Source of the DNA: Thermoplasmatota archaeon
GTDB lineage: Archaea; Thermoplasmatota; Penumbrarchaeia; Penumbrarchaeales; Penumbrarchaeaceae
Length of the DNA: 64,000 nt
Assembly (NCBI GenBank): GCA_029762535.1
Contig: JARVGK010000006.1
Location: 14,603-78,602 of the forward strand
Direction: 5' to 3'
In this document: positions 1 to 64,000 of the stretch, piece by piece
Numbering within the stretch: the first letter of the stretch is position 1
How the letters are laid out: the number at the start of each line of letters is the position of its first letter
The notes under the pieces: model-generated
The model's database searches: none
Seen by the model: only the letters and a program-made list of their open reading frames with translations
What the model was told of the DNA's origin: nothing
Position numbers and translations under genes: made by a program

Positions 1-1094
1 CGGTATCTTAGCGTCAGATGTATCCCGTAATCTATTCCCAAAGCGATAACAAGGACCGGAACGGTGGTCAATGAGGGGTTGTTGTCAAAACCAAGCATAC
101 CCCCCGCTCCGAAAACCCAGATCACCGCCATGAAGAGGGCGATCACGTTTATGGCGATCTCGAAAGCATCCCTGAACACGAAAACAAGAACGACTATGAC
201 CATCACGAGAGCGAGCAGGAACAGTATCCCCATAGATCGCCCGGAAGCCTCGCTTATCCTCTCGCTTAAGAGCTCGTCGCCTATTGTGATGAAACTTATG
301 CCATCTACCTCGATATCCCCGACAATGGCATCGATCTCCTTTTCGGCCCTAAGCTTTTCGGACGGTTCGAGATCGTCCCTCAGCGATATTGAAATGAGTC
401 CCTTCTCAGAGGAGCCGGGACCGGGATCGAAATCCTTTGAAAGAATGAATTCTAGCGACCGGGCCATGGGCGCGGATCCCATCAGATAGGATATATCCGA
501 AGGATCGTATGGATCGAACGTCATAACAACGGGCATTGTGAAACAATCGATAACCATGAGGATCTCCCCGCCCTGGATGACGGTCCTCATCTCGTCGTGG
601 GTGAGGGAGAATCCCTTGGAAATGAAAGCGTTCATAAGCTTCTCCTCTTCGAGGCAGGACATGTTCGAGGACATCCCCGCTATCAATTGAGGGGCGACCT
701 CCATCGTCTTCACGTAGAATAGGGATTGGACAAGGACGGATGCGGGGCTTAAGACAGGTGAAGTGCCGTCTGGGGGGTAGAATAAAGCCCTCTCTGCCTC
801 TGAGGAGAATATACCCTCGGAGATATCGATCTGCGCCAGGATCGAGCCAGGATCCAAAACGTTGGTATCGGCCTTAATAAGGATGGATATCCTCCCGATA
901 GAGGATCCGAACTCCTCGTTCACCAACGTGTTCGCCCTGGATACCTCGTCGTCCGGAGTGAAGGCGTTCTCCTCCGTGGATTGCTCGAAGTACTGGGAGA
1001 AATATCCCATTACTATCGTTATGACCACTATGGTCGTAATGTAGGCCCATGGCCTTTTCGATATCGACCTGCCCAATATCTCAAGAATTCTCAT
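1..1094 (-). CDS. MMPL/RND-family exporter, N-terminal part (runs off the window start)
   Basis: Not in the ORF track. Manual translation from ATG 1094: MRILEILGRSISKRPWAYITTIVV..., a large extracytoplasmic loop, then TM helices ending LVIALGIDYGIHL (GxxxDYxIH MMPL motif). Frame is open to base 1. Confidence 0.85.
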   Translation of the reverse strand, partial: MRILEILGRSISKRPWAYITTIVVITIVMGYFSQYFEQSTEENAFTPDDEVSRANTLVNEEFGSSIGRISILIKADTNVLDPGSILAQIDISEGIFSSEAERALFYPPDGTSPVLSPASVLVQSLFYVKTMEVAPQLIAGMSSNMSCLEEEKLMNAFISKGFSLTHDEMRTVIQGGEILMVIDCFTMPVVMTFDPYDPSDISYLMGSAPMARSLEFILSKDFDPGPGSSEKGLISISLRDDLEPSEKLRAEKEIDAIVGDIEVDGISFITIGDELLSERISEASGRSMGILFLLALVMVIVVLVFVFRDAFEIAINVIALFMAVIWVFGAGGMLGFDNNPSLTTVPVLVIALGIDYGIHLTLRY

Positions 1095-1278
1095 TCGCCT
1101 CATACCCTTTGTCCTTTATAGATATGAACAACATAGGGAGGTATATAACTGGATTTCCATAAATGTAAGGGCAATATCGTGAATTTCCTGTGATAGTTCC
1201 CATTGTGAAATATCATGGCAGCTTTGGTGATATCGACCAAAGTTCGTTGGACCCTATCTATGCAATATTTGAGGTGGT

Positions 1279-4050
1279 TCATTCTTCATCTTTTGATCCC
1301 TTCCTCCTGCTTTTTAATATGAGAAAGAGCAGGAACCCAACAACGGCGATCAAAAAGACGGAGACCGTCAGTGAAGAGCATGCGATAAGGATTATCCCTC
1401 TGTCCCATGTCTCGGGATCCTGCGCCTCGCCATCCTCGGCCTCCACATCCAGGGTGAACTTATGCCATATGACGCTCTCCCCGTCCGTCGCCGTCAGATC
1501 CACGATATACGTCCCGGGGGCTGGATCCTGATACCTGATGATCCCCGACACGGACATGACGGTTATTCCGGACGATGGGGTGCTGGATATGGAATAGGTG
1601 ATCACATCGCCGGGATCCACGTCCAAGGCAAGGCATTCCGCCATGTAGTCCTGTCCCTCGCGAACGGTGGCATTAGCGGGCACGGTGAGCCAATACGGGG
1701 GATCGTTCACGTCGATGACATCAAGGCGGAACTCGATAATATCAAAACCCCCCTCCCCGTCCCTGACGGTGATCCTCAAATCGTATCTTCCGACATCATC
1801 GTTGGTCGGCACACCAGAGACCAGGTCATCTTCGAGAGATAACCATTCGGCATCCGTGACGAGTTCCCAGGTCAAGACCGTCTCCACCGGATCGATGTCG
1901 TAGGCCTCAAGGCGAAGGGAATATCGCTCGTCCTGTGATACAGAAGTAATCGGAGTGGTCGTTATCACAGGGGGATCGTTCACGTTCATCGCCTCCAGGG
2001 TGAAGTTCAGATGATCGTACCCTTCGTTACCGTCCTCAACTGTGACATTGACACAAAATATTCCGACATCGTCGTTCGTGGGAGTCCCGTTCAGGTAATC
2101 ACCTTCCAATGAGAGCCAGCCCGCATCCGTGGACACCGAGAACGACAGAATATCCCCGGTGGGATCCATGTCGTACGCCTCGAGATGAAGGGAATACATC
2201 TCGTCTTGAAGAACGCTCGTTATCGGTATGGTCGTTATCACCGGGGGATCGTTGACGTTCAATACATCCAATGTGAAGTTGAGGTTGTCCCATCCCCCGT
2301 TCCCGTCTTCCACGGTGATGTTCACCCAATAGGAACCGACATCTTCGTTCGAGGGAGTCCCGTTCAGGTAATTACCTTCCATTGAGAGCCAGTCGGCATC
2401 GGTGGATACCGAGAACGCCAGTACATCCCCGGTGGGATCTATATCGTAGGCCTCCAGATGCAGGGAGTACTCCTCATCCTGAAGAACACTAGTAACCGGT
2501 ACGGTCGTTATGACCGGAGGATCGTTGACGTTCACCACTTCCAGTACGAACGTCTTTGTGGTAACTCTTCCACCTGAGTCCTGTGCGTTGATGTTGATGT
2601 GGAAGGAGCCTACTTGTTCGTTCTCCGGGATGGCGCTCAGCGACCCTCCAGGCGAGATCGATATCCAATCGATTCCCGGATCCATCGACATGGTGAAGTT
2701 ATCGATCATTCCGGGGGTGTCGAATATTCGGACATGGGGAGACAGATCGAAAGAATAGGGTTCGTCCTCAAAGGCCGGGGGGATCCTCCCGATCGTGAAT
2801 ACGGGCGCATGCTCCGTCTCCCTCAGGAAGGGATAGCTTTCACCCTCAATGATATTCCATGTATCCACCATGTCCCAGGTGGATGAGGCGAACGTGGCAG
2901 AGCTTTTCATCAGGTACGTGCTCCTCCCGGCCCCCGAAGCGCTGGTGGTCCATCCGGATGTCTCGTTGTCGAAGAAGGAGTAAGGTGCGCCACCTCCGGA
3001 ACCGATCAGGCCTCCAGTGTGAGATCCGCCCGTTACCTTACCAACGCTGTAGCAGCGTGTCACGGTACTGCTTGTACCTACCAAACCTCCGACAAGATAG
3101 GTGCCAGTGACGTTCCCGGAGGCGTAGCAGTCGAAAACGGAGGAAGAGCTGAAGCCTATGAGACCGCCGATATCCGTTTTGGTCGAATAAACCTCCGAGG
3201 TCGAATAGCTCTTCCTGACCTGACTTGAATAAGAATAACCTATCAAGCCCCCGGTGAACGTTCCACCCTCCGCCTTTCCGGATGAACTGCAGAGCATAAC
3301 CTGACCGCTGGTGAGCTTCCCGATCAATCCTCCGACGTGATCGCCTGCGCTCCTGACGTCCGATCGGGAGTACGAACCCTCTATGATCCCGCCGGAGCCC
3401 TCCCCGATCAATCCTCCGATCGATGAACCGCCCGAACCATCCACCGTGCCCATCGCCGAGCATCCTTTCATACTTCCGGTGTTTAAGCCTACCAATCCAC
3501 CGCAGCGGGTCCTGCCCTTGACATCACCTATAAAATGAACGTTTACAAGCGTCCCCCTGTTGGTTCCGGTCAAGCCCCCTGCCGTGTTTTCACCCTCCAC
3601 GTAGGATACCTCCATCCTGAGGTTGGAGACCCTTCCGGAATCATCCACGTAAGCGAACATGCCCACATTGACAATGGATGAATCGTTGATGTAGAGTCCA
3701 TACACCGTATGGTTCCTGCCGTTTAGGGATCCCTCAAAAGGGTCCGTGGAGGACCCGATCGGCCTGAACCCCTTACCAGACCGCCATGCGACGGTCTCAG
3801 CGGCTTCGATGTCGTTCGCGAGAGCGTAATGGCCATCCAGGTCCTCCGAGATCATCTGAAGATGGGTCGCGTTCATAATTAGGTATGGATCTTCCATCGT
3901 CCCGGATCCCGATAGAGAGGACCATGCAATCGGTGCTAACTCATCAGGCGTATCGGCAGCTTGCAGGTTCGCCGATAGAAAAACCGTTCCAATTAACATA
4001 ACGAGCAATATACACATCGGCCTCATGGAAACGACCCGGCCTATTAGCAT
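1279..4050 (-). CDS. Cell-surface protein: GLUG-type repeats plus tandem Ig/cadherin-like domains and C-terminal TM anchor
   Basis: Signal peptide, GSGTxEDPYLI motif, many (V)GGLIG repeats, VNDPPVITT repeats, hydrophobic tail followed by KSRRK. Confidence 0.85.
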   Translation of the reverse strand: MLIGRVVSMRPMCILLVMLIGTVFLSANLQAADTPDELAPIAWSSLSGSGTMEDPYLIMNATHLQMISEDLDGHYALANDIEAAETVAWRSGKGFRPIGSSTDPFEGSLNGRNHTVYGLYINDSSIVNVGMFAYVDDSGRVSNLRMEVSYVEGENTAGGLTGTNRGTLVNVHFIGDVKGRTRCGGLVGLNTGSMKGCSAMGTVDGSGGSSIGGLIGEGSGGIIEGSYSRSDVRSAGDHVGGLIGKLTSGQVMLCSSSGKAEGGTFTGGLIGYSYSSQVRKSYSTSEVYSTKTDIGGLIGFSSSSVFDCYASGNVTGTYLVGGLVGTSSTVTRCYSVGKVTGGSHTGGLIGSGGGAPYSFFDNETSGWTTSASGAGRSTYLMKSSATFASSTWDMVDTWNIIEGESYPFLRETEHAPVFTIGRIPPAFEDEPYSFDLSPHVRIFDTPGMIDNFTMSMDPGIDWISISPGGSLSAIPENEQVGSFHININAQDSGGRVTTKTFVLEVVNVNDPPVITTVPVTSVLQDEEYSLHLEAYDIDPTGDVLAFSVSTDADWLSMEGNYLNGTPSNEDVGSYWVNITVEDGNGGWDNLNFTLDVLNVNDPPVITTIPITSVLQDEMYSLHLEAYDMDPTGDILSFSVSTDAGWLSLEGDYLNGTPTNDDVGIFCVNVTVEDGNEGYDHLNFTLEAMNVNDPPVITTTPITSVSQDERYSLRLEAYDIDPVETVLTWELVTDAEWLSLEDDLVSGVPTNDDVGRYDLRITVRDGEGGFDIIEFRLDVIDVNDPPYWLTVPANATVREGQDYMAECLALDVDPGDVITYSISSTPSSGITVMSVSGIIRYQDPAPGTYIVDLTATDGESVIWHKFTLDVEAEDGEAQDPETWDRGIILIACSSLTVSVFLIAVVGFLLFLILKSRRKGSKDEE
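1712..2531 (-). repeat. Three tandem ~273-nt intragenic repeats (91-aa Ig-like units)
   Basis: ggatcgtt(g/c)acg recurs near 1700, 1973, 2246 and 2519; the protein units VNDPPVITT...GxPxNxDVG are highly similar. Confidence 0.85.
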
Positions 4051-4280
4051 ACGATCGATATTTAATCGTTTCCGACACAGATCAATATCATCACGACCGA
4101 GGAGTTCTCATTAAGGCGGAGGGGAAAAAATCAATTCCATCCTATTTTTGTTTAGATAATACTTATTTATATTTCAACGAATAACCTCTAATAATATAAG
4201 TAAATTATATATAGCTTAAATAACAACTATATATGGTCTTAGCGGATCGTAGGTCCAAGGGTCATCACCAGGAGATAAAG

Positions 4281-6488
4281 ATGTTAAAACTCATAGTCGT
4301 ATCGAACCGGCTGCCCGTGAAGGTCAGGAAAAAGAAAAGCGGGATGGTCTTCGAGAAGGCGGTCGGAGGTCTCGCCTCTGGGCTGGGATCTTTCAGAGAT
4401 GCACATAAAATGCACTGGATCGGTTGGCCAGGGATCGCCAGGGAAAGATCGAATCGCTCAGAAAGGCATCATATAATCTCCGAACTTGCGAAGAAGAGAA
4501 TGACACCCGTATTCCTGACCAAGAAGGAGGTCGACGATCACTATCACGGCTTTTGCAACAAGACCATATGGCCTCTCTTCCACTATTTCACGCAGTATGC
4601 CGAATACGAACGCAGCTTCTACGATTCGTACAGGTCCGTTAACCGCTCCTTTATGGATGCTCTGAAAGAGGTATACAATAAAGGCGATCTTATCTGGGTA
4701 CATGACTACCATCTCATGCTCCTGCCCCGAATGATAAGGGAGGAGTTAGATGACCCGAACATCGGATTCTTCCTACACATTCCCTTTCCCTCATACGAAG
4801 TGTTCCGACTCTTTCCATGGAAAAAGGACCTCATGAACGGACTGCTTGGTTCGGACCTGATAGGTTTCCACACGTACGATTATGTGAACCATTTCCTAAA
4901 GAGCGCAAGGCGCATATTGGGGAACGAACACGAACTTGGCATGATCGAATGTCGTTCACATTACTGCAAGGTCGATGCCTTTCCGATGGGAATAGACTTC
5001 CAAAGGTTCACAACCGCCTCGAAAAGTCCATCCGTAAAACGCGAACAAAAGATCGTTCGTAATTCTGTCGGTGACAGAAGGATCATATTATCCATCGATA
5101 GGCTGGATTATACCAAAGGAATACTCTCAAGGCTCGAGTCCTATGACAGGTTCCTTGAGACCCATCCGGAATTCCAGGAAAAGGTCGCAATGATCCTGAT
5201 CGCTGTACCTTCAAGAGCTGAGGTGGATAGATACGAGCAGTTGAAATGTGAACTTGACATGAAGGTGGGGAATGTCCAAGGCAAATACGCAAGAATAGGA
5301 TGGGACCCCGTCTCTTACATTAACCGGTTTATTACGTACGACAGGCTCATGGCCTTGTACACCTCCGCTGACATTTGCCTTGTGACCCCACTTAGAGACG
5401 GCATGAACCTGATAGCGAAGGAATATGTGGCATCCAGAAATGATGAAAAAGGTATGTTGGTCCTTAGTGAAATGGCGGGCTCCGCACAGGAGATGGGCGA
5501 GGCCCTCATCGTCAACCCGAACGATCATGATGAGGTGGCCAATGCGATCTTTGTTGCGCTCACAATGTCTGAAGATGAGATGAGGGATCGCAACAGGTCA
5601 ATGCGCCGCAGGTTGATGAGATACGATATCAGGAAATGGGGAGAGGACTTCATCAGAGAAATGGAAGTTGTAAAGAAACATAACAAGGTAGCCCTCTCAA
5701 AAAGATTGTCACCAGAGATAAGAGATGGGATCATCGACGAATTCCGAAAAAAGGACAGAAGGCTGATACTACTTGATTATGACGGGACGCTCCTTCCCTT
5801 GCATCCCAGGCCTGATCAGGCAGGTCCCGATGATGAGATACTTGGAATACTTGGATCATTGACCTCGGACATCAGGAACAGGGTAGTCATCGTTTCCGGC
5901 AGGGACCGCAAGACCATGGATGATTGGCTTGGACATCTGGATTTGGGGATATGTGCGGAACATGGTGTGTGGTCAAGGGAGCATGGAATGGATTGGACAA
6001 TGCTTGAACCCATAGATTCACCCTGGAAGGATACTGTTCGCAGCCTACTTGAAGTATACTCCGACCGGACCCCAGGCTCGATCTTGGAGGAGAAGGACCA
6101 TTCCATCGCCTGGCATTACCGAAACTCGAATCCCGAGATCGCTTCGCTGAGGACGAAAGAGCTTATCGGCGATCTCTTCGAACTGACCACCAATCAGGAT
6201 GTTGCGATATTGGAAGGAGACAAGGTCATAGAGGTGAAGAGCCGCGGTATCAACAAAGGGAGAGGAGTGTTGAGATTTCTCAATGAAGAACAATGGAAAT
6301 ACATCATCGCTTTGGGCGATGATGTCACTGACGAGGATGTCTTCCAGGTTCTTCCCGAAGGGGCCTGCTCTATAAAAGTGGGTCTCAAGCCCAGCCGAGC
6401 GAGATATTCTATCGATTCGGTCAATGAGGTCAGGGAACTTCTAAAATGTTTCGTGGATGCCCCCAAAGACAACGAAAAGGTGTTATGA
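4281..6488 (+). CDS. otsAB: Bifunctional trehalose-6-phosphate synthase/phosphatase (TPSP, OtsA-OtsB fusion)
   Basis: VSNRLP, WVHDYHL, GFFLHIPFP, DRLDYTKG, RDGMNL (GT20) plus HAD motifs LDYDGTL and GDDVTDED. ATG 4281 follows GGAG. Confidence 0.95.
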   Translation: MLKLIVVSNRLPVKVRKKKSGMVFEKAVGGLASGLGSFRDAHKMHWIGWPGIARERSNRSERHHIISELAKKRMTPVFLTKKEVDDHYHGFCNKTIWPLFHYFTQYAEYERSFYDSYRSVNRSFMDALKEVYNKGDLIWVHDYHLMLLPRMIREELDDPNIGFFLHIPFPSYEVFRLFPWKKDLMNGLLGSDLIGFHTYDYVNHFLKSARRILGNEHELGMIECRSHYCKVDAFPMGIDFQRFTTASKSPSVKREQKIVRNSVGDRRIILSIDRLDYTKGILSRLESYDRFLETHPEFQEKVAMILIAVPSRAEVDRYEQLKCELDMKVGNVQGKYARIGWDPVSYINRFITYDRLMALYTSADICLVTPLRDGMNLIAKEYVASRNDEKGMLVLSEMAGSAQEMGEALIVNPNDHDEVANAIFVALTMSEDEMRDRNRSMRRRLMRYDIRKWGEDFIREMEVVKKHNKVALSKRLSPEIRDGIIDEFRKKDRRLILLDYDGTLLPLHPRPDQAGPDDEILGILGSLTSDIRNRVVIVSGRDRKTMDDWLGHLDLGICAEHGVWSREHGMDWTMLEPIDSPWKDTVRSLLEVYSDRTPGSILEEKDHSIAWHYRNSNPEIASLRTKELIGDLFELTTNQDVAILEGDKVIEVKSRGINKGRGVLRFLNEEQWKYIIALGDDVTDEDVFQVLPEGACSIKVGLKPSRARYSIDSVNEVRELLKCFVDAPKDNEKVL

Positions 6489-7705
6489 TGGTAAGATTGG
6501 ATGATTATATGGATATAGTTGATGATAGAACGATCGCCGAGATCTATCAAAAGGCGATGCCATTGATCGGAACGGACCTGGTTCACATAAATTCCACCTA
6601 TTATGGTGGAGGGGTGGCGGAGATATTGAAGGCTCTCGTTCCTTTAATGAACGATGTCGGTCTGGATGCTGGTTGGAGGGTCCTTCACGGTTATCCGGAG
6701 TTCTTCGGCATTACAAAATCGTTCCACAATGCCCTTCAGGGGGAGGCGGATATAGATCTATCCCCTGTTACAACTACCATTTATTCGGAGACGAATAAGG
6801 AATTCTCGATCTACACACATCTCAACCACGACTTCGTGATTATCCATGACCCGCAGCCTTTGCCTTTGATCAAGTACAACAGGAAAAAACAGCCCTGGTT
6901 CTGGAGATGCCATATAGACCTCTCGAACCCACACGATGGACTATGGAGAATGCTTCGAAGATATATCATCAGATATGATGAGGTCATAGTCTCGAATGAC
7001 TCCTACAAGAATCCGGACCTTCCCATCTCACAGACGATCATCTTCCCGGCGATAGATCCCCTTTCCCCAAAGAACATAGATCTGACGGATGACGAGGTGG
7101 ATTCCGAGATGGATAGGATGGGGATTGGAATGGATAAACCTATCGTAACACAAATTTCTAGGTTCGATAAATGGAAAGACCCTTTAGGGGTGATCGACAT
7201 TTACCTGAAGGTCAAACAAAGGGTGGACTGCAGGCTCATACTGTGTGGTTCGATGGCCTCCGACGATCCGGAAGGATACCGAATATACGATGCGGTCAAG
7301 GAAAAGGCCGCACAGCATATCGAGAGAGGGGACATATCCATAATCGTCAATGAGAAGGCCACTGCGGTCAACGCCCTTCAAAGAAGGTCCGACGTTGTGC
7401 TGCAGAAATCCCTCAAGGAAGGGTTCGGCCTCACCGCGACCGAGGCCATGTGGAAAGGTACTCCTGTGATCGCTTCGAAGGTCGGAGGTCTATCCATTCA
7501 GATCGAGGACGGGGAGAACGGGTGTCTTCTGGCCCCGCACGATATGGACGGTTTCGTGGACCGGACCGTGAAGCTTTTGAGGGACGATGAAATTCGAAGC
7601 CGTATGGGTGAGAAAGCCAGGGAGACGGTCCGAAAAAGATTCCTGATACCCCGTCTTCTCCTTGATTATCTGAACCTGTTGGGTAAGCATGTGAACAAAG
7701 GTTGA
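6485..7705 (+). CDS. treT: Trehalose glycosyltransferring synthase (TreT-like, GT4)
   Basis: HINSTYYGGGVAEIL, HDPQP, WRCHIDLS, SRFDKWKDP, EGFGLTATEA. ATGA overlap with the TPSP stop. Confidence 0.9.
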   Translation: MMVRLDDYMDIVDDRTIAEIYQKAMPLIGTDLVHINSTYYGGGVAEILKALVPLMNDVGLDAGWRVLHGYPEFFGITKSFHNALQGEADIDLSPVTTTIYSETNKEFSIYTHLNHDFVIIHDPQPLPLIKYNRKKQPWFWRCHIDLSNPHDGLWRMLRRYIIRYDEVIVSNDSYKNPDLPISQTIIFPAIDPLSPKNIDLTDDEVDSEMDRMGIGMDKPIVTQISRFDKWKDPLGVIDIYLKVKQRVDCRLILCGSMASDDPEGYRIYDAVKEKAAQHIERGDISIIVNEKATAVNALQRRSDVVLQKSLKEGFGLTATEAMWKGTPVIASKVGGLSIQIEDGENGCLLAPHDMDGFVDRTVKLLRDDEIRSRMGEKARETVRKRFLIPRLLLDYLNLLGKHVNKG

Positions 7706-8677
7706 TCATTTGTTGTCCTTCGCCCTTTCGAGGTCGGTAAGTATAGTATTCAATTTTTCCAGGAAACGCCATGCGATGATAAGTGTCGCTACTTCGGTTG
7801 GGGTAACGTGACCCCCTTTTCTCTTATTGCTTTCATCCTTTTCGATCCCGGTAAAATCCGATATTCGGTCCCTTATCGCGAATAAGCTGGCCTGGCTCAT
7901 CAGACCGTCCACCGTCAATACGTTGCATGGTTTTCCATAGTAATGGTCCGTCCCGAACTCCAGGGAGAAGTATCCTGTGGAGTTCGTGATCAGATCCGAC
8001 ATGTCGAAATTGAGGTCGATGTGCTCAACGGGCATGTCCGTCGATCTCATGATGAGCTTGACCTGCGGTCGAATAATATTATCATCGGAGTATCTCGAAG
8101 GCATTATGCGAACGACGATCTCCGCCCATATCTTTTGAATATCAATGAACTGCTTGAACAACGGTTCTCTGTCCAGTATCTCATTGAAGGCGTCCGAGCT
8201 GTCATGTCCGCGCTTCTCTACGTCCCTTTTCATCTTCCATTTCCATTTCACATCCCTTACAGGGTCGACGAATATCGAGAAATCCATCAGTTCCCTCAGC
8301 TCCTTAGTGTAGAGGGGATGGAGCCCTTCGACTATGATGACCCTCGTTGGTGAGAATACCTCTCTCGGTGCGAACCTGCCGGTGGAATGATCGTATATGG
8401 GTTTTATGATCTCCTTTCCAGACCTCAACTCGGATATGTGCTCCGCCATCAATTCGAGATCATTGTATCTAGGGTCCAACGGAAGATGGCCGGTTCTTTT
8501 TCGCGTCTCCCGGTCCTCGATGTGATAGTCGTCAAGGGATATGCTGGATACCATGTCCTGGCCAAGAATTTCCGTTATCCCTTTGGAGAATGTCGTCTTA
8601 CCGGAGCCGGAATCCCCTCCTATACCTACAATAATATGTGCATCGAGCTTATCGAGCCTTTCTTTTATGCTTTCCAT
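7706..8677 (-). CDS. prk: Phosphoribulokinase (archaeal/plant-cyanobacterial type)
   Basis: GDSGSGKTT P-loop, LDDYH, KPIYDHSTG, EGLHP, KxKRDVEKRGH, and a C-terminal extension longer than uridine kinase. Confidence 0.85.
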   Translation of the reverse strand: MESIKERLDKLDAHIIVGIGGDSGSGKTTFSKGITEILGQDMVSSISLDDYHIEDRETRKRTGHLPLDPRYNDLELMAEHISELRSGKEIIKPIYDHSTGRFAPREVFSPTRVIIVEGLHPLYTKELRELMDFSIFVDPVRDVKWKWKMKRDVEKRGHDSSDAFNEILDREPLFKQFIDIQKIWAEIVVRIMPSRYSDDNIIRPQVKLIMRSTDMPVEHIDLNFDMSDLITNSTGYFSLEFGTDHYYGKPCNVLTVDGLMSQASLFAIRDRISDFTGIEKDESNKRKGGHVTPTEVATLIIAWRFLEKLNTILTDLERAKDNK

Positions 8678-8833
8678 TTTATCACCTATATATTCTATCC
8701 TCTATCATTCATATAGGTTTCTATAGGATCGAATATGCCAAGCGAACTCCAGGTACAAATCTCAATATAAGTAGATCGCAATACCATGACGTTTAAATAT
8801 TCATGGGGCCTCTATGTGTCCCGGGGCACTTCC

Positions 8834-9562
8834 ATGAAGGACGCGATCTACCGCGGATACGCGGGACTGTTCATCGCCATGGCGCTTATCGCCCTGTGGT
8901 CGGCGAGCCTTGTCCTTCTTCTTCTGTGGGATCTCAAGGACGGCCCCTACTATCTCATACCCGTTGCGATGGCGTGGATGACCTTCCTGTATACCGGGCT
9001 CTTCATAACCGCCCACGATGCCATGCACAACAACGTCGTCCATGGGAAAAGGAAGCTCAACGATATCGTGGGCGGGATCTCCCTTTTCCTCTACGCGGCA
9101 TTCGATATGTCCCATCTCAAGGACAAGCACATGGCCCACCACCGATCCCCGGCGACAGAGGACGATCCCGACTATTATAAAGGCGGCAGGTCGGATCCCT
9201 TCAGATGGTATATTAAGTTCATGGGCAATTACCTCTCCTTCTTCCAGCTTTTCAGGATGTCGATCATATTCATCCTGCTCCTGCTCGTTCTTAGGGTCCA
9301 CATAGCCAACATCCTGCTCTTCTGGATCGCTCCGGCGTTCTTGAGCACGTTCCAGCTCTTCTACTTCGGGACCTACCTCCCCCATAAAGAACCTAAAGGA
9401 GGGTATGATAACGAACACAGGGCATCCAGCTCGAAGCTTCCGACTTTTTTGACCTTTCTCGCGTGCTACAACTTCGGGATCCACCGCGAGCATCACGAGA
9501 TGCCATACGTCCCCTGGTGGAGGCTTCCCCGCTTCAGATACGGGAAAGAGGCGAAAAGTTAA
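8834..9562 (+). CDS. crtW: Beta-carotene ketolase CrtW-like membrane di-iron oxygenase
   Basis: LYTGLFITAHDAMH, HMAHH..DDPDY, QLFYFGTYLPH, CYNFGIHREHH.PYVPWWRLP. Confidence 0.85.
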   Translation: MKDAIYRGYAGLFIAMALIALWSASLVLLLLWDLKDGPYYLIPVAMAWMTFLYTGLFITAHDAMHNNVVHGKRKLNDIVGGISLFLYAAFDMSHLKDKHMAHHRSPATEDDPDYYKGGRSDPFRWYIKFMGNYLSFFQLFRMSIIFILLLLVLRVHIANILLFWIAPAFLSTFQLFYFGTYLPHKEPKGGYDNEHRASSSKLPTFLTFLACYNFGIHREHHEMPYVPWWRLPRFRYGKEAKS

Positions 9563-9573
9563 AACTATGTAAT

Positions 9574-10017
9574 GTGCAATATACTTTCGGGGGTGCTAGA
9601 ACGGGTTCCATCGAGGAGATCGCCGAGAAGGTCGAGAAGATAAACGTTCCCAGGATCATGAGGAGGCGCTACGGGGACAGGGAAAAGTCCCTCAAGCAGA
9701 AAAAGGAGATCCAGACCGCTATAAAGCGCCTCAGGTTACTGAGAAAAAAAGCGCATGCCATCCACAAGGAACTGGTGCGATCCTACAAGCACAAGGTGGA
9801 TAACCCCGAGTTCAAGGAGAAGCTCTTGGGAGGTATAACGGACAAGTTCTTCACGCCCGAGGGATCCCCCAAATTCGAGAAGAGGAGGGAGGATAAGCTC
9901 ATGTCCGAGAAGAAGGAGCGGATCGATGCGATATACAAATTGAAGGCGTCGATCGATAAGGACATTGAGAAGCTGATCCTGAAGAGAAAGAGGATCGAAG
10001 CCTCGCTGAAGGATTGA
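9574..10017 (+). CDS. Hypothetical Lys/Glu-rich coiled-coil protein
   Basis: Open frame with host-like codon usage. Start uncertain (GTG 9574, ACG 9601 or ATG 9658). Confidence 0.65.
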   Translation: MQYTFGGARTGSIEEIAEKVEKINVPRIMRRRYGDREKSLKQKKEIQTAIKRLRLLRKKAHAIHKELVRSYKHKVDNPEFKEKLLGGITDKFFTPEGSPKFEKRREDKLMSEKKERIDAIYKLKASIDKDIEKLILKRKRIEASLKD

Positions 10018-10069
10018 GCGTTCACCATTCAGGTCCAACCATTTTATATGGGCCGATCCTTCAAGGCAC

Positions 10070-10534
10070 ATGGACCAAAGCAGGTTTTTCCCAAAGATCG
10101 CTGCCAGGACGCTTTCGGGCAGGGAGATATCCTTCCCCGATGAGGCCTCGGGCAAGCTATCCCTTATCGCGGTCGCATTCGTGAGGGGGGCTCAAAGCCA
10201 GCTTGATTCCTGGACCGAGCCGTTCGAGAGGGCGTGTAGTGAGGATGGAGTATATGAAATACCTATGATACAGGGAAAAGTATGGAGCGTCCTATCAGGC
10301 TTCATCGACGGCGGCATGAGATCGGGGATCCCCGAATGGAAGCACGACAGCGTCGCCACCTATTACGGGGACACCTCCTCCTTCCGAAAGGAAATGGGAA
10401 TAGAAGACATGAGCAAGGGATACGTCTTTTTGCTGGATCACGAGGGCAATATCATCTACCGGGGCAGCGGGACGGCAGATGAGGAGGGGATTAAACAAAT
10501 GCTCGAGGCGGCAGGGAACAGCTGCGATCCGTGA
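10070..10534 (+). CDS. ATP10-like thioredoxin-fold protein
   Basis: FPxIxAxTLSG..FP, Q.DSW, YEIPMI, FIDGGMRSGIP, YVFLLDxEGNI. TATA TTTTATAT about 25 nt upstream. Confidence 0.7.
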   Translation: MDQSRFFPKIAARTLSGREISFPDEASGKLSLIAVAFVRGAQSQLDSWTEPFERACSEDGVYEIPMIQGKVWSVLSGFIDGGMRSGIPEWKHDSVATYYGDTSSFRKEMGIEDMSKGYVFLLDHEGNIIYRGSGTADEEGIKQMLEAAGNSCDP

Positions 10535-10601
10535 TCGAACCATGTTCTAGCAATGATTATTATCCGGTCGGGACATGACCTGGATAATAAAAGTGATCCC
10601 C

Positions 10602-13316
10602 TTGAAGTCTGCATCGAGATGGAGTTCGCCACTTGTAGATGAAGTGATGAAGGACCTCGCCTCCTCCCGCGAAGGCCTCTCATCAGAAGAGGCCTCCGGC
10701 AGACTGAAGAAGCACGGCCACAATGAGATCAAGTTCAAAAGGAGGGGGCCTGTACTACGCCTCCTCGCCCAGTTCAACAACCCGCTCCTTATAGTGCTCA
10801 TCATAGCCGCTCTCGCCTGCCTTATCCTCTGGCTGTTCATGGGCGAGGAGGAGATCGTCCTTGACATGTGGGTCATCATAGGCGTGGTGATCGCAACCGC
10901 CATCATAGGATTCGTCCAGGAGGGCAAGGCCGAATCGGCGATCAACGCTCTCAGGGACATGATGGTCCACAAATGCAGCGTTAGAAGAGAAGGGTCGCGC
11001 AAGGAGATCCCCGCCAGGGACCTGGTCCCCGGGGACATCGTACTTTTGGAGACCGGGGACAAGGTACCCTCCGACCTCAGGCTCTTGTCCTCGAGCAACC
11101 TCTACGTCGACGAATCCATGCTCACGGGGGAATCCATGCCCGTACCCAAGGACATAAAGGAGACCGGGGACGAGCTTTTCAACATCGCCTTCAGCGGCAC
11201 CTTCGTGACGGGGGGCAGGGGCGAGGGCGTGGTCTTCGCCACAGGTGAGGATACCGAACTGGGAAAGATAGCGGGCATGATCAAGTCATCCGCACACACC
11301 AAACCGCCGATAATGAAGAAGATCTCCTCCTTCGTCAAGGTCCTCATCGCTACGATCATAGCCTTCGGACTCCTCATGTTCCTCTTCGGCGTGTTCCTCT
11401 GGAACTATGACGCGGTCTACATGTTCCTTGCCATGATAGGCATCATGGTGGCGATGATGCCCGAGGGGCTCGCTGGCGCCGTTATCGCGGCCTTCGCCAT
11501 GGGATCGACCTTCATGGCCAGGAAGAACGCCATAGTCAGGAACCTTCCCGCCGCCGAGACGTTGGGCTCCGTCACCGTGATATGCTCGGACAAGACAGGA
11601 ACGCTCACCCGCAACGAGATGACGGTGCAGAGGATCTATTCCGGCATGAGGAACTATACTGTGGAGGGGATCGGTTACGAACCAAGCGGAAATATACTGG
11701 ATGAGAACAATGCCGAGGTAAAGGAGCCCGCACCTGAGCTGGAAAGAACGCTTCTAACAGGATATCTATGCAACAACGCGGGGATAGAGAAGGATGGGGA
11801 CAGGTACGTCGCCAAGGGGAGCAATACCGAGGCGGCCCTGATCGTCTCGGCCATAAAGGGAGGCTGTAAAGGCGATCACGAACGAATAAAGGAGATCCCG
11901 TTCGAGGCGAAATATCAATACATGGCGACCCTGAACGATGTGGATGATGGAAAAGTCCTTCTGGTCAAGGGATCCCCCGAGAGGGTGATAGAGGCATGCG
12001 ATTCCATGATGGTCGAAGGAAGGATCGTCCCCTTGGAAAAGGATGCGATCGTCCATGCAATGGGGAAAATGGCCTCCGATGCATTGAGGGTCCTGGCCTT
12101 CGCTTACAAGGAGATGCCCAAGGACAGGAAGGACATCGGCAGGGAGGATGTTTCTGGATTGGTCTTCATCGGAATGCAGGGCATGATAGACCCCCCCAGA
12201 CAGGAGGCACTGGAGGCGATCACCAAATGCGGCACCGCCGGGATCCGGACCGTGATGATCACGGGTGACCATGCTCTCACCGCGAGCGCCATCGCTCGAA
12301 AGCTCTCCATTCTGGATGATTCCGGCAAGGTCCTCACAGGTAGGGACCTCTCCGAGATGACGGATGACGAACTCCACGACGTTGTGGACGAGGTCAGCGT
12401 CTATGCCCGGGTGGAGCCTGAGCACAAGTTCAGGATCACCAAACAGCTTCAGAGGAAGGGGCACATCGTCGCAATGACGGGGGACGGCGTCAACGACGCC
12501 CCGGCTCTAAAAGCGGCGGACATAGGGGTCGCCATGGGCAGGTCGGGGACCGAGGTGACCAAGGAGGCTTCCGACATCATCCTGACCGACGACAACTTCG
12601 CGACCATCGTCGATGCGGTGAAGGAGGGCAGGCACGTATACGACATGATCTGGAGGGTGATACTCTACCTGCTTCCAACGAACGGAGGACAGGGTTTCGC
12701 CATCGCAGGGGCGCTCCTTCTATCCTCTTTTATACCTGTCTTCAAGGAAAGCCTTCCCATCGAGCCCGTGCAGATACTCTGGGTCAACCTGGTCATCGCC
12801 ATCGCCTGCGCAATACCTCTGATATGGGAGCCTCCGGAAAAAGGGCTTCTAAATAGGCCCCCGAGGGATCCCAAGGAGAGGCTGTTCAACAGGTTCTTCA
12901 TGATCAGGGTGGGCATGGTGTCCCTCATCGAGGTCGTCATGATATTCATTATGTTCCTGACCTTCTACAGGATGAACGGAAACGAATCGTCTCTTCTCCC
13001 GCAGGCCCAGACCCTGGCCTTCACAACCATAATCATGATCGAGGTGGGATATCTCTTCACGGCGAGATCCCTCAAGGACAGCGCCTTCAGGATCAACCCT
13101 TTCCGCAACAGATGGTTGATACTTGGCGCGGCCTTGACCATCGCCCTACAGCTGCTCCTTGTCTATTCCGGACCGTTATTCGGTATCAGCCCCTTCAGGA
13201 CGGAGCCTTTCCCGGCGATATGGTGGATCCCACTTGTTGTGGTATCGACGTCGAGCTTCTTCGCCGTAGAAGCGGAGAAGTTGATCAGAAGGAGGTTGGC
13301 CAGGAAGGGAGAATGA
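10602..13316 (+). CDS. Cation-transporting P-type ATPase (type IIA, Ca2+-like)
   Basis: TGES, PEGL, CSDKTGTLT, KGSPE, TGD, GDGVNDAPALK. TTG 10602 preferred as start (ORF track gives 10575). Confidence 0.95.
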   Translation: MKSASRWSSPLVDEVMKDLASSREGLSSEEASGRLKKHGHNEIKFKRRGPVLRLLAQFNNPLLIVLIIAALACLILWLFMGEEEIVLDMWVIIGVVIATAIIGFVQEGKAESAINALRDMMVHKCSVRREGSRKEIPARDLVPGDIVLLETGDKVPSDLRLLSSSNLYVDESMLTGESMPVPKDIKETGDELFNIAFSGTFVTGGRGEGVVFATGEDTELGKIAGMIKSSAHTKPPIMKKISSFVKVLIATIIAFGLLMFLFGVFLWNYDAVYMFLAMIGIMVAMMPEGLAGAVIAAFAMGSTFMARKNAIVRNLPAAETLGSVTVICSDKTGTLTRNEMTVQRIYSGMRNYTVEGIGYEPSGNILDENNAEVKEPAPELERTLLTGYLCNNAGIEKDGDRYVAKGSNTEAALIVSAIKGGCKGDHERIKEIPFEAKYQYMATLNDVDDGKVLLVKGSPERVIEACDSMMVEGRIVPLEKDAIVHAMGKMASDALRVLAFAYKEMPKDRKDIGREDVSGLVFIGMQGMIDPPRQEALEAITKCGTAGIRTVMITGDHALTASAIARKLSILDDSGKVLTGRDLSEMTDDELHDVVDEVSVYARVEPEHKFRITKQLQRKGHIVAMTGDGVNDAPALKAADIGVAMGRSGTEVTKEASDIILTDDNFATIVDAVKEGRHVYDMIWRVILYLLPTNGGQGFAIAGALLLSSFIPVFKESLPIEPVQILWVNLVIAIACAIPLIWEPPEKGLLNRPPRDPKERLFNRFFMIRVGMVSLIEVVMIFIMFLTFYRMNGNESSLLPQAQTLAFTTIIMIEVGYLFTARSLKDSAFRINPFRNRWLILGAALTIALQLLLVYSGPLFGISPFRTEPFPAIWWIPLVVVSTSSFFAVEAEKLIRRRLARKGE

Positions 13317-13317
13317 T

Positions 13318-16251
13318 TCATTCTTCGGACCATTCCGAGGCGCCACCATTTGCCAATCTCTGCTTGACCCATCTCGCGAAACCGAATATGACCAGACAGA
13401 TGATGAGAAGCGCTATCAGATAGACCGCCAAACGGTATGCGTTCCATCCGGGCTCCTCTCGGGGTTCGGGAAAATCCTCGGGTGGTTCCTCATCCTGCTC
13501 TTCCTGCTCCAATTCGTTCTTTATCGAGAAGGAACCGCTCTCGTCCATCTCGCTGTCGTAGCCGTCATCGATCATAATCTCGATCCAGTACGACCCGTCC
13601 TGATGCATGCTCGTGTCCCATACGAAAATCTGATCGGTCGGCATCGGCCCCGCAAAGAGCATCGTACGCGTCCCCGATACGTTCCTCGACCTTATCTCGA
13701 TATATAGGGGATCCATGTCCGGATCGAAAGCGCTCCAGCTTATGTTGACCGTCCCCGACAATACCATTCCACTCGCAGGATAGAGCACCGTAACCCTTGG
13801 CGGCAGGTTCTCCACGGGCACCGTGATGTTCTCGGACTCCTCGATAACGGTCACCCTGACCCTCGATGGAGCGGACCAAAGGCCCTTATCGTCCATGACC
13901 TTGAGTAAGAAGATATACATACCGGTCTCACCAGCAAAGAATTGAGGGTTGAAGCTATCCCTGCCGATCAAAATTAGTTCAGGATGCGTCACGGAGGTCC
14001 AATTCCATGCCACTATCTGCCCATCCGCATCGGAGGAGAGCGAACCGTTGAGGACCACGGTGGTATTCCTGTGTACGGTCCGGTTCTTGCCGGCATTTGC
14101 GATGGGATGATAGTTATCGGTCAGCACCACCACGTTCACATAATCTGGGTCCGACCATTCCGATCGGTCGTCCTGCACCGTCAGCGTGAAGGGATAGGTC
14201 CCGATCCTGTTCGGAACGAAATATGGATACGGCCCGCTGCTATCGTTGAGCTCTATCGAGGGATGCGAGCTGCAGGCCCAGGACCATTCGATTATATCCC
14301 CGTCAGGATCAAAGGACAGGGAGCCGTTGAGACGGACCGTGGTATTCGCCACCGCTTCGATATCCGTCCCCGCATGGCTCGTCGGACGGATGTTAGGCCT
14401 CAGCGTGACATTGATGATAACGCTGTCCGGGGCCGATATCTCCAAGAGCGTATCGGTGACCAACAGGTCGAAAGTGTAACTCCCCGTCTCCTCCGGGGCC
14501 GTGAAATACGGGTTCTGGGCCGAGGCATCCGAAAGTTCGACCTGAACAGGGTTGGATGAGTTCTGCAACCATTCGAATCCAAGCAGTTCCAATTCGTCCT
14601 CGACGTCGTAAGAACCGGACCCGTTGAGGTGGACTATGGATCCGGCGAACACGCTTTGGTCCTCTCCGGCATTCGATACTGGAGGGGTGTTCGCTATTAT
14701 GACCTGGACATTCACATCGTCATCGAGAAGGGATCCGAACCCGTCCGTGTCCGTGACGCTCAATGAGATGGTGTAATTGCCCTCATGCGTGGGTGTGAAG
14801 TTGACCTTCGCCGATCTGTCCGACGGCGAAAGGTCCGCATCGGTCATGATCGAGCCCGGGGGTTGGGATGTTATCGCCCAATCGTAGGTGAGGATCGTCC
14901 CGGTGGGATCGCCATCAGGGCAGTCCTGAGCGTCGTAGGATGAGGTTCCGTCGAGGAGGACGCTATCCCCCAGGAACACGGTCCTATCCCTTCCGGCCCT
15001 CGCGACCGGGTTCGGCGGCTGGGTGATGTTGTTACGGAACACCATGGCGCCGTTGCCCCAGGTGCAACCCGCCACATCGAGGTCCCCGTCGTTGTCGAGA
15101 TCTATGAAATTGGCCCCGTAGAACTTCATCGTCCCAGGGAGGCCTTTGTCAACGACCCTCGTCCATGTGAAAGCGTTGCCGGGCTCATCCGACCCGTCAC
15201 CCAGGTAGAGGTGAATTCCCGAACTCTCGGTGGCCGCCAACAGGTCGAGATCGCCGTCGTTATCGACATCCGATAGGTGCATCTGATAGAACGTAGAGGT
15301 CGGGCGCGGGCTCCATGAGCCGTTAAGATAGGTCCATTTCAGATCGTCTCCGGAGGGGCCGCCTCCGTTTCCGAGCAGGAGGAAAAGCCCGTCCGGATGA
15401 GTCCTTCTGCCGTAAACGATGTCGATATACCCGTCGTCGTTAACGTCCCCGGTCACGAGGCCCATCATCCTACCCGACCTCTCGACCTCCGGAAGCGTTC
15501 CGGACACATCAGTCCAGGACCTCCCCGATGATGACTGCTGGAATATGAACATGCCGTCGCCGTACTGTCCGACGACCATGTCAAGAAGCCCGTCTCCGTT
15601 CAGATCGTTAACGTCTATGGCCGTGCACATACCCCTGTTTCGAAGTCCGGAGGAGTATTCGGTCCAGGTTATCGGCGATGTCCCGCTCCCCTCGAAATAC
15701 CTGACCCCGTACTGCGCCCCTATGGCCATGTCGAGCCCTGGCCCTCCTGTGATGTTCTCTATGCGAAGATAGCTCACGGCCCCCGACGTCATAGGCGATG
15801 TTATGCCTGATTTAGAGAACCCGGTCCCGTTCCATTCCCATGCCCCCACCCCGAAGGTGTTCTCCTGATAACATGCGTAGACCTCCTGGTACCCGTCGTT
15901 ATCACAGTCTTTGATCTCGATGTAAGCGAATGAGCCTGTATCGGATATGGTGTGCTGCGTCCAGGTTCCGTCCCCGCTGCCGAAGAAAGCGTACAACCCC
16001 TTGGTCCCAAGAGTTCCGTAGTTCTCCTCCGCACCGATCACCAGGTCCTGATGACCATTGCCATCTATATCGCCCACACCCACGCAGTTGAAATCTCCGA
16101 CCGTCGGAAGTCCGGTAGATACTCCCCCTCCGAAGCTTTCAATCGTGTTCCTGGATTCCTCAACATCGATCTTGGCGGACCCTCCCAACGGAAATGTAAA
16201 TAATATGATCAGGACAAAGCTGGCAAGTACGATATTTACCCTTATCGTCAT
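13318..16251 (-). CDS. Surface protein with FG-GAP/VCBS beta-propeller repeats, PKD domains and C-terminal TM
   Basis: Repeated D(I/L/V)(D/N)xDGxxD motifs, four PxxxAG..VxLxGxxSxD PKD-like units, signal peptide, TM tail. Confidence 0.85.
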   Translation of the reverse strand: MTIRVNIVLASFVLIILFTFPLGGSAKIDVEESRNTIESFGGGVSTGLPTVGDFNCVGVGDIDGNGHQDLVIGAEENYGTLGTKGLYAFFGSGDGTWTQHTISDTGSFAYIEIKDCDNDGYQEVYACYQENTFGVGAWEWNGTGFSKSGITSPMTSGAVSYLRIENITGGPGLDMAIGAQYGVRYFEGSGTSPITWTEYSSGLRNRGMCTAIDVNDLNGDGLLDMVVGQYGDGMFIFQQSSSGRSWTDVSGTLPEVERSGRMMGLVTGDVNDDGYIDIVYGRRTHPDGLFLLLGNGGGPSGDDLKWTYLNGSWSPRPTSTFYQMHLSDVDNDGDLDLLAATESSGIHLYLGDGSDEPGNAFTWTRVVDKGLPGTMKFYGANFIDLDNDGDLDVAGCTWGNGAMVFRNNITQPPNPVARAGRDRTVFLGDSVLLDGTSSYDAQDCPDGDPTGTILTYDWAITSQPPGSIMTDADLSPSDRSAKVNFTPTHEGNYTISLSVTDTDGFGSLLDDDVNVQVIIANTPPVSNAGEDQSVFAGSIVHLNGSGSYDVEDELELLGFEWLQNSSNPVQVELSDASAQNPYFTAPEETGSYTFDLLVTDTLLEISAPDSVIINVTLRPNIRPTSHAGTDIEAVANTTVRLNGSLSFDPDGDIIEWSWACSSHPSIELNDSSGPYPYFVPNRIGTYPFTLTVQDDRSEWSDPDYVNVVVLTDNYHPIANAGKNRTVHRNTTVVLNGSLSSDADGQIVAWNWTSVTHPELILIGRDSFNPQFFAGETGMYIFLLKVMDDKGLWSAPSRVRVTVIEESENITVPVENLPPRVTVLYPASGMVLSGTVNISWSAFDPDMDPLYIEIRSRNVSGTRTMLFAGPMPTDQIFVWDTSMHQDGSYWIEIMIDDGYDSEMDESGSFSIKNELEQEEQDEEPPEDFPEPREEPGWNAYRLAVYLIALLIICLVIFGFARWVKQRLANGGASEWSEE

Positions 16252-16366
16252 ACGATCTCCCGGAGGATGCATCACATGTATCCAGCCTGTGATGCGACAT
16301 ATATTATTTTCGTCATGATTGTTTCCTCATATGAACAGAGGCTCGGATCGATGATGTTCGAGGGAC

Positions 16367-17113
16367 CTATTCCACGACCAGACGCAGCCCGAAATTGAAC
16401 TGGATAGTCCCCGGATCGCTCTTGATGCGATGCGATGAGGTGCAATGCTGGGGATGATTACCCCAGCTGCCCCCCCTCAGCACCTTCTCTTCCCCATCAG
16501 CGGGGCCTTTGGGATCGGTCGAAGCTTCGTCCCCCAAAGGAGCGTACCAGTCGCTACACCACTCGAACACGTTGCCGTACATGTCGTACAGCCCCCAACC
16601 GTTCGGATCCTTCCTCCCAACGGGATGGGTCGTCTTATCGCTGTTCTTGGAATACCATGCATGGTAACCCAGTTCCAGCGGGTTGTCGCCATAATGATAG
16701 ACCGTGTCCGATCCCGCTCTGCATGCATATTCCCATTCGGCCTCGGTCGGCAGCCTGAATATTTGATCGGTCTGAAATGTGTTCAGCTTATCGATGAATT
16801 CCATGCAGTCGAACCAGCTGACGCTCTCCACGGGCAGGTCGGATCCCTTGAAATAACTGGGGTTCTCCCCCATGACCGCTTCCCACTGTTCCTGAGTCAC
16901 CTCGTATCTCGTCATGAGGAAGGATCTCGAGATCTCCACTTCGGAGTTGTTTGCGTCCCCGGACATGAGAAAGCGCCCGGAGGGGATCTCGACGATATCG
17001 AAACGCGCACCCCCCGCCATGATGAACGAACCATCGTGTACCTCCTCCTTATCGAGACATCCGGATATGTTCGCGATCAACATTGCGATGATAAGAGTCC
17101 ATTGTATCTTCAG
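16367..17113 (-). CDS. Formylglycine-generating-enzyme (FGE-sulfatase) domain lipoprotein
   Basis: YEVTQEQW, PVESVSW, RLPTEAEWEYACRAG, GLYDMYGNVFEW, RGGSW. Lipobox ISGC. CTG 17113 proposed as start (ATG at 17083). Confidence 0.85.
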   Translation of the reverse strand: MKIQWTLIIAMLIANISGCLDKEEVHDGSFIMAGGARFDIVEIPSGRFLMSGDANNSEVEISRSFLMTRYEVTQEQWEAVMGENPSYFKGSDLPVESVSWFDCMEFIDKLNTFQTDQIFRLPTEAEWEYACRAGSDTVYHYGDNPLELGYHAWYSKNSDKTTHPVGRKDPNGWGLYDMYGNVFEWCSDWYAPLGDEASTDPKGPADGEEKVLRGGSWGNHPQHCTSSHRIKSDPGTIQFNFGLRLVVE

Positions 17114-17172
17114 CCTATCACCGTTTTTTCAAACGGTCGAGGATATAAGTCTTTTTCGCCCATTCTAGCACA

Positions 17173-17778
17173 TCAATCCAGGTGCGGGATCAGGACCAGC
17201 GTCCATGTCATCGAACCTCCCTCCGTAGAGACGCTGATGACCGCTCCCGAGGAAAGGGCCTCGTTGAAGCTGAATAAAAGATCGGAGCTCGGGGTCTCGC
17301 TAAAGGGCATCTCGTTCACCAACTGCCATTCACCGTGCTGGTCCTTGGCGTAGATCCTCTGCACATCGTTTACGACGGTTATACCGGCATCCACGCTCAA
17401 ACTCGGCGTCTTCGTATCCCCTTCGAAAAATGCACTGGGACCGATATTCCAGCTCCCGCTCCTCTCGATCTTCGAATCGGGGCTTACCAGGGTCTCGCCG
17501 GAATACGTTAGAGTGGCGGAGTCGATCTCTATAGTGCCGAACTCCTTTTCGATCTCGACCTTCATGCTCGTTGACACGTCCCACTCCGGATAGACGTTCG
17601 TATACCTCACAGTAAGAGTGCCCGAGTAGCTCCTGTCAAGCCAATTGTCCGGCGCCATATCAGAACCGTCGTCCTTGGATCCTAGGTCTATGCATCCTGA
17701 AAATGCCGCAAATATGGCAATGGTCATGCACAGGATCACTGGAAAAGCAGGGTTTATCCCCTTGTTTAAAGATGACAT
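17173..17778 (-). CDS. Hypothetical lipoprotein
   Basis: Hydrophobic N-terminus with FSGC lipobox, beta-rich mature region. Confidence 0.7.
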   Translation of the reverse strand: MSSLNKGINPAFPVILCMTIAIFAAFSGCIDLGSKDDGSDMAPDNWLDRSYSGTLTVRYTNVYPEWDVSTSMKVEIEKEFGTIEIDSATLTYSGETLVSPDSKIERSGSWNIGPSAFFEGDTKTPSLSVDAGITVVNDVQRIYAKDQHGEWQLVNEMPFSETPSSDLLFSFNEALSSGAVISVSTEGGSMTWTLVLIPHLD

Positions 17779-17833
17779 TTTGACCCCCTTAATACATGGG
17801 AGCCATCATACTTTTAATTTTCCCGGGATGAAA

Positions 17834-18802
17834 TCATACCGTTCCGTAATGCTCCAGATACCAATTGAGGAACCGTTTCACGCCCTCCTCTATCGTAACT
17901 GCCGGATCGTATCCCAGCATTTCCTTCGCATGCTCTATATCGGCGCATGTCCTTGGCACATCGCCGTCCTGCATGGGCAGGAGCAGCCTTTTGGCCTTCT
18001 TACCAAGCTCTTCCTCGATAAGCTCTATGAAATACGTCAGCTTCACGGGCCTGTTGTTCCCCAGATTGAAAACCTCGTACCTGAAGGGCCGATCAATGGC
18101 GGCGACCGTTCCCTTGACGATATCATCGACATAAGTGAAGTCCCTCTCCATATTCCCGTGATTGTAAACCTCTATCGGCTCGTCCGAGAGTATGTTCTTC
18201 GTGAACTTGAACAGGGCCATGTCAGGGCGCCCGTAGGGCCCGTAGACCGTGAAGAACCTTAACCCGGTCGTGTTGATGCCGAACAGATGTGAATACACGT
18301 GCGCCATCAGCTCGTTCGATTTCTTCGTGGCGGCATAAAGGGAGATGGGGTTGTCCACCACATCCGATTCGGAGAAGGGAACCTTTTCATTGCCCCCGTA
18401 AACCGAGGAGGAGGATGCATAGACGAGATCCTTAATGCCGTATCTCCTGCAGCCCTCGAGCACGTTCATCGTACCCGCGATGTTCGAATCGATATAGACA
18501 TGTGGGTTCTCTATGGAATACCTGACGCCCGCCTGGGCCCCCAGATGGCAGATGGTATCGGGAGATCCCTTCTCAATCACCGAGAAAAGACCCTCTCTAT
18601 CGACCAGGTCCAAATGATGGAAGGTGAACCCTTCGTATCCTCCAAGGACCTTCAGACGGGACCTCTTTAGGGAGGGATCGTAGTACTCATTGAGGTTATC
18701 GTATCCTATGACCCGATCCCCTCTCTTGAGAAGATATCTAGAAACGTGGAACCCTATGAACCCTGCCGATCCCGTAACAAGTATGGTCCTCATTGTCATC
18801 AC
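17834..18802 (-). CDS. NAD-dependent UDP-hexuronate 4-epimerase
   Basis: TGSAGFIG, AQAGVRYS, ASSSSVYG, YAATK, FFTVYGPYGRPDMA. Confidence 0.93.
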   Translation of the reverse strand: MMTMRTILVTGSAGFIGFHVSRYLLKRGDRVIGYDNLNEYYDPSLKRSRLKVLGGYEGFTFHHLDLVDREGLFSVIEKGSPDTICHLGAQAGVRYSIENPHVYIDSNIAGTMNVLEGCRRYGIKDLVYASSSSVYGGNEKVPFSESDVVDNPISLYAATKKSNELMAHVYSHLFGINTTGLRFFTVYGPYGRPDMALFKFTKNILSDEPIEVYNHGNMERDFTYVDDIVKGTVAAIDRPFRYEVFNLGNNRPVKLTYFIELIEEELGKKAKRLLLPMQDGDVPRTCADIEHAKEMLGYDPAVTIEEGVKRFLNWYLEHYGTV

Positions 18803-18808
18803 ATCGAT

Positions 18809-19363
18809 CTAATCCAATTTGATCTCTTTTTCGCAATTATCACAAAAGAAGACATCTCCTTCTCTTTCTTTGAGCTTCCTTCCGCAAACGCAAACATATC
18901 CTTTTATCTTTGCCGGATTTCCGTAAACGAGCGCATGGTCTGGGACATCCCTGGTAACGACAGAACCGGCTCCTATCATCGCATGTTTCCCTATTCTCGT
19001 TCCACAGACTATGGTCGCGTTCGTCCCGATGGATGCCCCGTCATCGACATAGGTCTCGCCGACCTTGAAGTCCGATATATGCGACCGGGGATAGAGGTCG
19101 TTGGTGAACACGCAATGCGGACCCAGGAATACATCGTTACCTATCTTGACGCCATGATAGATAGAGACATAGTTCTGAATCTTTACGCGATCCCCTATCA
19201 CAACATCGAAATCGATGTATACGCCTTTGCCAATATTGCATCCTTGGCCAATCGTTGCCCTCTCCCTTATCTGGGCCTGATGCCATATGCTGGTGCCTTC
19301 TCCGATCACGGCCTCATCCGACACCTCGGCCGTGGGATGTATCCTGACGTTCTTGCGGTCCAT
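18809..19363 (-). CDS. WbpD-like hexapeptide N-acetyltransferase
   Basis: IHPTAEV, KIQNYVSIY, FTNDLYPRS, GNPA, C-terminal CxC...CxxC. Confidence 0.88.
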   Translation of the reverse strand: MDRKNVRIHPTAEVSDEAVIGEGTSIWHQAQIRERATIGQGCNIGKGVYIDFDVVIGDRVKIQNYVSIYHGVKIGNDVFLGPHCVFTNDLYPRSHISDFKVGETYVDDGASIGTNATIVCGTRIGKHAMIGAGSVVTRDVPDHALVYGNPAKIKGYVCVCGRKLKEREGDVFFCDNCEKEIKLD

Positions 19364-19367
19364 ATTC

Positions 19368-20351
19368 TCACTCCAGCGTTATCTTGCTTCCAGTCACTAT
19401 CGATCTCTCCGCAGCCTTGGCGATCTCGAGGTTCTTCAAACCGTCCAATCCGGTGACAAGTGGAGCCCTGCCTTCCACGATCGCTCCCAGGAAATCCGCT
19501 ATCTCCTTCCTCAGAGGTTCCTCGGGAGAAATGCGCATCCTGTTTATTCCGTAATTTATCGGGATCCTCCAGAGATTGTCATAATCTATCCTTCCGAACT
19601 CGGCCTTTGAGACCTTGACCTCCTGGTCCATGTAATCCATATCGGCTATGCCATCGGTGCCGGTTATCGATATCTCCCTCAGTTTCATTGGGGTCAGCCA
19701 GGATACCTCGAGCGATCCCTGCATTCCCCTCTCGAGCTCGAGCAGGATAGTGGCGTGATCTATCAGTGACCTTGTCCTGACGGAACCCCCGAGGGCATAT
19801 ACGGATACTACCTCGCTCCCTGAGAGGTATCTGACCGCATCGATATCATGGACCGCTATGTCGGTCACTACTCCCACATCGGTGATCCTTGCCGGGTAGC
19901 TTGAAACGCGCTTTGTGGAAATGTTTATCACATCTCCTATGGTCCCATTTTCCACAATCTCCTTTGTGAACTTCACGATGGGGTTGTGCCTCTCTATCAT
20001 ACCGACTGATAGGGTCCTGCCGCTCCTATCGGCCGCTGATATTATTTCCTGTGCGTTCTCTACCGTGTCGCTGATCGGTTTCTCGATGAGAACGTCCATG
20101 CCCAACTCCAACGCCTTTATCACCGGAACTTTGTGATGTATGGTGGGAGTGGCAACGGTAAGGGCCTCAACGCCGGACCGATCTAGGAACTCATCCACAT
20201 CGGAATACGCATCGCACCCGAGCCTGTCGGCGACTTCCTTGGCCCTTGCGGGATCCGAGTCGCATACGGCCACAAGATCACTGAGCTCAGAATAGACCCT
20301 CGCATGGTTCCGTCCCATGTTCCCGACGCCGATGACTCCTGTTTTTATCAT
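19368..20351 (-). CDS. Gfo/Idh/MocA dehydrogenase (WbpB-like UDP-GlcNAcA 3-dehydrogenase)
   Basis: GVGNMGRNHAR, EKP, DIAVHDID, and gene context. Confidence 0.85.
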   Translation of the reverse strand: MIKTGVIGVGNMGRNHARVYSELSDLVAVCDSDPARAKEVADRLGCDAYSDVDEFLDRSGVEALTVATPTIHHKVPVIKALELGMDVLIEKPISDTVENAQEIISAADRSGRTLSVGMIERHNPIVKFTKEIVENGTIGDVINISTKRVSSYPARITDVGVVTDIAVHDIDAVRYLSGSEVVSVYALGGSVRTRSLIDHATILLELERGMQGSLEVSWLTPMKLREISITGTDGIADMDYMDQEVKVSKAEFGRIDYDNLWRIPINYGINRMRISPEEPLRKEIADFLGAIVEGRAPLVTGLDGLKNLEIAKAAERSIVTGSKITLE

Positions 20352-20361
20352 CTTCAGAATA

Positions 20362-29440: not shown

Positions 29441-30593
29441 GAAGGGACAGGTCCTCGGCCACCCCGGATCTGACCATGTATCGGTTAATGAATATCCTGT
29501 TCTTGAGATAGACCAGATATCCCCCTCCCCCATGAGGCTTGAACATGACCTCCCTGCCGAGTATATGTTCGTTCAGATATGATATGGCCCTTTCTTCATG
29601 AAGGATACGGATCCCTCCAAGCTCCAGATCGTTCCCGTCCGAAAGCACAAGGGTTAATGGGTCCAGTATCTGCTCCACCTTGTTCAATTTATTTTTTTTG
29701 TATCGGTCCTTTTTAGAGGGTTCCATGTTGTTTATCGAGGGGAGGTATCCTTCATCGTAACATGGAATTGTGGAGGGAGGTCTCTCGAATATCGATACTT
29801 CCCCGCTGAGGAACCTGTCCTGACCCACTTTTTCCTTGATGATGGGGATATAGGTCATGTTCAATTCGTATCCCGTGCAGGACCTGTCAAGGTCCAGAGA
29901 GGCCTTCATCGTGGTCCCGCTGCCGAGGAATGGATCCAAAACCTCTTCCCCGACGAACGAGAACATGCGTATCAGCCTCCTCGGTAGTTCCTCGGGGAAC
30001 ACCGCCTCATGGTCCGCCTGTCTTGCGCCTTTGAACGTCCAATGCCCCGAGAAGTATTCCTTCCACTCCTCCTTGGATAGCTTGGACCCTTCCTTATCGA
30101 ACTTCTTCGGTCCTTCCTTGCCGGGTTTCTTGAATATCATTATATGTTCATGGTCCAGTTCGACGATGCCGTTCGGTGGATATGGGTACGAACCCATGAC
30201 CGGCGCGCCTCCAGTGGTGTTCAACGTGGTCCTCTTCTGCCATATTATGGATCCGATGAAATCGAATCCGAGCCTCTCGCATTGTATTATCATCTCGGCA
30301 TGGAGGGGCACCACCTTGTATCGCCCGTAATCCCTCGTGCGGGTGAACTGATCCCCTATGTTTATTACGAGCCTCCGACCCGGCACCAAGACTCTGAAGC
30401 ATTCCTCCCAGACGAGGTAGAGGTCCTTCAGGTACGTGTGAAGGTCCGATCCCCTGCCTATCTGGCCGTTTATCATGTAATCCTTGATGTCCCAGTAAGG
30501 GGGAGAGGTGATGATGAGATGTTTGGATCCCTCATCTATCTCGTTCATCTTCCTTGAATCGCCTATTATGAGCCTTCCCTTCATCCCGTCCAT
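29424..30593 (-). CDS. DNA methyltransferase (N4C/N6A, beta class) with C-terminal degenerate thermonuclease-like domain
   Basis: ITSPPY precedes VLDPFLGSGTT; HEAVFPEELPRRLI; tail ending YLVYLKNRIFINRYMVRSGVA. Confidence 0.88.
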   Translation of the reverse strand: MDGMKGRLIIGDSRKMNEIDEGSKHLIITSPPYWDIKDYMINGQIGRGSDLHTYLKDLYLVWEECFRVLVPGRRLVINIGDQFTRTRDYGRYKVVPLHAEMIIQCERLGFDFIGSIIWQKRTTLNTTGGAPVMGSYPYPPNGIVELDHEHIMIFKKPGKEGPKKFDKEGSKLSKEEWKEYFSGHWTFKGARQADHEAVFPEELPRRLIRMFSFVGEEVLDPFLGSGTTMKASLDLDRSCTGYELNMTYIPIIKEKVGQDRFLSGEVSIFERPPSTIPCYDEGYLPSINNMEPSKKDRYKKNKLNKVEQILDPLTLVLSDGNDLELGGIRILHEERAISYLNEHILGREVMFKPHGGGGYLVYLKNRIFINRYMVRSGVAEDLSLPKGRR

Positions 30594-30699
30594 ATATTAG
30601 TATGACACTGATGGACTATAATCGTTTTCTAAATATGACCAATGCACGCTATCGATATGAATGCAAGGTAGCGATCACCCTTTTGATAATGCATCGGTT

Positions 30700-32940
30700 C
30701 TATATCGAGTCAATAATGGCATTGTAGGTCTGGCTAGGCCTCATGGCCCTGGATGCCATATCGTCATCCGGCTTGTAGTAGCCGCCTATGTCCACGGGAT
30801 GTCCTTGGGCCGCGTTAAGCTCCTGCAATATCTTATCCTCGTTCCCCTCGAGCTGTTCTGCCACGGGTGTGAATATACTCTTCAGCTCGGGATCGTCATT
30901 CTGATCCGCAAGCTCCCTTGCCCAGAACATGGTCAGGTAGAAATGGCTGCCCCTGTTGTCTATCTCGTTGACGTCTCTACCGGGCGACCTATTGCTCTCG
31001 AGGAACCGACCGTTGGCCCTATCCAGGGTTTGGGACAGAACTCTAGCCTTTTCGTTCCCGGTCCTGTTGGCCAGGTGCTCGAGCGATGCCGATATGGCAA
31101 GGAACTCACCCAAAGAGTCCCATCTGAGATGACCCTCATTGAGGAACTGCTCGACGTGTTTGGGAGCGGAACCTCCCGCACCCGTCTCGAATAGACCTCC
31201 GCCGTTCATCAACGGCACGATCGAGAGCATCTTTGCGCTTGTGCCCACCTCTAGTATCGGGAAAAGGTCCGTGAGATAGTCCCTAAGGACGTTCCCAGTC
31301 ACGGAAATAGTGTCCTTTCCCTCCTTTATGTACTGGCATGAGAACCTGGTGGCCTCGTCCGGAGACATTATCCTTATATCGAGCCCTGTCAGATCGTATT
31401 CTTTCAGATATTCGTTCACTTTTTTGATCAATTCCGCATCGTGGGGCCTTTTCTCGTCAAGCCAGAACACGACAGGGAGCTTCGTATCGATGGCCCTGCC
31501 CACAGCTAATTTCACCCAGTCCTTGATCGCCGGGTCCTTGACCTCGCACATCCGGAAGATATCGCCCTTCTCCACATCCTGCTCCATCAGGACCTCGCCA
31601 GAGGAGGCGACTAGCCTCATCTTTCCGTCGCCTGGTGCCGAGAAGGTCTTATCATGGGACCCGTACTCCTCGGCCTTCTGGGCCATGAGGCCGACGTTCT
31701 GGACAGACCCCATGGACCTGGGGTCGAAAGCACCGTTCTGCCTGCAGAAATCGACGACGGCCCTGTACACCCCGGAATAGCTGCTGTCAGGGATCACGAA
31801 CTTTGCCTCTTTAAGTGTCCCATCCTTTCCGTACATCCTACCACCTGCCCTGATGGCTGCGGGCATGGAGGCATCGATTATGACATCGCTCGGGACGTGG
31901 AGATTGGTTAGGCCCTTATCCGAGTTCACCATGGCCAGCTCTGGACCTTTGGCATACACCGCCTCGATGTCCTTCACTATCTCCAACCTCTTCTCCTCAG
32001 GTAGCGATGCGATCTTTGTGTATAGGTCTCCTAGTCCGTTGTTGGGGTTGATCCCAAGCTCCTTGAATATCACTTCATGCTTCTCGAATACGTCTGCGAA
32101 GAAAACGGAGACAACGTGTCCGAATATAATAGGGTCGGACACCTTCATCATCGTCGCCTTCAGATGGATAGAGAACAGTACCCCCATCTCTTTAGAGTGC
32201 TCTATCTGCCCCCTTATGAAATCCCTGAGGGATCTCACGCTCATGTGAGATGTATCGACGATCTCCAGGGCAGGCAGCTTCATATTATCCTTGAGGACCT
32301 TGACATCGCCGTTATCTCCAGTATATTCTATCCTTGCCTCCATGTCCGAGTCTATCGTCAAAGACCTCTCGTTCGACCTGAGATCCCCGGATGCCATGCT
32401 GGATACATGCGCCCTGTTATCGGGTTTCCATTCAGCCATGGAATGCGGGTGCTTCCTCGCATAGTTCTTTACGGATGCCGGGGCTCTCCTATCTGAATTC
32501 CCTTCTCTCAGGACGGGATTGACCGCGCTGCCTTTTATCTTATCATAGACGGTCTTTATCGTCCTTTCCTCATCGTTCTTGGGTTCATCTGGATAATCCG
32601 GCAGGGCGTACCCTTTGCCCTGCAGCTCCTTTATCGTCGCTTTTAGCTGTGGTATCGACGCGCTTATACACGGGAGCTTGATAACGTTCGCTTCGGGCAT
32701 TTTGACAAGCTTCCCCAGCTCTTCCAGGTCATCGTTGATCCTCTTGTCCTCGCTCAGATGGTCGGGGAACTTGGCTATCGTCCTGCCGGAGAGCGATATG
32801 TCCCTGGTCTCCACCTTCACTCCCGCGGCTCCCGTGAACGCTTTGATCACGGGAAGCAGCGAATAGGTCGCAAGCGCCGGGGCCTCATCGACCCTGGTGT
32901 ATATTATCCTGTTTCCATCAATTCTCTCTTCGTTCGACAT
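30700..32940 (-). CDS. icd: Monomeric NADP-dependent isocitrate dehydrogenase
   Basis: [64 protein letters not shown]. Confidence 0.96.
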
Positions 32941-34570
32941 CCTTTTCCTCCTTTTCAGCGAATACCGCATCATCGTAGTATCTTGGTTCGACGTTCCTTA
33001 CCACATCTATGATGGTCCCGTCCCTGTATTCGATCAAAGCAACGATCTCATCTCCCCAGTTAGGTTCGACCTTGGTCTGGGTTATCTCGTAGGCCTGCCT
33101 TTGAAGGTCCTCTATGGTCGTTATCTTCATGTCCCGGGGTATCTTGACCGAAGCGAGCTTTTCAAGAAGGTCGATCCTTCGCGGGTTCATCGCTATGCCC
33201 CGCTCTGTCACGACGACGTCAATGTTCTCTCCAGGGGTCACCACGGTGTTGACCCTGTCGACCACGACCGGATACCTTCCTCTGAAAAGAGGGACGGTCA
33301 ATATCGTCAGGCTAGCTCCGGCCGCGGTGTCCGAGTGCCCTCCGACGGGCTCGGCTATGATGCCGTTGGACATCGTGACCGAATTAACGTTATAATCCAG
33401 ATCCACCTCGGTCGCGCCCAGGACGACTATGTCCAGCTTGTTGACGGTACATCCTCTCCCATGTATGTTGGCGTATGCTCCGATAGGCAGGTCAACGTGG
33501 ATCTTGGGGTTCTCCTTCATGTTATGTATGGCGGCCACATCGAATGCCTGGCCCGTGATGAGTTTCTTCACTGTCCCATCGAGGAGCATCTCGACAAGGA
33601 ATTTCGTGGTCCCGCCCTGGGCCCAGGCGGCCTTCACCCCCTTTTCCTTCATCCTCTGATGAAGGAATTCCGTGAAAGCAAGCGAGATCCCCCCGGCCCC
33701 CGCTTGAAAGCTCATCCCCTCCTTGACGTAACCCAATAGGTCCGCGATCCTCATCGCGTCCTTGGCTATCTTGAGCCTGGTGGGCGAGTTGGTTATCCTG
33801 AGTTCGCCTGAGGCGATCTTGTTCGGATCCCCTATCTTGTCCACGACGACCACGTAATCTACCAGCTCCTGGCCGATGGACATGGGGAAGTTGGGATATT
33901 CCACAAGATGGTCCGTCACTGCGATAACATGGTCGGCGAAGTGAGCATCGGCATAGGCGAAATTGATCGTACCGCAAGCTGATGGGCCGTTGATCGCGTT
34001 GAGATTTCCCAGTTCATCTGCGGATGGTGCTCCTATGAAGGCCACATCCACGTGTATGTCACCGGCCTCGATCGCCCGGACCCTTCCCCCATGGGACCGG
34101 ATCCTCATAGGTTGGTTGAGATATCTTCCTGAGCTTACGAGCCTCCCGAACTCGCCCCTTGCGGAACCGCCTTCGACCTTTTTGATCGTCCCGTTCATTA
34201 TACATCGGATTATTGCCTCCTCCTGGCAGGGGAATGTGGATGAGGGGGCAAGGATGAGGTCCTTTATTCCCTTCCTCTCGATCTCCGCAAGGACCATGTT
34301 CATCACATGGTCCCCGTTCCTGAAATGGTGGTGGAAGGATATGGTCATGCCGTCCTTCAACCCGATCTTTTCCATTGCCTCGCCAAGTGTTTTCACAACC
34401 TCGTTCTCCTCGGAGGCAACATATCCGAGCTTGGGTCCGTACTTATGGTCCTTGACCGGCCTGTGGGCGAAGGGACCTTTGTAAGGTATCAGCTCCACAC
34501 CATCGATGGACCTCGGGACCTTTCTACCCAGGGAGTTCTCCACCCACTCCACATCCGAGATCTTCACCAT
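32918..34570 (-). CDS. citF: Citrate lyase alpha subunit (citrate CoA/ACP transferase)
   Basis: [49 protein letters not shown]. Confidence 0.94.
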
Positions 34571-35514
34571 CAGTCATCGCCTCCACCGCTTTTTTTTGCC
34601 TTCTGCTGCATCATCTCCGTCACTTCCTCGGGAGATGGTATGTCAAGGTCCGCCATCTTGGCGATCTCGAGCACCCTCTCGGCCTTGAGCACTATTGGTC
34701 TGTCTATCATCTTCGCCCCTAGGGCGACCGCTCCTGAGCCCTTCTTTTTCGCTTCCTCGATAGCCATCTTCACCCTAACGGCGTAGAGGATCTGCTCTGG
34801 GGTTGGATCGAAAACCGAATGTATTATCTCGACCTGGCTGGGATGGATGCATGCCTTTCCATCGTAACCCATTGTCTTTATCATCTCGGTCTCCTTTCTC
34901 AAACCTTCGGGGTCGCCGAAATCAGAATAGACAGTATCTATTGCTTGTATCCCGGCGGCCTTGGCCGCGAGAAGTACCATCGACCTAGCCGTGTTTATCG
35001 CCGTTCCTGTGCTGGACCTCTCACCCCCGAGATCCGCTGTAAGGTCCTCTCCGCCTATGGTAAGCGCCTCGAGTCTTTTGGAGCATCTTGCGATATCATA
35101 TGCGTTGATGATGCCCTTTGCCGTCTCCAATGTCGCGAACAGCTTTATCCTGCCTATTGGGAGGCCTTTCTTCTCCTCCAGGTCGGTCACGATATCATCC
35201 ACCTGTATGACGTCCTCCCTGGACTCGACCTTCGGAATGTATATGCCGTGCAGTTTCTCCGAGACTATCTGTTTGATGTCCCATTTCCCGTAGGGCGTGC
35301 TCATCGGATTGATCCTCACGGTGACCTCGGTCGCTGGGCCGAAATCGATGACCTTCAATGCCTCGGAGACGAGCATCCTGGCATCGGTCTTGTATTCGAG
35401 GGGAACGGAGTCCTCAAGGTCTAATGATATTACATCGGCGCCGTATAGACCTGCTGGGGGTATCATCTTCGGGTTGTTCCCTGGGACGTATAGCCTGGAA
35501 CGTCTGAGCCTCAT
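34570..35514 (-). CDS. citE: Citrate lyase beta subunit (citryl-CoA/ACP lyase)
   Basis: RRSRLYVPGNNP, DLEDSV, VRINP, GGED, GKACIHPSQ, MIDRPI. Confidence 0.94.
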   Translation of the reverse strand: MRLRRSRLYVPGNNPKMIPPAGLYGADVISLDLEDSVPLEYKTDARMLVSEALKVIDFGPATEVTVRINPMSTPYGKWDIKQIVSEKLHGIYIPKVESREDVIQVDDIVTDLEEKKGLPIGRIKLFATLETAKGIINAYDIARCSKRLEALTIGGEDLTADLGGERSSTGTAINTARSMVLLAAKAAGIQAIDTVYSDFGDPEGLRKETEMIKTMGYDGKACIHPSQVEIIHSVFDPTPEQILYAVRVKMAIEEAKKKGSGAVALGAKMIDRPIVLKAERVLEIAKMADLDIPSPEEVTEMMQQKAKKSGGGDD

Positions 35515-35795
35515 TCAAAAGCGCCCCCTTTTATCGCAGCGGCCTTGGTGCGCGCCACTATGGTGAAGTTCAGAGGGCTCTTACCAGAGCTCCAAACGAT
35601 GGCGTCCTCTATGCCCATACCGTGAAGCGTATTATCAAAGATCCGGAAGACCTCATCCCTGAAGACATCTCGGGATTTCCCCACTATTTCTATCTTTATA
35701 CCAGTCCCGGGCTCTGCGGGCGAGAGCTTTACTATGCAGTCCTCTCTCTCCTCGGTGCCGGCCTGGGCCTCCCTTAGCAGCTTTCTTGCGGCCAT
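35511..35795 (-). CDS. citD: Citrate lyase acyl-carrier protein (gamma), atypical
   Basis: 94 aa immediately upstream of citE. AQAGTEERED aligns to AxAGTLESxD; C-terminal TIVAR. Confidence 0.8.
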   Translation of the reverse strand: MAARKLLREAQAGTEEREDCIVKLSPAEPGTGIKIEIVGKSRDVFRDEVFRIFDNTLHGMGIEDAIVWSSGKSPLNFTIVARTKAAAIKGGAFE

Positions 35796-35807
35796 GACAT
35801 CACAACC

Positions 35808-37730
35808 TCATGAAAGCTGGCTCTTGGTATAATTGAGGGTTCCGCCGAGCCTGATGGTCTCCAGCTCCCTATCGGAGAGATCGTGGACGAGCTTTATCTT
35901 CGATCCCTTGTTCACTACCTCAATGATCAACTCACCCTTGAGATCGCCCACTTCCAGCTTCAGCTGGTCACCCTTCTCTATCTTGTCGTAATCGGAAGGG
36001 TCATTGAAGGTCAAGGGTGGGATCCCGAAGTTAATTAGGTTCGCCCTGTGTATCCTTGCGAAGGACTTGACGATAACAGCTTTGACACCAAGGTATTTCG
36101 GTGCCAGTGCTGCGTGCTCTCTGGATGATCCCTGACCGTAATTGTCCCCGCCGATGACGAAACCACCTTTCTTCTCGAGCGCCCTCTGCGGGAAGGTGTT
36201 GTCCACCTGACTGAAGACGAATTCGGATATGGCCGGGACGTTGGACCTGAGAGGCAGGATCTTCGCTCCTGCGGGCATGATGTGGTCCGTCGTTATGTTG
36301 TCTCCGACCTTTATAAGGACCTCCCCATTAAGCTCCGGCGATAGCGGTTGGAAGTCCGGCAGCGGTTTTATGTTAGGACCTCTCAGGATCTCCACCTTTC
36401 CCGCCTCATCAGGGGGCAGCGGATACACTATTAAGCTGTCGTCGTAGTCGTAAACCTCAGGTTCATCGATCATGTGCATTTGACCGATCTCCCTCGGGTC
36501 CGCGAACTCTCCCTTTATCGCCGTATAGGCAGCTATCTCTGGGGAGACCAGATAGACCTGGGCATCCTTTGTACCTGACCGGCCTTCGAAGTTGCGGTTG
36601 AATGTCCTCACTGATATCGCTCCCGTGTTCGGAGCGAGACCCATTCCAATGCATGGTCCACAGGCGTTCTCGAGCATCCTGAAACCCGCTCCGACGATAT
36701 CCGCCAGCGCGCCGTTCTTGGTTATCATCTTCACAATGGCCCTCGATCCGGGGGATACGGTAGCGGATACATCCTGATGGACCTTCTTCCCCTTCATTAT
36801 CTGGGCGACAACCATAAGGTCCCTGTATGATGAATTCGTGCAGGAACCCACGCATACCTGGTCCACTTTCATACCCAGAAGCTCTTTGAGGGTGACCACC
36901 GCCCCTGGGGAATGAGGTTTTGCCACCATCGGCTCCAAGGATGAGAGGTCTATCTCCATGACCGTATCGTAAGCTGCGTCATCGTCAGCTTTCAGTTCGA
37001 TCCATTGGTCCTCCCTGCCCTGTGCCTTGAGGAACTGCCTGGTGATCTCGTCCGAGGGAAATATGGAGGTCGTGGCTCCCGTTTCCGTCCCCATATTTGT
37101 GATCGTGGCCCTGTCCGGGACGCTCAAACTCTTAATGCCTGGGCCGAAATACTCAAGTATGAATCCCCTGCCTCCCTTTACATCGAGCCTTCTTAGGACC
37201 TCGAGTATCACGTCCTTGCCGGATACCCAATCAGGAAGCTCACCCTTCAGATGGACCCCCATGATCTTCGGGTACTTCAGACCGAAGGCCCCACCTCCCA
37301 TGGATACTGCGACATCGAGACCGCCTGCACCTATGGCGAGGGATGCCACGCCACCAGCAGTTGGTGTGTGGGAGTCCGATCCGATCAGGGTCTTTCCCGG
37401 CCTTGCGAAGCGTTCGAGCATTACCTGATGGCAGATCCCGTTGCCGGCCTTGGACAGCGTAATGCCATATCTCCTCGCGATGGATTGGAGATACCTGTGA
37501 TCGTCAGCGTTCTTGAAATCGCTCTGCAGCGTGTTATGGTCTATGAATGATACGCTCAATTCGGTCTTTACCCGGTCAAGGCCCATTGCCTCGAACTGAA
37601 GGTATGCCATGGTCCCAGTAGCATCTTGGGTGAGCGTCTGGTCCATCTTGATCCCTATATCGGATCCTTTCTCTTCATCTCCTGATACGATATGTTCTCT
37701 GATGATCTTCTCCGAAAGGGTTAGTCCCAT
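35808..37730 (-). CDS. acn: Aconitate hydratase
   Basis: QDATGT, GICHQ, GSDSHT, GSCTNSS, CGPCIG, FNRNF, TTDHI, GSSREHAA. Confidence 0.95.
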   Translation of the reverse strand: MGLTLSEKIIREHIVSGDEEKGSDIGIKMDQTLTQDATGTMAYLQFEAMGLDRVKTELSVSFIDHNTLQSDFKNADDHRYLQSIARRYGITLSKAGNGICHQVMLERFARPGKTLIGSDSHTPTAGGVASLAIGAGGLDVAVSMGGGAFGLKYPKIMGVHLKGELPDWVSGKDVILEVLRRLDVKGGRGFILEYFGPGIKSLSVPDRATITNMGTETGATTSIFPSDEITRQFLKAQGREDQWIELKADDDAAYDTVMEIDLSSLEPMVAKPHSPGAVVTLKELLGMKVDQVCVGSCTNSSYRDLMVVAQIMKGKKVHQDVSATVSPGSRAIVKMITKNGALADIVGAGFRMLENACGPCIGMGLAPNTGAISVRTFNRNFEGRSGTKDAQVYLVSPEIAAYTAIKGEFADPREIGQMHMIDEPEVYDYDDSLIVYPLPPDEAGKVEILRGPNIKPLPDFQPLSPELNGEVLIKVGDNITTDHIMPAGAKILPLRSNVPAISEFVFSQVDNTFPQRALEKKGGFVIGGDNYGQGSSREHAALAPKYLGVKAVIVKSFARIHRANLINFGIPPLTFNDPSDYDKIEKGDQLKLEVGDLKGELIIEVVNKGSKIKLVHDLSDRELETIRLGGTLNYTKSQLS

Positions 37731-37749
37731 TTTATTCCTCCTTATCACC

Positions 37750-37907
37750 TGCCCATCGGGGCGATTGCCATAAGTCGAACCGATATATATATGTTACTGA
37801 ATTATAATTATAGAAAATCTTTTTTATATTATTGTAGATGATTTCTTAAATTAATTTCCATTATAACGATGAATATATATATGATCGGGTGCATCATGTA
37901 AGCCAAT
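37750..37907. promoter_or_regulatory. AT-rich divergent promoter region (acn operon / regulator)
   Basis: Several TATA-like elements (TATATATAT, ATTATAATTATA, TTTTTATAT) between divergent starts. Confidence 0.6.
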
Positions 37908-39062
37908 ATGAAGAACTTGAACGATGCTGAGAGAACGGCCCTGTTCGGTCTCGTGACATTTCCCGATCTCAACGACATGGACCTCTCACAACGTTTCTCA
38001 ATGAAGTATTCCACATTCGCCTCGGCCAAGAGTCGCGTGATCGCAAAGGGATTCGTCGATGAGTACTATCTGCCCGTATTCCCTAGGCTTGGCTTCGAGC
38101 TATTGGCGACCGTATATACGGATTTCAACCCTGCTGTGACTGTGGAGGAACGCGTCAAGAACACGATAAAGCATGTAGAGGTCTATCCCGAGATGGTTTT
38201 TTCCCTCGGAGAGTCACACAGGGGTTTCTCGATATCGATCGCTGAGAACGTCACCCGCGTCATGAGGATATCACTCGAGAGGATCAAGTTGTTCGCTGAG
38301 CTGAACCTTCTGGAGATCGAGCTTCCCACGGAGATAATGCTTCCGTTCGAACTCTCGAACATTCATAGGTACTTCAACCTCTCACCACTGATCAATCTTA
38401 CTTACTCCACCACGGGCAAGAGCGGGTCGGAGCTTTCCAAGGAATTCTCCATCCCCCGAAGCGATCTTCTTTTTGGGGATTCGATTATGCAGGTCAATCC
38501 TAAAAACGAAAGATCGCAAGAGGACGATCTCTCCAGGGTGGAAAAGGAGCTGATGTACTATATAGTGAAGTACCCTCAACTATCGGCGGCAAAGCTCGCG
38601 AACATCGCCCCCTATTCTAGGCATACGATATCAAAGGTGAGGGAGGACATGCTGTATCGGGGTCTTCTAACCAAGCAGGTCATTCCGAACCTCAATGTAC
38701 TAGGATATTCCATACTCTCCCTGTTCCATGCCCGGATCGATCCAAGCAAACCCATAGATCCATCGACATGCAACCGGAGAGAGATCCTCCAGGATGAGAC
38801 CGTGTTCCTTGTCAGTAGGCCGACCGAGCTTTTGATGCTCGCCGTTTACGAGGATTACGTACATTACAACAAAGGCATGGGTGCTTTCATCCAGTTCCTC
38901 AAGTCAGGGAACTACATAACCAAGATCCCGACGATAAGGAACCACTCCCTCAAAGAGGCGATCATGATCAAGAGGTTCCAGTACCATGAGCTCCTGAGAC
39001 AGAGGTTCTCGCTCAATATCAAAGATGGTCGAGATACCAATATCGATGATCATCTCTCGTGA
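37908..39062 (+). CDS. Transcriptional regulator with two tandem Lrp/AsnC-like wHTH modules
   Basis: Two similar units, LNDAE..P...LS......ST....KGFV....P....LGF and LSRVE..P...LA......HT....RGLL....P....LGY. Confidence 0.7.
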   Translation: MKNLNDAERTALFGLVTFPDLNDMDLSQRFSMKYSTFASAKSRVIAKGFVDEYYLPVFPRLGFELLATVYTDFNPAVTVEERVKNTIKHVEVYPEMVFSLGESHRGFSISIAENVTRVMRISLERIKLFAELNLLEIELPTEIMLPFELSNIHRYFNLSPLINLTYSTTGKSGSELSKEFSIPRSDLLFGDSIMQVNPKNERSQEDDLSRVEKELMYYIVKYPQLSAAKLANIAPYSRHTISKVREDMLYRGLLTKQVIPNLNVLGYSILSLFHARIDPSKPIDPSTCNRREILQDETVFLVSRPTELLMLAVYEDYVHYNKGMGAFIQFLKSGNYITKIPTIRNHSLKEAIMIKRFQYHELLRQRFSLNIKDGRDTNIDDHLS

Positions 39063-39106
39063 TCATCAAACACTCTTAACAGATATCATTTGGTATTAAA
39101 ATCACA

Positions 39107-39333
39107 GCAGAGTTTGGCATATTGATTTACATACCTCTGCCCAACGGTGACGTGAATTTGACGCTCCGTTGGGCTTAGAACATGCCAATGTAATTGGCAG
39201 GTTAGGTGAAATAACATCAGTTATTTTACGACTATTTCGAAGTCCCGTATCATATCGATCTTGACGCAAGGGACTTACGAAAAAACCCGATTTTCATTAT
39301 TTGTTGTGAGCCTCTGGCTCATGAGGGTTTTTT
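39107..39333 (+). ncRNA. Candidate structured non-coding RNA (5-6 consecutive hairpins)
   Basis: Stems read by eye at 39139-39174, 39179-39203, 39206-39229, 39235-39282 and 39281-39333. G-U pairs favour the + strand; ends in a U-tract. Confidence 0.5.
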
Positions 39334-39334
39334 A

Positions 39335-40096
39335 TCAAACATCGAGCTCGATCCCGACCGGGCAATGATCGGAACCCGTTACTTCTTTTAATATGAACGC
39401 GTCATTCAACTTTGGCAGCAACACCTCATCTAAGAAGAAATAATCTATCCTCCAGCCGATGTCGCGCTCTCTGGCCCTGGTCTTGTAATCCCACCAGGAA
39501 TATGATACCTCTTCGGGATGCGTATGCCTGAAGGAATCAAAAAAACCCGAACCTATGACCTTGTCTATCCACTTCCTCTCGATGGGGAGGAATCCGGATA
39601 TCTTTTCGTTCTCCTTCGGCCTGGCCAGATCGATCTCGTTATGGGCAGTGTTCACATCGCCGCAGAACACCACTGCCCTACTCTTCCTGTATTCCAATAT
39701 CCTCTCCAGGAAAGCCTCGTAGAAATCCAACTTGAACCTCAATCTCTCATCGCCCTGTTTACCATTGGGGAAGTATGCATTGAAGAGTATGAATTTCTCG
39801 TGATGGGAGATCACAAGCCTTCCCTCCCGATCTAAACTCTCGATCCCCAATCCGTATTCCACCTCTAAGGGTTCGTCCCTGGACCATGTGCTGACGCCTG
39901 AATATCCCTTCTTTTCTGCGGATGTAAAATACTTTTCAAAACCTTCAAAGTCAAGTATCACCGGGTCCAGCTGCTCAGGACGGGCCTTGGTCTCTTGTAT
40001 GCAGAATATGTCCGGTCCGTCCTCTTTGATGAATTCGAGCATGCCCTTGGATGCCGCGGACCTGATCCCGTTGACGTTCCACGATAAGAGCCTGAT
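39335..40096 (-). CDS. xth: Exodeoxyribonuclease III / AP endonuclease
   Basis: SWNVNGIR, QETK, YFPNG, GDVNTAH, WRIDYF, SDHCP. ATC 40096 proposed as start (TTG at 40150 is the alternative). Confidence 0.93.
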   Translation of the reverse strand: MRLLSWNVNGIRSAASKGMLEFIKEDGPDIFCIQETKARPEQLDPVILDFEGFEKYFTSAEKKGYSGVSTWSRDEPLEVEYGLGIESLDREGRLVISHHEKFILFNAYFPNGKQGDERLRFKLDFYEAFLERILEYRKSRAVVFCGDVNTAHNEIDLARPKENEKISGFLPIERKWIDKVIGSGFFDSFRHTHPEEVSYSWWDYKTRARERDIGWRIDYFFLDEVLLPKLNDAFILKEVTGSDHCPVGIELDV

Positions 40097-40100
40097 CGGA

Positions 40101-41354
40101 TCACCTCTTCTTGCGGGCCTTGATCTCGACGCTCGGGCTGAGATCGACAACGCTCTGACCCCTTACCAGGTCGTCGGGTATGGGCTTCTCCTTCTCGGAT
40201 ACGAGATCTGGAAAGAGGGTGTTCAATTTCTTTGTTTCGAAGGGGCCCGAACGTAACAGCTTCGGAGGGTCCGTGCTCATATCGAGCACCGTATGGCCTA
40301 TGCCGTAATGGGTAGGCCCTCCATCAACGGCTATTGTCACGGTTTCCCCCAGTTGCTTGAGCGCCTCCTGCATTGTAGAGGGTGGAGGCTGCCCATGGAT
40401 GTTCGCAGAAGTGCCACATATCTCTATCCTCTCCATCACCGCTTTCATGAAGATGTTCTCACCGTCGGCTAGAGAGACGGTCTTCAGATTGGATGTAACA
40501 TAGTCGGGCACCCGTTCCTTCTTCTTTATGAATATAATGGATATCGGCCCGTCCAATTCGTTCTCCAGCAATGCCATGGTTCTGTCATCGATCTTCGCGT
40601 AATCCGTGAAACGGCTTCTCGGGACTATCATGGTCAGAGGCATGTCCTCTCCGCGTTTCTTCATCGCGTAGATCCTCTTGATGGCCTCCGGACGTTTTAT
40701 TGAGGCGAAAAGCCCATAGGTTGTATCGAAGGGACCTAAAAGGACCTCCCCTCGATTCAACATCTCGACCACGGTATCGACATATTTTTCCTTTGCCGGA
40801 AATATCTTCACCTTTTCAACCTCCTTCATTCTATCATTGTCCTTGAAAGGTCTGCTCATCTCCGATATACCGCCCTTCTCTATAAGAAGGGGAAATAGTC
40901 CGCCTTTTTCGATAATATCCATTATGAAACCTTGAAGCGGGGGCAGCGGCGAATCCCAACCCTTGGTGATATTATGTAACCTGTTATCCTCTATCAGGAC
41001 GCTGTCACCGTCAGAGCAAGCATCGGGAAGGTCGGGGTCCTCGTAAAGCGGTATGCCGAGATTTATCAGGTTCCTCTTCATTATAGGGGCTATTGACTTG
41101 GCAATGACCGCTTTTATTCCCAGGAACCTCATGGCGTTTGAGGCATGCTCTCTTGAGGACCCCTTGCCGAAGTCCTCACCGGCGACGATCACATCGCCTT
41201 CTCTGACCCCGGAGGCGAACCCAGGATAATCCTGCTCAAGGCAATGAAGGGAATAATCCTCCTGTGGAAGATGCAGATACCTCGTAGGGGCCAGCGCATC
41301 GGTATCGATATTATCCCCCAAAAGCCATATCCTTCCCTTTGCGATCTGTTTCAA
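40101..41354 (-). CDS. Fusion: LeuD/HacB isomerase small subunit + YrdC/Sua5(TsaC)-like domain
   Basis: aa 1-160 carry NIDTD, FGKGSSREHA, RNLINLG, GGL; aa ~176-390 carry PFDTTYGL, KKR, TSAN, DGG, LRSG. Confidence 0.85.
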   Translation of the reverse strand: MKQIAKGRIWLLGDNIDTDALAPTRYLHLPQEDYSLHCLEQDYPGFASGVREGDVIVAGEDFGKGSSREHASNAMRFLGIKAVIAKSIAPIMKRNLINLGIPLYEDPDLPDACSDGDSVLIEDNRLHNITKGWDSPLPPLQGFIMDIIEKGGLFPLLIEKGGISEMSRPFKDNDRMKEVEKVKIFPAKEKYVDTVVEMLNRGEVLLGPFDTTYGLFASIKRPEAIKRIYAMKKRGEDMPLTMIVPRSRFTDYAKIDDRTMALLENELDGPISIIFIKKKERVPDYVTSNLKTVSLADGENIFMKAVMERIEICGTSANIHGQPPPSTMQEALKQLGETVTIAVDGGPTHYGIGHTVLDMSTDPPKLLRSGPFETKKLNTLFPDLVSEKEKPIPDDLVRGQSVVDLSPSVEIKARKKR

Positions 41355-42580
41355 GGCACCACCTCTGAAGGATGGGCTATAACGCCTTTTAGCGCGGATG
41401 CCGCCGCGACGGCGACACCGCTTAGGTATATCTTGCTCGTGGGATCTCCCATTCTACCCTTGAAGTTTCGATTGGTGGTAGAGATCGCCACCTCTCCTGC
41501 GGGGAGGACTCCGAGGAAACCTCCTGCACAAGGGCCACAAGTAGGCATCGATATTATCCCCCCAGCATCCATAATGGTCTTAACGTATCCCGCCCTGGCC
41601 GCCCGGGTGTATACCGATCTCGACCCGGGAACGACGAGCATCTTGACCTCTGGGTGGATCTTCTTTCCCTTCAGGATGTCCGCCAGGACCCTGAGATCGT
41701 CCATTCTTCCATTTGTGCATGAGCCAATGAAGACCTGATCTATCCTCTTTCCGGTATGATTGTAGACATCGTCCACTCGATCCGGGGAACCTGGCAAGGA
41801 TATCTGAGGTCCTCTGTCGGTCACATCGATATGCTCGGTCTCCCAGTCCCAATCCTTCGATCCTGGCCCTTCATCATCGCTTTCGTTCGTCAGCGCTGAT
41901 ATACAATCTATCTCCGATGCCATATTGGTGAGTGTCATCCTGGAATCGTTTCCGATCCAATTCAATATATCCCCCTTCATCTCGAGCGTTCTGCCGTTCG
42001 CCCCGCCCGGTCCGAGGTGCTTGATCATCATAAGCGCCAGGTCCTTTCCCTCGCACCATACGTCCGGGGTACCCTCGAAGTATATGCCAAGGGGTTTAGG
42101 AACCTGCAGCCAGAACTCCCCGGAGGCCATGGCGACGGCCAGGTCCGTGGACCCTATGGCCGTGCAGAACGCACCCAAAGCACCTCCGGTCGTTATATGG
42201 GAATCGGCGCCTATGACGAGATCACCCTTCTTGACCCGATCCCCCTCGAAGAGATGCACGTGACATATGCCCTCGCCCCATCCGATCAGGTTCGCTATTC
42301 CGTGACGGGATGAGAATTCTGTCATGGCCCGGCAGCTTTCGGCTGATTCAAGGTCCTTCGGCGGAGTGAAATGGTCCAGATAAAGGTATATCTTCTTGGC
42401 CGCCCTTAGATACGGGACACCTTTGGAGTCCAACATCCTCATCGCAGGTGGGGTTGTAACATCATGTCCCATTATATGGTCCGGGAAGAAAACACCGTAA
42501 TCCCCCGGGACGAGATCCCCTTCGATCATATGATCTGAGAGTATGGACAACGCCAATGAACCAAGTACATCCCCGTTCAT
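41351..42580 (-). CDS. leuC: 3-isopropylmalate/homoaconitate isomerase large subunit (LeuC/HacA)
   Basis: GICH, GADSH, GSCTNGR, CGPCAGG, NRNFKGRMG. Confidence 0.88.
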   Translation of the reverse strand: MNGDVLGSLALSILSDHMIEGDLVPGDYGVFFPDHIMGHDVTTPPAMRMLDSKGVPYLRAAKKIYLYLDHFTPPKDLESAESCRAMTEFSSRHGIANLIGWGEGICHVHLFEGDRVKKGDLVIGADSHITTGGALGAFCTAIGSTDLAVAMASGEFWLQVPKPLGIYFEGTPDVWCEGKDLALMMIKHLGPGGANGRTLEMKGDILNWIGNDSRMTLTNMASEIDCISALTNESDDEGPGSKDWDWETEHIDVTDRGPQISLPGSPDRVDDVYNHTGKRIDQVFIGSCTNGRMDDLRVLADILKGKKIHPEVKMLVVPGSRSVYTRAARAGYVKTIMDAGGIISMPTCGPCAGGFLGVLPAGEVAISTTNRNFKGRMGDPTSKIYLSGVAVAAASALKGVIAHPSEVVP

Positions 42581-43758
42581 TGGCAGTGCCTCCTCAGGGA
42601 TTTCAATTCGAAACCGTTGGCCCTTGCGAATTGTATAAGATCGTCCTCAGTATCGAACGGGCCTTTGTATGTGGTCGTCTCTTTTACCAGGTCCGTGAGC
42701 TTTATCAATTTCTCATCGTCCAATGTCAGATTGTTCTTCTCGAGGAAATGTCTCAGTGCCGCCTTTCCGGTATGCTTTCCGATCACGAACTGACCTTTAT
42801 GCAGTCCCATCTCCTCCGGGTCGATGATCTCGTAGGTCAGGGGGTTCTTTAGTACGCCATGAACGTGTATACCGGACTCGTGCTTGAAAGCGTTCTCTCC
42901 TATGAGAGGCTGCCATATCTGTATGTTCAGACCCATCTCGTTCTTCACGGTGTCGCATAGGTTGCCAAGTCTGTCCATCTTCAAATTGGTTTCCACGCCC
43001 AGATGCCTGATGTTGAACTTCAATACGACCGCTATCTGTTCTAGAGGGCAGTTCCCGGCCCTCTCTCCGATCCCGGTCACCGTGCAGTCTATCTGTCCCG
43101 CACCGGCCCTGACCGCCGATAAGGTGTTGGCAGTTGCCAATCCTAGATCGTTGTGGCAGTGTATGCCCACCGGAACCCTGTCCCCAACACACGAGCGGAC
43201 ATGCTGGATCATGAGAGAAATATGCTCGGGCATTGCACATCCGACCGTATCCGCGAGATTGACCACATCGGCTCCAGCTCTGACCCCTTCCTTCATAATG
43301 TTCCCCAGAAAGAACAGGTCGGACCTTGTCGCGTCCTCCGAGCTGAACTGAATGGAATCGAACTTACCCTTGGCGTACCTTATCGCGTTGATCATCTTGT
43401 TTATGACATCCAGGGGTTCCATCCTGAGTTTGTCCCTCATGTGTATCGGAGAGGTGGATACCCAGAGGTGGAGCCTTGACCTTCCCGCTCTGGAAAGGAC
43501 CTCCTGGCACATGTCGATCTCGGTCGTTATCGGCCTGCATAGAACAGCTACTGTGGAGTTCTCCACCTCCTTGGAGATCATCCTTATCGCATTTCTCTCT
43601 GATCCTCCGTTGGCCGGAAAACCTGCCTCAAGTACGTCCACTCCGGCCGAGTCCAAAGCACGGGCTATGTTCACCTTCTTTTCTGGGGTGAGGTGTATCC
43701 CTGGCGCCTGCTCACCATCCCTCAGAGTGGTATCGAATACCCTTAAATTCCTGACCAC
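42577..43758 (-). CDS. LeuA/homocitrate-synthase family DRE-TIM enzyme without regulatory domain
   Basis: DTTLRDGEQ, EDATR, DTVG, HCHNDLGLA, GERAGN, HESGIH, GKHTG; 393 aa. Confidence 0.9.
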   Translation of the reverse strand: MVRNLRVFDTTLRDGEQAPGIHLTPEKKVNIARALDSAGVDVLEAGFPANGGSERNAIRMISKEVENSTVAVLCRPITTEIDMCQEVLSRAGRSRLHLWVSTSPIHMRDKLRMEPLDVINKMINAIRYAKGKFDSIQFSSEDATRSDLFFLGNIMKEGVRAGADVVNLADTVGCAMPEHISLMIQHVRSCVGDRVPVGIHCHNDLGLATANTLSAVRAGAGQIDCTVTGIGERAGNCPLEQIAVVLKFNIRHLGVETNLKMDRLGNLCDTVKNEMGLNIQIWQPLIGENAFKHESGIHVHGVLKNPLTYEIIDPEEMGLHKGQFVIGKHTGKAALRHFLEKNNLTLDDEKLIKLTDLVKETTTYKGPFDTEDDLIQFARANGFELKSLRRHCQ

Positions 43759-43935
43759 GTATGGAACCCGCCGTTTCCTTGAAGCTCTTTAAACAATATA
43801 ATCCTGATGTTTAAGGCGGTGCCAGAGGTGGGCGAAAGTGAAAGTATTCCTCTTTCGCCGTTCCCTCCCCAATCCTTATTAACCATACGCTCATCAATGA
43901 ACAGATCCGAAGGTGCCTCGCCCCGGAGGTAGTAT

Positions 43936-44613
43936 ATGATAACGGAATATCAATTGGAAGAGGCCCTTCTCAACGGGTTCGAATATCCGGTAGCGCTCGT
44001 GGTCGAAGTGACGAAGCAGGGGATAGTCCTTTCGAAGATGCGCTATCTGAAAGCCGTTGGGGATGTGGTCAACGAAACGGTCAGATGTCCGTCGATGGTC
44101 ATGTATTGTCACATGGGCAAATTCATCGATCCTCATCTCATTGGACAGAGGACTGGACCTATGGGTATCGACCTCCTATACCTTATGGAGCTGAACAAGG
44201 GTCTCTTCAACGAGTCCGTCGATGCGATAAGGAGGGGGAGGTCGATGGTCAATACCAACAATCCAAGCACGAAGAACATTGCATCGGCCCTATTGGAGAA
44301 GATCAACACCAGGGACAGGATCAACTTCAACAGATTGACAGCTCAGGAACAAGGGCTGATACTCGAACCGTATGTCCATTACCTACTGAAAAGAGCCGGT
44401 TCCGGCAAGAGGAAATTGTTCCAGAACGTGGAACTGGTCGAAAGGGGCGGTCTGATAAAATGCCGTTCAGGCGATGAGATAATAAGGTTCAGGCCCACTC
44501 CCGCTCCGATGATGGAGCTTGATATACTCCTTGTTACCAATATGAACACGATGTCATCCATACTCAAGGACCTCGAGATGATGGGTTTCAAGAAGGAAAC
44601 CCTACAGTTCTAG
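43936..44613 (+). CDS. Hypothetical protein
   Basis: 225-aa ORF with GGAGGT RBS; no motif recognised. Confidence 0.7.
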   Translation: MITEYQLEEALLNGFEYPVALVVEVTKQGIVLSKMRYLKAVGDVVNETVRCPSMVMYCHMGKFIDPHLIGQRTGPMGIDLLYLMELNKGLFNESVDAIRRGRSMVNTNNPSTKNIASALLEKINTRDRINFNRLTAQEQGLILEPYVHYLLKRAGSGKRKLFQNVELVERGGLIKCRSGDEIIRFRPTPAPMMELDILLVTNMNTMSSILKDLEMMGFKKETLQF

Positions 44614-47042
44614 GTGTCCATATCGTTGCTGTAAAGCTTGGTGAACTTCCCGTCCTTCTTCATGTAGACCAGTCTCTTGTCCTTTATCGCCTTGATGTTA
44701 TAATTGACGGTGGATGTGCTGATCTCCATCTCCTCGGATAGCTCCTTCTGGCTGATCCCGGGCATGTTGATTATTCTCTCTAGCATCTTTCTTTGGAGAG
44801 GGGTTAGGTCCATCGGGCTCTCATCTATCTTGAACCCTGCCGGATAGAACCTTCTATAAAGGCCCTCCCTATGGCTCCTTACCAGGTTCTCCTTCTCCAG
44901 TGTGTAGAGATGGTGGGCTAGAGTACCGTTCTTAAGGTTGAGGTTCACCAGTATGGAGCGGAAGTGCTCACCTGGATGGTTCTGGACATATACGTATATC
45001 CTCCTTCTGAGCTTGTTGCCCAATAGATGTTCGGGTTTAAGTTTGCTGTACAACGGTATCATCATCGTAAAGAAGGAATACCTGAATGTATCGGAGGATA
45101 CCACCACCACGGCCAGTCCGGCGAATATGATGCTTAGGGCTATTCCAGATGCCATTATTCCAGGTCGTATGCCATCCATACCGACGGGTTCGGACGGGAC
45201 CTTAAGGGAGTCCACGTGTATCTCCTCAGACAGCTCGTTGTCGAGTATGGAGTCCTCCTTTACCCCGAATAGCAGCACCACGGCGCTTATGGACCTTGTC
45301 GATGGCCTTGCGGTCCAGTTGAACCAGAAGCTTGACACCTCGCCGCTCTGTAGTTTGGCGTCCATCCTTCCTATCTCGACCCTGGAATTGCTGAAGGTCA
45401 CCTCGTAAAGCACGATCATGAAGTTATCGACATCTATTGGACCGGTATTGGCCAATGTGACGTTCATCGGCACCGACTCGCCCTCCTGCAGGATCCTGTT
45501 TGGGATATCCAAGGATAGAATGGCGATGTTCGGAAGTTCCCTTATGAGCACATCACCGATGATGGAATCCACCATTACCCAGGAAGTGTCGTCAGCCGAG
45601 GGGGTAAGCAGTTCCAGGTCCATTTGGAAAGAGGCGGGCTGCAGGTTCTCCTTCAGTTCCAGTGAAATGATGACGGTTTGGGTCATACCGGCAGCTATGA
45701 CGAAATTCGAAGGAGTGATGTTCAACCTGTAGCATGATGGTATCCGTGATCCCTCGACCATGGCCATCTGTGATACGTATCCGGAGTTCTCTACTATAAG
45801 AAGCAGCTTGACCTCCTCATCCTTGTCGAAGGGGCCGCCTTCGACCGATCGTATGCTCATGTTCGTCAGGGGCTTGATCCGGACAAGTGTCTCGGAATCG
45901 ATCACCAGACCGTTGACGTTCATTCCACCGATGACCATGCTGAAGAAACCATTGGCTCCCAATGGCGGTGTGACCTTTACCTTGAACTCCATTCTTTCGT
46001 TGGCGGGGATCAGCTGAGGGGTGTCTGGGTTGAAAATGGAGACCCAACCCATCTGAGGCGAACCGTCCAGGACGGTCAGCCGCGGGGTGTAAACAGCGGA
46101 TTCCTGTCCGGTATTAATTGCATCGAAATCCAGAAGGAAGTCCCTGCCTTCCCTGACCTCGAGATATGGAACTCTCGCCTTTATCGTTACCGCTGAGGAT
46201 TGGATCACGTGAAAATGCACGGTCACGGATCCAGAACGTGTTCCGGTATCGAAAAGATCGGCGCCGTACGATCCTGAATAGATAGTAACGCTCAAGAGCG
46301 AGCCGACCACTGCTTTGGGGGATACGCCCACCAGAACCCTTATGAGCGCGTCCGTTCCGAATTTTCCGTGATCTAGCTGGTATTGGACGTATTCACCCTC
46401 CGGAAAGGAGATCTCCCATTCGCTCCTGTGCTCGGCGATCATAATCTCATACGAGTCCTTCATTGACCCCTTGTTCCTCAGGTCGAGGTCGAAGTAGAGT
46501 TTCTGCCCGGGATAGACGTCCATATTCTTCTCGGGGACGAATTCAGGCAGGATCATCAATTCATGGTCGAGGACCGAATCGATCCGGATGATGAGGATGA
46601 TGAAGCTCTTATCCCCTGAAGGGGATCCCATCCCTTCAACGCGTATCATGTGGTCCGCGTTCGGATCGAGACCTGGATATGGCAATACGTCCGGAACCTC
46701 TACGACCACTTTCGCATCCATCGTACCGTTGGCCGGTACTTCCACCGAGCTTGTCACATATGCGAGATATCCGGTGGGGATGTCCGTAAGTTTGAGCATC
46801 ACCGTCTGGTTCTCGGGGGAGAAGTTCTGCACCCAGATGGTGAAGGTGGTTATCTCCCCAGGGATCACCCTGTGCACTGGAAATCGATTCGGCGATGAAG
46901 TGGTCGGATCCCCGGGATCGGCATCTAACCTGATGCTACCCTCGTTGAACTCGCCCGAAGCGCTGGTCGTTCCGGAAATTAGGATGACCTGAACGAGCAA
47001 CAGGGTCAGTAACATCGCCGAACACTTGAGACGTTGGCCCAT
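44610..47042 (-). CDS. Membrane-anchored protein: extracellular Ig/CARDB-like domains, TM, C-terminal double winged HTH
   Basis: Signal peptide, repeated NxG Ig strands, TM, then RRRIYVYVQNHPGEHF..GTLAHHL and PGISQKELS..STVNYNI. Confidence 0.82.
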   Translation of the reverse strand: MGQRLKCSAMLLTLLLVQVILISGTTSASGEFNEGSIRLDADPGDPTTSSPNRFPVHRVIPGEITTFTIWVQNFSPENQTVMLKLTDIPTGYLAYVTSSVEVPANGTMDAKVVVEVPDVLPYPGLDPNADHMIRVEGMGSPSGDKSFIILIIRIDSVLDHELMILPEFVPEKNMDVYPGQKLYFDLDLRNKGSMKDSYEIMIAEHRSEWEISFPEGEYVQYQLDHGKFGTDALIRVLVGVSPKAVVGSLLSVTIYSGSYGADLFDTGTRSGSVTVHFHVIQSSAVTIKARVPYLEVREGRDFLLDFDAINTGQESAVYTPRLTVLDGSPQMGWVSIFNPDTPQLIPANERMEFKVKVTPPLGANGFFSMVIGGMNVNGLVIDSETLVRIKPLTNMSIRSVEGGPFDKDEEVKLLLIVENSGYVSQMAMVEGSRIPSCYRLNITPSNFVIAAGMTQTVIISLELKENLQPASFQMDLELLTPSADDTSWVMVDSIIGDVLIRELPNIAILSLDIPNRILQEGESVPMNVTLANTGPIDVDNFMIVLYEVTFSNSRVEIGRMDAKLQSGEVSSFWFNWTARPSTRSISAVVLLFGVKEDSILDNELSEEIHVDSLKVPSEPVGMDGIRPGIMASGIALSIIFAGLAVVVVSSDTFRYSFFTMMIPLYSKLKPEHLLGNKLRRRIYVYVQNHPGEHFRSILVNLNLKNGTLAHHLYTLEKENLVRSHREGLYRRFYPAGFKIDESPMDLTPLQRKMLERIINMPGISQKELSEEMEISTSTVNYNIKAIKDKRLVYMKKDGKFTKLYSNDMDT

Positions 47043-47153
47043 GGATGTAAAACCCCTTATGAACTATATAAAAGGTATAGTACACTTTAGTATTGATTAG
47101 CAACTGCTCTGGTTGAAATATAATGAGGGCATATCCATCCATGAGGGCTTGAA

Positions 47154-47723
47154 ATGGGCGACCCCTACGACATACTGGGCGTCAAGAAGGACGCAACGTT
47201 ACCAGAGATCAAGAGCGCCTACAAGAACCTGGCAAAGAAACTGCATCCGGACAAGACCGGGGCGAACCCAAGGGCGCTCGAGCAGATGAAGCTCGTGAAC
47301 GAGGCATATGCTTCGTTATGCTCCAACCTGCAAAGGGGATCCTCAATGACGGAGGATGAGCAGAAATATAACGAGGAGGTATGGAGGTCATATTCCAAAC
47401 AGGTAGAGGATTACTACAACCAGGTCCAGGAGTACATGGAGGCTCAGATGAAGGTGATCCGTTCAGAGAAGGAGAAACTGGATATTTACGAGAGACAGGT
47501 CAGATCCAGGGAGCAGGACCTGGATAGGACCAGGAAGGACCTGGAAACCCAAAGGGCCAGATACGGATCCATGCTTTCACGGGAGAAAGAGCTCAGGCGC
47601 AGGGAAGAATATATCGAAAAACGCGAGAACGAGCTCGATGAGCTGATGCTGTGCATATCGAGGTCCAATTCGATAGTGGTCGATCTGGTCCAGTCCTCCA
47701 AGTCTTTGAGGAACAGAAAATAA
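47154..47723 (+). CDS. J-domain (DnaJ-like) protein with coiled-coil tail
   Basis: DPYDILGV..IKSAYKNLAKKLHPDK..NEAY. Confidence 0.88.
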   Translation: MGDPYDILGVKKDATLPEIKSAYKNLAKKLHPDKTGANPRALEQMKLVNEAYASLCSNLQRGSSMTEDEQKYNEEVWRSYSKQVEDYYNQVQEYMEAQMKVIRSEKEKLDIYERQVRSREQDLDRTRKDLETQRARYGSMLSREKELRRREEYIEKRENELDELMLCISRSNSIVVDLVQSSKSLRNRK

Positions 47724-47728
47724 TGAGA

Positions 47729-49063
47729 TCATGTCCAATGTACGGTCGTGAGGAACTCGTCCCAGCTGGTGTCCCTGGAGAACATTATGTCCTCGTACTG
47801 CGGATTGTAGCTTGCGGACCTGTAGGGAATGTATATGGACACCCCATGAGCATCGGGATGTCCCCCGTTCTCGACATTCCTGAGTAGCAGGACGAGATCG
47901 TCTATACCCCTCATGATATCGCTTGCGATAGTGGTCCGAAGAGTACCGGCGCTGGGCTTGGAGAGCATATAGGCGAGGTCGTATAGGTCGTAATTTGTGT
48001 AAACGGCGATCCCGATCCAGTCCATCTGCCCCGAGAAGGATTCAGTATGCATGTCATCGGGCAGCTCAGGATGACCGATGACGGTGTTTATCAACAGCGC
48101 CTGGTTCAAGAGCTTCCCCGGTCCGGAGACCTTGCTCAGCAGATGCTTCGCCAGCGCATCGACGGATGCCGCTAGCTGTTCTACGTATGAGAGGTTGTAT
48201 ACGGCCATGACGTCGGAGTAATCCTCTTTGGGGATGAACGGAGGGGCCCTCCAGGGACCGAATGGCATGAACGTCTCACCCATCACTATGGCGAACTCTT
48301 CAGCGGACATGCCCGGATCCTCTGCCAAACGCCCCCAGCAAGCATCGTACTGCCAGTTGCCAGCCTCCCAAACTCCATTATCAGGGTCCGCTTCGGCCCC
48401 CCAGCCATAGGTCGAACCGCCAACGAAGTACTGGCACGTGTCCTTTAATTCGTAGGCGAACTCGATCATACCCACAAGGCAGCCCTCGGTTGAGAATATG
48501 TCCACTTTCCTTCCGGTGTGCTCCATGAATACCTCGCACACCCCCCTTATCTCCGGAAGGGATAGATGATCGTTCGATGACTCGTCCCAGCACATCCCTC
48601 TCCATCCCCCACCGTGGTTGGATAGGTGGATGTTGTACCTCCTCGCCGGATAGTTGTCAGCGCCCCACAACAGGAACTTGAGCAGATGTTCGGGATCGCC
48701 CATGTTCAATTCGTAGTGGGACCATTCGGGATCCACATCGGTCAGGTTCAGCTCGGTCGAGCCTCCTTTGCCTATCAAGAGGAGCTGAGTGTCGCCATCG
48801 TGTATGTTGTCGTTGACGCACAGCATGTTGACATCGGAGGAGTTCTCCACCATCTCTAGGTAGTGGATGTTGGTCTCCATCATGTAGAACTCGCCCAGAT
48901 TCCCGTCCCCGCACATCCAGAAGAAGGACGTCCACTCCTTCACAGCAGGTATTTCGTCCTCTTCTTCGGGCATATGCGCCCCCTGCCGTATCAAGAGAAA
49001 AAGCGCCCCCGATAGGATAAGAAGGGCCAAAGCCCCGGTAATGAGGAATCTCCTTTTATCCAT
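47729..49063 (-). CDS. Clostripain-family (C11) cysteine peptidase, N-terminally anchored
   Basis: ELNMGDP, YPARRY..SNHGGGW, EGCLVG..EFAYEL, GVSIYIP. Confidence 0.85.
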   Translation of the reverse strand: MDKRRFLITGALALLILSGALFLLIRQGAHMPEEEDEIPAVKEWTSFFWMCGDGNLGEFYMMETNIHYLEMVENSSDVNMLCVNDNIHDGDTQLLLIGKGGSTELNLTDVDPEWSHYELNMGDPEHLLKFLLWGADNYPARRYNIHLSNHGGGWRGMCWDESSNDHLSLPEIRGVCEVFMEHTGRKVDIFSTEGCLVGMIEFAYELKDTCQYFVGGSTYGWGAEADPDNGVWEAGNWQYDACWGRLAEDPGMSAEEFAIVMGETFMPFGPWRAPPFIPKEDYSDVMAVYNLSYVEQLAASVDALAKHLLSKVSGPGKLLNQALLINTVIGHPELPDDMHTESFSGQMDWIGIAVYTNYDLYDLAYMLSKPSAGTLRTTIASDIMRGIDDLVLLLRNVENGGHPDAHGVSIYIPYRSASYNPQYEDIMFSRDTSWDEFLTTVHWT

Positions 49064-49125
49064 AGTTACCGCACCGAGGATGTACGATAATAGTTTTTTC
49101 GTCATCTGTCGCAACGTTTCCCATA

Positions 49126-50013
49126 TTAGACCCCCCTACGTCCATACCTTCCGACAAGGTATATACCAGAGAGCGCCAGGGGTGCCCCTATGTAAAAGCC
49201 CGCCCAGGGTAGTTCACCCAGGAACAATATCGCAAGCAGCGTGGATCCGATAGGTTCCCCGAGAAGGGATACCGAGACGAAAGTGGGTGAGATGTACTTC
49301 AATGCCCAGTTGTATATTGTGTGGCCAAGTATCATGGGACCTATCGCCAGAGCAGCGAATATAATGTATTCGACCGGCTCACCCGGGACGAAATCTATCC
49401 CAAGGATGAGGATAGCGATCAAGAGGAAAAGGAACGCGGACCCGTACACGACGTTGGCGTATACTGGGAGTGAGACCCTCTTCCTGATCCTGCTTCCAGC
49501 AAGTATGTAGGTCCCTGCCATGATCGAACCGAGGATCGCAAGAAGGTCACCAACCAGAGCATGTCCTGACATGCCTATGTCGCTCAGGACGATAACTACG
49601 GAACCGAATATAGCTAGGGTCATCCCGGCTATGGCGAGTTTGTGCATTCGCTCCTTGAATGCCAGCACGGAGACGGAGGATACGAAGATCGGGTGAGTGG
49701 TCACCAGGAGGACGGAAGAAGATACTTTCGTGTACTGAAAGGACCAGATCCACGATGCGAAATGCACCGAAAGCACGAATCCAGTGAATATCATCAAGGC
49801 GGTGTCCTTCCTGCTCGGCCTGAAGCCTTCTTTATAGCTTCTAAGTGCGAAAGGGAGTAGGATCACGTATGCGATCAAAAGCCTCCAGAAAGCTATGACG
49901 AGAGGATGGCTGTTGGAGGATCTGATAAGTATCGCAGCCGTGGACACGGCAAGTATGGACAATAATATCCAGTACCTTGCACTGCCTTCGGAGAACAGGC
50001 GCGGATTCGCCAT
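49126..50013 (-). CDS. EamA/DMT family transporter
   Basis: About 10 TM, AFWRL, GDLLA, LGEPI. Confidence 0.9.
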   Translation of the reverse strand: MANPRLFSEGSARYWILLSILAVSTAAILIRSSNSHPLVIAFWRLLIAYVILLPFALRSYKEGFRPSRKDTALMIFTGFVLSVHFASWIWSFQYTKVSSSVLLVTTHPIFVSSVSVLAFKERMHKLAIAGMTLAIFGSVVIVLSDIGMSGHALVGDLLAILGSIMAGTYILAGSRIRKRVSLPVYANVVYGSAFLFLLIAILILGIDFVPGEPVEYIIFAALAIGPMILGHTIYNWALKYISPTFVSVSLLGEPIGSTLLAILFLGELPWAGFYIGAPLALSGIYLVGRYGRRGV

Positions 50014-50061
50014 CCCTACCGGATATATCGAACGTTATATAATAGATTCAGATTCAAGACC

Positions 50062-51072
50062 ATGAAAAGAAGGCCGCCATCTCTAGTTATTGGCCGGGGT
50101 AATGGAGGGCTGCTCCTGGACCCACCTCTCCTGTCTGCACCTATGGCAGGGGTTACCGATCCCCCATACAGGGGTCTGCTGCACGAACTTGGATGCGATT
50201 TCTCCACAACGGAGATGGTGAGCGCCAGGGGCATATGCGAGGGCAATCCGACATCTACAAGGCTCCTGTTCCCGATCCCGAAGGGTCATACCGCTGTTCA
50301 ATTATTCGGTTCGGACCCGGATATGATGAGGAACGCATCTGATAGATTGACCGGTGAGGGATTCTCCGCGATCGACATCAACGCTGGCTGTCCGAAAAGG
50401 AAAGTGCATTCACAAGGTTCTGGAGGTGCATTGCTGAAGGACCACGACCGCCTTTTATGCTTAGTGGAGGCTGTCCTCGAGGGGACGGACCTGCCAGTTG
50501 GGGTGAAGCTCAGGTCCGGATGGGATGCGTTCGAACCCGTATCGTTCAAGAGGTTGGTAAGCCGATTATCAGATGCGGGCGTATCCTACATAACGATCCA
50601 TGGAAGGACGGTAATGCAGGGATTCAGGGGGGCGGCCTCTGCATCTCACGTCAGGATCGCAAGTTCCGAGAGTGACGTTCCCATTATCGCCTCGGGGGAC
50701 ATAACGGGCCCTGAAGGTGTGAACGATTATTTAACGAATGGGGCGTCCGGGTTCATGATTGGGCGGGCGCTTATGGGCGATCCATCTTTGTTCAGAAGGT
50801 TGCGGGCTTCTTTCAACGGAGAAGGATTCCATGAACGCTACGAGAGAGCGGTCCTATTGGACAACCTGAATTATTCCAGGGAGCATCTCTTTCGGGTCGT
50901 AGCTCACTACGGAGAAAGCAGAGGTGTGATCAAGTTCAGGTCCCATCTGGCATGGTATATCAAGGGAGTTGACAACAGAGCATCCCTGAGCATGAGGGTC
51001 GCATCGATGAAAAATGAGAGCGAAGCTTTGGAGATTATCTCCAAGGCCCTTGAAATGCTCGAGGTGAAATGA
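50062..51072 (+). CDS. dus: tRNA-dihydrouridine synthase (DusB-like)
   Basis: APMAGVTD, TEMV, DINAGCP, VKLRSGW, HGRT, MIGR. Confidence 0.92.
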   Translation: MKRRPPSLVIGRGNGGLLLDPPLLSAPMAGVTDPPYRGLLHELGCDFSTTEMVSARGICEGNPTSTRLLFPIPKGHTAVQLFGSDPDMMRNASDRLTGEGFSAIDINAGCPKRKVHSQGSGGALLKDHDRLLCLVEAVLEGTDLPVGVKLRSGWDAFEPVSFKRLVSRLSDAGVSYITIHGRTVMQGFRGAASASHVRIASSESDVPIIASGDITGPEGVNDYLTNGASGFMIGRALMGDPSLFRRLRASFNGEGFHERYERAVLLDNLNYSREHLFRVVAHYGESRGVIKFRSHLAWYIKGVDNRASLSMRVASMKNESEALEIISKALEMLEVK

Positions 51073-51141
51073 ATCCAACAACAGTCAAATTTTTATAATC
51101 CAAGACATGTTGTTCCCCGACGAAAAAGGAGTCTGATATCA

Positions 51142-53820
51142 TTGAAATCTATGTTGACGATCATGACCGTGTCGCTTCTTCTGTGCATGGGAAGCATGCC
51201 CTTTCTGAGCATCGCCCGTGAGGATGAACAGGATATGAAAAGGAGCGACGGCAAGTACTATCTCAACGGGAAATATTTCATCCCGCAAAGCTGGGATCGC
51301 AGCAGGATGTACCTTCACGTGTTCCTTCAGAACAGGGACAGGGTTCCAACGAAGGACGTGGTCGGGTCCGGGAACTATCAGGCCGGAATGGTCGCAAATT
51401 CCTACCAGTCGATAATGGACGGGAACGAACACTCATCGGGAGATCAGCGCAGGACTCTGTTCGAGCTCTTCACGGACACGGATTGTTTCTACTGCCCAGG
51501 GGCCGATGCCGCAGCCCACCGCATCGCCGAGGGGCCTCTATTCCCCGACAACATCACCCTGATAGAATGGCATTACAACACCGCGGGCGAGGCCGATCCC
51601 TTCGAAACGGGATCATCCAGGGCCCGGGCAGATTTCTACGACATCAGGGGCACTCCCACGGCCGTCTTCGACGGCAGTCTGATAGCAGTCGGAGGTGACA
51701 GCTCCTGGACCAACACCGAGATCGACCGTGCATACACTTCACTGATAGAGCTCGTCAACGGATACGAACCCCTCGTATCCTTCACGACAAGGGGATGGTT
51801 CGTCGAGAACGGCACGGCCTATGACGGTCACTTCAACGTATCGGTTCAACAGATCGATGCGCTCCCACGTGGTAACTGGTCCTTTGTCGTATCCATTGTC
51901 GAGGATATGTATGACCCGGCGAAGACGGGAGAATACCACAGGTTCATACAGCGCTACACCAAATCGACCGTCCTCACGTCCCTTCACGACGGTTCACCTT
52001 CCGTCCATTTCGACGACATCACGACTTTCGGACCTGAAACGGACGCTCCCGTGAGGAACATCGTGAACATCACATGGAGCGCCTACGATGAACAGGACGG
52101 ATCCGACCTTTCCATCGATATCCGCTACCAGAGGGCTTTCGGTGAGTCCGGATACATAGCTGAGGGAATATCCAACACGGGCGTCTACGCATGGGATACG
52201 ATGTCCCCCAGGCTTCCGGATGGATACTACAACCTCATCGTGGTGGCGAAGGACAATGATCAGAAATCCACGGCCGCCTTTTCGCGAAACTTCCGGCTGG
52301 ACAATCTCGACCTCCCTGAGCTTGCGATCAAAAAACCGAAGGATGGCGATTCCATAAACGGGCGCTATACCGTCAAATGGGATTCCTCCGACGACGAGGA
52401 CGAGCGTAAGGACCTCCGCGTCCGGGTATCCATATCTGAGGACCTTGGAGGCAGCTGGGAGGTCATCTCCTATAACTTCCAGACCCAGAGCGAATGGGAG
52501 GTCGATGACGGCTCCTTCGAGTTCAACACCGCAACCTACTCGGACAAAGCGACATACATGATCAGGATCGAGGTGAAGGACACGGACGGCATGACCATAA
52601 CTAGGATGGTCGGGCCATTTGAGATCTACAACAACGACAGGCCCACCGCCGTGATACATTCACCTACCAAGGCAGTTATCCAGACAGAGATGGTGATGTT
52701 CGAATATCAGGTTGAGGACCAGGAGGACCCGTACACGGACCTCCACCTTCTCATGATCGTATCCAGGAAGGGTTCGGGCGCGGGGATAGAGGTGTTCAAC
52801 GGGACCCCCTCATCGAACAGGGCGAGCTTCAGCCTGGGAACGGATACGCTGCAGGGGGACGGCGAGTACGATCTCACCCTTATCGTCACCGATTCCCGGG
52901 GTCTTTCAAGGACGGTGACATCTTCATTCATTGTCTACGATCCGGACCATCCGGTATTCCACGATGTGAAGTTGCCAACGGGCAGTGTCTCCGATTCCTT
53001 CGATCTCGTATGGAACGCGTCCGATCCCGACATAGGAGAGACGCTGACGTTCAGCGTTCATATAAAAGGTGCAGATGAGGGGACCTGGACGCGTATCGCA
53101 TCTTCCCTGACCGCCATGGAATACAAAGTGGATGTCAGCGACCTCCCCGATGGAGAATACATGATCCGGCTGGTCGCAAGGGACAGCAGTCCTCTCAACC
53201 TCGAGACGGAGATCGACCTGGGGCCGATATTGATCGACAACCCGCAACCGCCCGAGGTGGAGTTCGTGTTCCCGCCCGAGGGGTTCAGGGGGACGATAGA
53301 CAACAGGACGCTCGACGGTTACGTCCTGACGATAAGCTACAACGCATCAGACCCGGACGGCGGAGCCATATTCTTCACGCTGTTCTACCGTGTGGAAAAT
53401 ACAAAGGTCTGGCTACCTCTACACAATGATGTGAGTAGAACATCCAAGACATTCAGATGGGATCTGAAAGATTTCAATGATGGAAAATACTATCTCAAGG
53501 TCGTGGCCAGGGATGGGACCAACCTGACCGGAGAGTCCACCATAGGACCGTTCGATCTGATCAAGCCCAAGGATACCCCTAAACCCCCCGAGGACCCTAA
53601 CAAGGACGACAAGAAAGGAGAACAGGAGAACGATCTGGACCTCGGATCGGCATTGATGATGGGCCTTATCATACTGGTGGTCCTGGTCCTGATATCCCTC
53701 GTCGCCATAGGGATCATCTCCCTTGCCAAAAGAAAGAAGAAGATCGAGGTAGTGCCCAAAGAGGAGGACATCGACCTGTCGGTACCTGAGTTCGATCGGG
53801 GCGCGCCACCGGACAACTAG
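51142..53820 (+). CDS. Surface protein with Omp28-like thioredoxin (CFYC) domain, repeated Ig-like domains and C-terminal TM
   Basis: ELFTDTDCFYCP, WHY, GTPTAVFDG, repeated W.A.D...DG.Y.....A.D units, TM followed by KRKKK. Confidence 0.8.
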   Translation: MKSMLTIMTVSLLLCMGSMPFLSIAREDEQDMKRSDGKYYLNGKYFIPQSWDRSRMYLHVFLQNRDRVPTKDVVGSGNYQAGMVANSYQSIMDGNEHSSGDQRRTLFELFTDTDCFYCPGADAAAHRIAEGPLFPDNITLIEWHYNTAGEADPFETGSSRARADFYDIRGTPTAVFDGSLIAVGGDSSWTNTEIDRAYTSLIELVNGYEPLVSFTTRGWFVENGTAYDGHFNVSVQQIDALPRGNWSFVVSIVEDMYDPAKTGEYHRFIQRYTKSTVLTSLHDGSPSVHFDDITTFGPETDAPVRNIVNITWSAYDEQDGSDLSIDIRYQRAFGESGYIAEGISNTGVYAWDTMSPRLPDGYYNLIVVAKDNDQKSTAAFSRNFRLDNLDLPELAIKKPKDGDSINGRYTVKWDSSDDEDERKDLRVRVSISEDLGGSWEVISYNFQTQSEWEVDDGSFEFNTATYSDKATYMIRIEVKDTDGMTITRMVGPFEIYNNDRPTAVIHSPTKAVIQTEMVMFEYQVEDQEDPYTDLHLLMIVSRKGSGAGIEVFNGTPSSNRASFSLGTDTLQGDGEYDLTLIVTDSRGLSRTVTSSFIVYDPDHPVFHDVKLPTGSVSDSFDLVWNASDPDIGETLTFSVHIKGADEGTWTRIASSLTAMEYKVDVSDLPDGEYMIRLVARDSSPLNLETEIDLGPILIDNPQPPEVEFVFPPEGFRGTIDNRTLDGYVLTISYNASDPDGGAIFFTLFYRVENTKVWLPLHNDVSRTSKTFRWDLKDFNDGKYYLKVVARDGTNLTGESTIGPFDLIKPKDTPKPPEDPNKDDKKGEQENDLDLGSALMMGLIILVVLVLISLVAIGIISLAKRKKKIEVVPKEEDIDLSVPEFDRGAPPDN

Positions 53821-56522
53821 AAATTCAGTATTCCGCTGAATAGCCTGTAGCCCCAGAAGAAGTACCAGATAACAAAAGCCCCGGTGAGTATGAGCAGACC
53901 TCCGGAGACCTTCTTGATAGTATCCATTGAGGAGATGAGTTTGGTTATCAGGCCCTCGCTTGATGAGACCATAAGGCTTACGAACACCATCATGGCCCCG
54001 AGGCTCAAGGCGTAAACAATGAATATGACCCCTCCGCCGATCAGCCCGGTGGAGAAGCCGAGAAGCATGACGGCTATGAATATGGGCGCCATGCAACTTG
54101 ATGCTGCCGCCCCGTAGCCGAAGCCGTAGGCGAACAGGCTACCGACACCGCCTTCGGTCGAGGTCTTAACGCCAAGCGCCTGACCTATCTTCGAGAAGGG
54201 TATCTTGACCATCTCCACCATCCTCTCGAGATACGAGTCGAAGCCTAACATAATCGAAAGACCGAGTATCAGTAATATGCCTCCAACTACTGGCATCAGA
54301 CTGTATAGATAGCTCTGCACGACGGCTCCGAATATAGCCACGAATACGCCGATGAGCAAAAAGAAGGCGATGATCCCCGATGCGGCGAAGAGACCTCCCT
54401 TGACCGGGCTTGCTTTTTTCTGCCCCTTCTTCAGGTCCTGTGCCACGTAGTAGGTCAGATAGCCTGGAAGCATGGGGAATGAGCATGGGGAGAAGAAGGT
54501 GAGTATTCCGAAGCCCGCGGCAAGGGGGAGGAGCATTATGAATGAAGTGGACCTCTGGCCCAGGGTCTGGGCCCTGTAATCGCCGCTGACGGCGTTGTCT
54601 ATTGCCTCGGTCACATCGTTCGAGTCTATTACCCCCTTGTGCGTGTATGCTATCTCGCCGTTTGGAGCGATTATGACCATCTTGGGGACCGAGAACGCGT
54701 CGAACTTCTGCATGAAGCTGGGTTCGCGTCCAATTGGCCATTCGGCCCCGTACCTGTTCTGGAATTCGTCCAGAGCCTGATCGCTATCGCTCTTCTGGAT
54801 CGAGACCGAGAGGAACTCCACGTCCGAACCGTATCTCTGCTTCACGTCCTCGTAGACCCTGACAAGGTCAGGCATCTCCTTCTGGCAAAAGCTGCAGTCC
54901 ACGAACATCATGTTGAGAACGAGGACCTTACCGTCGTACAGCTCCGGCGTATGCGTTTTACCCTGAGTATCCTTCACGGTAAAGTCTGGGACCCGGTCCG
55001 TATCGCTCTTGGCCATTGAGGATACTCCGATCATCGTCAATATCAGGCCGAGGGATATGAATACAGCAAGTGCCGCCTTCGAGGAATGGAATCCCTTCTT
55101 CTTCTTTCCGATTATGAAAAGCGCAGGTCCGATCACAAGGAGTACCAGACCGATGCCGAGTATGACCGTGGATAAGCTAATGTCGAATCCGATAACAGCG
55201 CTCTTCTCGGCGGAGGAGACCCCATCCCCGATAGAGAATACGGCCGAGGATGAGCTTATACCTTCATCGTCGTACATCAGGACCTGCATCATGATGGGAT
55301 CGACCCCGGGATCTATGGTCGCGGTCCCGACGGGATCGGAGTAGGCGTAGCATATCCCCTGATCGTCGCAGAGCTCCTCACCGCTTATGGTCAGCTTGAC
55401 GGAGGTCCAGATAGGCACCTCAGGAAGTTCCGGGACCTCTGTCGAGTAGAATAGGTATGCCTCCGCGATCCCATTGTCGTCTCCCATCACGACCTGGACC
55501 TCACCGTTATCGTAAGATAGAGATGATACGCTGGATCGTTGATTCTCAAGGTCATAGGCAGTTGACCTGGAGGTGGCTGACTGGACGCATCTTGGTGAAT
55601 TGGCCTTTACGTTCGCGTTGCTTCCGCCGGAGGAGGTGTCGGAGGTATCGAATATCGCGGCAACGGCATAGACGTCCTGCGGCTTTATCCGAACCTCGGC
55701 ATCCGGTATGCTCCATGTCCCGGAATAAAGATAATCCTCCCTGGCCGATAATGTGAAGGTCTCGTCCCTGACCGCGTAACCCCTGAAGACCGCGTCATTT
55801 CGGATGTAGGGGTCCTCGATCCCCTTGTCCTCATATACCTTGGATCTGGCCGTGACGTTGTCCTCGACCATGAAGATATATAGCGTTCCTCTGAGAGCGG
55901 GGGCCCCGACAGATTTGGCGTTGCCCAGGTACGAGGCCTTTACCTCCACATAGAACGATCCGTCCTGGTTGAAGATCTCCCTAACCTCCATCGAAAGATA
56001 CGGGAAGGACCAGGTCAATCTCTCCAAGGGCCTCACGGGTTTGTCGTTATATCTGGTGGCGGCGTTCGTAAGTGCGCTCTGCACGCTGGACTTTGTTATA
56101 GGGGTGGGATTCGTCGAGAAACCTCCGATGGTGGTGTACCCACCGTCGATCTCGACATCCGGTGTGCCGGATATTCCGGGCTGGTAGAACCTCATGCGCT
56201 CCTCGCCCTCCTCTGTGCGCAGCGAGTCCTCGCCGCCCCCGTTGAGCTGGTGGAACACTACGGTCGTGAAAGGTTCCGAGAGATCCCCACGAGATTCTTT
56301 ATATAGATCGTGGACGGCCTTTTCGGGGCTGTCATCGTCAGGGCCGTCCCCCATGCATGAAGGGCAGGAGAGCCCTGTGAAATATTCGAGAATGGGCCTG
56401 TGAACATATCCGGAAGGCGGTGGTGCGAAGGGTCCATCCACAGTTACAGCCCCATTGCTGGAGAGCGGAAGCGAGAGGAGCAAAAGCGCCCCGATGAAGA
56501 GAACATACCTGGTCCCGGACAT
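53817..56522 (-). CDS. Fusion: Omp28-like thioredoxin (CPSC) + TlpA-like thioredoxin (CSFC) + CcdA/DsbD membrane domain
   Basis: EYFTGLSCPSC..GTPDVEIDG; PDFT..GKVLVLN..CSFCQKEMP; FFSPCSFPMLP and SSCMAPIF. Confidence 0.85.
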   Translation of the reverse strand: MSGTRYVLFIGALLLLSLPLSSNGAVTVDGPFAPPPSGYVHRPILEYFTGLSCPSCMGDGPDDDSPEKAVHDLYKESRGDLSEPFTTVVFHQLNGGGEDSLRTEEGEERMRFYQPGISGTPDVEIDGGYTTIGGFSTNPTPITKSSVQSALTNAATRYNDKPVRPLERLTWSFPYLSMEVREIFNQDGSFYVEVKASYLGNAKSVGAPALRGTLYIFMVEDNVTARSKVYEDKGIEDPYIRNDAVFRGYAVRDETFTLSAREDYLYSGTWSIPDAEVRIKPQDVYAVAAIFDTSDTSSGGSNANVKANSPRCVQSATSRSTAYDLENQRSSVSSLSYDNGEVQVVMGDDNGIAEAYLFYSTEVPELPEVPIWTSVKLTISGEELCDDQGICYAYSDPVGTATIDPGVDPIMMQVLMYDDEGISSSSAVFSIGDGVSSAEKSAVIGFDISLSTVILGIGLVLLVIGPALFIIGKKKKGFHSSKAALAVFISLGLILTMIGVSSMAKSDTDRVPDFTVKDTQGKTHTPELYDGKVLVLNMMFVDCSFCQKEMPDLVRVYEDVKQRYGSDVEFLSVSIQKSDSDQALDEFQNRYGAEWPIGREPSFMQKFDAFSVPKMVIIAPNGEIAYTHKGVIDSNDVTEAIDNAVSGDYRAQTLGQRSTSFIMLLPLAAGFGILTFFSPCSFPMLPGYLTYYVAQDLKKGQKKASPVKGGLFAASGIIAFFLLIGVFVAIFGAVVQSYLYSLMPVVGGILLILGLSIMLGFDSYLERMVEMVKIPFSKIGQALGVKTSTEGGVGSLFAYGFGYGAAASSCMAPIFIAVMLLGFSTGLIGGGVIFIVYALSLGAMMVFVSLMVSSSEGLITKLISSMDTIKKVSGGLLILTGAFVIWYFFWGYRLFSGILNF

Positions 56523-56680
56523 GAAGTTACCTCGCTGGTGGATGACTGGCTATGAACTGGATGGGACCAATCACTATAATCCATATATGAAACTTACCGC
56601 TTACATGTGTTCCTATTCCCCCAGATCCGACCCAACTTTTATAACTCGTTCGAACTTGATGCCTTTCAGGTGAGACCGAT

Positions 56681-57736
56681 TTGGACCTTGATCTCTTCGA
56701 TTACGAGCTGCCTAAGGGAATGATCGCCCAGGAAGGTGCCGTTCCCAGGGATTCCTCCAGGCTATTTCACGCCAGGATCGGAAAAGGGTCCTCCCATCTC
56801 CGCTTCCGTGACCTTCCAGAGGTCCTATCGGAGGGGGACTTGCTGGTGATCAACCGCTCGAAGGTCATCCCCGCAAGGGTCAAAGGAAAAAAGCCCACCC
56901 TCGGTCGGGCCGAGGTCCTGTTCCTCGAGGAGGTCCCGGGCGGATGGGAGGCGATCGTCAGCGGAAAAGGGATCAAGGAGGGTACCGACATCCTGCTAGA
57001 CGATCCCGGATATTCGATCCGGGTGATCAAGAGGTTGAATGAAGGACGGTTCCTGATCCGCCCAATGAGGGAGGGACATACGCTAAACCTGGACGAGCTG
57101 TTCTCGTTCCTCGAGAGGTTCGGTAGTATGCCCACGCCGCCCTATGTGAAGGGAGAACTCCCCTATCCCGAGATGTACCAGACGATATACGCTAGAGAGG
57201 AGGGGTCCGTGGCGGCGCCCACGGCTGGCCTTCATTTTACCGAGGATGTACTGCGTCGTCTCAGGGAAAAGGGCGTTGAGATAAAAGAGATCGTACTGCA
57301 CGTCGGGATGGGGACCTTCGCCCCTGTCAGGTCCCAAAATGTCAGGGATCACGTGATGGAGGAGGAAAGGTTCTTCGTCCCCGCGGACGTTCAAAGGGCG
57401 GTAATGGAGGCGTGCCAGGACGCGCAAAAGGGTAGATACCGATTATGGGCAGTGGGCACAACGGTTATGAGGACTCTCGAAACGGCCTTTCTAAGCGATG
57501 GAACCTGCATCAAGGAGGCGGGAAGGAGCGGCATATTCATCTATCCGGGCTACGAGTTCAAACTGCCCTACAAGGGTTTCATAACCAACTTCCATCTTCC
57601 CAGATCGACGCCTCTGATGATGTTATGCGCCTTCTGGAACAGGGATGAGGTGCTGACATCCTATTCGGAAGCGGTAATGATCGGCTACAGGTTCTATTCC
57701 CTGGGCGATTCGATGGCGGTACAAAGGAGGGATTGA
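56681..57736 (+). CDS. queA: S-adenosylmethionine:tRNA ribosyltransferase-isomerase
   Basis: FDYELP..IAQ, PPY, YQTIYA..GSVAAPTAGLHFT, LHVGMGTF, VGTT, TNFHLPRST, YRFYSLGDSM. Confidence 0.95.
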   Translation: MDLDLFDYELPKGMIAQEGAVPRDSSRLFHARIGKGSSHLRFRDLPEVLSEGDLLVINRSKVIPARVKGKKPTLGRAEVLFLEEVPGGWEAIVSGKGIKEGTDILLDDPGYSIRVIKRLNEGRFLIRPMREGHTLNLDELFSFLERFGSMPTPPYVKGELPYPEMYQTIYAREEGSVAAPTAGLHFTEDVLRRLREKGVEIKEIVLHVGMGTFAPVRSQNVRDHVMEEERFFVPADVQRAVMEACQDAQKGRYRLWAVGTTVMRTLETAFLSDGTCIKEAGRSGIFIYPGYEFKLPYKGFITNFHLPRSTPLMMLCAFWNRDEVLTSYSEAVMIGYRFYSLGDSMAVQRRD

Positions 57737-57737
57737 C

Positions 57738-58877
57738 ATATCGCATTTCGAGCTTGAGGCGGAACTGAACGGAGCAAGGGCAGGGAGGCTCGAATTGGAC
57801 TCGGGCCTGGTCCTCAAGACGCCGATATTCATGCCTGTGGCCACCAAGCTCTCGGTGAAGACGGTATCGCCCGCGGACCTGATCGATTGCGGGACCTCCG
57901 CGCTTATTACGAACGGATTCCTCGCCCATCTCCGCCCCGGGTCCGAGACCTTGAAGGAGATGGGAGGGATAGGCCCGTTCATGGGTTGGGAAGGGGGATT
58001 GTTCTCCGATTCCGGCGGTTTCCAGATAATAAGGAAGGGGTTCGATCCGAGATTCTCGGACTCGGGAGTGATGTTGAGATCACCTTACTCCGGGAGCGTC
58101 GTGGAACTGACCCCGGAGAAGGTGGTCGATATTCACCACATGCACGGGGTGGATGTGGGCATGGTCCTGGACCATTGTCCGCCGTATGGGTCCAGTGAGG
58201 AAGGGATTTTAACATCCGCAAGAAGGACATTGGAATGGGCTAGAAGGTCCTGTGATCATGTACGCGATATCTCAGTGGACCTGCTCCCAAAGGGAAGGAT
58301 CGCCCCTCCCATGATCTTTGCCATTACACAGGGAGGCACCTTCACCGATATACGGGAGAAGAACACTAAAAAACTGATAGAGCTGGACCTGCCAGGCTAC
58401 GGAATAGGAGGACTCTCGATCGGAGAGGATAAGTCCGATACGTTCTCGTCGTTGAGGGCGTCCACCTCTTTTCTTCCCGTGGACAAGCCCAGGTACTTCA
58501 TGGGGGTGGGGGATCCCAAAGATGTTGTGAGATCGGTCGCCTCAGGTGTTGATATATTCGATTCGGTGTTCCCAACGCGCAACGCCAGGCACGGGTCCGT
58601 CTTCACTCCCTCGGGAAGGGAGAACATCAGGGCAAGCAGCTGGAGAGGAGTGTCGGACCCCATCCTCGAAGGGTGTGGATGCCCCGCGTGCAGGGACCAT
58701 ACAAGGGGTTACATCGAACACCTGTTCAGCACGGGTGAGCTGTTGGGGGCCAGGCTCGCAACGGTCCACAACCTGCACTTCATGCAGCAGCTCGTAACAG
58801 GTATACGGAGGGCGATACTCGAAGGGGAGAACGTGGGCCAGGACATAGGATCCGAGATCATGTCCTTTTTCGAATAA
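57738..58877 (+). CDS. tgt: Bacterial-type tRNA-guanine(34) transglycosylase
   Basis: ARAGRL..TPIFMPV, DSGGFQ, LDHCP, QGG, GGLSIGE, YFMGVG, FDSVFPTRNARHG, CGCPAC..HN; no PUA domain. ATA start proposed. Confidence 0.92.
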   Translation: MSHFELEAELNGARAGRLELDSGLVLKTPIFMPVATKLSVKTVSPADLIDCGTSALITNGFLAHLRPGSETLKEMGGIGPFMGWEGGLFSDSGGFQIIRKGFDPRFSDSGVMLRSPYSGSVVELTPEKVVDIHHMHGVDVGMVLDHCPPYGSSEEGILTSARRTLEWARRSCDHVRDISVDLLPKGRIAPPMIFAITQGGTFTDIREKNTKKLIELDLPGYGIGGLSIGEDKSDTFSSLRASTSFLPVDKPRYFMGVGDPKDVVRSVASGVDIFDSVFPTRNARHGSVFTPSGRENIRASSWRGVSDPILEGCGCPACRDHTRGYIEHLFSTGELLGARLATVHNLHFMQQLVTGIRRAILEGENVGQDIGSEIMSFFE

Positions 58878-58976
58878 GATACACCGACCTTAAAAAACGT
58901 TTATATAGGCCCTACCATCTCGCCTCGAAAGGGCTCCATAAGAGCCGATCGAGAAATGAACATGGGGTGTGAAAAT

Positions 58977-61148
58977 ATGAAAGAAAATCCGTTCGCTCAT
59001 GGAAGGTCCGGCGCGATCCTTGTCGTGCTGGTACTCGCGCTATCGGCAATGCTGTCGAATAGCGTTCAGGATGCAAGGGGCGCTCCCGGTGATATCGACG
59101 AGCCTTTCTCCTCGCCAGGTATTATATCGGACTTCGAGGTCAGCCCGGGATATGCCTTCAACACATCGAACCAGAGCGTGGAGATCTCATGGTCGTGGCC
59201 CGTACAGTGGGCTCCGAACACCTATCCTTACGAGATGTGGATACACCTCAGGAACCCTCAGGAGGCGATCGATGAGGAGATATCGCATTGGAACCTCAGC
59301 CATGGAGTTATGGCTCCCAGCTCCGTCCAATGGGTGCTGGACAACGATCTGCCGGTTTCCCCTCATTATGTCTTCAATATCACCGCGCTCGTTGTCAACG
59401 AAGGGTTCGACCCGGGGAACGACACACCTGTATATTACAGGGACCATGACGAGGAGCATTTCAGGATAGAGAACGGGATCCCCCTCATTGAGGGCATATT
59501 CAGCGATATGATGAGCGTGGACAATTCCGGAACGGAATATGTGAAACTATCGTTCCACTTCAGGAGGAACCATTCCGACCTTGACCTTGACCTCTTCGAA
59601 CTGGGATTCTTCAACACGGACTCGCTCCAATGGGTGGATATCGACATTTCGGAGCCGGACCTGGATAACCAGACCTTCGGAGACTATTCTTGGTCCGCAC
59701 ACACCCATGTGCAAATCCCATACGACACACCTGTAGGTAACTATCATATAGTATTCCACGCCGCGGATGTGTGGGGATACTCCGAGACATGGAACAGGAG
59801 CATTTTCAGCGTGCAACTCAGGCAGATGCCTCCTGTCCTTCTCAACGATACCTTTAAGATGGATGAGGATGACGAACTTATACTGGAACTCTCAACGATC
59901 TTCGAGGACCCCAACGGCGATGAACTGGCTTTCGATCTGGCCGATCCTATGTTCGAAAACGCCAGCGTCGTATTGGACAACGGCACTCTCTCCATCGCCC
60001 CGATCGAGGACTGGTTCGGAGATCTTTCCATCACTTTGCTCGTGAACGATTCGTATCATGGATACCTCCCCTACGTTCTCAATGTAGTTGTAAAGAACGT
60101 CAACGATCCCGCACGACCCGCTAACGACACGATAGCCGGCTACAAGGATACGATCCTGCTTCTCGATCTCGAGGAGTTCTTCATCGACATCGACGGACCG
60201 GGTCCAAAGACGTTCGAAATAGTAGGCGCTGGCCCCAACATCCAATACGAGCTGAACGCCACAAGCAAAGTTCTGGAGGTCATTCCCGTTGTGGATTTCG
60301 TCGGTGAGACGAACATCACGATAAAGGTCTTCGACGGGATGGAGAACGCAACGTACGATATCAGGATCCTTGTCGAGTGGACCTACCTATACATTAGCGG
60401 GTCGGTGATCTATCAGGACGCTGAGGTACATATCGAGGGCCTTACCGATGATCAAAAGATGATAGTCTTGACGTTCACAGGCCCGGAGACCTACGAACTG
60501 AGCTTGGACCCGGGAGAGAACTATACTCTCGATCTCAAGGATGGCCTCTATACTATGACCATCTCATGGAACATCCCCGCACAACTCGTTTACAACGTGA
60601 CCCAGAAGAGGTCCGGATACATCCTTCCGGATATGACCTCGCTTATCATTGACAGTAATATGGACCTTCCGATGATCATATCCTGGAAGGAATACGTTCC
60701 CGCAGCCGCCTCCTGGGAGGATATCGATTTCGAAATGGACAGGGTGGTCAAAGAGGGGTCCGAATACACGTTCAACATTCCCGTCAAGGACATCGCGAAG
60801 ATCAACTATGATTCGATACCCCTCAGGTTGGTGGTGGTCAACGACGAGGAGAAGAACGAGACAGTATCCTTCCCGTTCTTATTTAACGAGACCGAGAGCG
60901 AATTCCGCCTGAAGCTGACAAGGTCCGATCTCGAGACCATAAAGAAAGGAAAGGTGCACTACTACTTCACGGACGGAACTTTCGAGACCGAGAAAGTACC
61001 CTTCACCTTTGTATCGGAGGACAAGGTGGAGGCGAACATCATGACCATTGCGATACTTGTGATACTCATAATACTCGTATTGATCGCCCTCGTTTTCATC
61101 ATGAGAAAACCCGCCGATGAAGAGGACGAACCCTTATCCGAGGAATGA
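58977..61148 (+). CDS. Surface glycoprotein with cadherin/Ig-like domains and C-terminal TM
   Basis: Signal peptide, F.D.NGD.L and VNDP motifs, many N-x-S/T sequons, TM tail. Confidence 0.78.
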   Translation: MKENPFAHGRSGAILVVLVLALSAMLSNSVQDARGAPGDIDEPFSSPGIISDFEVSPGYAFNTSNQSVEISWSWPVQWAPNTYPYEMWIHLRNPQEAIDEEISHWNLSHGVMAPSSVQWVLDNDLPVSPHYVFNITALVVNEGFDPGNDTPVYYRDHDEEHFRIENGIPLIEGIFSDMMSVDNSGTEYVKLSFHFRRNHSDLDLDLFELGFFNTDSLQWVDIDISEPDLDNQTFGDYSWSAHTHVQIPYDTPVGNYHIVFHAADVWGYSETWNRSIFSVQLRQMPPVLLNDTFKMDEDDELILELSTIFEDPNGDELAFDLADPMFENASVVLDNGTLSIAPIEDWFGDLSITLLVNDSYHGYLPYVLNVVVKNVNDPARPANDTIAGYKDTILLLDLEEFFIDIDGPGPKTFEIVGAGPNIQYELNATSKVLEVIPVVDFVGETNITIKVFDGMENATYDIRILVEWTYLYISGSVIYQDAEVHIEGLTDDQKMIVLTFTGPETYELSLDPGENYTLDLKDGLYTMTISWNIPAQLVYNVTQKRSGYILPDMTSLIIDSNMDLPMIISWKEYVPAAASWEDIDFEMDRVVKEGSEYTFNIPVKDIAKINYDSIPLRLVVVNDEEKNETVSFPFLFNETESEFRLKLTRSDLETIKKGKVHYYFTDGTFETEKVPFTFVSEDKVEANIMTIAILVILIILVLIALVFIMRKPADEEDEPLSEE

Positions 61149-61212
61149 TGAGTTCAGATGATATCCCTCTCAACGAACAAGGTCGCGCGGTTTTTATACA
61201 TCGTGGGACCTC

Positions 61213-62061
61213 ATGAACGTCATGGGGCATGAGATATCATCCAAGGTCAAGGCCAATATATGGTCCAGGGATGATTTCAGCTGCCGTGTCTGCGGCCGGA
61301 CCCTGGGCTGGGATGAGCTCCACATAGGATATGCTGGAAGCGATCCTGAATCGATGATAACGCTGTGCAGTTCATGCGTGGCCTCAAAGGGAAAGCCGAT
61401 AAAGGACGAGAAGATAGCCAAGCTCGTCTGTTTCCTGAGGGACCTGGATTCGGCCGCAACGGAGTTCGAACCGGAAGAAGGCCCGGATCTGGAGCGGCTC
61501 ACTGGAAAGATCAAGGACCTGGACGAGGAGATCCGCTTCCTCAGGGAGGACAACGAGAAGAAGCTCAGGATGCTCATCACTTTCAAGAACAGGGCCGAAT
61601 CCGCGGAGAACGATTACAGGAACCTCAAGAACAGGACCGGAAAGGAGGTCGAGCTGAAGGTCGGGATGATCTCAAGGAAGCTAATACTTGGGTATGCATC
61701 CGCCATCGACGATCTCGACAGGGCGATAACCAACGGGATCGAGATCGAAGGGCTGATCCAGATCAAGAAGAGCATGTCAAGGGCCCTTGAGGAACTTGGA
61801 GTGGAGATGATCGTCCCGGAGGGGAAATTCGATCCCGGTTATCATGAGGCGGTGGACCTTAAGGTCACGGAGGAGGAGGATGGTATGATATTGAAGGTGA
61901 AATCCCCGGGTTACATCTTCGAGGGAAAGGTGATCCGCCCCGCCCAGGTCGTCGTGGCAAAGAACAAGGAGGAGGAACCCGAATTCGAGATAATCGAGGA
62001 CGAGGAGTTCGAGGTGAGATCCGCGAAGAAGCCTATAAAAAGACGATTGAAGAAAGAATGA
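61213..62061 (+). CDS. grpE: GrpE nucleotide exchange factor with N-terminal HNH-like zinc finger
   Basis: RDDFSCRVCG..ITLCSSC, coiled coil, IDDLDRA, FDPGYHEAV, GY....VIRPAQVVV. Confidence 0.85.
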   Translation: MNVMGHEISSKVKANIWSRDDFSCRVCGRTLGWDELHIGYAGSDPESMITLCSSCVASKGKPIKDEKIAKLVCFLRDLDSAATEFEPEEGPDLERLTGKIKDLDEEIRFLREDNEKKLRMLITFKNRAESAENDYRNLKNRTGKEVELKVGMISRKLILGYASAIDDLDRAITNGIEIEGLIQIKKSMSRALEELGVEMIVPEGKFDPGYHEAVDLKVTEEEDGMILKVKSPGYIFEGKVIRPAQVVVAKNKEEEPEFEIIEDEEFEVRSAKKPIKRRLKKE

Positions 62062-62208
62062 TCGACAAATATCGCTATCTCAGATGGATGATGCTACTGA
62101 TAACGCTATTTTGGACAAGTTTTACCAATCGACCTATAATCAAACCTCAATGAAAGGGCGAAACGACGTATCTATAATGGATCTTTTTCGTCTCAAATTC
62201 ATTAAGGT

Positions 62209-62248
62209 CATTCATCTATAATATAGATGGGTGGAAAAGCCTTAATAA
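62209..62248 (+). promoter_or_regulatory. Palindrome CATCTATA-A-TATAGATG just upstream of a TATA box (CTTAATAA)
   Basis: Direct inspection; lies 45-85 nt before ATG 62293. Confidence 0.45.
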
Positions 62249-62292
62249 CAACCCAGGTTAATTAATGCCATATCAAAGGGAGTTGGAGTATC

Positions 62293-63717
62293 ATGAACGA
62301 AAGAACGGTTCTGCCTATGGTTCATGTGATGGCACTACTGGCGATCCTCCTCTTTGCCGCCGATGGCAAGGCACAGGCGGAGGCACCTCAATGGAAGAAG
62401 GGCGACGAATGGTCGATGGGCTATGAAGCTGATCTCGGGGAGATGATCTCTTCGCTAATTGGATCCCTTGAAGAGGAGGATGAGTTCGGTTCAGTCGAAC
62501 ACGACATAAAGGGGACCACCGGCTATTACATGGTCTTCAGGATCGCCGATGTTACAGACACACAGTACACCATGGATATCTCGACAGGTGGCGGGATGGT
62601 CCTCGACGGGAGCATGAAGGTCATCACCGAGATGCCCGAAGAAGGGACCTACCGTTTCGAAGAATGGGATTTCGAACCCCCAATGGAGACCAAAGAGATA
62701 TCCATCGAGATCGACCTGGAGGTCTCCTTGAGAATAGATGGGACCGCCCATTTCACAAAGGAAACCCATAGGCTCGAGGAGTTAGAAATGCAGTTAACGC
62801 TCAAAGGAAGCGTTGATATCGCTCTAAGGAACTTCCCCCAGATCGATCATGCTTACGATGAAGAGACATATGAGGAGATAATGACCGTTGTATACACCGA
62901 TATGGACGTTTCGGGTTCGGCTGATATCAAGGTGACCCTGAGCATGTCCTTCGATCCTCCACTGGACCTATTCAACTTCCCTATCATAGAGGAAGAGGAG
63001 TGGGTAGCTGAGTCGAACGTTACGATCTCAGGGACCTATCAGGGTATATTGGACGCGGAGGGGTTGCCCGAAGAGATGATCGAGGACATGCTCGAAGAGG
63101 ACATGGCCTTGCCGATCATACTAGAGGAGATGGATACCGGGATCGAAGATATGGGAGGTGGGGTCATCGATGAGCAGGTGATCCCTTTGAGCCTTCAGAT
63201 AAGATGTACCGGGACCGAGATGGTGACTCTCGCTGACGGGTCCTCCCGGGAGGCTTACGTGATCCAGTTCGGCGACGATGATAGTTATGATGAATACTAT
63301 TTCGATGATGAACAATGGGATGATCACTATTACGATGAAGATCAAGGAGAGGATGACCCCTTTGAAATCGAGGAAGATAATTTTGGTTCGACATCATCCG
63401 ATATGAAGTTCCTGTACTGCCCGGAGGAGGGGTTCTTCGTATCCGCTAATATGGAAGGGATCGAGGATATATTCGGGATGGACGGCCTCTCCGATCAAAT
63501 CGACCCGTTCGAGCTGAGATCGATGAGGTCCAAGGATGCAGAGAAGAACATGGGTGCGTTCAAAGCGGATGGCTCCGGCAGTGATGATAACTCCCTCATC
63601 GAATTGGCTGGAATAGCCATTCTGATCGTTATTGTGATCATCATCGCCATGATCGCTGTTGCGGTCATCATCGCCGGGATGGTATTCGTGTTAAAGAATG
63701 GGAGATCCAAAAAATAG
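62293..63717 (+). CDS. Acidic secreted protein with C-terminal TM
   Basis: Signal peptide, APQWKKGDEW, D/E/Y-rich low-complexity tract, TM tail. Confidence 0.75.
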   Translation: MNERTVLPMVHVMALLAILLFAADGKAQAEAPQWKKGDEWSMGYEADLGEMISSLIGSLEEEDEFGSVEHDIKGTTGYYMVFRIADVTDTQYTMDISTGGGMVLDGSMKVITEMPEEGTYRFEEWDFEPPMETKEISIEIDLEVSLRIDGTAHFTKETHRLEELEMQLTLKGSVDIALRNFPQIDHAYDEETYEEIMTVVYTDMDVSGSADIKVTLSMSFDPPLDLFNFPIIEEEEWVAESNVTISGTYQGILDAEGLPEEMIEDMLEEDMALPIILEEMDTGIEDMGGGVIDEQVIPLSLQIRCTGTEMVTLADGSSREAYVIQFGDDDSYDEYYFDDEQWDDHYYDEDQGEDDPFEIEEDNFGSTSSDMKFLYCPEEGFFVSANMEGIEDIFGMDGLSDQIDPFELRSMRSKDAEKNMGAFKADGSGSDDNSLIELAGIAILIVIVIIIAMIAVAVIIAGMVFVLKNGRSKK

Positions 63718-63825
63718 AATATGGGAGCGCTAACAAGCATTCTCTCTTTTCTTGAGTAGGGATCCGCTATGATCGATCTTTGACTTCGATGAAAGTATAA
63801 CCTCCGAATGACCATTCCAAGAACT

Positions 63826-64000
63826 CTTAGGCCTTTTCCTTTCAGCAAAAGATGGTGCGAGGGCTGTGATGTTTGGAACGCGTTGAATTGACGATATACA
63901 AGTTCCAAACATATGGAAAATGGCCTCAAGCAATTATGAAGCATAATTTTTCATCAGTAAATTGTTGTAGAGCACCATTTTCCGCAACAATGAAAATATG
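63826..64000 (+). ncRNA. Candidate structured RNA with kissing loop (possibly truncated by window end)
   Basis: Nested stems and a 10-nt loop-loop complementarity (63849-63858 with 63972-63981); no convincing ORF. Confidence 0.5.

Follow-up and report, generated by a model that had tools for sequence, protein, structure and literature searches.

A citrate lyase-type operon without the prosthetic-group serine joins aconitase and isocitrate dehydrogenase in a sediment Thermoplasmatota genome

Classical citrate (pro-3S)-lyase (EC 4.1.3.6) consists of CitDEF together with CitC, CitX and CitG, as in citCDEFXG of Escherichia coli, in Klebsiella pneumoniae and in lactic acid bacteria; Ser14 of E. 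coli CitD is the attachment site of 2'-(5''-phosphoribosyl)-3'-dephospho-CoA. The equilibrium of citrate lyase lies near zero standard free energy, so that either direction is conceivable. For the CoA-transferase step (EC 2.8.3.10), acetyl-CoA is listed as accepted besides the ACP form (PMC8085960). In Hydrogenobacter thermophilus, citryl-CoA synthetase (CCS) and citryl-CoA lyase (CCL) cleave citrate in two steps through citryl-CoA (Aoshima 2004, cited in PMC9802188 and PMC3362086). Additionally, PMC3362086 proposes that CitF and a CitE-CitD fusion of Ignavibacterium album form an ATP-independent citrate lyase in an unconventional reverse TCA cycle, and a role in a reverse TCA cycle was likewise proposed for citCDEFXG, of the canonical type, in Geobacter bemidjiensis (PMC2996986).

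The operon studied here lies in a window of 64,000 nucleotides, the whole stretch of DNA analysed, from a sediment Thermoplasmatota MAG (2.96 Mb, 102 contigs, 93% complete). Its five genes, acn-citD-citE-citF-icd (Table 1), are co-directional and tightly coupled on the minus strand, with a 12-nt gap between acn and citD and overlaps of 4 nt for citD/citE and 1 nt for citE/citF; this gene set and its tight coupling agree with an earlier sequence-only reading of the locus. The acn frame reaches a GTG at 37748, although translation most likely begins at the ATG at 37730, preceded by GGAGG, and relatives of Acn have 640-650 aa. Similarly, the icd frame extends to 32973, but the ATG at 32940, also with GGAGG ahead, is the likely start and gives a citF/icd overlap of 23 nt, or of 56 nt with the upstream start. 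This icd encodes the only monomeric isocitrate dehydrogenase (IDH) of the host genome.

Table 1. Features of the operon and its divergent neighbour, in window coordinates
Feature	Position	Strand	Evidence
icd, monomeric NADP-type isocitrate dehydrogenase	30700..32940	-	TIGR00178, 1239 bits, above 950
citF, citrate CoA-transferase-type alpha subunit	32918..34570	-	TIGR01584, 586.9 bits, above 501
citE, citryl-CoA lyase-type beta subunit, HpcH/HpaI TIM-barrel	34570..35514	-	PF03328, 216 bits
citD', citrate lyase gamma subunit homologue, 94 aa, without prosthetic-group serine	35511..35795	-	PF06857/TIGR01608
Arg17 codon of citD'	35745..35747	-	aligned with E. coli CitD Ser14
acn, single-chain aconitate hydratase, PRK07229/TIGR01342 type	35808..37730	-	NF005558, 968.7 bits, cut-off 612
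AT-rich divergent intergenic region between acn and regulator, presumed promoter region	37731..37907	.	read from sequence
regulator, TrmB/MarR-like winged helix, 384 aa	37908..39062	+	PF01978, E 0.004, residues 207-257 (weak)

The divergent gene had been read as a double-Lrp regulator, an assignment that we abandon, because its 384-aa product gave no Lrp/AsnC match and only the weak winged-helix match in Table 1. The Atlas clusters closest to it contain TrmB/MarR-type regulators from Thermoplasmatota, and a 371-aa homologue occupies the equivalent position in a relative (L004).

CitD' passed the PF06857 cut-off (41.6 bits against 25.1) but missed that of TIGR01608 (50.1 against 63.5). The LESGD motif of E. 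coli CitD aligns with EERED in CitD', replacing Ser14 with Arg17; each of the 15 aligned serine-less CitD homologues has Lys or Arg in this column, and no other Ser is conserved among them. In the predicted CitD' model (pLDDT 87.3), which matches MdcC (5vit_C; TM 0.72/0.70), Arg17 lies in a hairpin loop (residues 13-19) that joins strands 10-12 and 20-26. Its counterpart in the malonate decarboxylase structure, Ser25, is directed into the active site of the transferase, with the ribose 2'-OH of the modelled CoA about 10 Å away (PMC5534430). The median dN/dS of CitD' among 17 same-family orthologues was 0.098, similar to the values for CitE, CitF, Acn and IDH (0.07-0.09), and the CitF tree shows that the change to Lys or Arg occurred repeatedly, with five as the fewest changes. 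Judging from these comparisons, the loss of the serine looks selected rather than decayed.

The window lacks citC, citG, citX and a citrate synthase gene, as previously pointed out, and so does the whole genome. We found no CitX, CitG, CitC, MdcG or second CitD in the 93%-complete assembly, and hence neither a full citCGX set nor a canonical citD elsewhere. Across 201 Thermoplasmatota genomes, 140 of them high-quality, CitF occurred in 67 and CitX in none, including the high-quality ones, and the serine was absent from all 28 CitD loci recovered. Pfam CitG-family genes were present in eight of these genomes, only two of which also encode CitF; in the host's family, CitF was found in 22/23 genomes and CitG in 0/23. 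The absence of accessory genes from MAGs is negative evidence. In a sample of 70 typed CitD loci from many phyla, citC/X/G lay within 10 kb of 29/43 Ser-type loci, as compared with 0/27 of the Lys/Arg type. Genome-wide, five Lys/Arg-type genomes contained neither CitX (0/5) nor CitG (0/5), whereas CitX was present in all five Ser-type genomes examined that lacked accessory genes nearby. The same profiles also found CitX beside a Ser-type CitD in an icd-acn-citDEF-citX locus of Bathyarchaeia, indicating that CitX detection works in archaea. This locus is one of 8/43 Ser-type loci with an aconitase gene within 10 kb; serine-less citDEF is not alone in being linked to aconitase.

CitE, the sole CitE of the host genome, scored 321.9 bits with TIGR01588, under the 443.4 cut-off, but retains all 39 columns conserved at 93% or more across 74 CitE sequences; its best PDB matches are 5ugr, 1sgj, 5vxc and 4l9y. 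CitF retains 91/95 highly conserved columns, matches PDB 2hj0 (E 1e-142) and falls within a separate clade (98% support) dominated by the serine-less type. A second, stand-alone CitF is encoded elsewhere in the genome.

The gene-order survey that the earlier reading had suggested recovered acn-citD'-citE-citF-icd in 17 genomes of the host's family, three of which carry a non-orthologous Iso_dh-type enzyme in place of the monomeric IDH. In 15 related genomes, the arrangement is HD-CitF-citryl-CoA lyase, usually followed by aconitase, with a CCL of the citrate-synthase fold in place of CitD-CitE; the CCL of these sister lineages scored 303.7 bits with NF004866, the NCBIfam citryl-CoA lyase subfamily (cut-off 245). 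At 14 further loci, CitF is translationally coupled to an aconitase-family gene. CCL belongs to an enzyme family acting on free citryl-CoA, and its replacement of CitD-CitE beside CitF and aconitase points to this compound as a plausible intermediate. All fused CitD-CitE forms recovered were of the Lys type.

Together, these comparisons make it probable that the operon is a self-sufficient module joining citrate with 2-oxoglutarate, and that its citrate-lyase-type step lacks the covalent phosphoribosyl-dephospho-CoA arm. Since the carrier serine and the loading genes are missing, CitD'EF probably splits or makes citrate with free CoA esters, as the sequence-only reading had proposed; Arg17, the phylum-wide absence of CitX, the division of accessory genes between Ser and Lys/Arg types and the CCL swap lend this proposal computational support. 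With acetyl-CoA, or possibly some other acyl-CoA, as the donor, CitF would transfer CoA to citrate, giving free (3S)-citryl-CoA, which CitE would cleave into oxaloacetate and acetyl-CoA. The role of acetyl-CoA would be catalytic, and the net reaction would be citrate <-> acetate + oxaloacetate. CitD' would be a non-carrier subunit under purifying selection, with an invariant Lys/Arg at the apex of the loop on which the arm is otherwise carried; more speculatively, this residue may hold free CoA by its 3'-phospho-ADP end, or aid the handover of labile citryl-CoA from CitF to CitE. Aconitase and the monomeric IDH would lead from citrate to 2-oxoglutarate or back, with glutamate dehydrogenase as the connection to glutamate.

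The genome search outlined in the earlier reading found no citC/G/X, citrate synthase (GltA) or CCS, the last assessed as a CCS-like SucC/D homologue besides ATP-citrate lyase, but did reveal an ATP-citrate lyase, AclBA, on contig C5, separate from the contig of the operon; CitD'EF is thus not the only citrate-cleaving system of the genome. In four same-family genomes and one same-order genome, AclBA lies a few kb from the operon. AclBA and an ADP-forming acetyl-CoA synthetase would together give the net reaction of CitD'EF, an observation that counts against our favoured explanation and leaves the selective value of CitD'EF unclear. SdhA/B, fumarate reductase and SucC/D (succinyl-CoA synthetase) were also absent from the host genome, which encodes two copies of GdhA (59% identity given for GdhA), malic enzyme, PPDK and, elsewhere, TctA- and CitMHS-family transporters. 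Without citrate synthase, succinyl-CoA synthetase and fumarate reductase, the operon would form a linear branch; the suggestion that it runs reductively can therefore be retained for a branch from 2-oxoglutarate, but not for a full reverse TCA cycle.

As to direction, we lean, at about even odds, towards the reductive one, from glutamate through 2-oxoglutarate, isocitrate and citrate to oxaloacetate and acetate; it would provide an anaerobe living on peptides with pyruvate/PEP and with acetyl units. In the opposite, oxidative direction, which we consider possible but rather unlikely, CitE would condense acetyl-CoA with oxaloacetate to citryl-CoA and CitF would move the CoA to acetate, a thioester-conserving synthesis of citrate that would make the operon a branch to 2-oxoglutarate and glutamate in place of citrate synthase. 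The operon layout indeed mirrors the citrate synthase-aconitase-IDH operons of Pyrococcus and Clostridia, and saccharolytic Thermoanaerobacterium contains citD'(Lys)-citE-citF-acn-icd. Besides its absence from the host, full-length citrate synthase is nearly mutually exclusive with CitF among Thermoplasmatota (about 86/134 CitF-minus versus 2/67 CitF-plus genomes), a distribution that fits replacement of the synthase at least as well as cleavage. Moreover, Desulfobacter postgatei, whose ATP-citrate lyase operates in ATP-yielding citrate synthesis, indicates that thioester-conserving synthesis is workable in vivo (cited in PMC8085960). Conversely, on thermodynamic reasoning, synthesis would require the product of the acetate and oxaloacetate concentrations to be large compared with citrate, a requirement that the low acetate of sediments disfavours, and an organism that degrades peptides and has two copies of GdhA scarcely needs to make glutamate. 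Also, a LeuA-family paralogue 4 kb from the operon could be a Re-citrate synthase, and in Deltaproteobacteria and Sporomusaceae the Lys/Arg-type citDEF adjoins TctABC or TRAP-type uptake genes, pointing to cleavage of imported citrate.

Because CitE falls under its equivalog cut-off (322 versus 443), another hydroxyacyl-CoA could be the substrate, such as an ester of citramalate, methylcitrate or malate, in which case the position between acn and icd would reflect a different pathway. Weak matches of CitE to the RipC and malyl-CoA lyase models, and the promiscuity reported for CitE-like lyases (PMC3832036), agree with such a role, which we nevertheless find improbable: CitF passes the citF equivalog cut-off, the sister-lineage partner passes that of the citryl-CoA lyase subfamily, tricarboxylate transporters adjoin the bacterial relatives, and the flanking genes are bona fide aconitase and IDH, with a non-orthologous IDH taking the latter's place in the operon of some relatives. 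Finally, an ordinary holo-citrate lyase, with its arm on another residue and accessory genes too divergent or in the unassembled 7% of this 102-contig MAG, is highly improbable despite the CitG-family genes of eight other Thermoplasmatota, given the Arg at the attachment site, the lack of any other conserved Ser, the absence of CitX from the phylum sample and of CitG from a family rich in CitF, and the detection of archaeal CitX by the same profiles.

The favoured free-CoA citrate module resembles the classical lyase in its three homologous subunits and D-E-F order, in a CitF that passes the equivalog cut-off, in the family-invariant residues of CitE and CitF and in the MdcC/CitD fold. Unlike it, the archaeal operon has Arg for Ser14 in a genome without CitC, CitX and CitG, its CitF belongs to the separate clade, and it joins aconitase and IDH, whereas the classical lyase adjoins a citrate carrier and oxaloacetate decarboxylase. 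With H. thermophilus it would share a two-step route via free citryl-CoA, and CCL of the same family adjoins CitF in the 15 related genomes; however, CCS is an ATP-dependent synthetase, as opposed to the CoA-transferase CitF proposed here, and CCL has the citrate-synthase fold and not the TIM-barrel of the window's CitE. The I. album and G. bemidjiensis proposals likewise invoke an ATP-independent citrate lyase serving the reductive direction, but in a reverse TCA cycle, which the archaeal genome cannot run in full; G. bemidjiensis has the full accessory set, and the excerpted text on I. album (PMC3362086) mentions neither missing serine nor missing accessory genes. The CitE-like lyases paired with CoA-transferases (malyl-CoA lyase, CLYBL, RipC/Ccl and the CitE of Mycobacterium tuberculosis) have the HpcH/HpaI fold, use free acyl-CoA esters and supply the best PDB matches of the window's CitE. 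Yet this CitE reaches 322 bits on the citE model, far above its scores for RipC (151) and malyl-CoA lyase (81), and it retains CitD- and CitF-type partners. AclBA of the same genome also connects citrate with oxaloacetate and an acetyl unit, but is ATP-dependent, comes from an unrelated protein family and yields acetyl-CoA instead of acetate. What is new here is the archaeal coupling of a serine-less citDEF to aconitase and IDH, and the exchange of CitD-CitE for CCL.

The window carries acn, citD', citE, citF and icd head to tail on one strand, citD' being a citD homologue whose product lacks the prosthetic-group serine. A gap of 12 nt separates acn from citD', the successive junctions thereafter overlap by 4, 1 and 23 nt, and a GGAGG box lies upstream of the likely starts of both acn (37730) and icd (32940). 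This spacing fits a single transcription unit and bears out the tight same-strand coupling described in the sequence-only reading. Full-length equivalog matches assign Acn to the aconitate hydratases of the PRK07229/TIGR01342 type and Icd to the monomeric NADP isocitrate dehydrogenases (IDH). CitF, a citrate:acetyl-ACP transferase alpha subunit, retains 91 of 95 highly conserved columns, and CitE retains all 39 columns that are conserved in at least 93% of 74 CitE sequences. The divergent 384-aa protein, previously taken for a double Lrp regulator, did not match HTH_AsnC or AsnC_trans_reg (Pfam and NCBIfam, E 0.001), and its nearest Atlas clusters are of the TrmB/MarR type. A weak match instead makes it a candidate TrmB/MarR-type winged-helix protein, and a homologue occupies the corresponding position in one relative.

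Coordinates and supporting evidence of the operon, of neighbouring genes and of the loci compared (unprefixed positions are those of the window; L numbers, compared loci; C numbers, contigs; G numbers, related genomes; CCL, citrate-synthase-fold citryl-CoA lyase).
Feature	Location	Strand	Evidence or remarks
acn-citD'-citE-citF-icd	30700-37748	minus	
acn		minus	NF005558 968.7 bits (cut-off 612); TIGR01342 938.4 bits (cut-off 719)
citD'		minus	94-aa CitD homologue; TIGR01608 50.1 bits, below cut-off 63.5
citE	34570-35514	minus	PF03328; TIGR01588 321.9 bits, below cut-off 443.4
citF		minus	TIGR01584 586.9 bits, above cut-off 501.45
monomeric icd		minus	TIGR00178 1239 bits (cut-off 950); PF03971 covers model 1-734 of 734
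N6/N4 DNA methyltransferase gene	29424-30593	minus	PF01555; directly downstream of icd
417-aa ORF	40101-41354	minus	LeuD/HacB-type small isomerase subunit (7-155) fused to Sua5/YrdC (197-370)
LeuC/HacA-type large subunit gene	41351-42580		Upstream of the fusion ORF
LeuA/homocitrate-synthase-family gene	42577-43758	minus	Lacks the C-terminal regulatory domain; scores under all NCBIfam cut-offs
Stand-alone second citF, same genome	C58:81484-83049 (L009:9407-11053)		548 aa; TIGR01584 528 bits
Two neighbouring glutamate dehydrogenase genes, same genome	C27:30366-33035		
HD-citF-CCL-aconitase operons	L090:6513-11129 (G084); L091:6303-11002 (G034)		13 further loci; other Thermoplasmatota families
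citF/aconitase-family two-gene units	L103:5842-8606; L105:6713-9591; L136:5853-8635		11 further loci; no adjacent lyase gene
icd-acn-citD(Ser-type)-citE-citF-citX	L068:5246-12200		Bathyarchaeia MAG
Arg-type citD-citE-citF	L005/L006:6842-12754		Deltaproteobacteria contigs; TctCBA and sigma-54 PrpR-type regulator directly upstream

Among the neighbouring genes, the LeuA-family paralogue has only one counterpart in the genome, on contig C43, and may act as a Re-citrate, homocitrate or citramalate synthase.

In comparison with the annotated K-12 record of E. coli CitD, Ser14 (LESGD) aligns with Arg17 (EERED) of CitD', leaving the archaeal protein without the residue that bears 2'-(5''-phosphoribosyl)-3'-dephospho-CoA in a gamma subunit. 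This position was occupied by Ser in 20 and by Lys or Arg in 17 of 41 CitD representatives drawn from 1.84 billion proteins. All 15 aligned serine-less homologues have Lys or Arg in the Ser14 column, and their alignment contains no other conserved Ser. A search of the PDB with the CitD' sequence gave no match up to E 10, and only fold comparison of its AlphaFold model (pLDDT 87.3) recovered a match, to the homologous malonate decarboxylase carrier MdcC (5vit_C, TM 0.72/0.70). In the model, Arg17 belongs to the hairpin loop that joins the first two long strands, and it is equivalent to MdcC Ser25. In the malonate decarboxylase holoenzyme, Ser25 is at the tip of the loop and points to the active site of the transferase, with the ribose 2'-OH of a modelled CoA at a distance of about 10 A (PMC5534430). 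A basic side chain at this place might extend as far as the 3'-phosphate, which neighbours the 2'-OH in free CoA. Structure prediction of CitE, CitF and CitD', with CitD' as partner, scored 0.83, against 0.81 for the control in which CitF was replaced, and we give it no weight in either direction. At the N-terminus of CitE, residues 7 and 9 vary together with the type of CitD, E. coli Met17 and Phe19 being replaced by Arg and Tyr in 85-88% of the loci with Lys or Arg in CitD. We discarded the Met17 to Arg change as a marker of free-CoA use, since the residue there is Glu, Val or Gln in free-CoA relatives of solved structure.

CitF homologues assign the window to an uncultured archaeon of the Thermoplasmatota from sediment. 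The sequence-only reading had noted no citC, citG or citX in the window, and this, together with the lack of a second citD, held for the whole assembly (2.96 Mb, 102 contigs, 93% complete). For CitX, CitG and MdcG, a whole-genome Pfam search gave no match to PF03802, PF01874 or PF10620, and for CitC the best PF08218 score was 16 bits, below the cut-off. Profiles iterated on 80 citrate-lyase loci likewise detected no CitC, CitG or CitX among all six-frame ORFs, which include one CitD and one CitE; the CitX/MdcG, CitG and CitC set of a classical citrate lyase is thus missing from this assembly. A second, stand-alone citF on another contig is flanked by ksgA and a TPR gene, with neither citD nor citE in its neighbourhood; its product clusters with CCL-linked CitFs on the tree, and about 13 same-family genomes contain comparable lone copies.

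We typed 80 CitF loci, from one-genome-per-species contigs, with profiles, obtaining 27 Lys/Arg-type, 43 Ser-type and 3 other loci. None of the 27 Lys/Arg-type loci had citC, citX or citG within 10 kb, as compared with 29 of the 43 Ser-type loci (Fisher p = 2e-9, with kinship ignored). CitX and CitG were also absent from five whole Lys/Arg-type genomes (Thermoanaerobacterium, Thermotogae, Bipolaricaulota, Ozemobacter and DHVE2), whereas CitX was encoded elsewhere in each of five Ser-type genomes that had no accessory genes close by. The CitF tree placed 22 of 26 Lys/Arg-type rows in a single clade with 98% support, which also includes the CCL-linked and stand-alone CitFs. The remaining four are dispersed among Ser-type Bacillota, indicating repeated origins of the change, in each case towards Lys or Arg. 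Within the window's own family CitD' is under purifying selection, with a median dN/dS of 0.098 (CitE 0.073, CitF 0.068, Acn 0.075, IDH 0.093), although these figures are rough because synonymous sites are close to saturation. Judged from these comparisons of sequences, the serine-less form constitutes a separate state favoured by selection. The carriers include two isolates, Thermoanaerobacterium sp. DL9XJH110 and Veillonella intestinalis DSM 110113.

At the Bathyarchaeia locus, a citrate lyase of the canonical kind, cofactor included, shows the same link to aconitase and IDH, and its CitF falls in a clade that is otherwise mostly serine-less. The position of the Tct genes in the two deltaproteobacterial contigs suggests that the bacterial serine-less enzyme there cleaves imported citrate.

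In a sample of 201 evenly drawn Thermoplasmatota genomes, CitF occurred in 67, including 22 of the 23 from the window's own family. CitX was found in none of the 201 and CitG in eight, only two of which also contained CitF. We retrieved and annotated about 80 CitF neighbourhoods from the phylum, and the prosthetic-group serine was present in none of the 28 CitD loci of this set. Seventeen same-family genomes and two others share the order acn-citD'-citE-citF-icd, always with Arg or Lys in CitD', and in three same-family genomes an Iso_dh-type enzyme replaces the monomeric IDH at the icd position. In 15 genomes, citF is instead found in the arrangement HD-citF-CCL, followed by aconitase in eight of them; the CCL (256 aa) scores 303.7 bits with NF004866, above the cut-off of 245 for the NCBIfam citryl-CoA lyase subfamily. 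We give this arrangement the greatest weight, because a transferase of the same clade is here paired with a lyase whose fold is unrelated and whose family is known to act on free citryl-CoA, while the coupling to aconitase is kept. Other arrangements were citD'(Lys)-citE-citF without acn and stand-alone citF. At 14 loci, citF and an aconitase-family gene of about 400 codons overlap; these units belong to small-genome Thermoplasmatota families, mostly without any citrate-synthase-fold protein.

Searches with E. coli proteins (tblastn, 93%-complete genome) gave no match for GltA, SdhA, SdhB, SucC or an E. coli-type Mdh, the absence of SdhA/FrdA, SdhB and SucC being judged at E < 1e-6. The SucD query matched AclA alone, which is the only citrate-synthase-fold protein of the genome and has AclB encoded upstream, indicating an ATP-citrate lyase. 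Of the enzymes that the sequence-only reading proposed to look for in the genome, a GltA-type citrate synthase and citryl-CoA synthetase (CCS) were not found, but ATP-citrate lyase was. In four same-family genomes and one further genome of the same order, AclA is encoded a few kb from the operon, and one relative contig also has an ADP-forming acetyl-CoA synthetase gene there. The genome further encodes a FumC-like protein, malic enzyme, PPDK and a GdhA 59% identical to that of E. coli, with an adjacent paralogue, an identity unusually high for an archaeon; E. coli-type PEP carboxykinase and PEP carboxylase were not found in it. With no GltA, SdhA/B or SucC, and with GdhA and malic enzyme present, the operon therefore constitutes a linear branch joining oxaloacetate and an acetyl unit to 2-oxoglutarate or glutamate, not part of a closed reverse TCA cycle.

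We propose that this branch interconverts citrate with acetate and oxaloacetate through free citryl-CoA. CitF would transfer CoA from acetyl-CoA to citrate, yielding free citryl-CoA, CitE would split the latter, and CitD' would serve as a non-carrier subunit. Acetyl-CoA is listed as an accepted substrate for EC 2.8.3.10 (PMC8085960). The conserved coupling with aconitase and IDH fixes citrate as the substrate. We favour cleavage as the physiological direction, because low acetate strongly pulls the reaction, because bacterial Lys/Arg-type loci adjoin TctABC or TRAP-type uptake genes, and because the only route visible in this genome from glutamate to oxaloacetate and pyruvate leads through 2-oxoglutarate and its reductive carboxylation. 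The IDH of C. limicola is a monomeric enzyme like that of the window. Its reversibility, described in PMC2996986, also argues for cleavage.

The opposite direction, in which the operon makes citrate in place of citrate synthase, is a weaker candidate to which we give rather less than an even chance. The gene layout resembles that of a citrate synthase-acn-icd operon, and CitF and citrate synthase nearly exclude each other in the phylum, a full-length citrate synthase occurring in about 86 of 134 genomes without CitF versus 2 of 67 with it; the acetate pull, uptake genes and glutamate route that favour cleavage weigh against it. Full reverse TCA autotrophy, raised by the ATP-citrate lyase and the Chlorobium-type monomeric IDH, is rejected for this genome, given that AclBA is present but SdhA/FrdA, SdhB and SucC/D were not found.

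A broader reading, which we put forward only tentatively and consider rather doubtful as a whole, is that anaerobic Thermoplasmatota and several bacterial phyla possess a third, CoA-transferase-dependent and thioester-keeping mode of linking citrate and oxaloacetate, consisting of CitF with either serine-less CitD'-CitE or CCL. In synthesis, this mode would replace the citrate synthase that its carriers almost never have, forming citrate from oxaloacetate and acetate and requiring acetyl-CoA in catalytic amounts only; equally, in cleavage, it could split citrate without ATP in an undescribed fermentation of glutamate to acetate.

Citrate lyase is the textbook case of an enzyme dependent on a dedicated covalent CoA-like arm, which three genes install and prime. 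Were free-CoA catalysis true, an archaeal phylum and many anaerobic bacteria would carry out citrate lyase chemistry on free CoA esters, and thousands of 'citrate lyase acyl carrier protein' entries would be proteins unable to carry anything. Metabolic reconstructions would misjudge the carriers if they require citC/X/G or leave citDEF out of account in the scoring of TCA or reverse TCA cycles. Energy-starved sediment archaea without citrate synthase would be able to connect citrate and oxaloacetate by a thioester-neutral step that needs no ATP, with a bearing on how cells make or burn glutamate and on the evolution of citrate synthase, CCL, ATP-citrate lyase and CitEF. The CitF-CCL operons represent a natural experiment in which the lyase fold was exchanged around one transferase, and the isolate carriers make the free-CoA idea directly testable. 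Our searches of the open-access literature found no published account of serine-less CitD or of a CitF-CCL pair. The exclusivity of the serine-less form throughout an archaeal phylum, the conserved aconitase/IDH coupling and the CitF-CCL operons appear to be new, and are well supported by the genomic comparisons.

ATP-independent citrate lyases have been put forward for reverse TCA cycles, as proposals only, in passages on Ignavibacterium album (PMC3362086) and, likewise, Geobacter bemidjiensis (PMC2996986). For Thermoplasmatota MAGs, passages in two papers report a reverse TCA potential based on ATP-citrate lyase (PMC9802188, PMC12220078), and citDEF is unmentioned in the 'citrate lyase' passages of both. 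The set in the window differs from the classical CitDEF holoenzyme by the serine and by CitC/X/G. In this genome, AclA alone represents the fold of CCL, and no SucCD-like CCS was found. With the CCS/CCL pathway of the Hydrogenobacter type, the operon would share the citryl-CoA intermediate but differ in how citrate is activated, and the HD-CitF-CCL operons of other Thermoplasmatota would be its CoA-transferase-dependent analogue.

Follow-up and report, generated by a model that had tools for sequence, protein, structure and literature searches.

The stretch of DNA analysed here, a window of 64,000 nt, carries a row of minus-strand genes in the order aconitase-citD'-citE-citF-monomeric isocitrate dehydrogenase (IDH), with a putative regulator gene divergent from it. 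The prime marks a CitD homologue that lacks the serine on which the prosthetic group of citrate lyase is carried. The features of the locus are as follows.

37908..39062, plus strand: putative regulator, divergent from the operon; weak TrmB match below the cut-off, position conserved
35808..37748, minus strand: aconitate hydratase, the operon's first gene; NF005558, 968.7 bits
35511..35795, minus strand: citD', 94-aa CitD/MdcC-family gamma-subunit homologue without the prosthetic-group serine
35745..35747, minus strand: AGA codon of Arg17, aligned with Ser14 of E. coli CitD
35568..35585, minus strand: GKSPLN, residues 71-76 of CitD', a family-specific replacement of the DKGALD motif
34570..35514, minus strand: citE, citryl-CoA lyase (beta) subunit; PF03328, 216 bits
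32918..34570, minus strand: citF, citrate CoA-transferase (alpha) subunit; TIGR01584, 586.9 bits
30700..32973, minus strand: monomeric NADP-isocitrate dehydrogenase, the operon's last gene; TIGR00178, 1239 bits

The aconitase gene lies 12 nt upstream of citD', the stop codon of citD' overlaps the start of citE by 4 nt (ATGA), and citE and citF share 1 nt. The score of CitF against TIGR01584 is above the equivalog cut-off of 501.45 bits, and 485 of its residues, nearly the whole length, align with E. coli CitF at 41% identity. CitE is 38% identical to its E. coli counterpart over 287 aligned residues. Its alignment to TIGR01588 spans positions 1-286 of 288, with a score (321.9 bits) below the equivalog cut-off of 443.4 bits, and CitE-like citryl-CoA lyase is the best name for it.

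The translated ORF at 35511-35795 of the minus strand is a protein of 94 aa that starts MAARKLLREAQAGTEEREDC...; the start given with the operon description is MAARKLLREAQAGTEEREDCIVK... The protein matches PF06857 with 41.6 bits (cut-off 25.1), and its 50.1 bits against TIGR01608, the citD model, fall below the equivalog cut-off of 63.5. An hhalign comparison with E. coli CitD gave a probability of 76% over 80 columns. When a profile of 52 close homologues was aligned to E. coli K-12 CitD, AGTEERED was placed over AGTLESGD. Because the two motifs align without gaps, R17 is the equivalent of Ser14, which bears the 2'-(5''-phosphoribosyl)-3'-dephospho-CoA prosthetic group. The same alignment placed SSGKSPLN over VDDKGALD. 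Both departures, arginine for serine at 35747-35745 and GKSPLN for DKGALD, had been pointed out in the initial annotation of this DNA and are borne out by the alignment. The canonical motifs quoted there also hold among 89 Ser-type representatives: the serine motif is conserved as A 89%, G 100%, T 70%, L 69%, E 91%, S 100%, any residue and D 100%, and the DKGALD motif as D 97%, K 51% or R 32%, G 96%, A 94%, L 94% and D 76%. Homology and the position directly upstream of citE and citF agree with a CitD; the carrier serine is absent and the loading machinery was not found.

That Arg17 is a sequencing or assembly error could be argued from its AGA codon, which is one base away from the serine codons AGC and AGT. 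However, arginine or lysine occupies the site in all 52 close homologues (69-86% identical), none of which keeps the serine as the initial annotation had allowed that orthologues might. In addition, 19 distinct genes of the family encode the residue by five different codons: AGG in 7, AGA in 6, CGT in 3, CGG in 1 and AAA in 2. A single sequencing error, against which the annotation had argued from the neighbouring residues, is thereby ruled out. The residues that follow, E18, D19 and C20, are invariant among the 52 homologues. Median pairwise dN/dS was ~0.09 for citD' and 0.06 for citE and citF, values that are rough since dS is saturated. Between family members CitD' is 71-86% identical, on par with aconitase, CitE, CitF and IDH. 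Purifying selection on citD' is therefore as strong as on citE and citF, in agreement with the earlier suggestion that the protein persists as a working subunit. With an intact frame, a dN/dS of 0.09 and translational coupling to citE, decay into a pseudogene is refuted together with the error, and we give the pair virtually no probability.

Citrate lyase is a textbook enzyme with a covalent dephospho-CoA arm, for which the accessory proteins CitG, CitX and CitC are all required. The genome to which the window belongs is 93% complete and consists of 102 contigs. It contained no match to PF01874, PF03802, PF10620 or TIGR00124, and CitG/MdcB, CitX, MdcG and CitC were not found in it. Among the controls for these searches, E. 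coli was positive for CitG, CitX and CitC; the cut-off for MdcG was passed by no control genome. CitX was found in none of the 61 other CitD'-bearing Thermoplasmatota genomes, and CitG in two, both times on a contig other than that of citD. Loss of the serine thus co-occurs with absence of citG and citX, a pairing that the initial annotation had proposed to test. With the serine missing and CitX, CitG and MdcG not found, its view that nothing can be loaded at the canonical site stands.

Arg17 is no isolated peculiarity of this locus, since the protein is a member of a large and old Lys/Arg-type subfamily that includes every CitD-like domain sampled in Thermoplasmatota. Searching 1.84 billion cluster representatives with a profile returned 248 relatives, of which the best 150 were aligned. 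The site was occupied in 149: by serine in 89, by lysine or arginine in 51 and by other residues in 9. Thus 60 of the 149 nearest CitD cluster representatives are without serine, and 51 of the 60 have lysine or arginine. A tree of 139 of the nearest representatives, built with the site column masked, required 8 changes of state, compared with ~40 when the labels were shuffled. One split (SH-aLRT 89) groups 45 of the 51 Lys/Arg proteins with 2 Ser proteins, and the window's CitD' is on the Lys/Arg side of the main split. Since the changes are few and one split is so rich in lysine and arginine, the Ser-less form is essentially one old clade rather than scattered decay. By name, its members come from Deltaproteobacteria, Bacteroidota, Bacillota and Thermoplasmata metagenome-assembled genomes, and they are routinely annotated as citrate lyase ACP.

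Within the phylum, 62 of 401 sampled Thermoplasmatota genomes had a PF06857 match, and all matches were extracted. Excluding the window's own genome, this gave 67 CitD-like domains from 61 genomes. None of the 67 has serine at the site. Lysine or arginine is present exactly at the site in 56 and within one residue of it in all 67, compared with 1 of the 89 Ser-type representatives in which such a residue is found within one position. G13, D19 and R82 show little or no variation in Ser-type and Lys/Arg-type proteins alike, so the loop of CitD' is still under constraint; the window's protein has all three in addition to R17, as expected of a member of the Lys/Arg subfamily. A DKGALD-like motif is retained by most Lys/Arg-type representatives (D 82%, G 74%, A 90%, L 72%, D 72%). 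GKSPLN is confined to the window's family; in the sister family f2 the motif reads E[KR][TS]PLD. Because these forms replace the DKGALD-like motif, the window's family is, judged by its motifs, a derived branch of the Lys/Arg-type subfamily. In many other Thermoplasmatota lineages CitD' is fused to the N-terminus of CitE, in ORFs of about 375-383 aa.

The gene neighbourhood is conserved as well. The divergent regulator and acn-citD'-citE-citF were kept in all 10 family genomes examined, with idh after citF in 7 of them. The row acn-citD'EF also occurs in families f2, f10 and f43, which with the window's own makes four families of the phylum, and in f2 the regulator is again divergent from acn. 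In bacteria, an Arg-type citD'EF was found directly behind the tctCBA genes for a tricarboxylate transporter, with no citC, citX or citG within 8 kb. Because acn-citD'EF(-idh) is conserved in four families and tctCBA stands beside the bacterial citD'EF, the gene context points to citrate.

We also compared the operon with the other citrate-forming and citrate-cleaving enzymes encoded in these genomes. No canonical citrate synthase was found in 18 genomes of the window's family (f1) or in the window's genome. PF00285 gave only partial matches (positions ~157-355) in 16 of the 18 and in the window's genome, and none in the other two, both of which are incomplete. The partial matches sit inside AclA-sized frames of ~615-644 aa, some cut by contig ends, and represent ATP-citrate lyase (ACL). 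In several relatives the ACL match is on the same contig as citD', at a distance of 4-11 kb. Genomes of family f36 have a full-length citrate synthase together with citD'EF, so the two are not simple alternatives. The class EX4484-6, to which the window's family belongs, was renamed Ca. Penumbrarchaeia in a 2025 paper (PMC12220078), which reports an ACL-based reverse TCA gene set in the core genome and mentions citrate lyase solely as ATP-citrate lyase. Given that ACL is encoded in the family, often beside the operon, a second citrate-cleaving enzyme there needs a reason, which weighs against assigning such an activity to CitD'EF.

The reading that we favour, with a probability of about 0.55, is that CitD'EF is a citrate lyase that dispenses with a covalent prosthetic group and works on free acetyl-CoA, CitD' being a functional gamma subunit that is no carrier. 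CitF would move CoA from free acetyl-CoA onto citrate, yielding acetate and citryl-CoA, and CitE would split citryl-CoA into oxaloacetate and acetyl-CoA, regenerating the cofactor. [quoted passage not shown] CitC, CitG and CitX would then not be needed. In the work of Dimroth and co-workers, isolated citrate lyase subunits reportedly accept acetyl-CoA and citryl-CoA instead of the acyl-ACP forms. Co-transcribed with aconitase and monomeric IDH, the lyase would form a route between 2-oxoglutarate, isocitrate and citrate on one side and oxaloacetate and acetate on the other. In a peptide-degrading anaerobe that has ACL, the enzyme could serve as a catabolic, ATP-independent branch beside an anabolic ACL.

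CitD' clearly remains necessary, to judge by the selection on its gene, the conservation of its loop and its fusions to CitE. We propose that it stays in the complex and that its loop, G13...[K/R]17.D19, would be positively charged at the former position of the phosphodiester. This loop would dock on the partner subunits and may also touch one of the phosphates of free CoA, such as the 3'-phosphate, which is absent from the covalent dephospho-CoA arm. The basic residue at the old phosphodiester position suggests either a salt bridge to a partner or a grip on free CoA through one of its phosphates. The first of these would also account for lysine or arginine being nearly universal at this site.

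A somewhat unlikely variant holds that CitD' only assembles or scaffolds a citrate lyase working on free CoA, with Arg17 forming a salt bridge between proteins and making no contact with CoA. The CitD'-CitE fusions are more easily reconciled with a structural module held in place than with a carrier that moves, and conservation of G13, D19 and R82 in both types also agrees with such a role. However, every domain of the phylum sample has a basic residue at the site or beside it, when almost no Ser-type representative does, and such a requirement is very specific for a mere scaffold. As a point against our preferred assignment, a purely structural CitD' fits the data equally well.

Structure prediction was also applied to the subunit. 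The AF2 model of CitD' has a mean pLDDT of 84.6 and the order beta-beta-beta-alpha-beta-alpha, and places R17 in the loop that separates the first two long strands, 10-12 and 20-26. The best Foldseek/VIA matches were EF-G domain IV and the C-terminal domain of ribosomal protein S5, and matches had Z of about 10 and rmsd of 2-3 Å over 74-94 aligned residues. No structure of CitD or MdcC was among the Foldseek/VIA matches, and searching the PDB by sequence, with the single CitD' protein and with the profile, found no relative. As modelled, the fold is a common beta-alpha fold and is uninformative on function. For a predicted complex of CitF(40-550), CitE, CitD' and CoA, a control in which CitF was replaced scored almost as high.

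The absence of a canonical citrate synthase from family f1 and from the window's genome could be taken to mean that CitD'EF does not cleave citrate in vivo. It would instead synthesize citrate in place of the missing enzyme, from acetyl-CoA and oxaloacetate by way of citryl-CoA, or act on another CoA donor or acceptor or another hydroxy-acid. Citrate cleavage is already provided by ACL, and an enzyme that lacks a covalent acetyl arm is not tied to one CoA donor. The score of CitE below its equivalog cut-off also agrees with this alternative and means that the substrate could differ from the one in our preferred reading. Formation of citrate from acetate and oxaloacetate is, however, thermodynamically unfavourable at physiological concentrations. 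Two further points against this alternative are the score of CitF above the citF equivalog cut-off and the coexistence of citrate synthase and citD'EF in family f36. We consider either version unlikely.

The most far-reaching possibility, and a quite improbable one, is that CitD'EF, no longer bound to a covalent acetyl arm, could use a CoA donor other than acetyl-CoA, such as the succinyl-CoA of the same cycle, with the Lys/Arg loop acting as a non-covalent clamp for CoA. Citrate would then be converted to oxaloacetate and net acetyl-CoA, the cleavage itself costing no ATP, and in reverse citrate would be made with conservation of the thioester. This would amount to a third way, based on a CoA-transferase, to close or open the reductive TCA cycle, beside ACL and the pair of citryl-CoA synthetase and lyase (CCS/CCL).

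A covalent thiol arm might also be attached elsewhere on CitD', either 4'-phosphopantetheine on S41, S69 or S73, added by a phosphopantetheinyl transferase (PPTase), or an acyl group on Cys20. All four residues are invariant or nearly so within the window's family, and a PF01648 PPTase domain is encoded in the window's genome and in 16 of 18 family genomes. Conserved serines together with a genomic PPTase allow modification at another site, an observation that runs against our main assignment. However, in the Lys/Arg subfamily position 41 is mostly V, 69 is V, I or A, 73 is G and 20 is V, C or I. Moreover, in most cases the PPTase forms the C-terminal part of a PfaA-like polyketide/PUFA megasynthase that has four ACP domains of its own. 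It was present in 1 of 43 CitD'-bearing genomes of other families and in neither of two genomes of the sister family f2, despite the acn-citD'EF operon and the S/T-P-L-D form of the motif there. We regard an arm at another site as highly improbable. Cys20 was rejected as an acyl carrier, its column being V, C, I or A in both types, as in a buried strand. Phosphopantetheinylation by the genomic PPTase is unlikely, the enzyme being largely a megasynthase domain and rare outside the family.

The CitDEF citrate lyase of K. pneumoniae and E. coli (EC 4.1.3.6) is composed of the same three subunit families in the gene order citD-citE-citF, and both systems share the CitD fold family and the G...D loop. 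The window differs in having arginine for Ser14, GKSPLN for DKGALD, an archaeal host and no CitX, CitG or CitC found in its genome. The operon partners also differ, being aconitase and monomeric IDH in the window and a citrate transporter and oxaloacetate decarboxylase in Klebsiella and E. coli. MdcC, the delta subunit (ACP) of malonate decarboxylase, belongs to PF06857 like CitD'; in MdcC a serine bears the prosthetic group, and MdcB and MdcG are required. In contrast, neither MdcB nor MdcG was found in the window's genome, and the neighbours of CitD' are citE and citF. The Hydrogenobacter CCS/CCL pair and the citryl-CoA lyase domain of ACL convert free citryl-CoA to acetyl-CoA and oxaloacetate, as proposed here for CitE. 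In our proposal citryl-CoA would arise by CoA transfer on CitF and not from an ATP-dependent synthetase, and CitE is a lyase of the HpcH/HpaI type and not a citrate-synthase-like domain.

Also close are the Ser-less, Lys/Arg-type CitD proteins of uncultured bacteria and of Ignavibacterium album (IALB_1146/1147), either free-standing or fused to CitE and encoded next to CitF, in which a basic residue replaces the serine, loader genes are unlinked and citE and citF are adjacent. In I. album a CitE-CitD fusion lies beside CitF and was taken as an ordinary ATP-independent citrate lyase (PMC3362086). The same paper speculates on a role of citrate lyase in the reverse TCA cycle, with the missing serine unmentioned (PMC3362086). 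In contrast to these, the subunit in the window is unfused and archaeal, has GKSPLN and is part of acn-citD'EF-idh, often with ACL nearby. No paper describing a Ser-less CitD was found in the open-access literature. What the present comparison adds is an archaeal branch that is universal among the sampled members of the phylum, together with the derived GKSPLN form and the acn-citD'EF-idh operon that often stands beside ACL.

If the loss of the serine and of the loader genes holds, many genes annotated as citrate lyase ACP do not encode carriers, and the enzymes concerned probably act on free CoA. ATP-independent citrate cleavage would then be scored differently in metabolic reconstructions, for instance of reductive or branched TCA cycles and of the fermentation of amino acids by uncultured archaea of sediments, Ca. 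Penumbrarchaeia among them. A citrate lyase of this kind would also provide a simpler, three-gene enzyme for pathway engineering, and would represent a natural experiment in which a covalent cofactor arm has been replaced by a basic residue.

A further point in favour of a lyase that works on free acetyl-CoA is that the window's genome encodes a second CitF (41% identical) in an orphan position beside ksgA. No PF06857 gene and no CitE adjoins it, and because it has neither partner this CitF must use free CoA esters.

Two CitG-family matches were found among the 61 other Thermoplasmatota genomes that carry CitD′, the CitD homologue with Lys/Arg at or beside the prosthetic-group Ser site. Both (L070 in G003:C21 and L071 in G015:C54) lie on contigs other than the citD′ contig, and CitX was not found in either of these genomes. 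A phosphopantetheinyl transferase (PPTase) domain is present in the window's own genome (G000) at the C terminus of a giant ORF outside the window:

L114:819-10745 (G000:C17), plus strand: PfaA-like megasynthase, 3308 aa, KS-AT-4xACP-KR-DH followed by the PPTase domain.

The next ORF in L114 is also large (>1700 aa). Most genomes of the window's archaeal family contain similar giant ORFs bearing the PPTase domain (PF01648 in 16 of the 18 sampled), and such ORFs were seen in just one of 43 CitD′-bearing genomes outside it. A PUFA/polyketide-type synthase is unusual in an archaeon.

The window's own genome also encodes further lyase proteins away from the aconitase-citD′-citE-citF-idh operon:

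L095:1276-2922 (G000:C58, outside the window), plus strand: second CitF paralogue, 548 aa, PF04223 at 477 bits.
L001 (G000:C5:1-3093): ATP-citrate lyase (ACL) genes, AclA of 613 aa and AclB truncated at the contig end.

The second CitF paralogue is 41% identical to the CitF of the operon. It stands alone, flanked by genes for a KsgA-type rRNA dimethylase and a TPR protein, and no CitD or CitE was found near it. In several relatives citD′ shares its contig with an ACL match, and 4-7 kb separate the two; relatives given with ACL loci are G065 (C3), G030 (C6), G119 (C5), G047 (C29), G190 (C22) and G008 (C15). In G000 the gene that follows idh is a DNA methylase gene (window 29424-30593) and not an ACL gene.

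CitD′ also occurs fused to CitE, in ORFs of ~375-383 aa of the K/R- or E-R-type (L086 in G357:C1 and L087 in G072:C12); the open frame in G357 is 440 aa. Neither a CitF nor an aconitase gene was found within ~10 kb of these two fusions. Some genomes (G357, G258, G291, G369 and G207) have both a fusion and a separate acn-citD′EF set.

The context of Arg-type citD′EF was also examined on ENA metagenome contigs (L115 and L116). On a Deltaproteobacteria-type contig, Arg-type citD′-citE-citF comes after a gene for a sigma-54 PrpR-like regulator and the tricarboxylate-transporter genes tctC-tctB-tctA, with no citC, citX or citG within 8 kb.

Two further aconitase-related ORFs are found within the window:

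41351-42580, minus strand: aconitase-family large-subunit gene, directly upstream of the next ORF.
40101-41354, minus strand: ORF of 417 aa, Aconitase_C (LeuD-like small subunit) at residues 55-101 and a Sua5/YciO/YrdC domain at residues 197-370.

The 417-aa ORF may represent an unusual fusion; the alternative is an ORF call extended too far.

Follow-up and report, generated by a model that had tools for sequence, protein, structure and literature searches.

The locus examined here raises the question of what a 272-nt gap densely filled with hairpins is doing between two convergent genes of a Thermoplasmatota archaeon. The window (the whole stretch of DNA analyzed, 64,000 nt) comes from an assembly of 102 contigs that is 93% complete (G000) and in which McrA is absent. 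An earlier note, made from the sequence alone, had seen in the gap a back-to-back array of hairpins and a candidate novel ncRNA. The flanking genes, the hairpins (P1 to P4), and the dinucleotide that precedes them are positioned as follows.

37908..39062, + strand: upstream flanking gene, 384 aa, from the ORF list, without a Pfam match
39090..39091, + strand: TT directly 5′ of the element, in a short T-run (39089-39091); proposed core dinucleotide or target remnant
39092..39135, + strand: P1 hairpin, GGTATTAAAATCA / TGATTTACATACC; 5′ strand 39092-39104, 3′ strand 39123-39135
39139..39174, + strand: P2 hairpin, GCCCAACGG / CCGTTGGGC; passenger module, supported by covariation
39179..39203, + strand: P2a hairpin, long form only; pairs 98:104 (AU/UA) and 99:103 (UA/CG) change on both sides across genera
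39206..39229, + strand: P2b hairpin, long form only; pairs 117:146, 119:144, and 122:141 change on both sides
39235..39282, + strand: P3 hairpin, TTTCGAAGTCCC / GGGACTT-A-CGAAA; passenger module, conserved loop motif TTGACGCAA
39281..39333, + strand: P4, outer stem A6CCC / GGGT6; corresponds to the reverse complement of an IS left-end tip
39290-39297, + strand: P4 internal ATTTTCAT, inverted repeat of the element 5′ tip
39306-39322, + strand: P4 inner hairpin, followed by GAGGG and a T-run at 39323-39333
39335..40150, − strand: downstream flanking gene, xth-like, of the exo/endonuclease/phosphatase family (PF03372, E = 2e-26)

The stop codon of the upstream gene lies at 39060-39062 and that of the xth-like gene at 39335-39337. 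The element begins 29 nt beyond the former and is separated by 1 nt from the latter, such that it occupies 39092-39333, or 242 nt of the gap. Without this segment the two stop codons would be ~30 nt apart, comparable to other convergent pairs in the window, and the gap is indeed as anomalous as the earlier note had held. G+C content at the element locus is ~40% vs. 53% for the genome. A perfect 8-bp palindrome (GATGATCA...TGATCATC) is found at 39045-39067, across the stop codon of the upstream gene and just 5′ of the element. Elsewhere in the window (1889-2434) there are two tandem 273-nt units with 78% identity (repeat family D1), the length of which is a multiple of three and may reflect a repeated protein domain.

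Rfam 15 gave no match at the gathering score over the whole window, the best sub-threshold matches being to miRNA and snoRNA models at chance level, and ARAGORN detected neither tRNA nor tmRNA in it, in keeping with the original impression that tRNA, SRP, and RNase P signatures are lacking. Readings as a K-turn, C/D or H/ACA RNA, group II intron, or IS200/IS605 element were rejected, the defining motifs being absent from the sequence. A coding element was likewise rejected: the open frames occur in several frames of the four long copies described below, are truncated differently in each, and are incompatible with the compensatory changes. None of these frames is long or constant among paralogues, and the indel that distinguishes the short and long forms interrupts them; no transposase is encoded inside the element.

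Conserved Structure of the Element

The gap folds at −85.4 kcal/mol compared with −58.4 ± 4.7 kcal/mol for dinucleotide shuffles (z = −5.78; 0 of 200 shuffles as stable), and its minus strand folds almost equally well (z = −5.57). The stems that made up the proposed array (39139-39174, 39179-39203, 39206-39229, 39235-39282, and 39281-39333 with 39306-39322) can all be read in the sequence, and comparison with relatives has shown that five of the six stems described are kept by compensatory changes. The pairing of GCAGAG with CTCTGC (39107-39140), also put forward as a stem, is not the conserved one, since the conserved 5′ hairpin is P1. Similarly, a TATA-like TATTAAA near 39094 falls inside the 5′ strand of P1, which corresponds to the right-end tip of an IS (see below), and provides no evidence of a promoter.

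The short-form consensus, derived from 16 copies in six genera, consists of P1, P2 (closed by CCC/GGG), P3, and P4, with 95.6% of cells paired and 17 pairs changing on both sides vs. 6.4 ± 1.6 in shuffles. In a control in which the partners were slid by 1-3 columns, only 1-4 pairs changed on both sides and 35-49% of cells were paired. Such double changes are seen at pairs 1:45 and 9:37 of P1 (short form) and at 109:141, 111:139, and 112:138 of P3. The 5′ strand of P1 reads GGTATGAAGAT in most copies, and the motif TTGACGC is conserved on the 3′ side of the P2 loop, with GACG invariant or nearly so in the short-form alignment (A2). The window copy is of the long form, which has P2a and P2b in addition, and both of these covary.

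The assertion that G-U pairs favor the + strand could be upheld only in part. Variable positions contain 14 G-U cells vs. 12 A-C cells, which is weak evidence of strand, and the sole feature favoring the + strand is an invariant tandem U-G/G-U in the inner stem of P4. P4 provides a hairpin followed by a T-run on either strand, with a terminator-like match on the + strand. Because A6CCC...GGGT6 can be read in this way in both directions, termination of both flanking genes was probably left intact by the insertion.

Copy Number and Distribution

The gap contains one copy of a repeat rather than a unique new RNA gene. Four long copies are present in the window's genome (that of the window and those on contigs C8, C47, and C20); they are 84-89% identical and align from ...TTT|GGTAT to GAGGGTTTTTT, with unrelated flanks. 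A profile search of the genome contigs additionally detected three short-form copies (C102, C12, and C7), which are without the two middle hairpins, and several 3′-end fragments. The suspicion of a MITE-like repeat, which the earlier note had proposed to settle by genome copy number, is thus borne out by seven full copies plus fragments in this genome and, using covariance model R1, by 1-48 copies per genome, often in tandem, in 22 of the 23 family genomes. The repeats are multi-helix units of 195-260 nt, and the window copy is distinguished from its paralogues by a 6-nt deletion, a variant repeat (AAAAT/ATTTT), and a degenerate CTATGTTG. All copies in the window's genome are intergenic, between unrelated genes in all orientations, and no orientation bias with respect to neighboring ORFs was found (13 vs. 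9 upstream, 10 vs. 12 downstream). The repeat also accounts for several "hairpin-dense intergenic" stretches in this genome. Solitary P4-type ends in which P1-P3 are not recognizable are found at C16:5886-5954, C44:530-579, and C32:22886-22950 of the same assembly, and may represent remnants of other element variants or decayed IS copies.

In a pattern scan of 185,579 species genomes, matches were obtained in Thermoplasmatota MAGs alone, and viral contigs gave no match to the conserved 3′ pattern. Outside the family, model R1 matched one of 14 other genomes of the class; this genome (G028), from another family, contains ten matches (e.g., L081:228-369 and L082:214-358) and the 13 others none. 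Such a patchy distribution would be in line with horizontal spread. Synteny between genera is seen for some copies (L016/L017 and L022/L036), and part of the element family is therefore old.

Orthologues of the upstream gene, with 46-55% identity, can be detected in 22 of the 23 family genomes. In none of these 22 relatives, in 11 of which the neighborhood was also compared, is the gene adjoined by an xth-like gene or by the element. Synteny around the upstream gene has been lost, and no empty site for the window copy could be obtained in the 11 relatives; a second comparison, in genus g5, found the locus rearranged.

Relationship to an IS110-Family IS

When the flanks of all copies were compared, a solitary P4 module on contig C22 was found to adjoin a conserved 412-aa ORF that carries the DEDD_Tnp_IS110 (PF01548) and Transposase_20 (PF02371) domains. 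This is the sole IS110-family transposase gene in the assembly; it is located outside the window and forms part of the following IS.

G000:C22, ~31912-33421 (L068:1471-2980; same coordinates in L067): IS110-family IS, apparently intact, with a 412-aa DEDD transposase, a 244-nt left end, and a ~25-nt right end

Read in the orientation of the element, the C22 IS starts at ...ATATATTT|GGTATGAAGATAGGCGTGTGGA, preceded by TTT, and continues with the reverse-complemented transposase gene and the 244-nt non-coding stretch, ending in ...GGCTCATGAGGGTTT| (also written ...ATCTTCATGCTATGTTGTGAGCCTTGGGCTCATGAGGGTTT|). The P4 module lies at its transposase-proximal tip. Rfam gave no match on this IS, and a (TATAA)n microsatellite of ~10 units directly flanks its right tip (L068:1420-1470).

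The short copy on C102 is identical to the IS at 14 of 14 nt of the 5′ tip and at 40 of 41 aligned positions of the 3′ tip (97.6% over 41 nt), and between the tips the two have nothing significant in common. The window copy matches the 3′ tip at 27 of 29 nt (93% over 29 nt); its 5′ tip is more diverged and is tied to the IS through the family alignment. In the C22 IS there is a 19-bp inverted repeat with arms placed 3 nt from the right tip and 32 nt inside the left one; 8-11 bp of this repeat are retained in the element between the P1 5′ strand and the P4 internal loop. The 5′ strand of P1 corresponds to the reverse complement of the IS right-end tip, and its 3′ strand is the inverted partner. 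The repeat arms covary (A2 columns 9 and 165, 8 GC : 8 AU), and the complementarity and covariation between the P4 internal loop and the element 5′ tip are those looked for in a bridge-RNA loop but equally those of a DNA inverted repeat. The C102 copy retains 21 of 23 nt of the IS right-end inverted repeat with its pairing partner missing, as expected of a deletion derivative.

Two more IS copies with the same tip architecture are found at unrelated loci in G015 and G018, encoding transposases 79 and 41% identical, respectively, and in both genomes an element abuts the IS left tip directly (GAGGGTTT|GGTATGAAG). More distant metagenome relatives of the IS have kept the left-end layout AAACYYTCATGA-hairpin-...CATGAAAAT. 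A search of 24 family genomes (draft MAGs) detected the cognate transposase in four; the other IS110 transposases of genus g3 form a separate clade whose ends are unrelated and which has no element in its vicinity. About 50 nt to the left of the IS copy in G015 (L069:250-345, contig C108) are almost identical to the left flank of a long-form element in the same genome (L010, contig C47; GTAAGTATGTGCATACATACATAWTATAAATGTTTATGGTCCTATCTTTTT); the explanation is either a target that is itself repeated or a mobile unit that extends further to the left. In G018 (L087, contig C95), a mini form of ~90 nt abutting the IS left tip has no parts other than a P1 hairpin with perfect pairing (GAAGATTCGGTG / CACCGAATCTTC) and an end resembling P4, and is the simplest deletion-derivative form of the family.

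The left ends of the three IS contain a long-range stem maintained by compensatory change (GAUGGCAAAGGA / UCCUUUGCCAUC vs. GGUUGGUGAAGGA / UCCUUCACCAACC), as well as a hairpin with a U-run on one side and an A-run on the other, as would suit an oligo-T/A target. A further left-end segment is identical to the right tip plus its flank and changes together with the tip, being AUACCAAA, AUACUAAA, and GUACCAAA for tips ...ATACC|AAA, ...ATACT|AAA, and ...GTACC|AAA, respectively. By analogy, this segment resembles the donor guide of IS621. It is situated on the 3′ side of its hairpin, and either the guide wiring differs from that of IS621 or the assignment is incomplete. On these sequence features the left end of the C22 IS is a candidate archaeal bridge RNA.

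Target Site and Proposed Origin

The base preceding the element (position −1) is T in 26 of 26 copies, that at −2 in 25 of 26, and that at −3 in 19 of 26; a summary count gives TT before 26/26 elements, and before the three IS copies there are three to five T residues. At their other end, elements carry GGGTT(T)n, in which the element's own TT is not distinguishable from that of the target. The fixed dinucleotide TT is therefore present on both sides of the elements and there is no longer target duplication, the pattern described for IS110-family insertions, which are bracketed by their core dinucleotide alone (PMC11208160, PMC12288879); this points to an oligo-T tract with a TT core as the likely target. 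A GC-rich hairpin was also considered as a constant feature 5′ of the element and rejected, as 25 copies showed no enrichment over random windows of the same loci (Mann-Whitney p = 0.65) and only a subset carries one. One presence/absence comparison is available among the relatives: a copy on G008:C63 is absent from the orthologous 156-nt spacer of a sister species (G013:C55), the flanking genes being 70-71% identical, a level of identity (~70%) at which the spacer is not alignable base by base.

The segment 39092-39333 is thus very probably a MITE-like non-autonomous derivative of an IS110-family IS, analogous to MITEPpu9/ssr9. What it would retain of the IS are the tips alone, namely the 5′ tip (GGTAT.AA.AT), corresponding to the IS right end in reverse complement, and the last ~45-70 nt (P4), corresponding to the IS left end in reverse complement, together with the short inverted repeat inside both tips, with passenger hairpins in place of the transposase gene. 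In the simplest reading, a mini element made up of tips alone would have picked up P2-P3 as its passenger, much as ssr9 is carried by MITEPpu9. Since the left-end RNA of the IS is missing from the mini element, mobilization would depend on an IS in trans: the DEDD recombinase of an autonomous copy, such as that on C22, and its guide ("bridge") RNA from the 244-nt left end would recognize the shared tips, excise the element as a circle joining the 3′ tip ...CTCATGAGGGTT to the 5′ tip GGTATGAAGAT (junction GAGGGTT-GGTATG), and insert it at a TT core inside an oligo-T tract. At the window locus the target would have been an oligo-T tract in the ~30-nt spacer between the two convergent genes. We infer mobilization in trans, guidance by RNA, a TT core, and any present-day activity of this system from the sequences compared. 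The window copy itself, with AAAAT/ATTTT where the resident IS has AAGAT/ATCTT and with its degenerate CTATGTTG, may be beyond mobilization by the C22 IS, and its diverged tips suggest that it is probably a decaying relic. The original proposal of a novel ncRNA holds insofar as the fold is conserved and non-random; the locus is not a single-copy RNA gene, and would instead be a MITE-like repeat with IS110-family termini. Counting against this model are the detection of the cognate transposase in few of the family genomes (4/24, although these are draft MAGs), the differences between the tips of the window copy and those of the resident IS, and the existence in genus g3 of arrays of P2-P3-type units that are without IS tips.

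Alternative Explanations

IS tips around a cargo are topologically identical to an IS inserted into a host repeat, and the element could accordingly be a REP-like structured repeat of the host that serves as a landing pad, the IS having split a repeat copy whose halves now pass for its "tips". Repeated palindromes such as REP/BIME are typical targets of IS110-family elements (PMC12288879; PMC11208160), the 19-bp inverted repeat around the transposase gene can be read as a split P1 stem, and the elements are far more widespread than the transposase. Against this, both outer tips are present in each of the three IS copies, which occupy unrelated loci and whose flanks, starting at TT, are likewise unrelated, and the passenger hairpins flank IS copies only as a separate, complete element. 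The left-tip hairpin moreover diverges with the transposase, GAGCC/GGCTC having become GGGCC/GGCCC in the IS with 41% identity although the elements of that genus keep GAGCC. The left-end RNA segment tracks the outer right tip plus flank, matching it and covarying with it, and the C102 copy keeps the right-end repeat arm with its partner missing. A landing pad is hence judged quite improbable.

Alternatively, the copies could be small RNA genes acting in trans, a family with many members in which a promoter 5′ of each would drive + strand transcription that stops at the P4 terminator, the likeness to the IS being secondary. Maintenance of five to six helices by compensatory change, conservation of the loop motifs and of a single-stranded stretch, closure of the + strand by a terminator-like hairpin and T-run, and the synteny of some copies between genera would all be expected of such genes. 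Conservation, however, begins exactly at the P1 tip with no conserved promoter upstream, the minus strand folds equally well, G-U vs. A-C cells at variable positions give no strand signal, and the copies show no orientation bias with respect to neighboring genes. Numbers ranging from 1 to 48 across sister genomes, tandem arrays, presence or absence at an orthologous site, and tips held in common with an IS also argue against small RNA genes, an explanation to which we attach very little probability.

A locus-specific cis element, acting either as a regulator in the 3′ UTR or as a bidirectional terminator dedicated to the convergent pair, would suit the position between two stop codons and the hairpin and T-run of P4 on both strands, but is scarcely credible given that the same element occurs between unrelated genes in every orientation and that the upstream-gene orthologues of 22 relatives are followed by neither the element nor xth.

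Three further classes were compared. The window element is not encoded next to a recombinase gene, as an IS110 bridge RNA or seekRNA would be; the only IS110-family transposase of the assembly is on C22. A classical TIR-type (DDE) MITE would not have one repeat arm terminal and the other ~35 nt inside the 3′ tip, nor lack a duplication beyond TT. A PATE or omega-RNA mini of the IS200/IS605 type is discounted by the absence of a PF07282 (TnpB-type) match from the 93%-complete genome and by ends that match an IS110-type element.

The Passenger Hairpins

Conservation within the family is highest in P2 and P3, each of which carries UUGACG on the 3′ side of its loop. They have no similarity to the interior of the resident IS, and the cargo shows no complementarity to the IS of the kind that Ssr9 has to Asr9. 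Inspection of their loops by eye as target or donor guides, in ~26 copies, gave no match to the tips or flanks. In genus g3, where there are up to 48 covariance-model matches per genome, tandem arrays have been observed (L079:200-700 in G013:C27; L078:100-780 in G002:C175) in which the unit comprises a variable AT-rich hairpin followed by a P2-type and a P3-type hairpin with AATTGACGA loops. The g3 arrays lack the IS-derived P4 end. One of them directly follows a tRNA-Met-like sequence (by eye) and another a terminator-like GC hairpin with T8. The passenger module evidently leads a life of its own, which the IS110-derivative model does not explain.

It is conceivable, if on balance doubtful, that P2/P3 represent an undescribed structured RNA (or single-strand DNA) module exploiting the IS110 machinery. 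Such a module could act as a decoy or alternative scaffold that binds the DEDD recombinase, or could be an RNA of the protein-sponge type hitch-hiking on a miniature transposon. Should P2/P3 prove to be a functional RNA, the family would provide a family-wide archaeal case of an RNA spread by RNA-guided recombinases.

Relationship to Known Systems

The closest parallel is MITEPpu9/ssr9 of Pseudomonas putida KT2440, which is mobilized by the IS110-family ISPpu9 and for which mobilization, circles, and transcription have been shown experimentally (Pares-Guillen et al., NAR 2025, PMC12288879); the window element, by contrast, is known here from its sequence. Both are protein-less, are bounded by the left and right ends of an IS110-family IS, and contain structured non-coding cargo; both families occur next to the IS and alone elsewhere, include tandem duplicates, and have a fixed dinucleotide on both sides (AG in MITEPpu9, TT in the window element). 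They differ in that the window element has an archaeal host (Thermoplasmatota MAGs) and extends through a whole family at 1-48 copies per genome, in the position of IS-linked copies (on the left-end side of the IS vs. downstream of tnp in MITEPpu9), in the target (an oligo-T tract vs. REP), and in a cargo that is unrelated to ssr9 and not complementary to the IS. A full-text literature search found no other IS110-derived MITE besides MITEPpu9, nor any in archaea. Archaeal IS110 recombinases themselves were already known.

The layout of the C22 IS is similar to that of the IS621/IS110 group with its bridge RNA (Durrant et al., 2024, PMC11208160; Hiraizumi et al., 2024, PMC11208158), with which it shares a DEDD recombinase, a long structured left end (244 nt) and short right end (~25 nt), a core dinucleotide only, and RNA segments matching its own end. 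Unlike IS621-type elements, the window element contains neither a recombinase nor the left-end RNA of the IS, and its P2/P3 hairpins have no readable guide-target or guide-donor match. The C22 IS also departs from the IS110 group in possessing a 19-bp inverted repeat, a trait used in defining the IS1111 group. As in IS1111-group elements (IS4321/IS5075, PMC11208160), the inverted repeat is subterminal, its length being 19 bp in the parent IS and 8-11 bp in the element; however, the arms in the C22 IS lie at 3 and 32 nt from their respective tips, and it is the left end that is long and structured, whereas IS1111 elements have a short left end and a long, RNA-carrying right end.

Other short repeats also provide parallels. 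PATE-type IS200/IS605 minis with omega-RNA scaffolds are likewise protein-less mini-transposons of archaea with structured RNA-like content. REP, BIME, and REPIN sequences are also short, hairpin-forming, multi-copy, intergenic, and IS110-associated, although a REP is a single palindrome of 20-40 nt and the repeats described here are 195-260-nt multi-helix units with IS tips. REPs are mobilized by RAYT (Y1) transposases and serve as targets of IS110 elements.

As a derivative of an IS110-family IS, the element would indicate that the RNA-guided recombinases of this family gave rise to abundant protein-less derivatives in a family of uncultured sediment archaea. The element family offers a natural data set in which donor ends are accompanied by a simple target (TT/oligo-T) and by a parent IS whose left-end RNA can be read, and which could be used to test donor recognition in trans by archaeal bridge-type recombinases. 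Its chief interest lies in the conserved passenger hairpins and in this clean set of donors and targets.

What the first reader, a model, noticed from the sequence alone, without database searches (positions are those of the whole stretch)
40101..43758. LeuA-LeuC-LeuD::YrdC operon with an altered carbamoyl-adenylate synthase domain and no LeuB
Seen: one ORF joins LeuD to a YrdC/TsaC domain. ATP-binding KxR and SAN and LRxG are kept, but PTETVYGL is PFDTTYGL, the TVAVR Arg is lost (TVSLA) and STIVD is HTVLD; no isopropylmalate dehydrogenase is adjacent. Known: YrdC makes threonylcarbamoyl-AMP for t6A, and the Arg and Ser mentioned contribute to the Thr pocket. Inference: the domain may adenylate a different substrate, possibly one derived from the synthase/isomerase, pointing to an undescribed metabolite or tRNA-modification pathway. 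Internal Mets at 40859 and 40829 mean a recent stop-codon loss is also possible.
Basis: partly seen in the sequence, partly recalled or inferred. Interest (0 to 1): 0.8.

Follow-up and report, generated by a model that had tools for sequence, protein, structure and literature searches.

The report
LeuD fused to altered YrdC enzyme
One family of uncultured sediment archaea has permanently fused the small subunit of a leucine-type isomerase to a diverged copy of the tRNA-modification enzyme TsaC. Bacterial relatives of that copy sit next to the same kind of isomerase, so this looks like an undescribed ATP-using enzyme class acting on organic acids, not on tRNA.

Summary
Three translationally coupled minus-strand genes encode a LeuA/HCS-like synthase, a LeuC-like large subunit, and one 417-aa protein joining a LeuD-like small subunit to a YrdC/TsaC-fold domain. 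No PF00180 dehydrogenase is adjacent.

- **The fusion is old.** About 30 protein clusters (58-90% identity) carry it. It occurs in 18 of 24 genomes of one Thermoplasmatota family and in no other of 251 genomes of the phylum. The YrdC half is the better conserved half (79% vs 59% pairwise identity).
- **It is not the cell's TsaC.** Of the 18 genomes with the fusion, 17 also show a canonical short TsaC.
- **The active site is partly changed.** The domain keeps the ATP tetrad (KxR/SxN) and the bicarbonate Arg. It has lost two universal threonine-binding residues, invariantly (Arg121→Ala, Ser181→His).
- **Its nearest relatives share the change and the context.** They are Arg121-less YrdC-like proteins. 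In Gammaproteobacteria, Actinomycetota and two metagenome contigs they lie directly behind leuC-leuD or beside an HCS-like synthase. In Streptomyces they lie inside CitD/E/X/G clusters.

The best reading is a neofunctionalised adenylate-forming domain acting on a hydroxy-dicarboxylic acid handled by the synthase and isomerase. The substrate is inferred, not shown.

Earlier notes of this scan report similar LeuA/LeuDC/YrdC modules in other genomes.

The parts
42577..43758 (-). LeuA/homocitrate-synthase-like synthase (P0003, 393 aa). It has the HMGL-like and HCS_D2 domains and no LeuA regulatory domain.
   Evidence: Pfam gives 267 and 89.5 bits. It scores below every NCBIfam equivalog cut-off; the best is IPMS at 426 bits against a cut-off of 532. 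The best solved relative is N. meningitidis IPMS, E 2e-81. It has Gln where the lysine-cluster HCS on C43 has Arg.
41351..42580 (-). LeuC/HacA-like large subunit (P0002, 409 aa), with 4-bp overlaps to both neighbouring genes.
   Evidence: NF001614 scores 417 bits (cut-off 385) and TIGR01343 scores 395 bits (cut-off 385.7). The Fe-S Cys motifs GSCTNGR and CGPCAG are visible.
40875..41354 (-). LeuD/HacB-like small-subunit domain of the fusion protein P0001 (residues 1-160). The start codon is TTG.
   Evidence: TIGR02087 scores 128.1 bits (cut-off 108.95). The GSSREHA motif is invariant. The best solved relative is the M. jannaschii IPM/citramalate isomerase small subunit 3VBA, E 1.7e-33.
40791..40874 (-). 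Inter-domain linker (residues 161-188).
   Evidence: pLDDT is below 50 at residues 166-187. Length is conserved and mean pairwise identity is 63% in the family.
40227..40790 (-). YrdC/TsaC-fold domain (residues 189-376). The KRSN tetrad and the Arg195 equivalent are kept. The Arg121 equivalent is Ala296 and the Ser181 equivalent is His354.
   Evidence: Residue roles come from PMC6004061. Mean pairwise identity in the family is 79%.
40101..40226 (-). C-terminal tail (residues 377-417 plus the stop codon). Its beginning aligns with the start of the Sua5 inter-domain linker.
   Evidence: The alignment to Sua5 chains 9d3h and 2eqa runs through LFPDLV. The model is disordered from residue 388. No Sua5_C domain was found in the genome.
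39335..40150 (-). Exodeoxyribonuclease III (Xth). It is conserved directly downstream in relatives and is probably unrelated in function. The true start is probably downstream of the TTG at 40150.
   Evidence: TIGR00633 scores 290.7 bits. An Exo_endo_phos gene sits 4 nt after the fusion gene in L020, L021 and L022.
43936..44613 (+). Divergently transcribed 225-aa ORF with no family match. Its position beside the synthase gene is conserved.
   Evidence: No Pfam hit. A 223-226-aa gene without Pfam hits holds the same position in L020, L021, L022 and L031.

Best explanation
The locus encodes a three-gene module maintained by selection: an HCS/LeuA-like synthase, a LeuC-like large subunit, and LeuD fused to a YrdC-fold domain.

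The YrdC domain is a neofunctionalised paralogue of the TC-AMP synthase TsaC/Sua5. It is still built to bind ATP and to form an acyl- or carbamoyl-adenylate with release of PPi. This is an inference from the kept residues:
- the KxR/SxN tetrad;
- the Arg that holds the carboxylate or bicarbonate;
- the Thr35 equivalent.

The pocket that holds L-threonine is rebuilt. The carboxylate-binding Arg121 is replaced by Ala, Ser181 by His, and His67 by Ile.

The domain belongs to a group of Arg121-less YrdC-like proteins whose genes repeatedly accompany LeuCD-type hydro-lyases or citrate-lyase-type ACP/lyase genes. It is therefore most likely to activate, by adenylation, a carboxyl group of the hydroxy-dicarboxylic acid that the synthase makes and the LeuCD-type enzyme isomerises. 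That acid would be an alkylmalate such as 3-methylmalate or 3-isopropylmalate. Fusion to LeuD would put the adenylating site next to the isomerase.

The acceptor of the activated acid is unknown. It could be CoA, an ACP thiol, an amine or an intramolecular hydroxyl.

Shown:
- the architecture, its conservation and its lineage restriction;
- the residue pattern;
- the co-occurring canonical TsaC;
- the recurring gene neighbourhood.

Inferred:
- catalytic competence;
- the identity of the substrate;
- the direction of the pathway.
For: **1. The fusion is real and old.**
- About 30 clusters of 398-425 aa carry PF00694 plus PF01300.
- It is in 18 of 24 genomes of one GTDB family, counting G000 and not counting a fragment in a nineteenth, G022.
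- It is in none of the 13 other genomes of the class. Outside that family, none of 251 phylum genomes has a match above 35% identity.

**2. The YrdC half is under stronger constraint.** Mean pairwise identity is 79% for the YrdC domain and 59% for the LeuD domain.

**3. A canonical TsaC exists alongside it.**
- The own genome has a 201-aa copy with PTDTLYGL, KGR, TVAVR and TSAN. It scores 134.5 bits on TIGR00057.
- Seventeen of the 18 genomes with the fusion show a standalone copy as well. The exception, G016, is 69% complete.

**4. Residue mapping onto P. abyssi Sua5.**
- Kept: K56, R58, S143, N145, T35, R195.
- Changed invariantly: R121 to A, S181 to H, H67 to I, N62 to M, T33 to F.
- PMC6004061 names T35, H67, R121, S181 and R195 as the Thr-binding residues.

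**5. Nearest relatives.**
- In an HMM search of 1.84 billion representatives, the closest non-family hits lack R121. Of the 150 best hits, 123 are canonical R/S.
- The fusion groups with non-canonical proteins that nearly all lack R121. SH-aLRT was 97 for a 31-row clade, and 91 for a 25-row clade after some pocket columns were dropped.

**6. Context of these relatives.**
- HCS-like, LeuC, LeuD, YrdC1, YrdC2 and LeuB-like genes in Pseudoalteromonas, Dasania and a metagenome contig.
- LeuC-LeuD-YrdC with a 4-bp overlap in Mycobacteriales and Pseudonocardiales MAGs. The same gene order, with a short gap, is on contig L047.
- leuC-leuD-yrdC-leuB-ilvC on a 33% GC contig.
- CitD-CitE-CitX-YrdC::SDR-CitG in three Streptomyces genomes; L032 has the same order with YrdC and a short-chain dehydrogenase called as separate genes.
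- A position between two 2-hydroxyacyl-CoA-dehydratase subunits, near a PrpD gene.
- All 16 context-linked sequences keep KRSN and lack R121.
Against: - No biochemical data exist for any member of this group.
- The domain still passes NCBI's TC-AMP-synthase equivalog cut-off (126.8 vs 123.2 bits). TsaC enzymes are known to be promiscuous; that point rests on my own knowledge.
- Support for a single Arg121-less clade is moderate. It rests on quick trees only, and the careful search did not finish. In the second tree the P0143 and P0144 subgroups fell outside that clade.
- The sequences in the tree were chosen by similarity to the fusion itself.
- One genome of the family at 90% completeness (G030) lacks the fusion.
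- In L043 the YrdC-like gene sits in what looks like an ordinary leu/ilv operon. A role inside normal leucine synthesis, rather than a new pathway, therefore cannot be excluded.
- Three of the seven contexts looked up from representative proteins were uninformative.
- The inter-domain geometry is not predicted with confidence (pTM 0.49).
Confidence: 0.55

Rival explanations
1. The domain keeps the full TsaC chemistry (amine plus CO2 gives a carbamate, which is then adenylated) but uses a different amino acid. That amino acid could come from the 2-oxoacid made by the LeuA/LeuCD-type module. The product would be an X-carbamoyl-AMP used for a variant tRNA A37 modification or for a ureido or carbamate metabolite.
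For: All residues that hold ATP and bicarbonate are kept, including R195 and S143. The domain passes the TIGR00057 cut-off. R121 is replaced by small or hydrophobic residues across the group, which would suit a different side chain or a substrate lacking the alpha-carboxylate.
Against: - No aminotransferase and no Kae1-like transferase is linked to the cluster.
- R121 and S181 are among the residues that hydrogen-bond the bound threonine. That R121 holds the alpha-carboxylate shared by all amino acids is my inference. If so, losing it argues against any alpha-amino acid.
- The CitD/E/X/G and 2-hydroxyacyl-CoA-dehydratase contexts of relatives concern organic acids and thioesters, not amino acids.
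Confidence: 0.2
2. The domain is non-catalytic. It would be a ligand-sensing or RNA-binding YrdC fold that regulates or localises the isomerase. For example, it could replace the missing LeuA regulatory domain.
For: P0003 lacks the LeuA C-terminal regulatory domain. YciO, another TsaC paralogue, is thought to act on RNA rather than make TC-AMP.
Against: The complete KRSN tetrad, R195 and T35 are invariant in the family and across the whole Arg121-less group. A pure sensor would not need that. YciO, the non-TsaC paralogue, is defined by loss of the tetrad.
Confidence: 0.08
3. It is a second, redundant TC-AMP synthase, and the fusion to LeuD is a neutral accident of adjacent genes.
For: It scores above the TIGR00057 cut-off. 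Its best solved relatives are genuine Sua5 enzymes (9d3h at E 4.8e-30, 2eqa at E 3.1e-24).
Against: - Two Thr-binding residues, conserved in 123 of the 150 closest representatives, are invariantly replaced.
- A canonical TsaC is present in 22 of the 24 genomes of the family.
- The literature argues that two isofunctional copies are rarely kept.
- Unfused relatives sit behind leuD in distant bacteria that must have their own TsaC; that last point is an inference.
Confidence: 0.07
4. The domain is the missing acyl-ACP ligase (a CitC substitute) for the citrate lyase CitDEF, which lies 4.5 kb away in this window. The link to LeuD would then be secondary.
For: The window holds aconitase-citD-citE-citF. 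citC, citX and citG were not found in the 93%-complete genome. In Streptomyces an Arg121-less YrdC::SDR sits between citX and citG in clusters where no CitF or CitC homologue was seen among the annotated genes.
Against: In relatives the citE/aconitase genes and the fusion lie on different contigs. G030 has citE but no fusion. This idea does not explain the fusion partner or the translational coupling to the synthase and LeuC genes.
Confidence: 0.05

Closest known systems
TsaC/Sua5 L-threonylcarbamoyl-AMP synthase (P. abyssi Sua5 6F87, S. tokodaii Sua5 2EQA/4E1B, E. coli TsaC 1HRU)
   Same: Same YrdC fold family (PF01300). Same KxR/SxN ATP tetrad. Same Arg that holds bicarbonate or the carbamoyl group. 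The start of the tail aligns with the Sua5 linker.
   Different: - R121 is Ala, S181 is His and H67 is Ile, in every family member.
- There is no Sua5_C domain, and I saw no PGM or HY linker motif.
- It is fused to LeuD.
- It co-exists with a canonical TsaC.
- Its gene neighbourhood is organic-acid metabolism, not translation.
YciO (E. coli, 1KK9/1K7J), the known non-TsaC paralogue
   Same: A TsaC paralogue that co-exists with the real TsaC and probably has another function.
   Different: YciO lacks the KRSN tetrad, whereas this domain keeps it. The match to YciO is weak (E 1.9e-9, against 4.8e-30 to Sua5). YciO's context is RNase AM/yciV, not leuCD.
YrdC-like domains of HypF and TobZ/NodU carbamoyltransferases
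   Same: Precedent for a YrdC-fold domain that adenylates something other than N-carboxy-threonine (carbamate gives carbamoyl-AMP) and that is fused to its partner enzyme.
   Different: Those domains are fused to a Kae1-like transferase and use carbamoyl phosphate. Here the partner is a LeuD swivel domain. The HypF model scores 14 bits against a cut-off of 466. The genome has a separate HypF-length protein (790-aa frame).
Archaeal isopropylmalate/citramalate isomerase and homoaconitase small subunits (M. jannaschii MJ1277 3VBA, MJ1271 2PKP; P. horikoshii 1V7L)
   Same: The N-terminal 160 residues are a complete LeuD/HacB domain with GSSREHA, encoded after a LeuC-like gene.
   Different: It carries a 230-residue C-terminal extension. 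The substrate-loop region reads YLH-L here, is one residue shorter than in 3VBA, and varies within the family. It lacks the Arg of the homoaconitase YLRT loop (loop roles are from my own knowledge).
Cystargolide/belactosin-type pathways, which take 3-isopropylmalate from LeuA/LeuCD homologues and activate its carboxyl group
   Same: Precedent that a LeuA/LeuCD-type module without a downstream LeuB step can feed an alkylmalate into carboxyl activation. The paper was found (PMC10776993). The mechanism is from my own knowledge.
   Different: Activation there is by methylation (CysG), not by a YrdC-fold enzyme. No such product is known from archaea. This is a resemblance of logic only and was not tested.

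Membership tests
TsaC/Sua5 TC-AMP synthase | YrdC fold (PF01300) and a score above the TIGR00057 equivalog cut-off | tested here: met
   PF01300 scores 119 bits. TIGR00057 scores 124.7-126.8 bits against a cut-off of 123.2, so the pass is marginal.
TsaC/Sua5 TC-AMP synthase | KxR/SxN (KRSN) ATP-binding tetrad | tested here: met
   K232, R234, S316 and N318 are invariant in 27 sequences. The tetrad is defined in PMC6004061 and PMC4615747.
TsaC/Sua5 TC-AMP synthase | Conserved L-threonine-binding residues (Pa-Sua5 T35, H67, R121, S181, R195) | tested here: not met
   T35 and R195 are kept. R121 is A296, S181 is H354 and H67 is I243, all invariant. R121 together with S181 is present in 123 of the 150 nearest representatives and in the genome's own TsaC.
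TsaC/Sua5 TC-AMP synthase | It is the genome's (usually only) copy serving t6A synthesis | tested here: not met
   A separate canonical 201-aa TsaC lies on contig C28. A standalone copy was found in 22 of the 24 genomes of the family.
TsaC/Sua5 TC-AMP synthase | TC-AMP formation and complementation of tsaC or sua5 loss | not testable with these tools
   This needs an enzyme assay and genetics.
Sua5 (two-domain form) | C-terminal SUA5 domain (PF03481) and a linker with PGM and HY motifs | tested here: not met
   No PF03481 match anywhere in the genome. I saw no PGM or HY motif in the 40-residue tail of the aligned family.
YciO | Loss of the KRSN tetrad | tested here: not met
   The tetrad is intact. 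The criterion comes from PMC4615747.
HypF/TobZ YrdC-like domain | Fusion to a Kae1/TsaD-like transferase domain | tested here: not met
   Only the Aconitase_C and PF01300 domains are present. TIGR00143 scores 14.1 bits against a cut-off of 466.
LeuD/HacB small subunit (archaeal type) | TIGR02087 above its cut-off, the GSSREHA motif, and an adjacent LeuC-like partner with Fe-S cysteines | tested here: met
   TIGR02087 scores 128.1 bits against 108.95. The motif is invariant. P0002 is adjacent with a 4-bp overlap and carries the Cys motifs.
LeuD/HacB small subunit (archaeal type) | Substrate-specificity loop (YLVY for IPM/citramalate, YLRT for homoaconitate) | tested here: inconclusive
   The loop reads YLH-L. 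It varies in the family (H/N/T/S/M/G) and is one residue shorter than in 3VBA. It has no Arg.
2-isopropylmalate / citramalate / homocitrate synthase | HMGL-like TIM barrel plus HCS_D2, and a score above a specific equivalog cut-off | tested here: inconclusive
   Both domains are present. The protein scores below every NCBIfam cut-off, subfamily models included. It has Gln where the lysine-cluster HCS has Arg, so a homocitrate-synthase role is unlikely.

The most novel reading that the evidence does not exclude
Arg121-less YrdC-fold proteins are an unrecognised class of carboxylate-adenylating ligases for hydroxy-dicarboxylic acids. They would form acyl-AMP and then possibly a thioester, amide or lactone. 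In these archaea the enzyme is welded to an isopropylmalate-isomerase-type hydro-lyase, so that an alkylmalate is activated as it is made. This would open a pathway branch that is neither leucine synthesis nor t6A synthesis.
Probability: 0.3. Interest if true: 0.8.

Novelty: new variant of a known kind. Interest (0 to 1): 0.62.

Why it matters
**Annotation.** The YrdC/TsaC fold is one of the few universal protein families, and it is currently credited with only two chemistries: TC-AMP and carbamoyl-AMP. A conserved subgroup that keeps the ATP machinery but lacks the threonine-binding Arg would add a third function. It would also give the first functional handle on many proteins now auto-annotated as 'L-threonylcarbamoyladenylate synthase' or 'LeuD'. 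This fusion passes NCBI's equivalog cut-off, so it is prone to mis-annotation.

**Orphan modules.** The finding suggests what the orphan LeuA/LeuCD modules without a dehydrogenase, seen repeatedly in uncultured lineages, might be doing.

**Testability.** The hypothesis can be tested in culturable carriers such as Pseudoalteromonas sp. S16_S37, Dasania phycosphaerae and Streptomyces huiliensis.

Tried and rejected
- **Recent stop-codon loss or assembly artefact.** Rejected. The fusion is conserved across seven genera.
- **Naturally split genes in relatives.** The only split case (P0036/L031) is a 1-nt frameshift in a contig whose name gives 3.2x coverage.
- **Sole TsaC.** Rejected.
- **YciO or HypF membership.** Rejected.
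- **This cluster as the lysine homocitrate pathway.** Rejected. A separate HCS-LysX-LysY-LysZ-LysJ-LysK cluster lies on contig C43, and P0003 lacks the Arg seen there.
- **Ordinary Leu/Ile biosynthesis.** Not settled. IlvD was not found in this genome, nor in two 97%-complete relatives that have the fusion. However, 2-oxoisovalerate could come from valine breakdown; VOR is reported for the class.
- **P0003 as Re-citrate synthase.** No canonical citrate synthase was found, only an ACL-like 618-aa frame. I had no way to test this idea.
- **Unfused orthologues in the class or phylum.** None found. The outgroup LeuCD pairs are only 38-42% identical and lack a synthase or YrdC neighbour.
- **A second, independent LeuD::YrdC fusion in bacteria.** Not found. 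The only longer hit was a canonical TsaC::CoaE fusion. That is weak evidence, because the search is word-limited.
- **The search for related loci with the broad alignment A3.** It failed for lack of a conserved stretch.
- **The 'careful' tree.** It did not finish in two 300-s runs, so only quick trees are reported. My list of columns to drop was off by one, so Ala296 stayed in while His354 was removed.
- **AlphaFold model.** Both domains are confident. The linker, the tail and the domain orientation are not (pTM 0.49), so no structural inference about channelling was drawn.
- **Steps not run.** No fold search and no complex prediction were run.
- **P0037.** This LeuD domain sits at the C-terminus of a 428-aa protein and has no YrdC part.

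Full report
**What is there.** Three minus-strand ORFs overlap each other by 4 bp (42577-43758, 41351-42580, 40101-41354).
- The first is a 393-aa HMGL-like/HCS_D2 synthase without the LeuA regulatory domain. It scores below every NCBIfam cut-off.
- The second is a 409-aa LeuC/HacA-type large subunit.
- The third, P0001 (417 aa), is LeuD-like at residues 1-155 (TIGR02087, 128.1 bits against 108.95). It is YrdC/TsaC-like at residues 189-376 (PF01300, 119 bits; TIGR00057, 124.7 bits against 123.2).
- An exonuclease III gene follows directly.
- No PF00180 dehydrogenase is in the cluster. The genome's only one is on contig C9, next to the gene for lysyl-tRNA synthetase.

**The fusion is old and under selection.**
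- A protein search found about 30 clusters of 398-425 aa, all with PF00694 plus PF01300, at 58-90% identity. After them the scores fall sharply to single-domain hits.
- In 27 aligned members the linker length, the deviant residues and a 40-residue tail are conserved.
- Mean pairwise identity is 79% in the YrdC domain and 59% in the LeuD domain.
- Whole-genome searches place the fusion in 18 of 24 genomes of one GTDB family, with a fragment in a nineteenth. It is in none of the 13 other genomes of the class.
- In 251 genomes of the phylum, the best match outside that family is 35% identical or less.
- One member comes from 'Thermoplasmatales archaeon ex4484_6'. The lineage is therefore probably class EX4484-6, also called Ca. 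Penumbrarchaeia. PMC12220078 describes these as protein-degrading sediment archaea with a reverse TCA cycle. This assignment is an inference.
- The synthase-LeuC-fusion-xth order, and a divergent 225-aa ORF of no known family, recur in relatives about 60% identical.
- The only 'split' homologue is a 1-nt frameshift in a contig whose name gives 3.2x coverage.

**It is not the housekeeping TsaC.**
- The genome has three PF01300 regions: the fusion, a 790-aa HypF-length frame, and a standalone 201-aa protein.
- The standalone protein has the canonical motifs and scores 134.5 bits on TIGR00057.
- No Sua5_C domain exists in the genome.
- In the family, a standalone short copy was found in 22 of 24 genomes. 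That includes 17 of the 18 with the fusion; the exception is 69% complete.

**The active site is half kept and half rebuilt.** PMC6004061 states that in P. abyssi Sua5 L-threonine is hydrogen-bonded by T35, H67, R121, S181 and R195. It also states that K56/R58/S143/N145 form the ATP tetrad, and that R195 and the S143 backbone hold bicarbonate. I mapped the fusion onto that numbering through the alignments to solved Sua5 chains.
- Kept: T35, K56, R58, S143, N145, R195.
- Changed: R121 to A296, S181 to H354, H67 to I243, N62 to M238, T33 to F209. All are invariant in the family.
- H67 and N62 also differ in short TsaC proteins, including the genome's own copy.
- R121 and S181 do not: 123 of the 150 closest representatives, and the own TsaC, have both.
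- YciO, the known non-TsaC paralogue, is defined by losing the tetrad. This domain therefore is not YciO.

**Relatives and their neighbourhoods.** An HMM of the YrdC domain was searched against 1.84 billion representative proteins. The whole fusion family fell into one 50% cluster. The next hits were enriched for proteins that keep KRSN but lack R121.
- Quick maximum-likelihood trees put the fusion in a clade of non-canonical proteins that nearly all lack R121. SH-aLRT was 97 for 31 rows, and 91 for 25 rows after some pocket columns were dropped. Its nearest neighbour is an FHA-YrdC protein (95).
- This support is moderate. The careful search did not finish, and taxon sampling was driven by similarity to the query.

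Gene contexts of these relatives are the strongest evidence:
- In Pseudoalteromonas sp. S16_S37 the order is MFS, nitroreductase, HCS-like, TENA/haem-oxygenase-like, amidohydrolase_2, LeuC, LeuD, YrdC1, YrdC2, LeuB-like. Dasania phycosphaerae and a metagenome contig share the core from the HCS-like gene to YrdC2.
- In Mycobacteriales and Pseudonocardiales MAGs the order is LeuC-LeuD-YrdC, with the last two genes overlapping by 4 bp. A 61% GC metagenome contig has the same order with a short gap.
- On a 33% GC contig the order is leuC-leuD-yrdC-leuB-asnC-ilvC. Its LeuC fragment is 53% identical to P0002.
- On another contig an HCS-like gene lies 0.7 kb upstream of the YrdC-like gene.
- In three Streptomyces genomes the cluster is CitD-like ACP, CitE-like lyase, CitX, YrdC::SDR and CitG. 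A metagenome contig (L032) has the same order with YrdC and a short-chain dehydrogenase called as separate genes. No CitF or CitC homologue was seen among the genes annotated there.
- One member lies between the two subunits of a 2-hydroxyacyl-CoA dehydratase, near a PrpD gene.
- Three contexts were uninformative.
- All 16 context-linked sequences keep KRSN, and none has R121.

Earlier notes of this scan describe LeuA-like/LeuD-LeuC/YrdC modules in Patescibacteria and two other genomes. I used them as a lead and did not verify those genomes.

**Interpretation.**
- LeuCD-type hydro-lyases, citrate-lyase components, 2-hydroxyacyl-CoA dehydratases and PrpD all act on hydroxy-di- or tricarboxylic acids or their thioesters.
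- TsaC chemistry ends with a carboxylate (the carbamate of N-carboxy-threonine) attacking the alpha-phosphate of ATP.
- A substrate that already has a carboxylate in that position would need neither the amine nor CO2.
- R121 is replaced by Ala, Val, Cys, Thr or Phe in most members and by Asn in two YrdC1 copies. This mostly suits a pocket for an alkyl substituent rather than an alpha-carboxylate. That point is an inference.
- I therefore read the domain as an adenylate-forming enzyme for the alkylmalate-type acid handled by the synthase and isomerase, with fusion to LeuD serving proximity.
- In the Streptomyces clusters, where I saw neither CitC nor CitF, a ligase role of this kind would fill the gap. 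That, too, is an inference.

**What the module makes is open.**
- P0003 has Gln where the homocitrate synthase of the lysine cluster on contig C43 has Arg.
- The LeuD loop has no Arg.
- A neutral 2-oxoacid (pyruvate, 2-oxobutyrate or 2-oxoisovalerate) is therefore more likely than 2-oxoglutarate.
- IlvD was not found in this genome, nor in two 97%-complete relatives that have the fusion. This speaks against standard Leu/Ile synthesis. It does not exclude leucine synthesis from valine-derived 2-oxoisovalerate.

**Comparison with known systems.** The domain works like a TsaC/Sua5 in its ATP half. It fails the membership test on threonine-binding residues and on being the t6A copy. It is not YciO and not a HypF/TobZ domain. 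I found no paper on a LeuD-YrdC fusion or on an Arg121-less subgroup in the held library. I class it as a new variant of a known kind.

**Confidence.**
- About 0.8 that this is a neofunctionalised paralogue functionally coupled to LeuCD.
- About 0.55 for the full statement, including action on a pathway-derived acid.
- About 0.3 for carboxylate adenylation of an alkylmalate specifically.

Noticed in passing
window 30700-37748 (-): An operon of aconitase (646 aa), CitD-like ACP (94 aa), CitE, CitF and a monomeric isocitrate dehydrogenase (757 aa). citC, citX and citG were not found in the 93%-complete genome, so it is unclear how this citrate lyase gets its prosthetic group and is activated.
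   Followed up: partly
G000 contig C5:994-1593 and relatives: No canonical citrate synthase was found. The only PF00285 match is the C-terminal part of a ~618-aa frame typical of the ATP-citrate lyase alpha subunit. In relatives it often lies a few kb from the aconitase/citE genes.
   Followed up: partly
L029 (G000:C43:4000-17000): A complete LysW-type alpha-aminoadipate lysine cluster: homocitrate synthase, LysX-like ATP-grasp, LysY, LysZ, LysJ and LysK-like M20 peptidase. The genome also has two further LeuCD pairs (C15, C17) in uninformative contexts.
   Followed up: partly
window 43936-44613 (+) and 44610-47042 (-): A 225-aa ORF with no family match sits divergent from the synthase gene. 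The same arrangement holds in relatives (L020, L021, L022, L031). Next to it in this window and in L021/L022 is an ~810-aa protein with HTH and CARDB domains; L020 has a shorter HTH protein there.
   Followed up: no
L036, L037, L040 (Streptomyces), L032: A cluster of an unknown ~390-420-aa protein, CitD-like ACP, CitE-like lyase, CitX, a YrdC fused to a short-chain dehydrogenase, and CitG. No CitF or CitC homologue was seen among the annotated genes. This looks like an uncharacterised ACP-dependent lyase system in which the YrdC-like part may load the ACP.
   Followed up: partly
L035 (Pseudoalteromonas sp. S16_S37), L041 (Dasania phycosphaerae), L033: A cluster that looks biosynthetic. In L035: MFS, nitroreductase, HCS-like, TENA/haem-oxygenase-like, amidohydrolase_2, LeuC, LeuD, two tandem YrdC-like genes, LeuB-like and an adenosine-deaminase-like gene. 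A citrate-synthase-like gene lies at the edge of L033 and L041, and its best match in L035 is a short frame at that locus's edge. L041 and L033 share the core from the HCS-like gene to YrdC2.
   Followed up: partly
P0151 context (Logan SRR26090898, no DNA held): An Arg121-less YrdC-like gene lies between two HGD-D (2-hydroxyacyl-CoA dehydratase) subunits. A radical-SAM/SPASM gene, a BcrAD/BadFG-type activator and a PrpD-like dehydratase are nearby.
   Followed up: no
P0136 / L044: A 331-aa FHA-domain::YrdC-like fusion is the closest non-family relative of the window's YrdC domain. It shares the GPFD motif and has Thr at the R121 position. It sits next to a cNMP-binding protein on a 2.6-kb contig.
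   Followed up: no
P0287: A canonical TsaC (R121 and S181 present) fused to dephospho-CoA kinase CoaE, 401 aa.
   Followed up: no
P0037: A 428-aa protein whose C-terminal 150 residues are a LeuD domain 46% identical to the window's. It is preceded by about 270 residues in which the precomputed Pfam list shows no domain. This is another LeuD fusion with an unknown partner.
   Followed up: no
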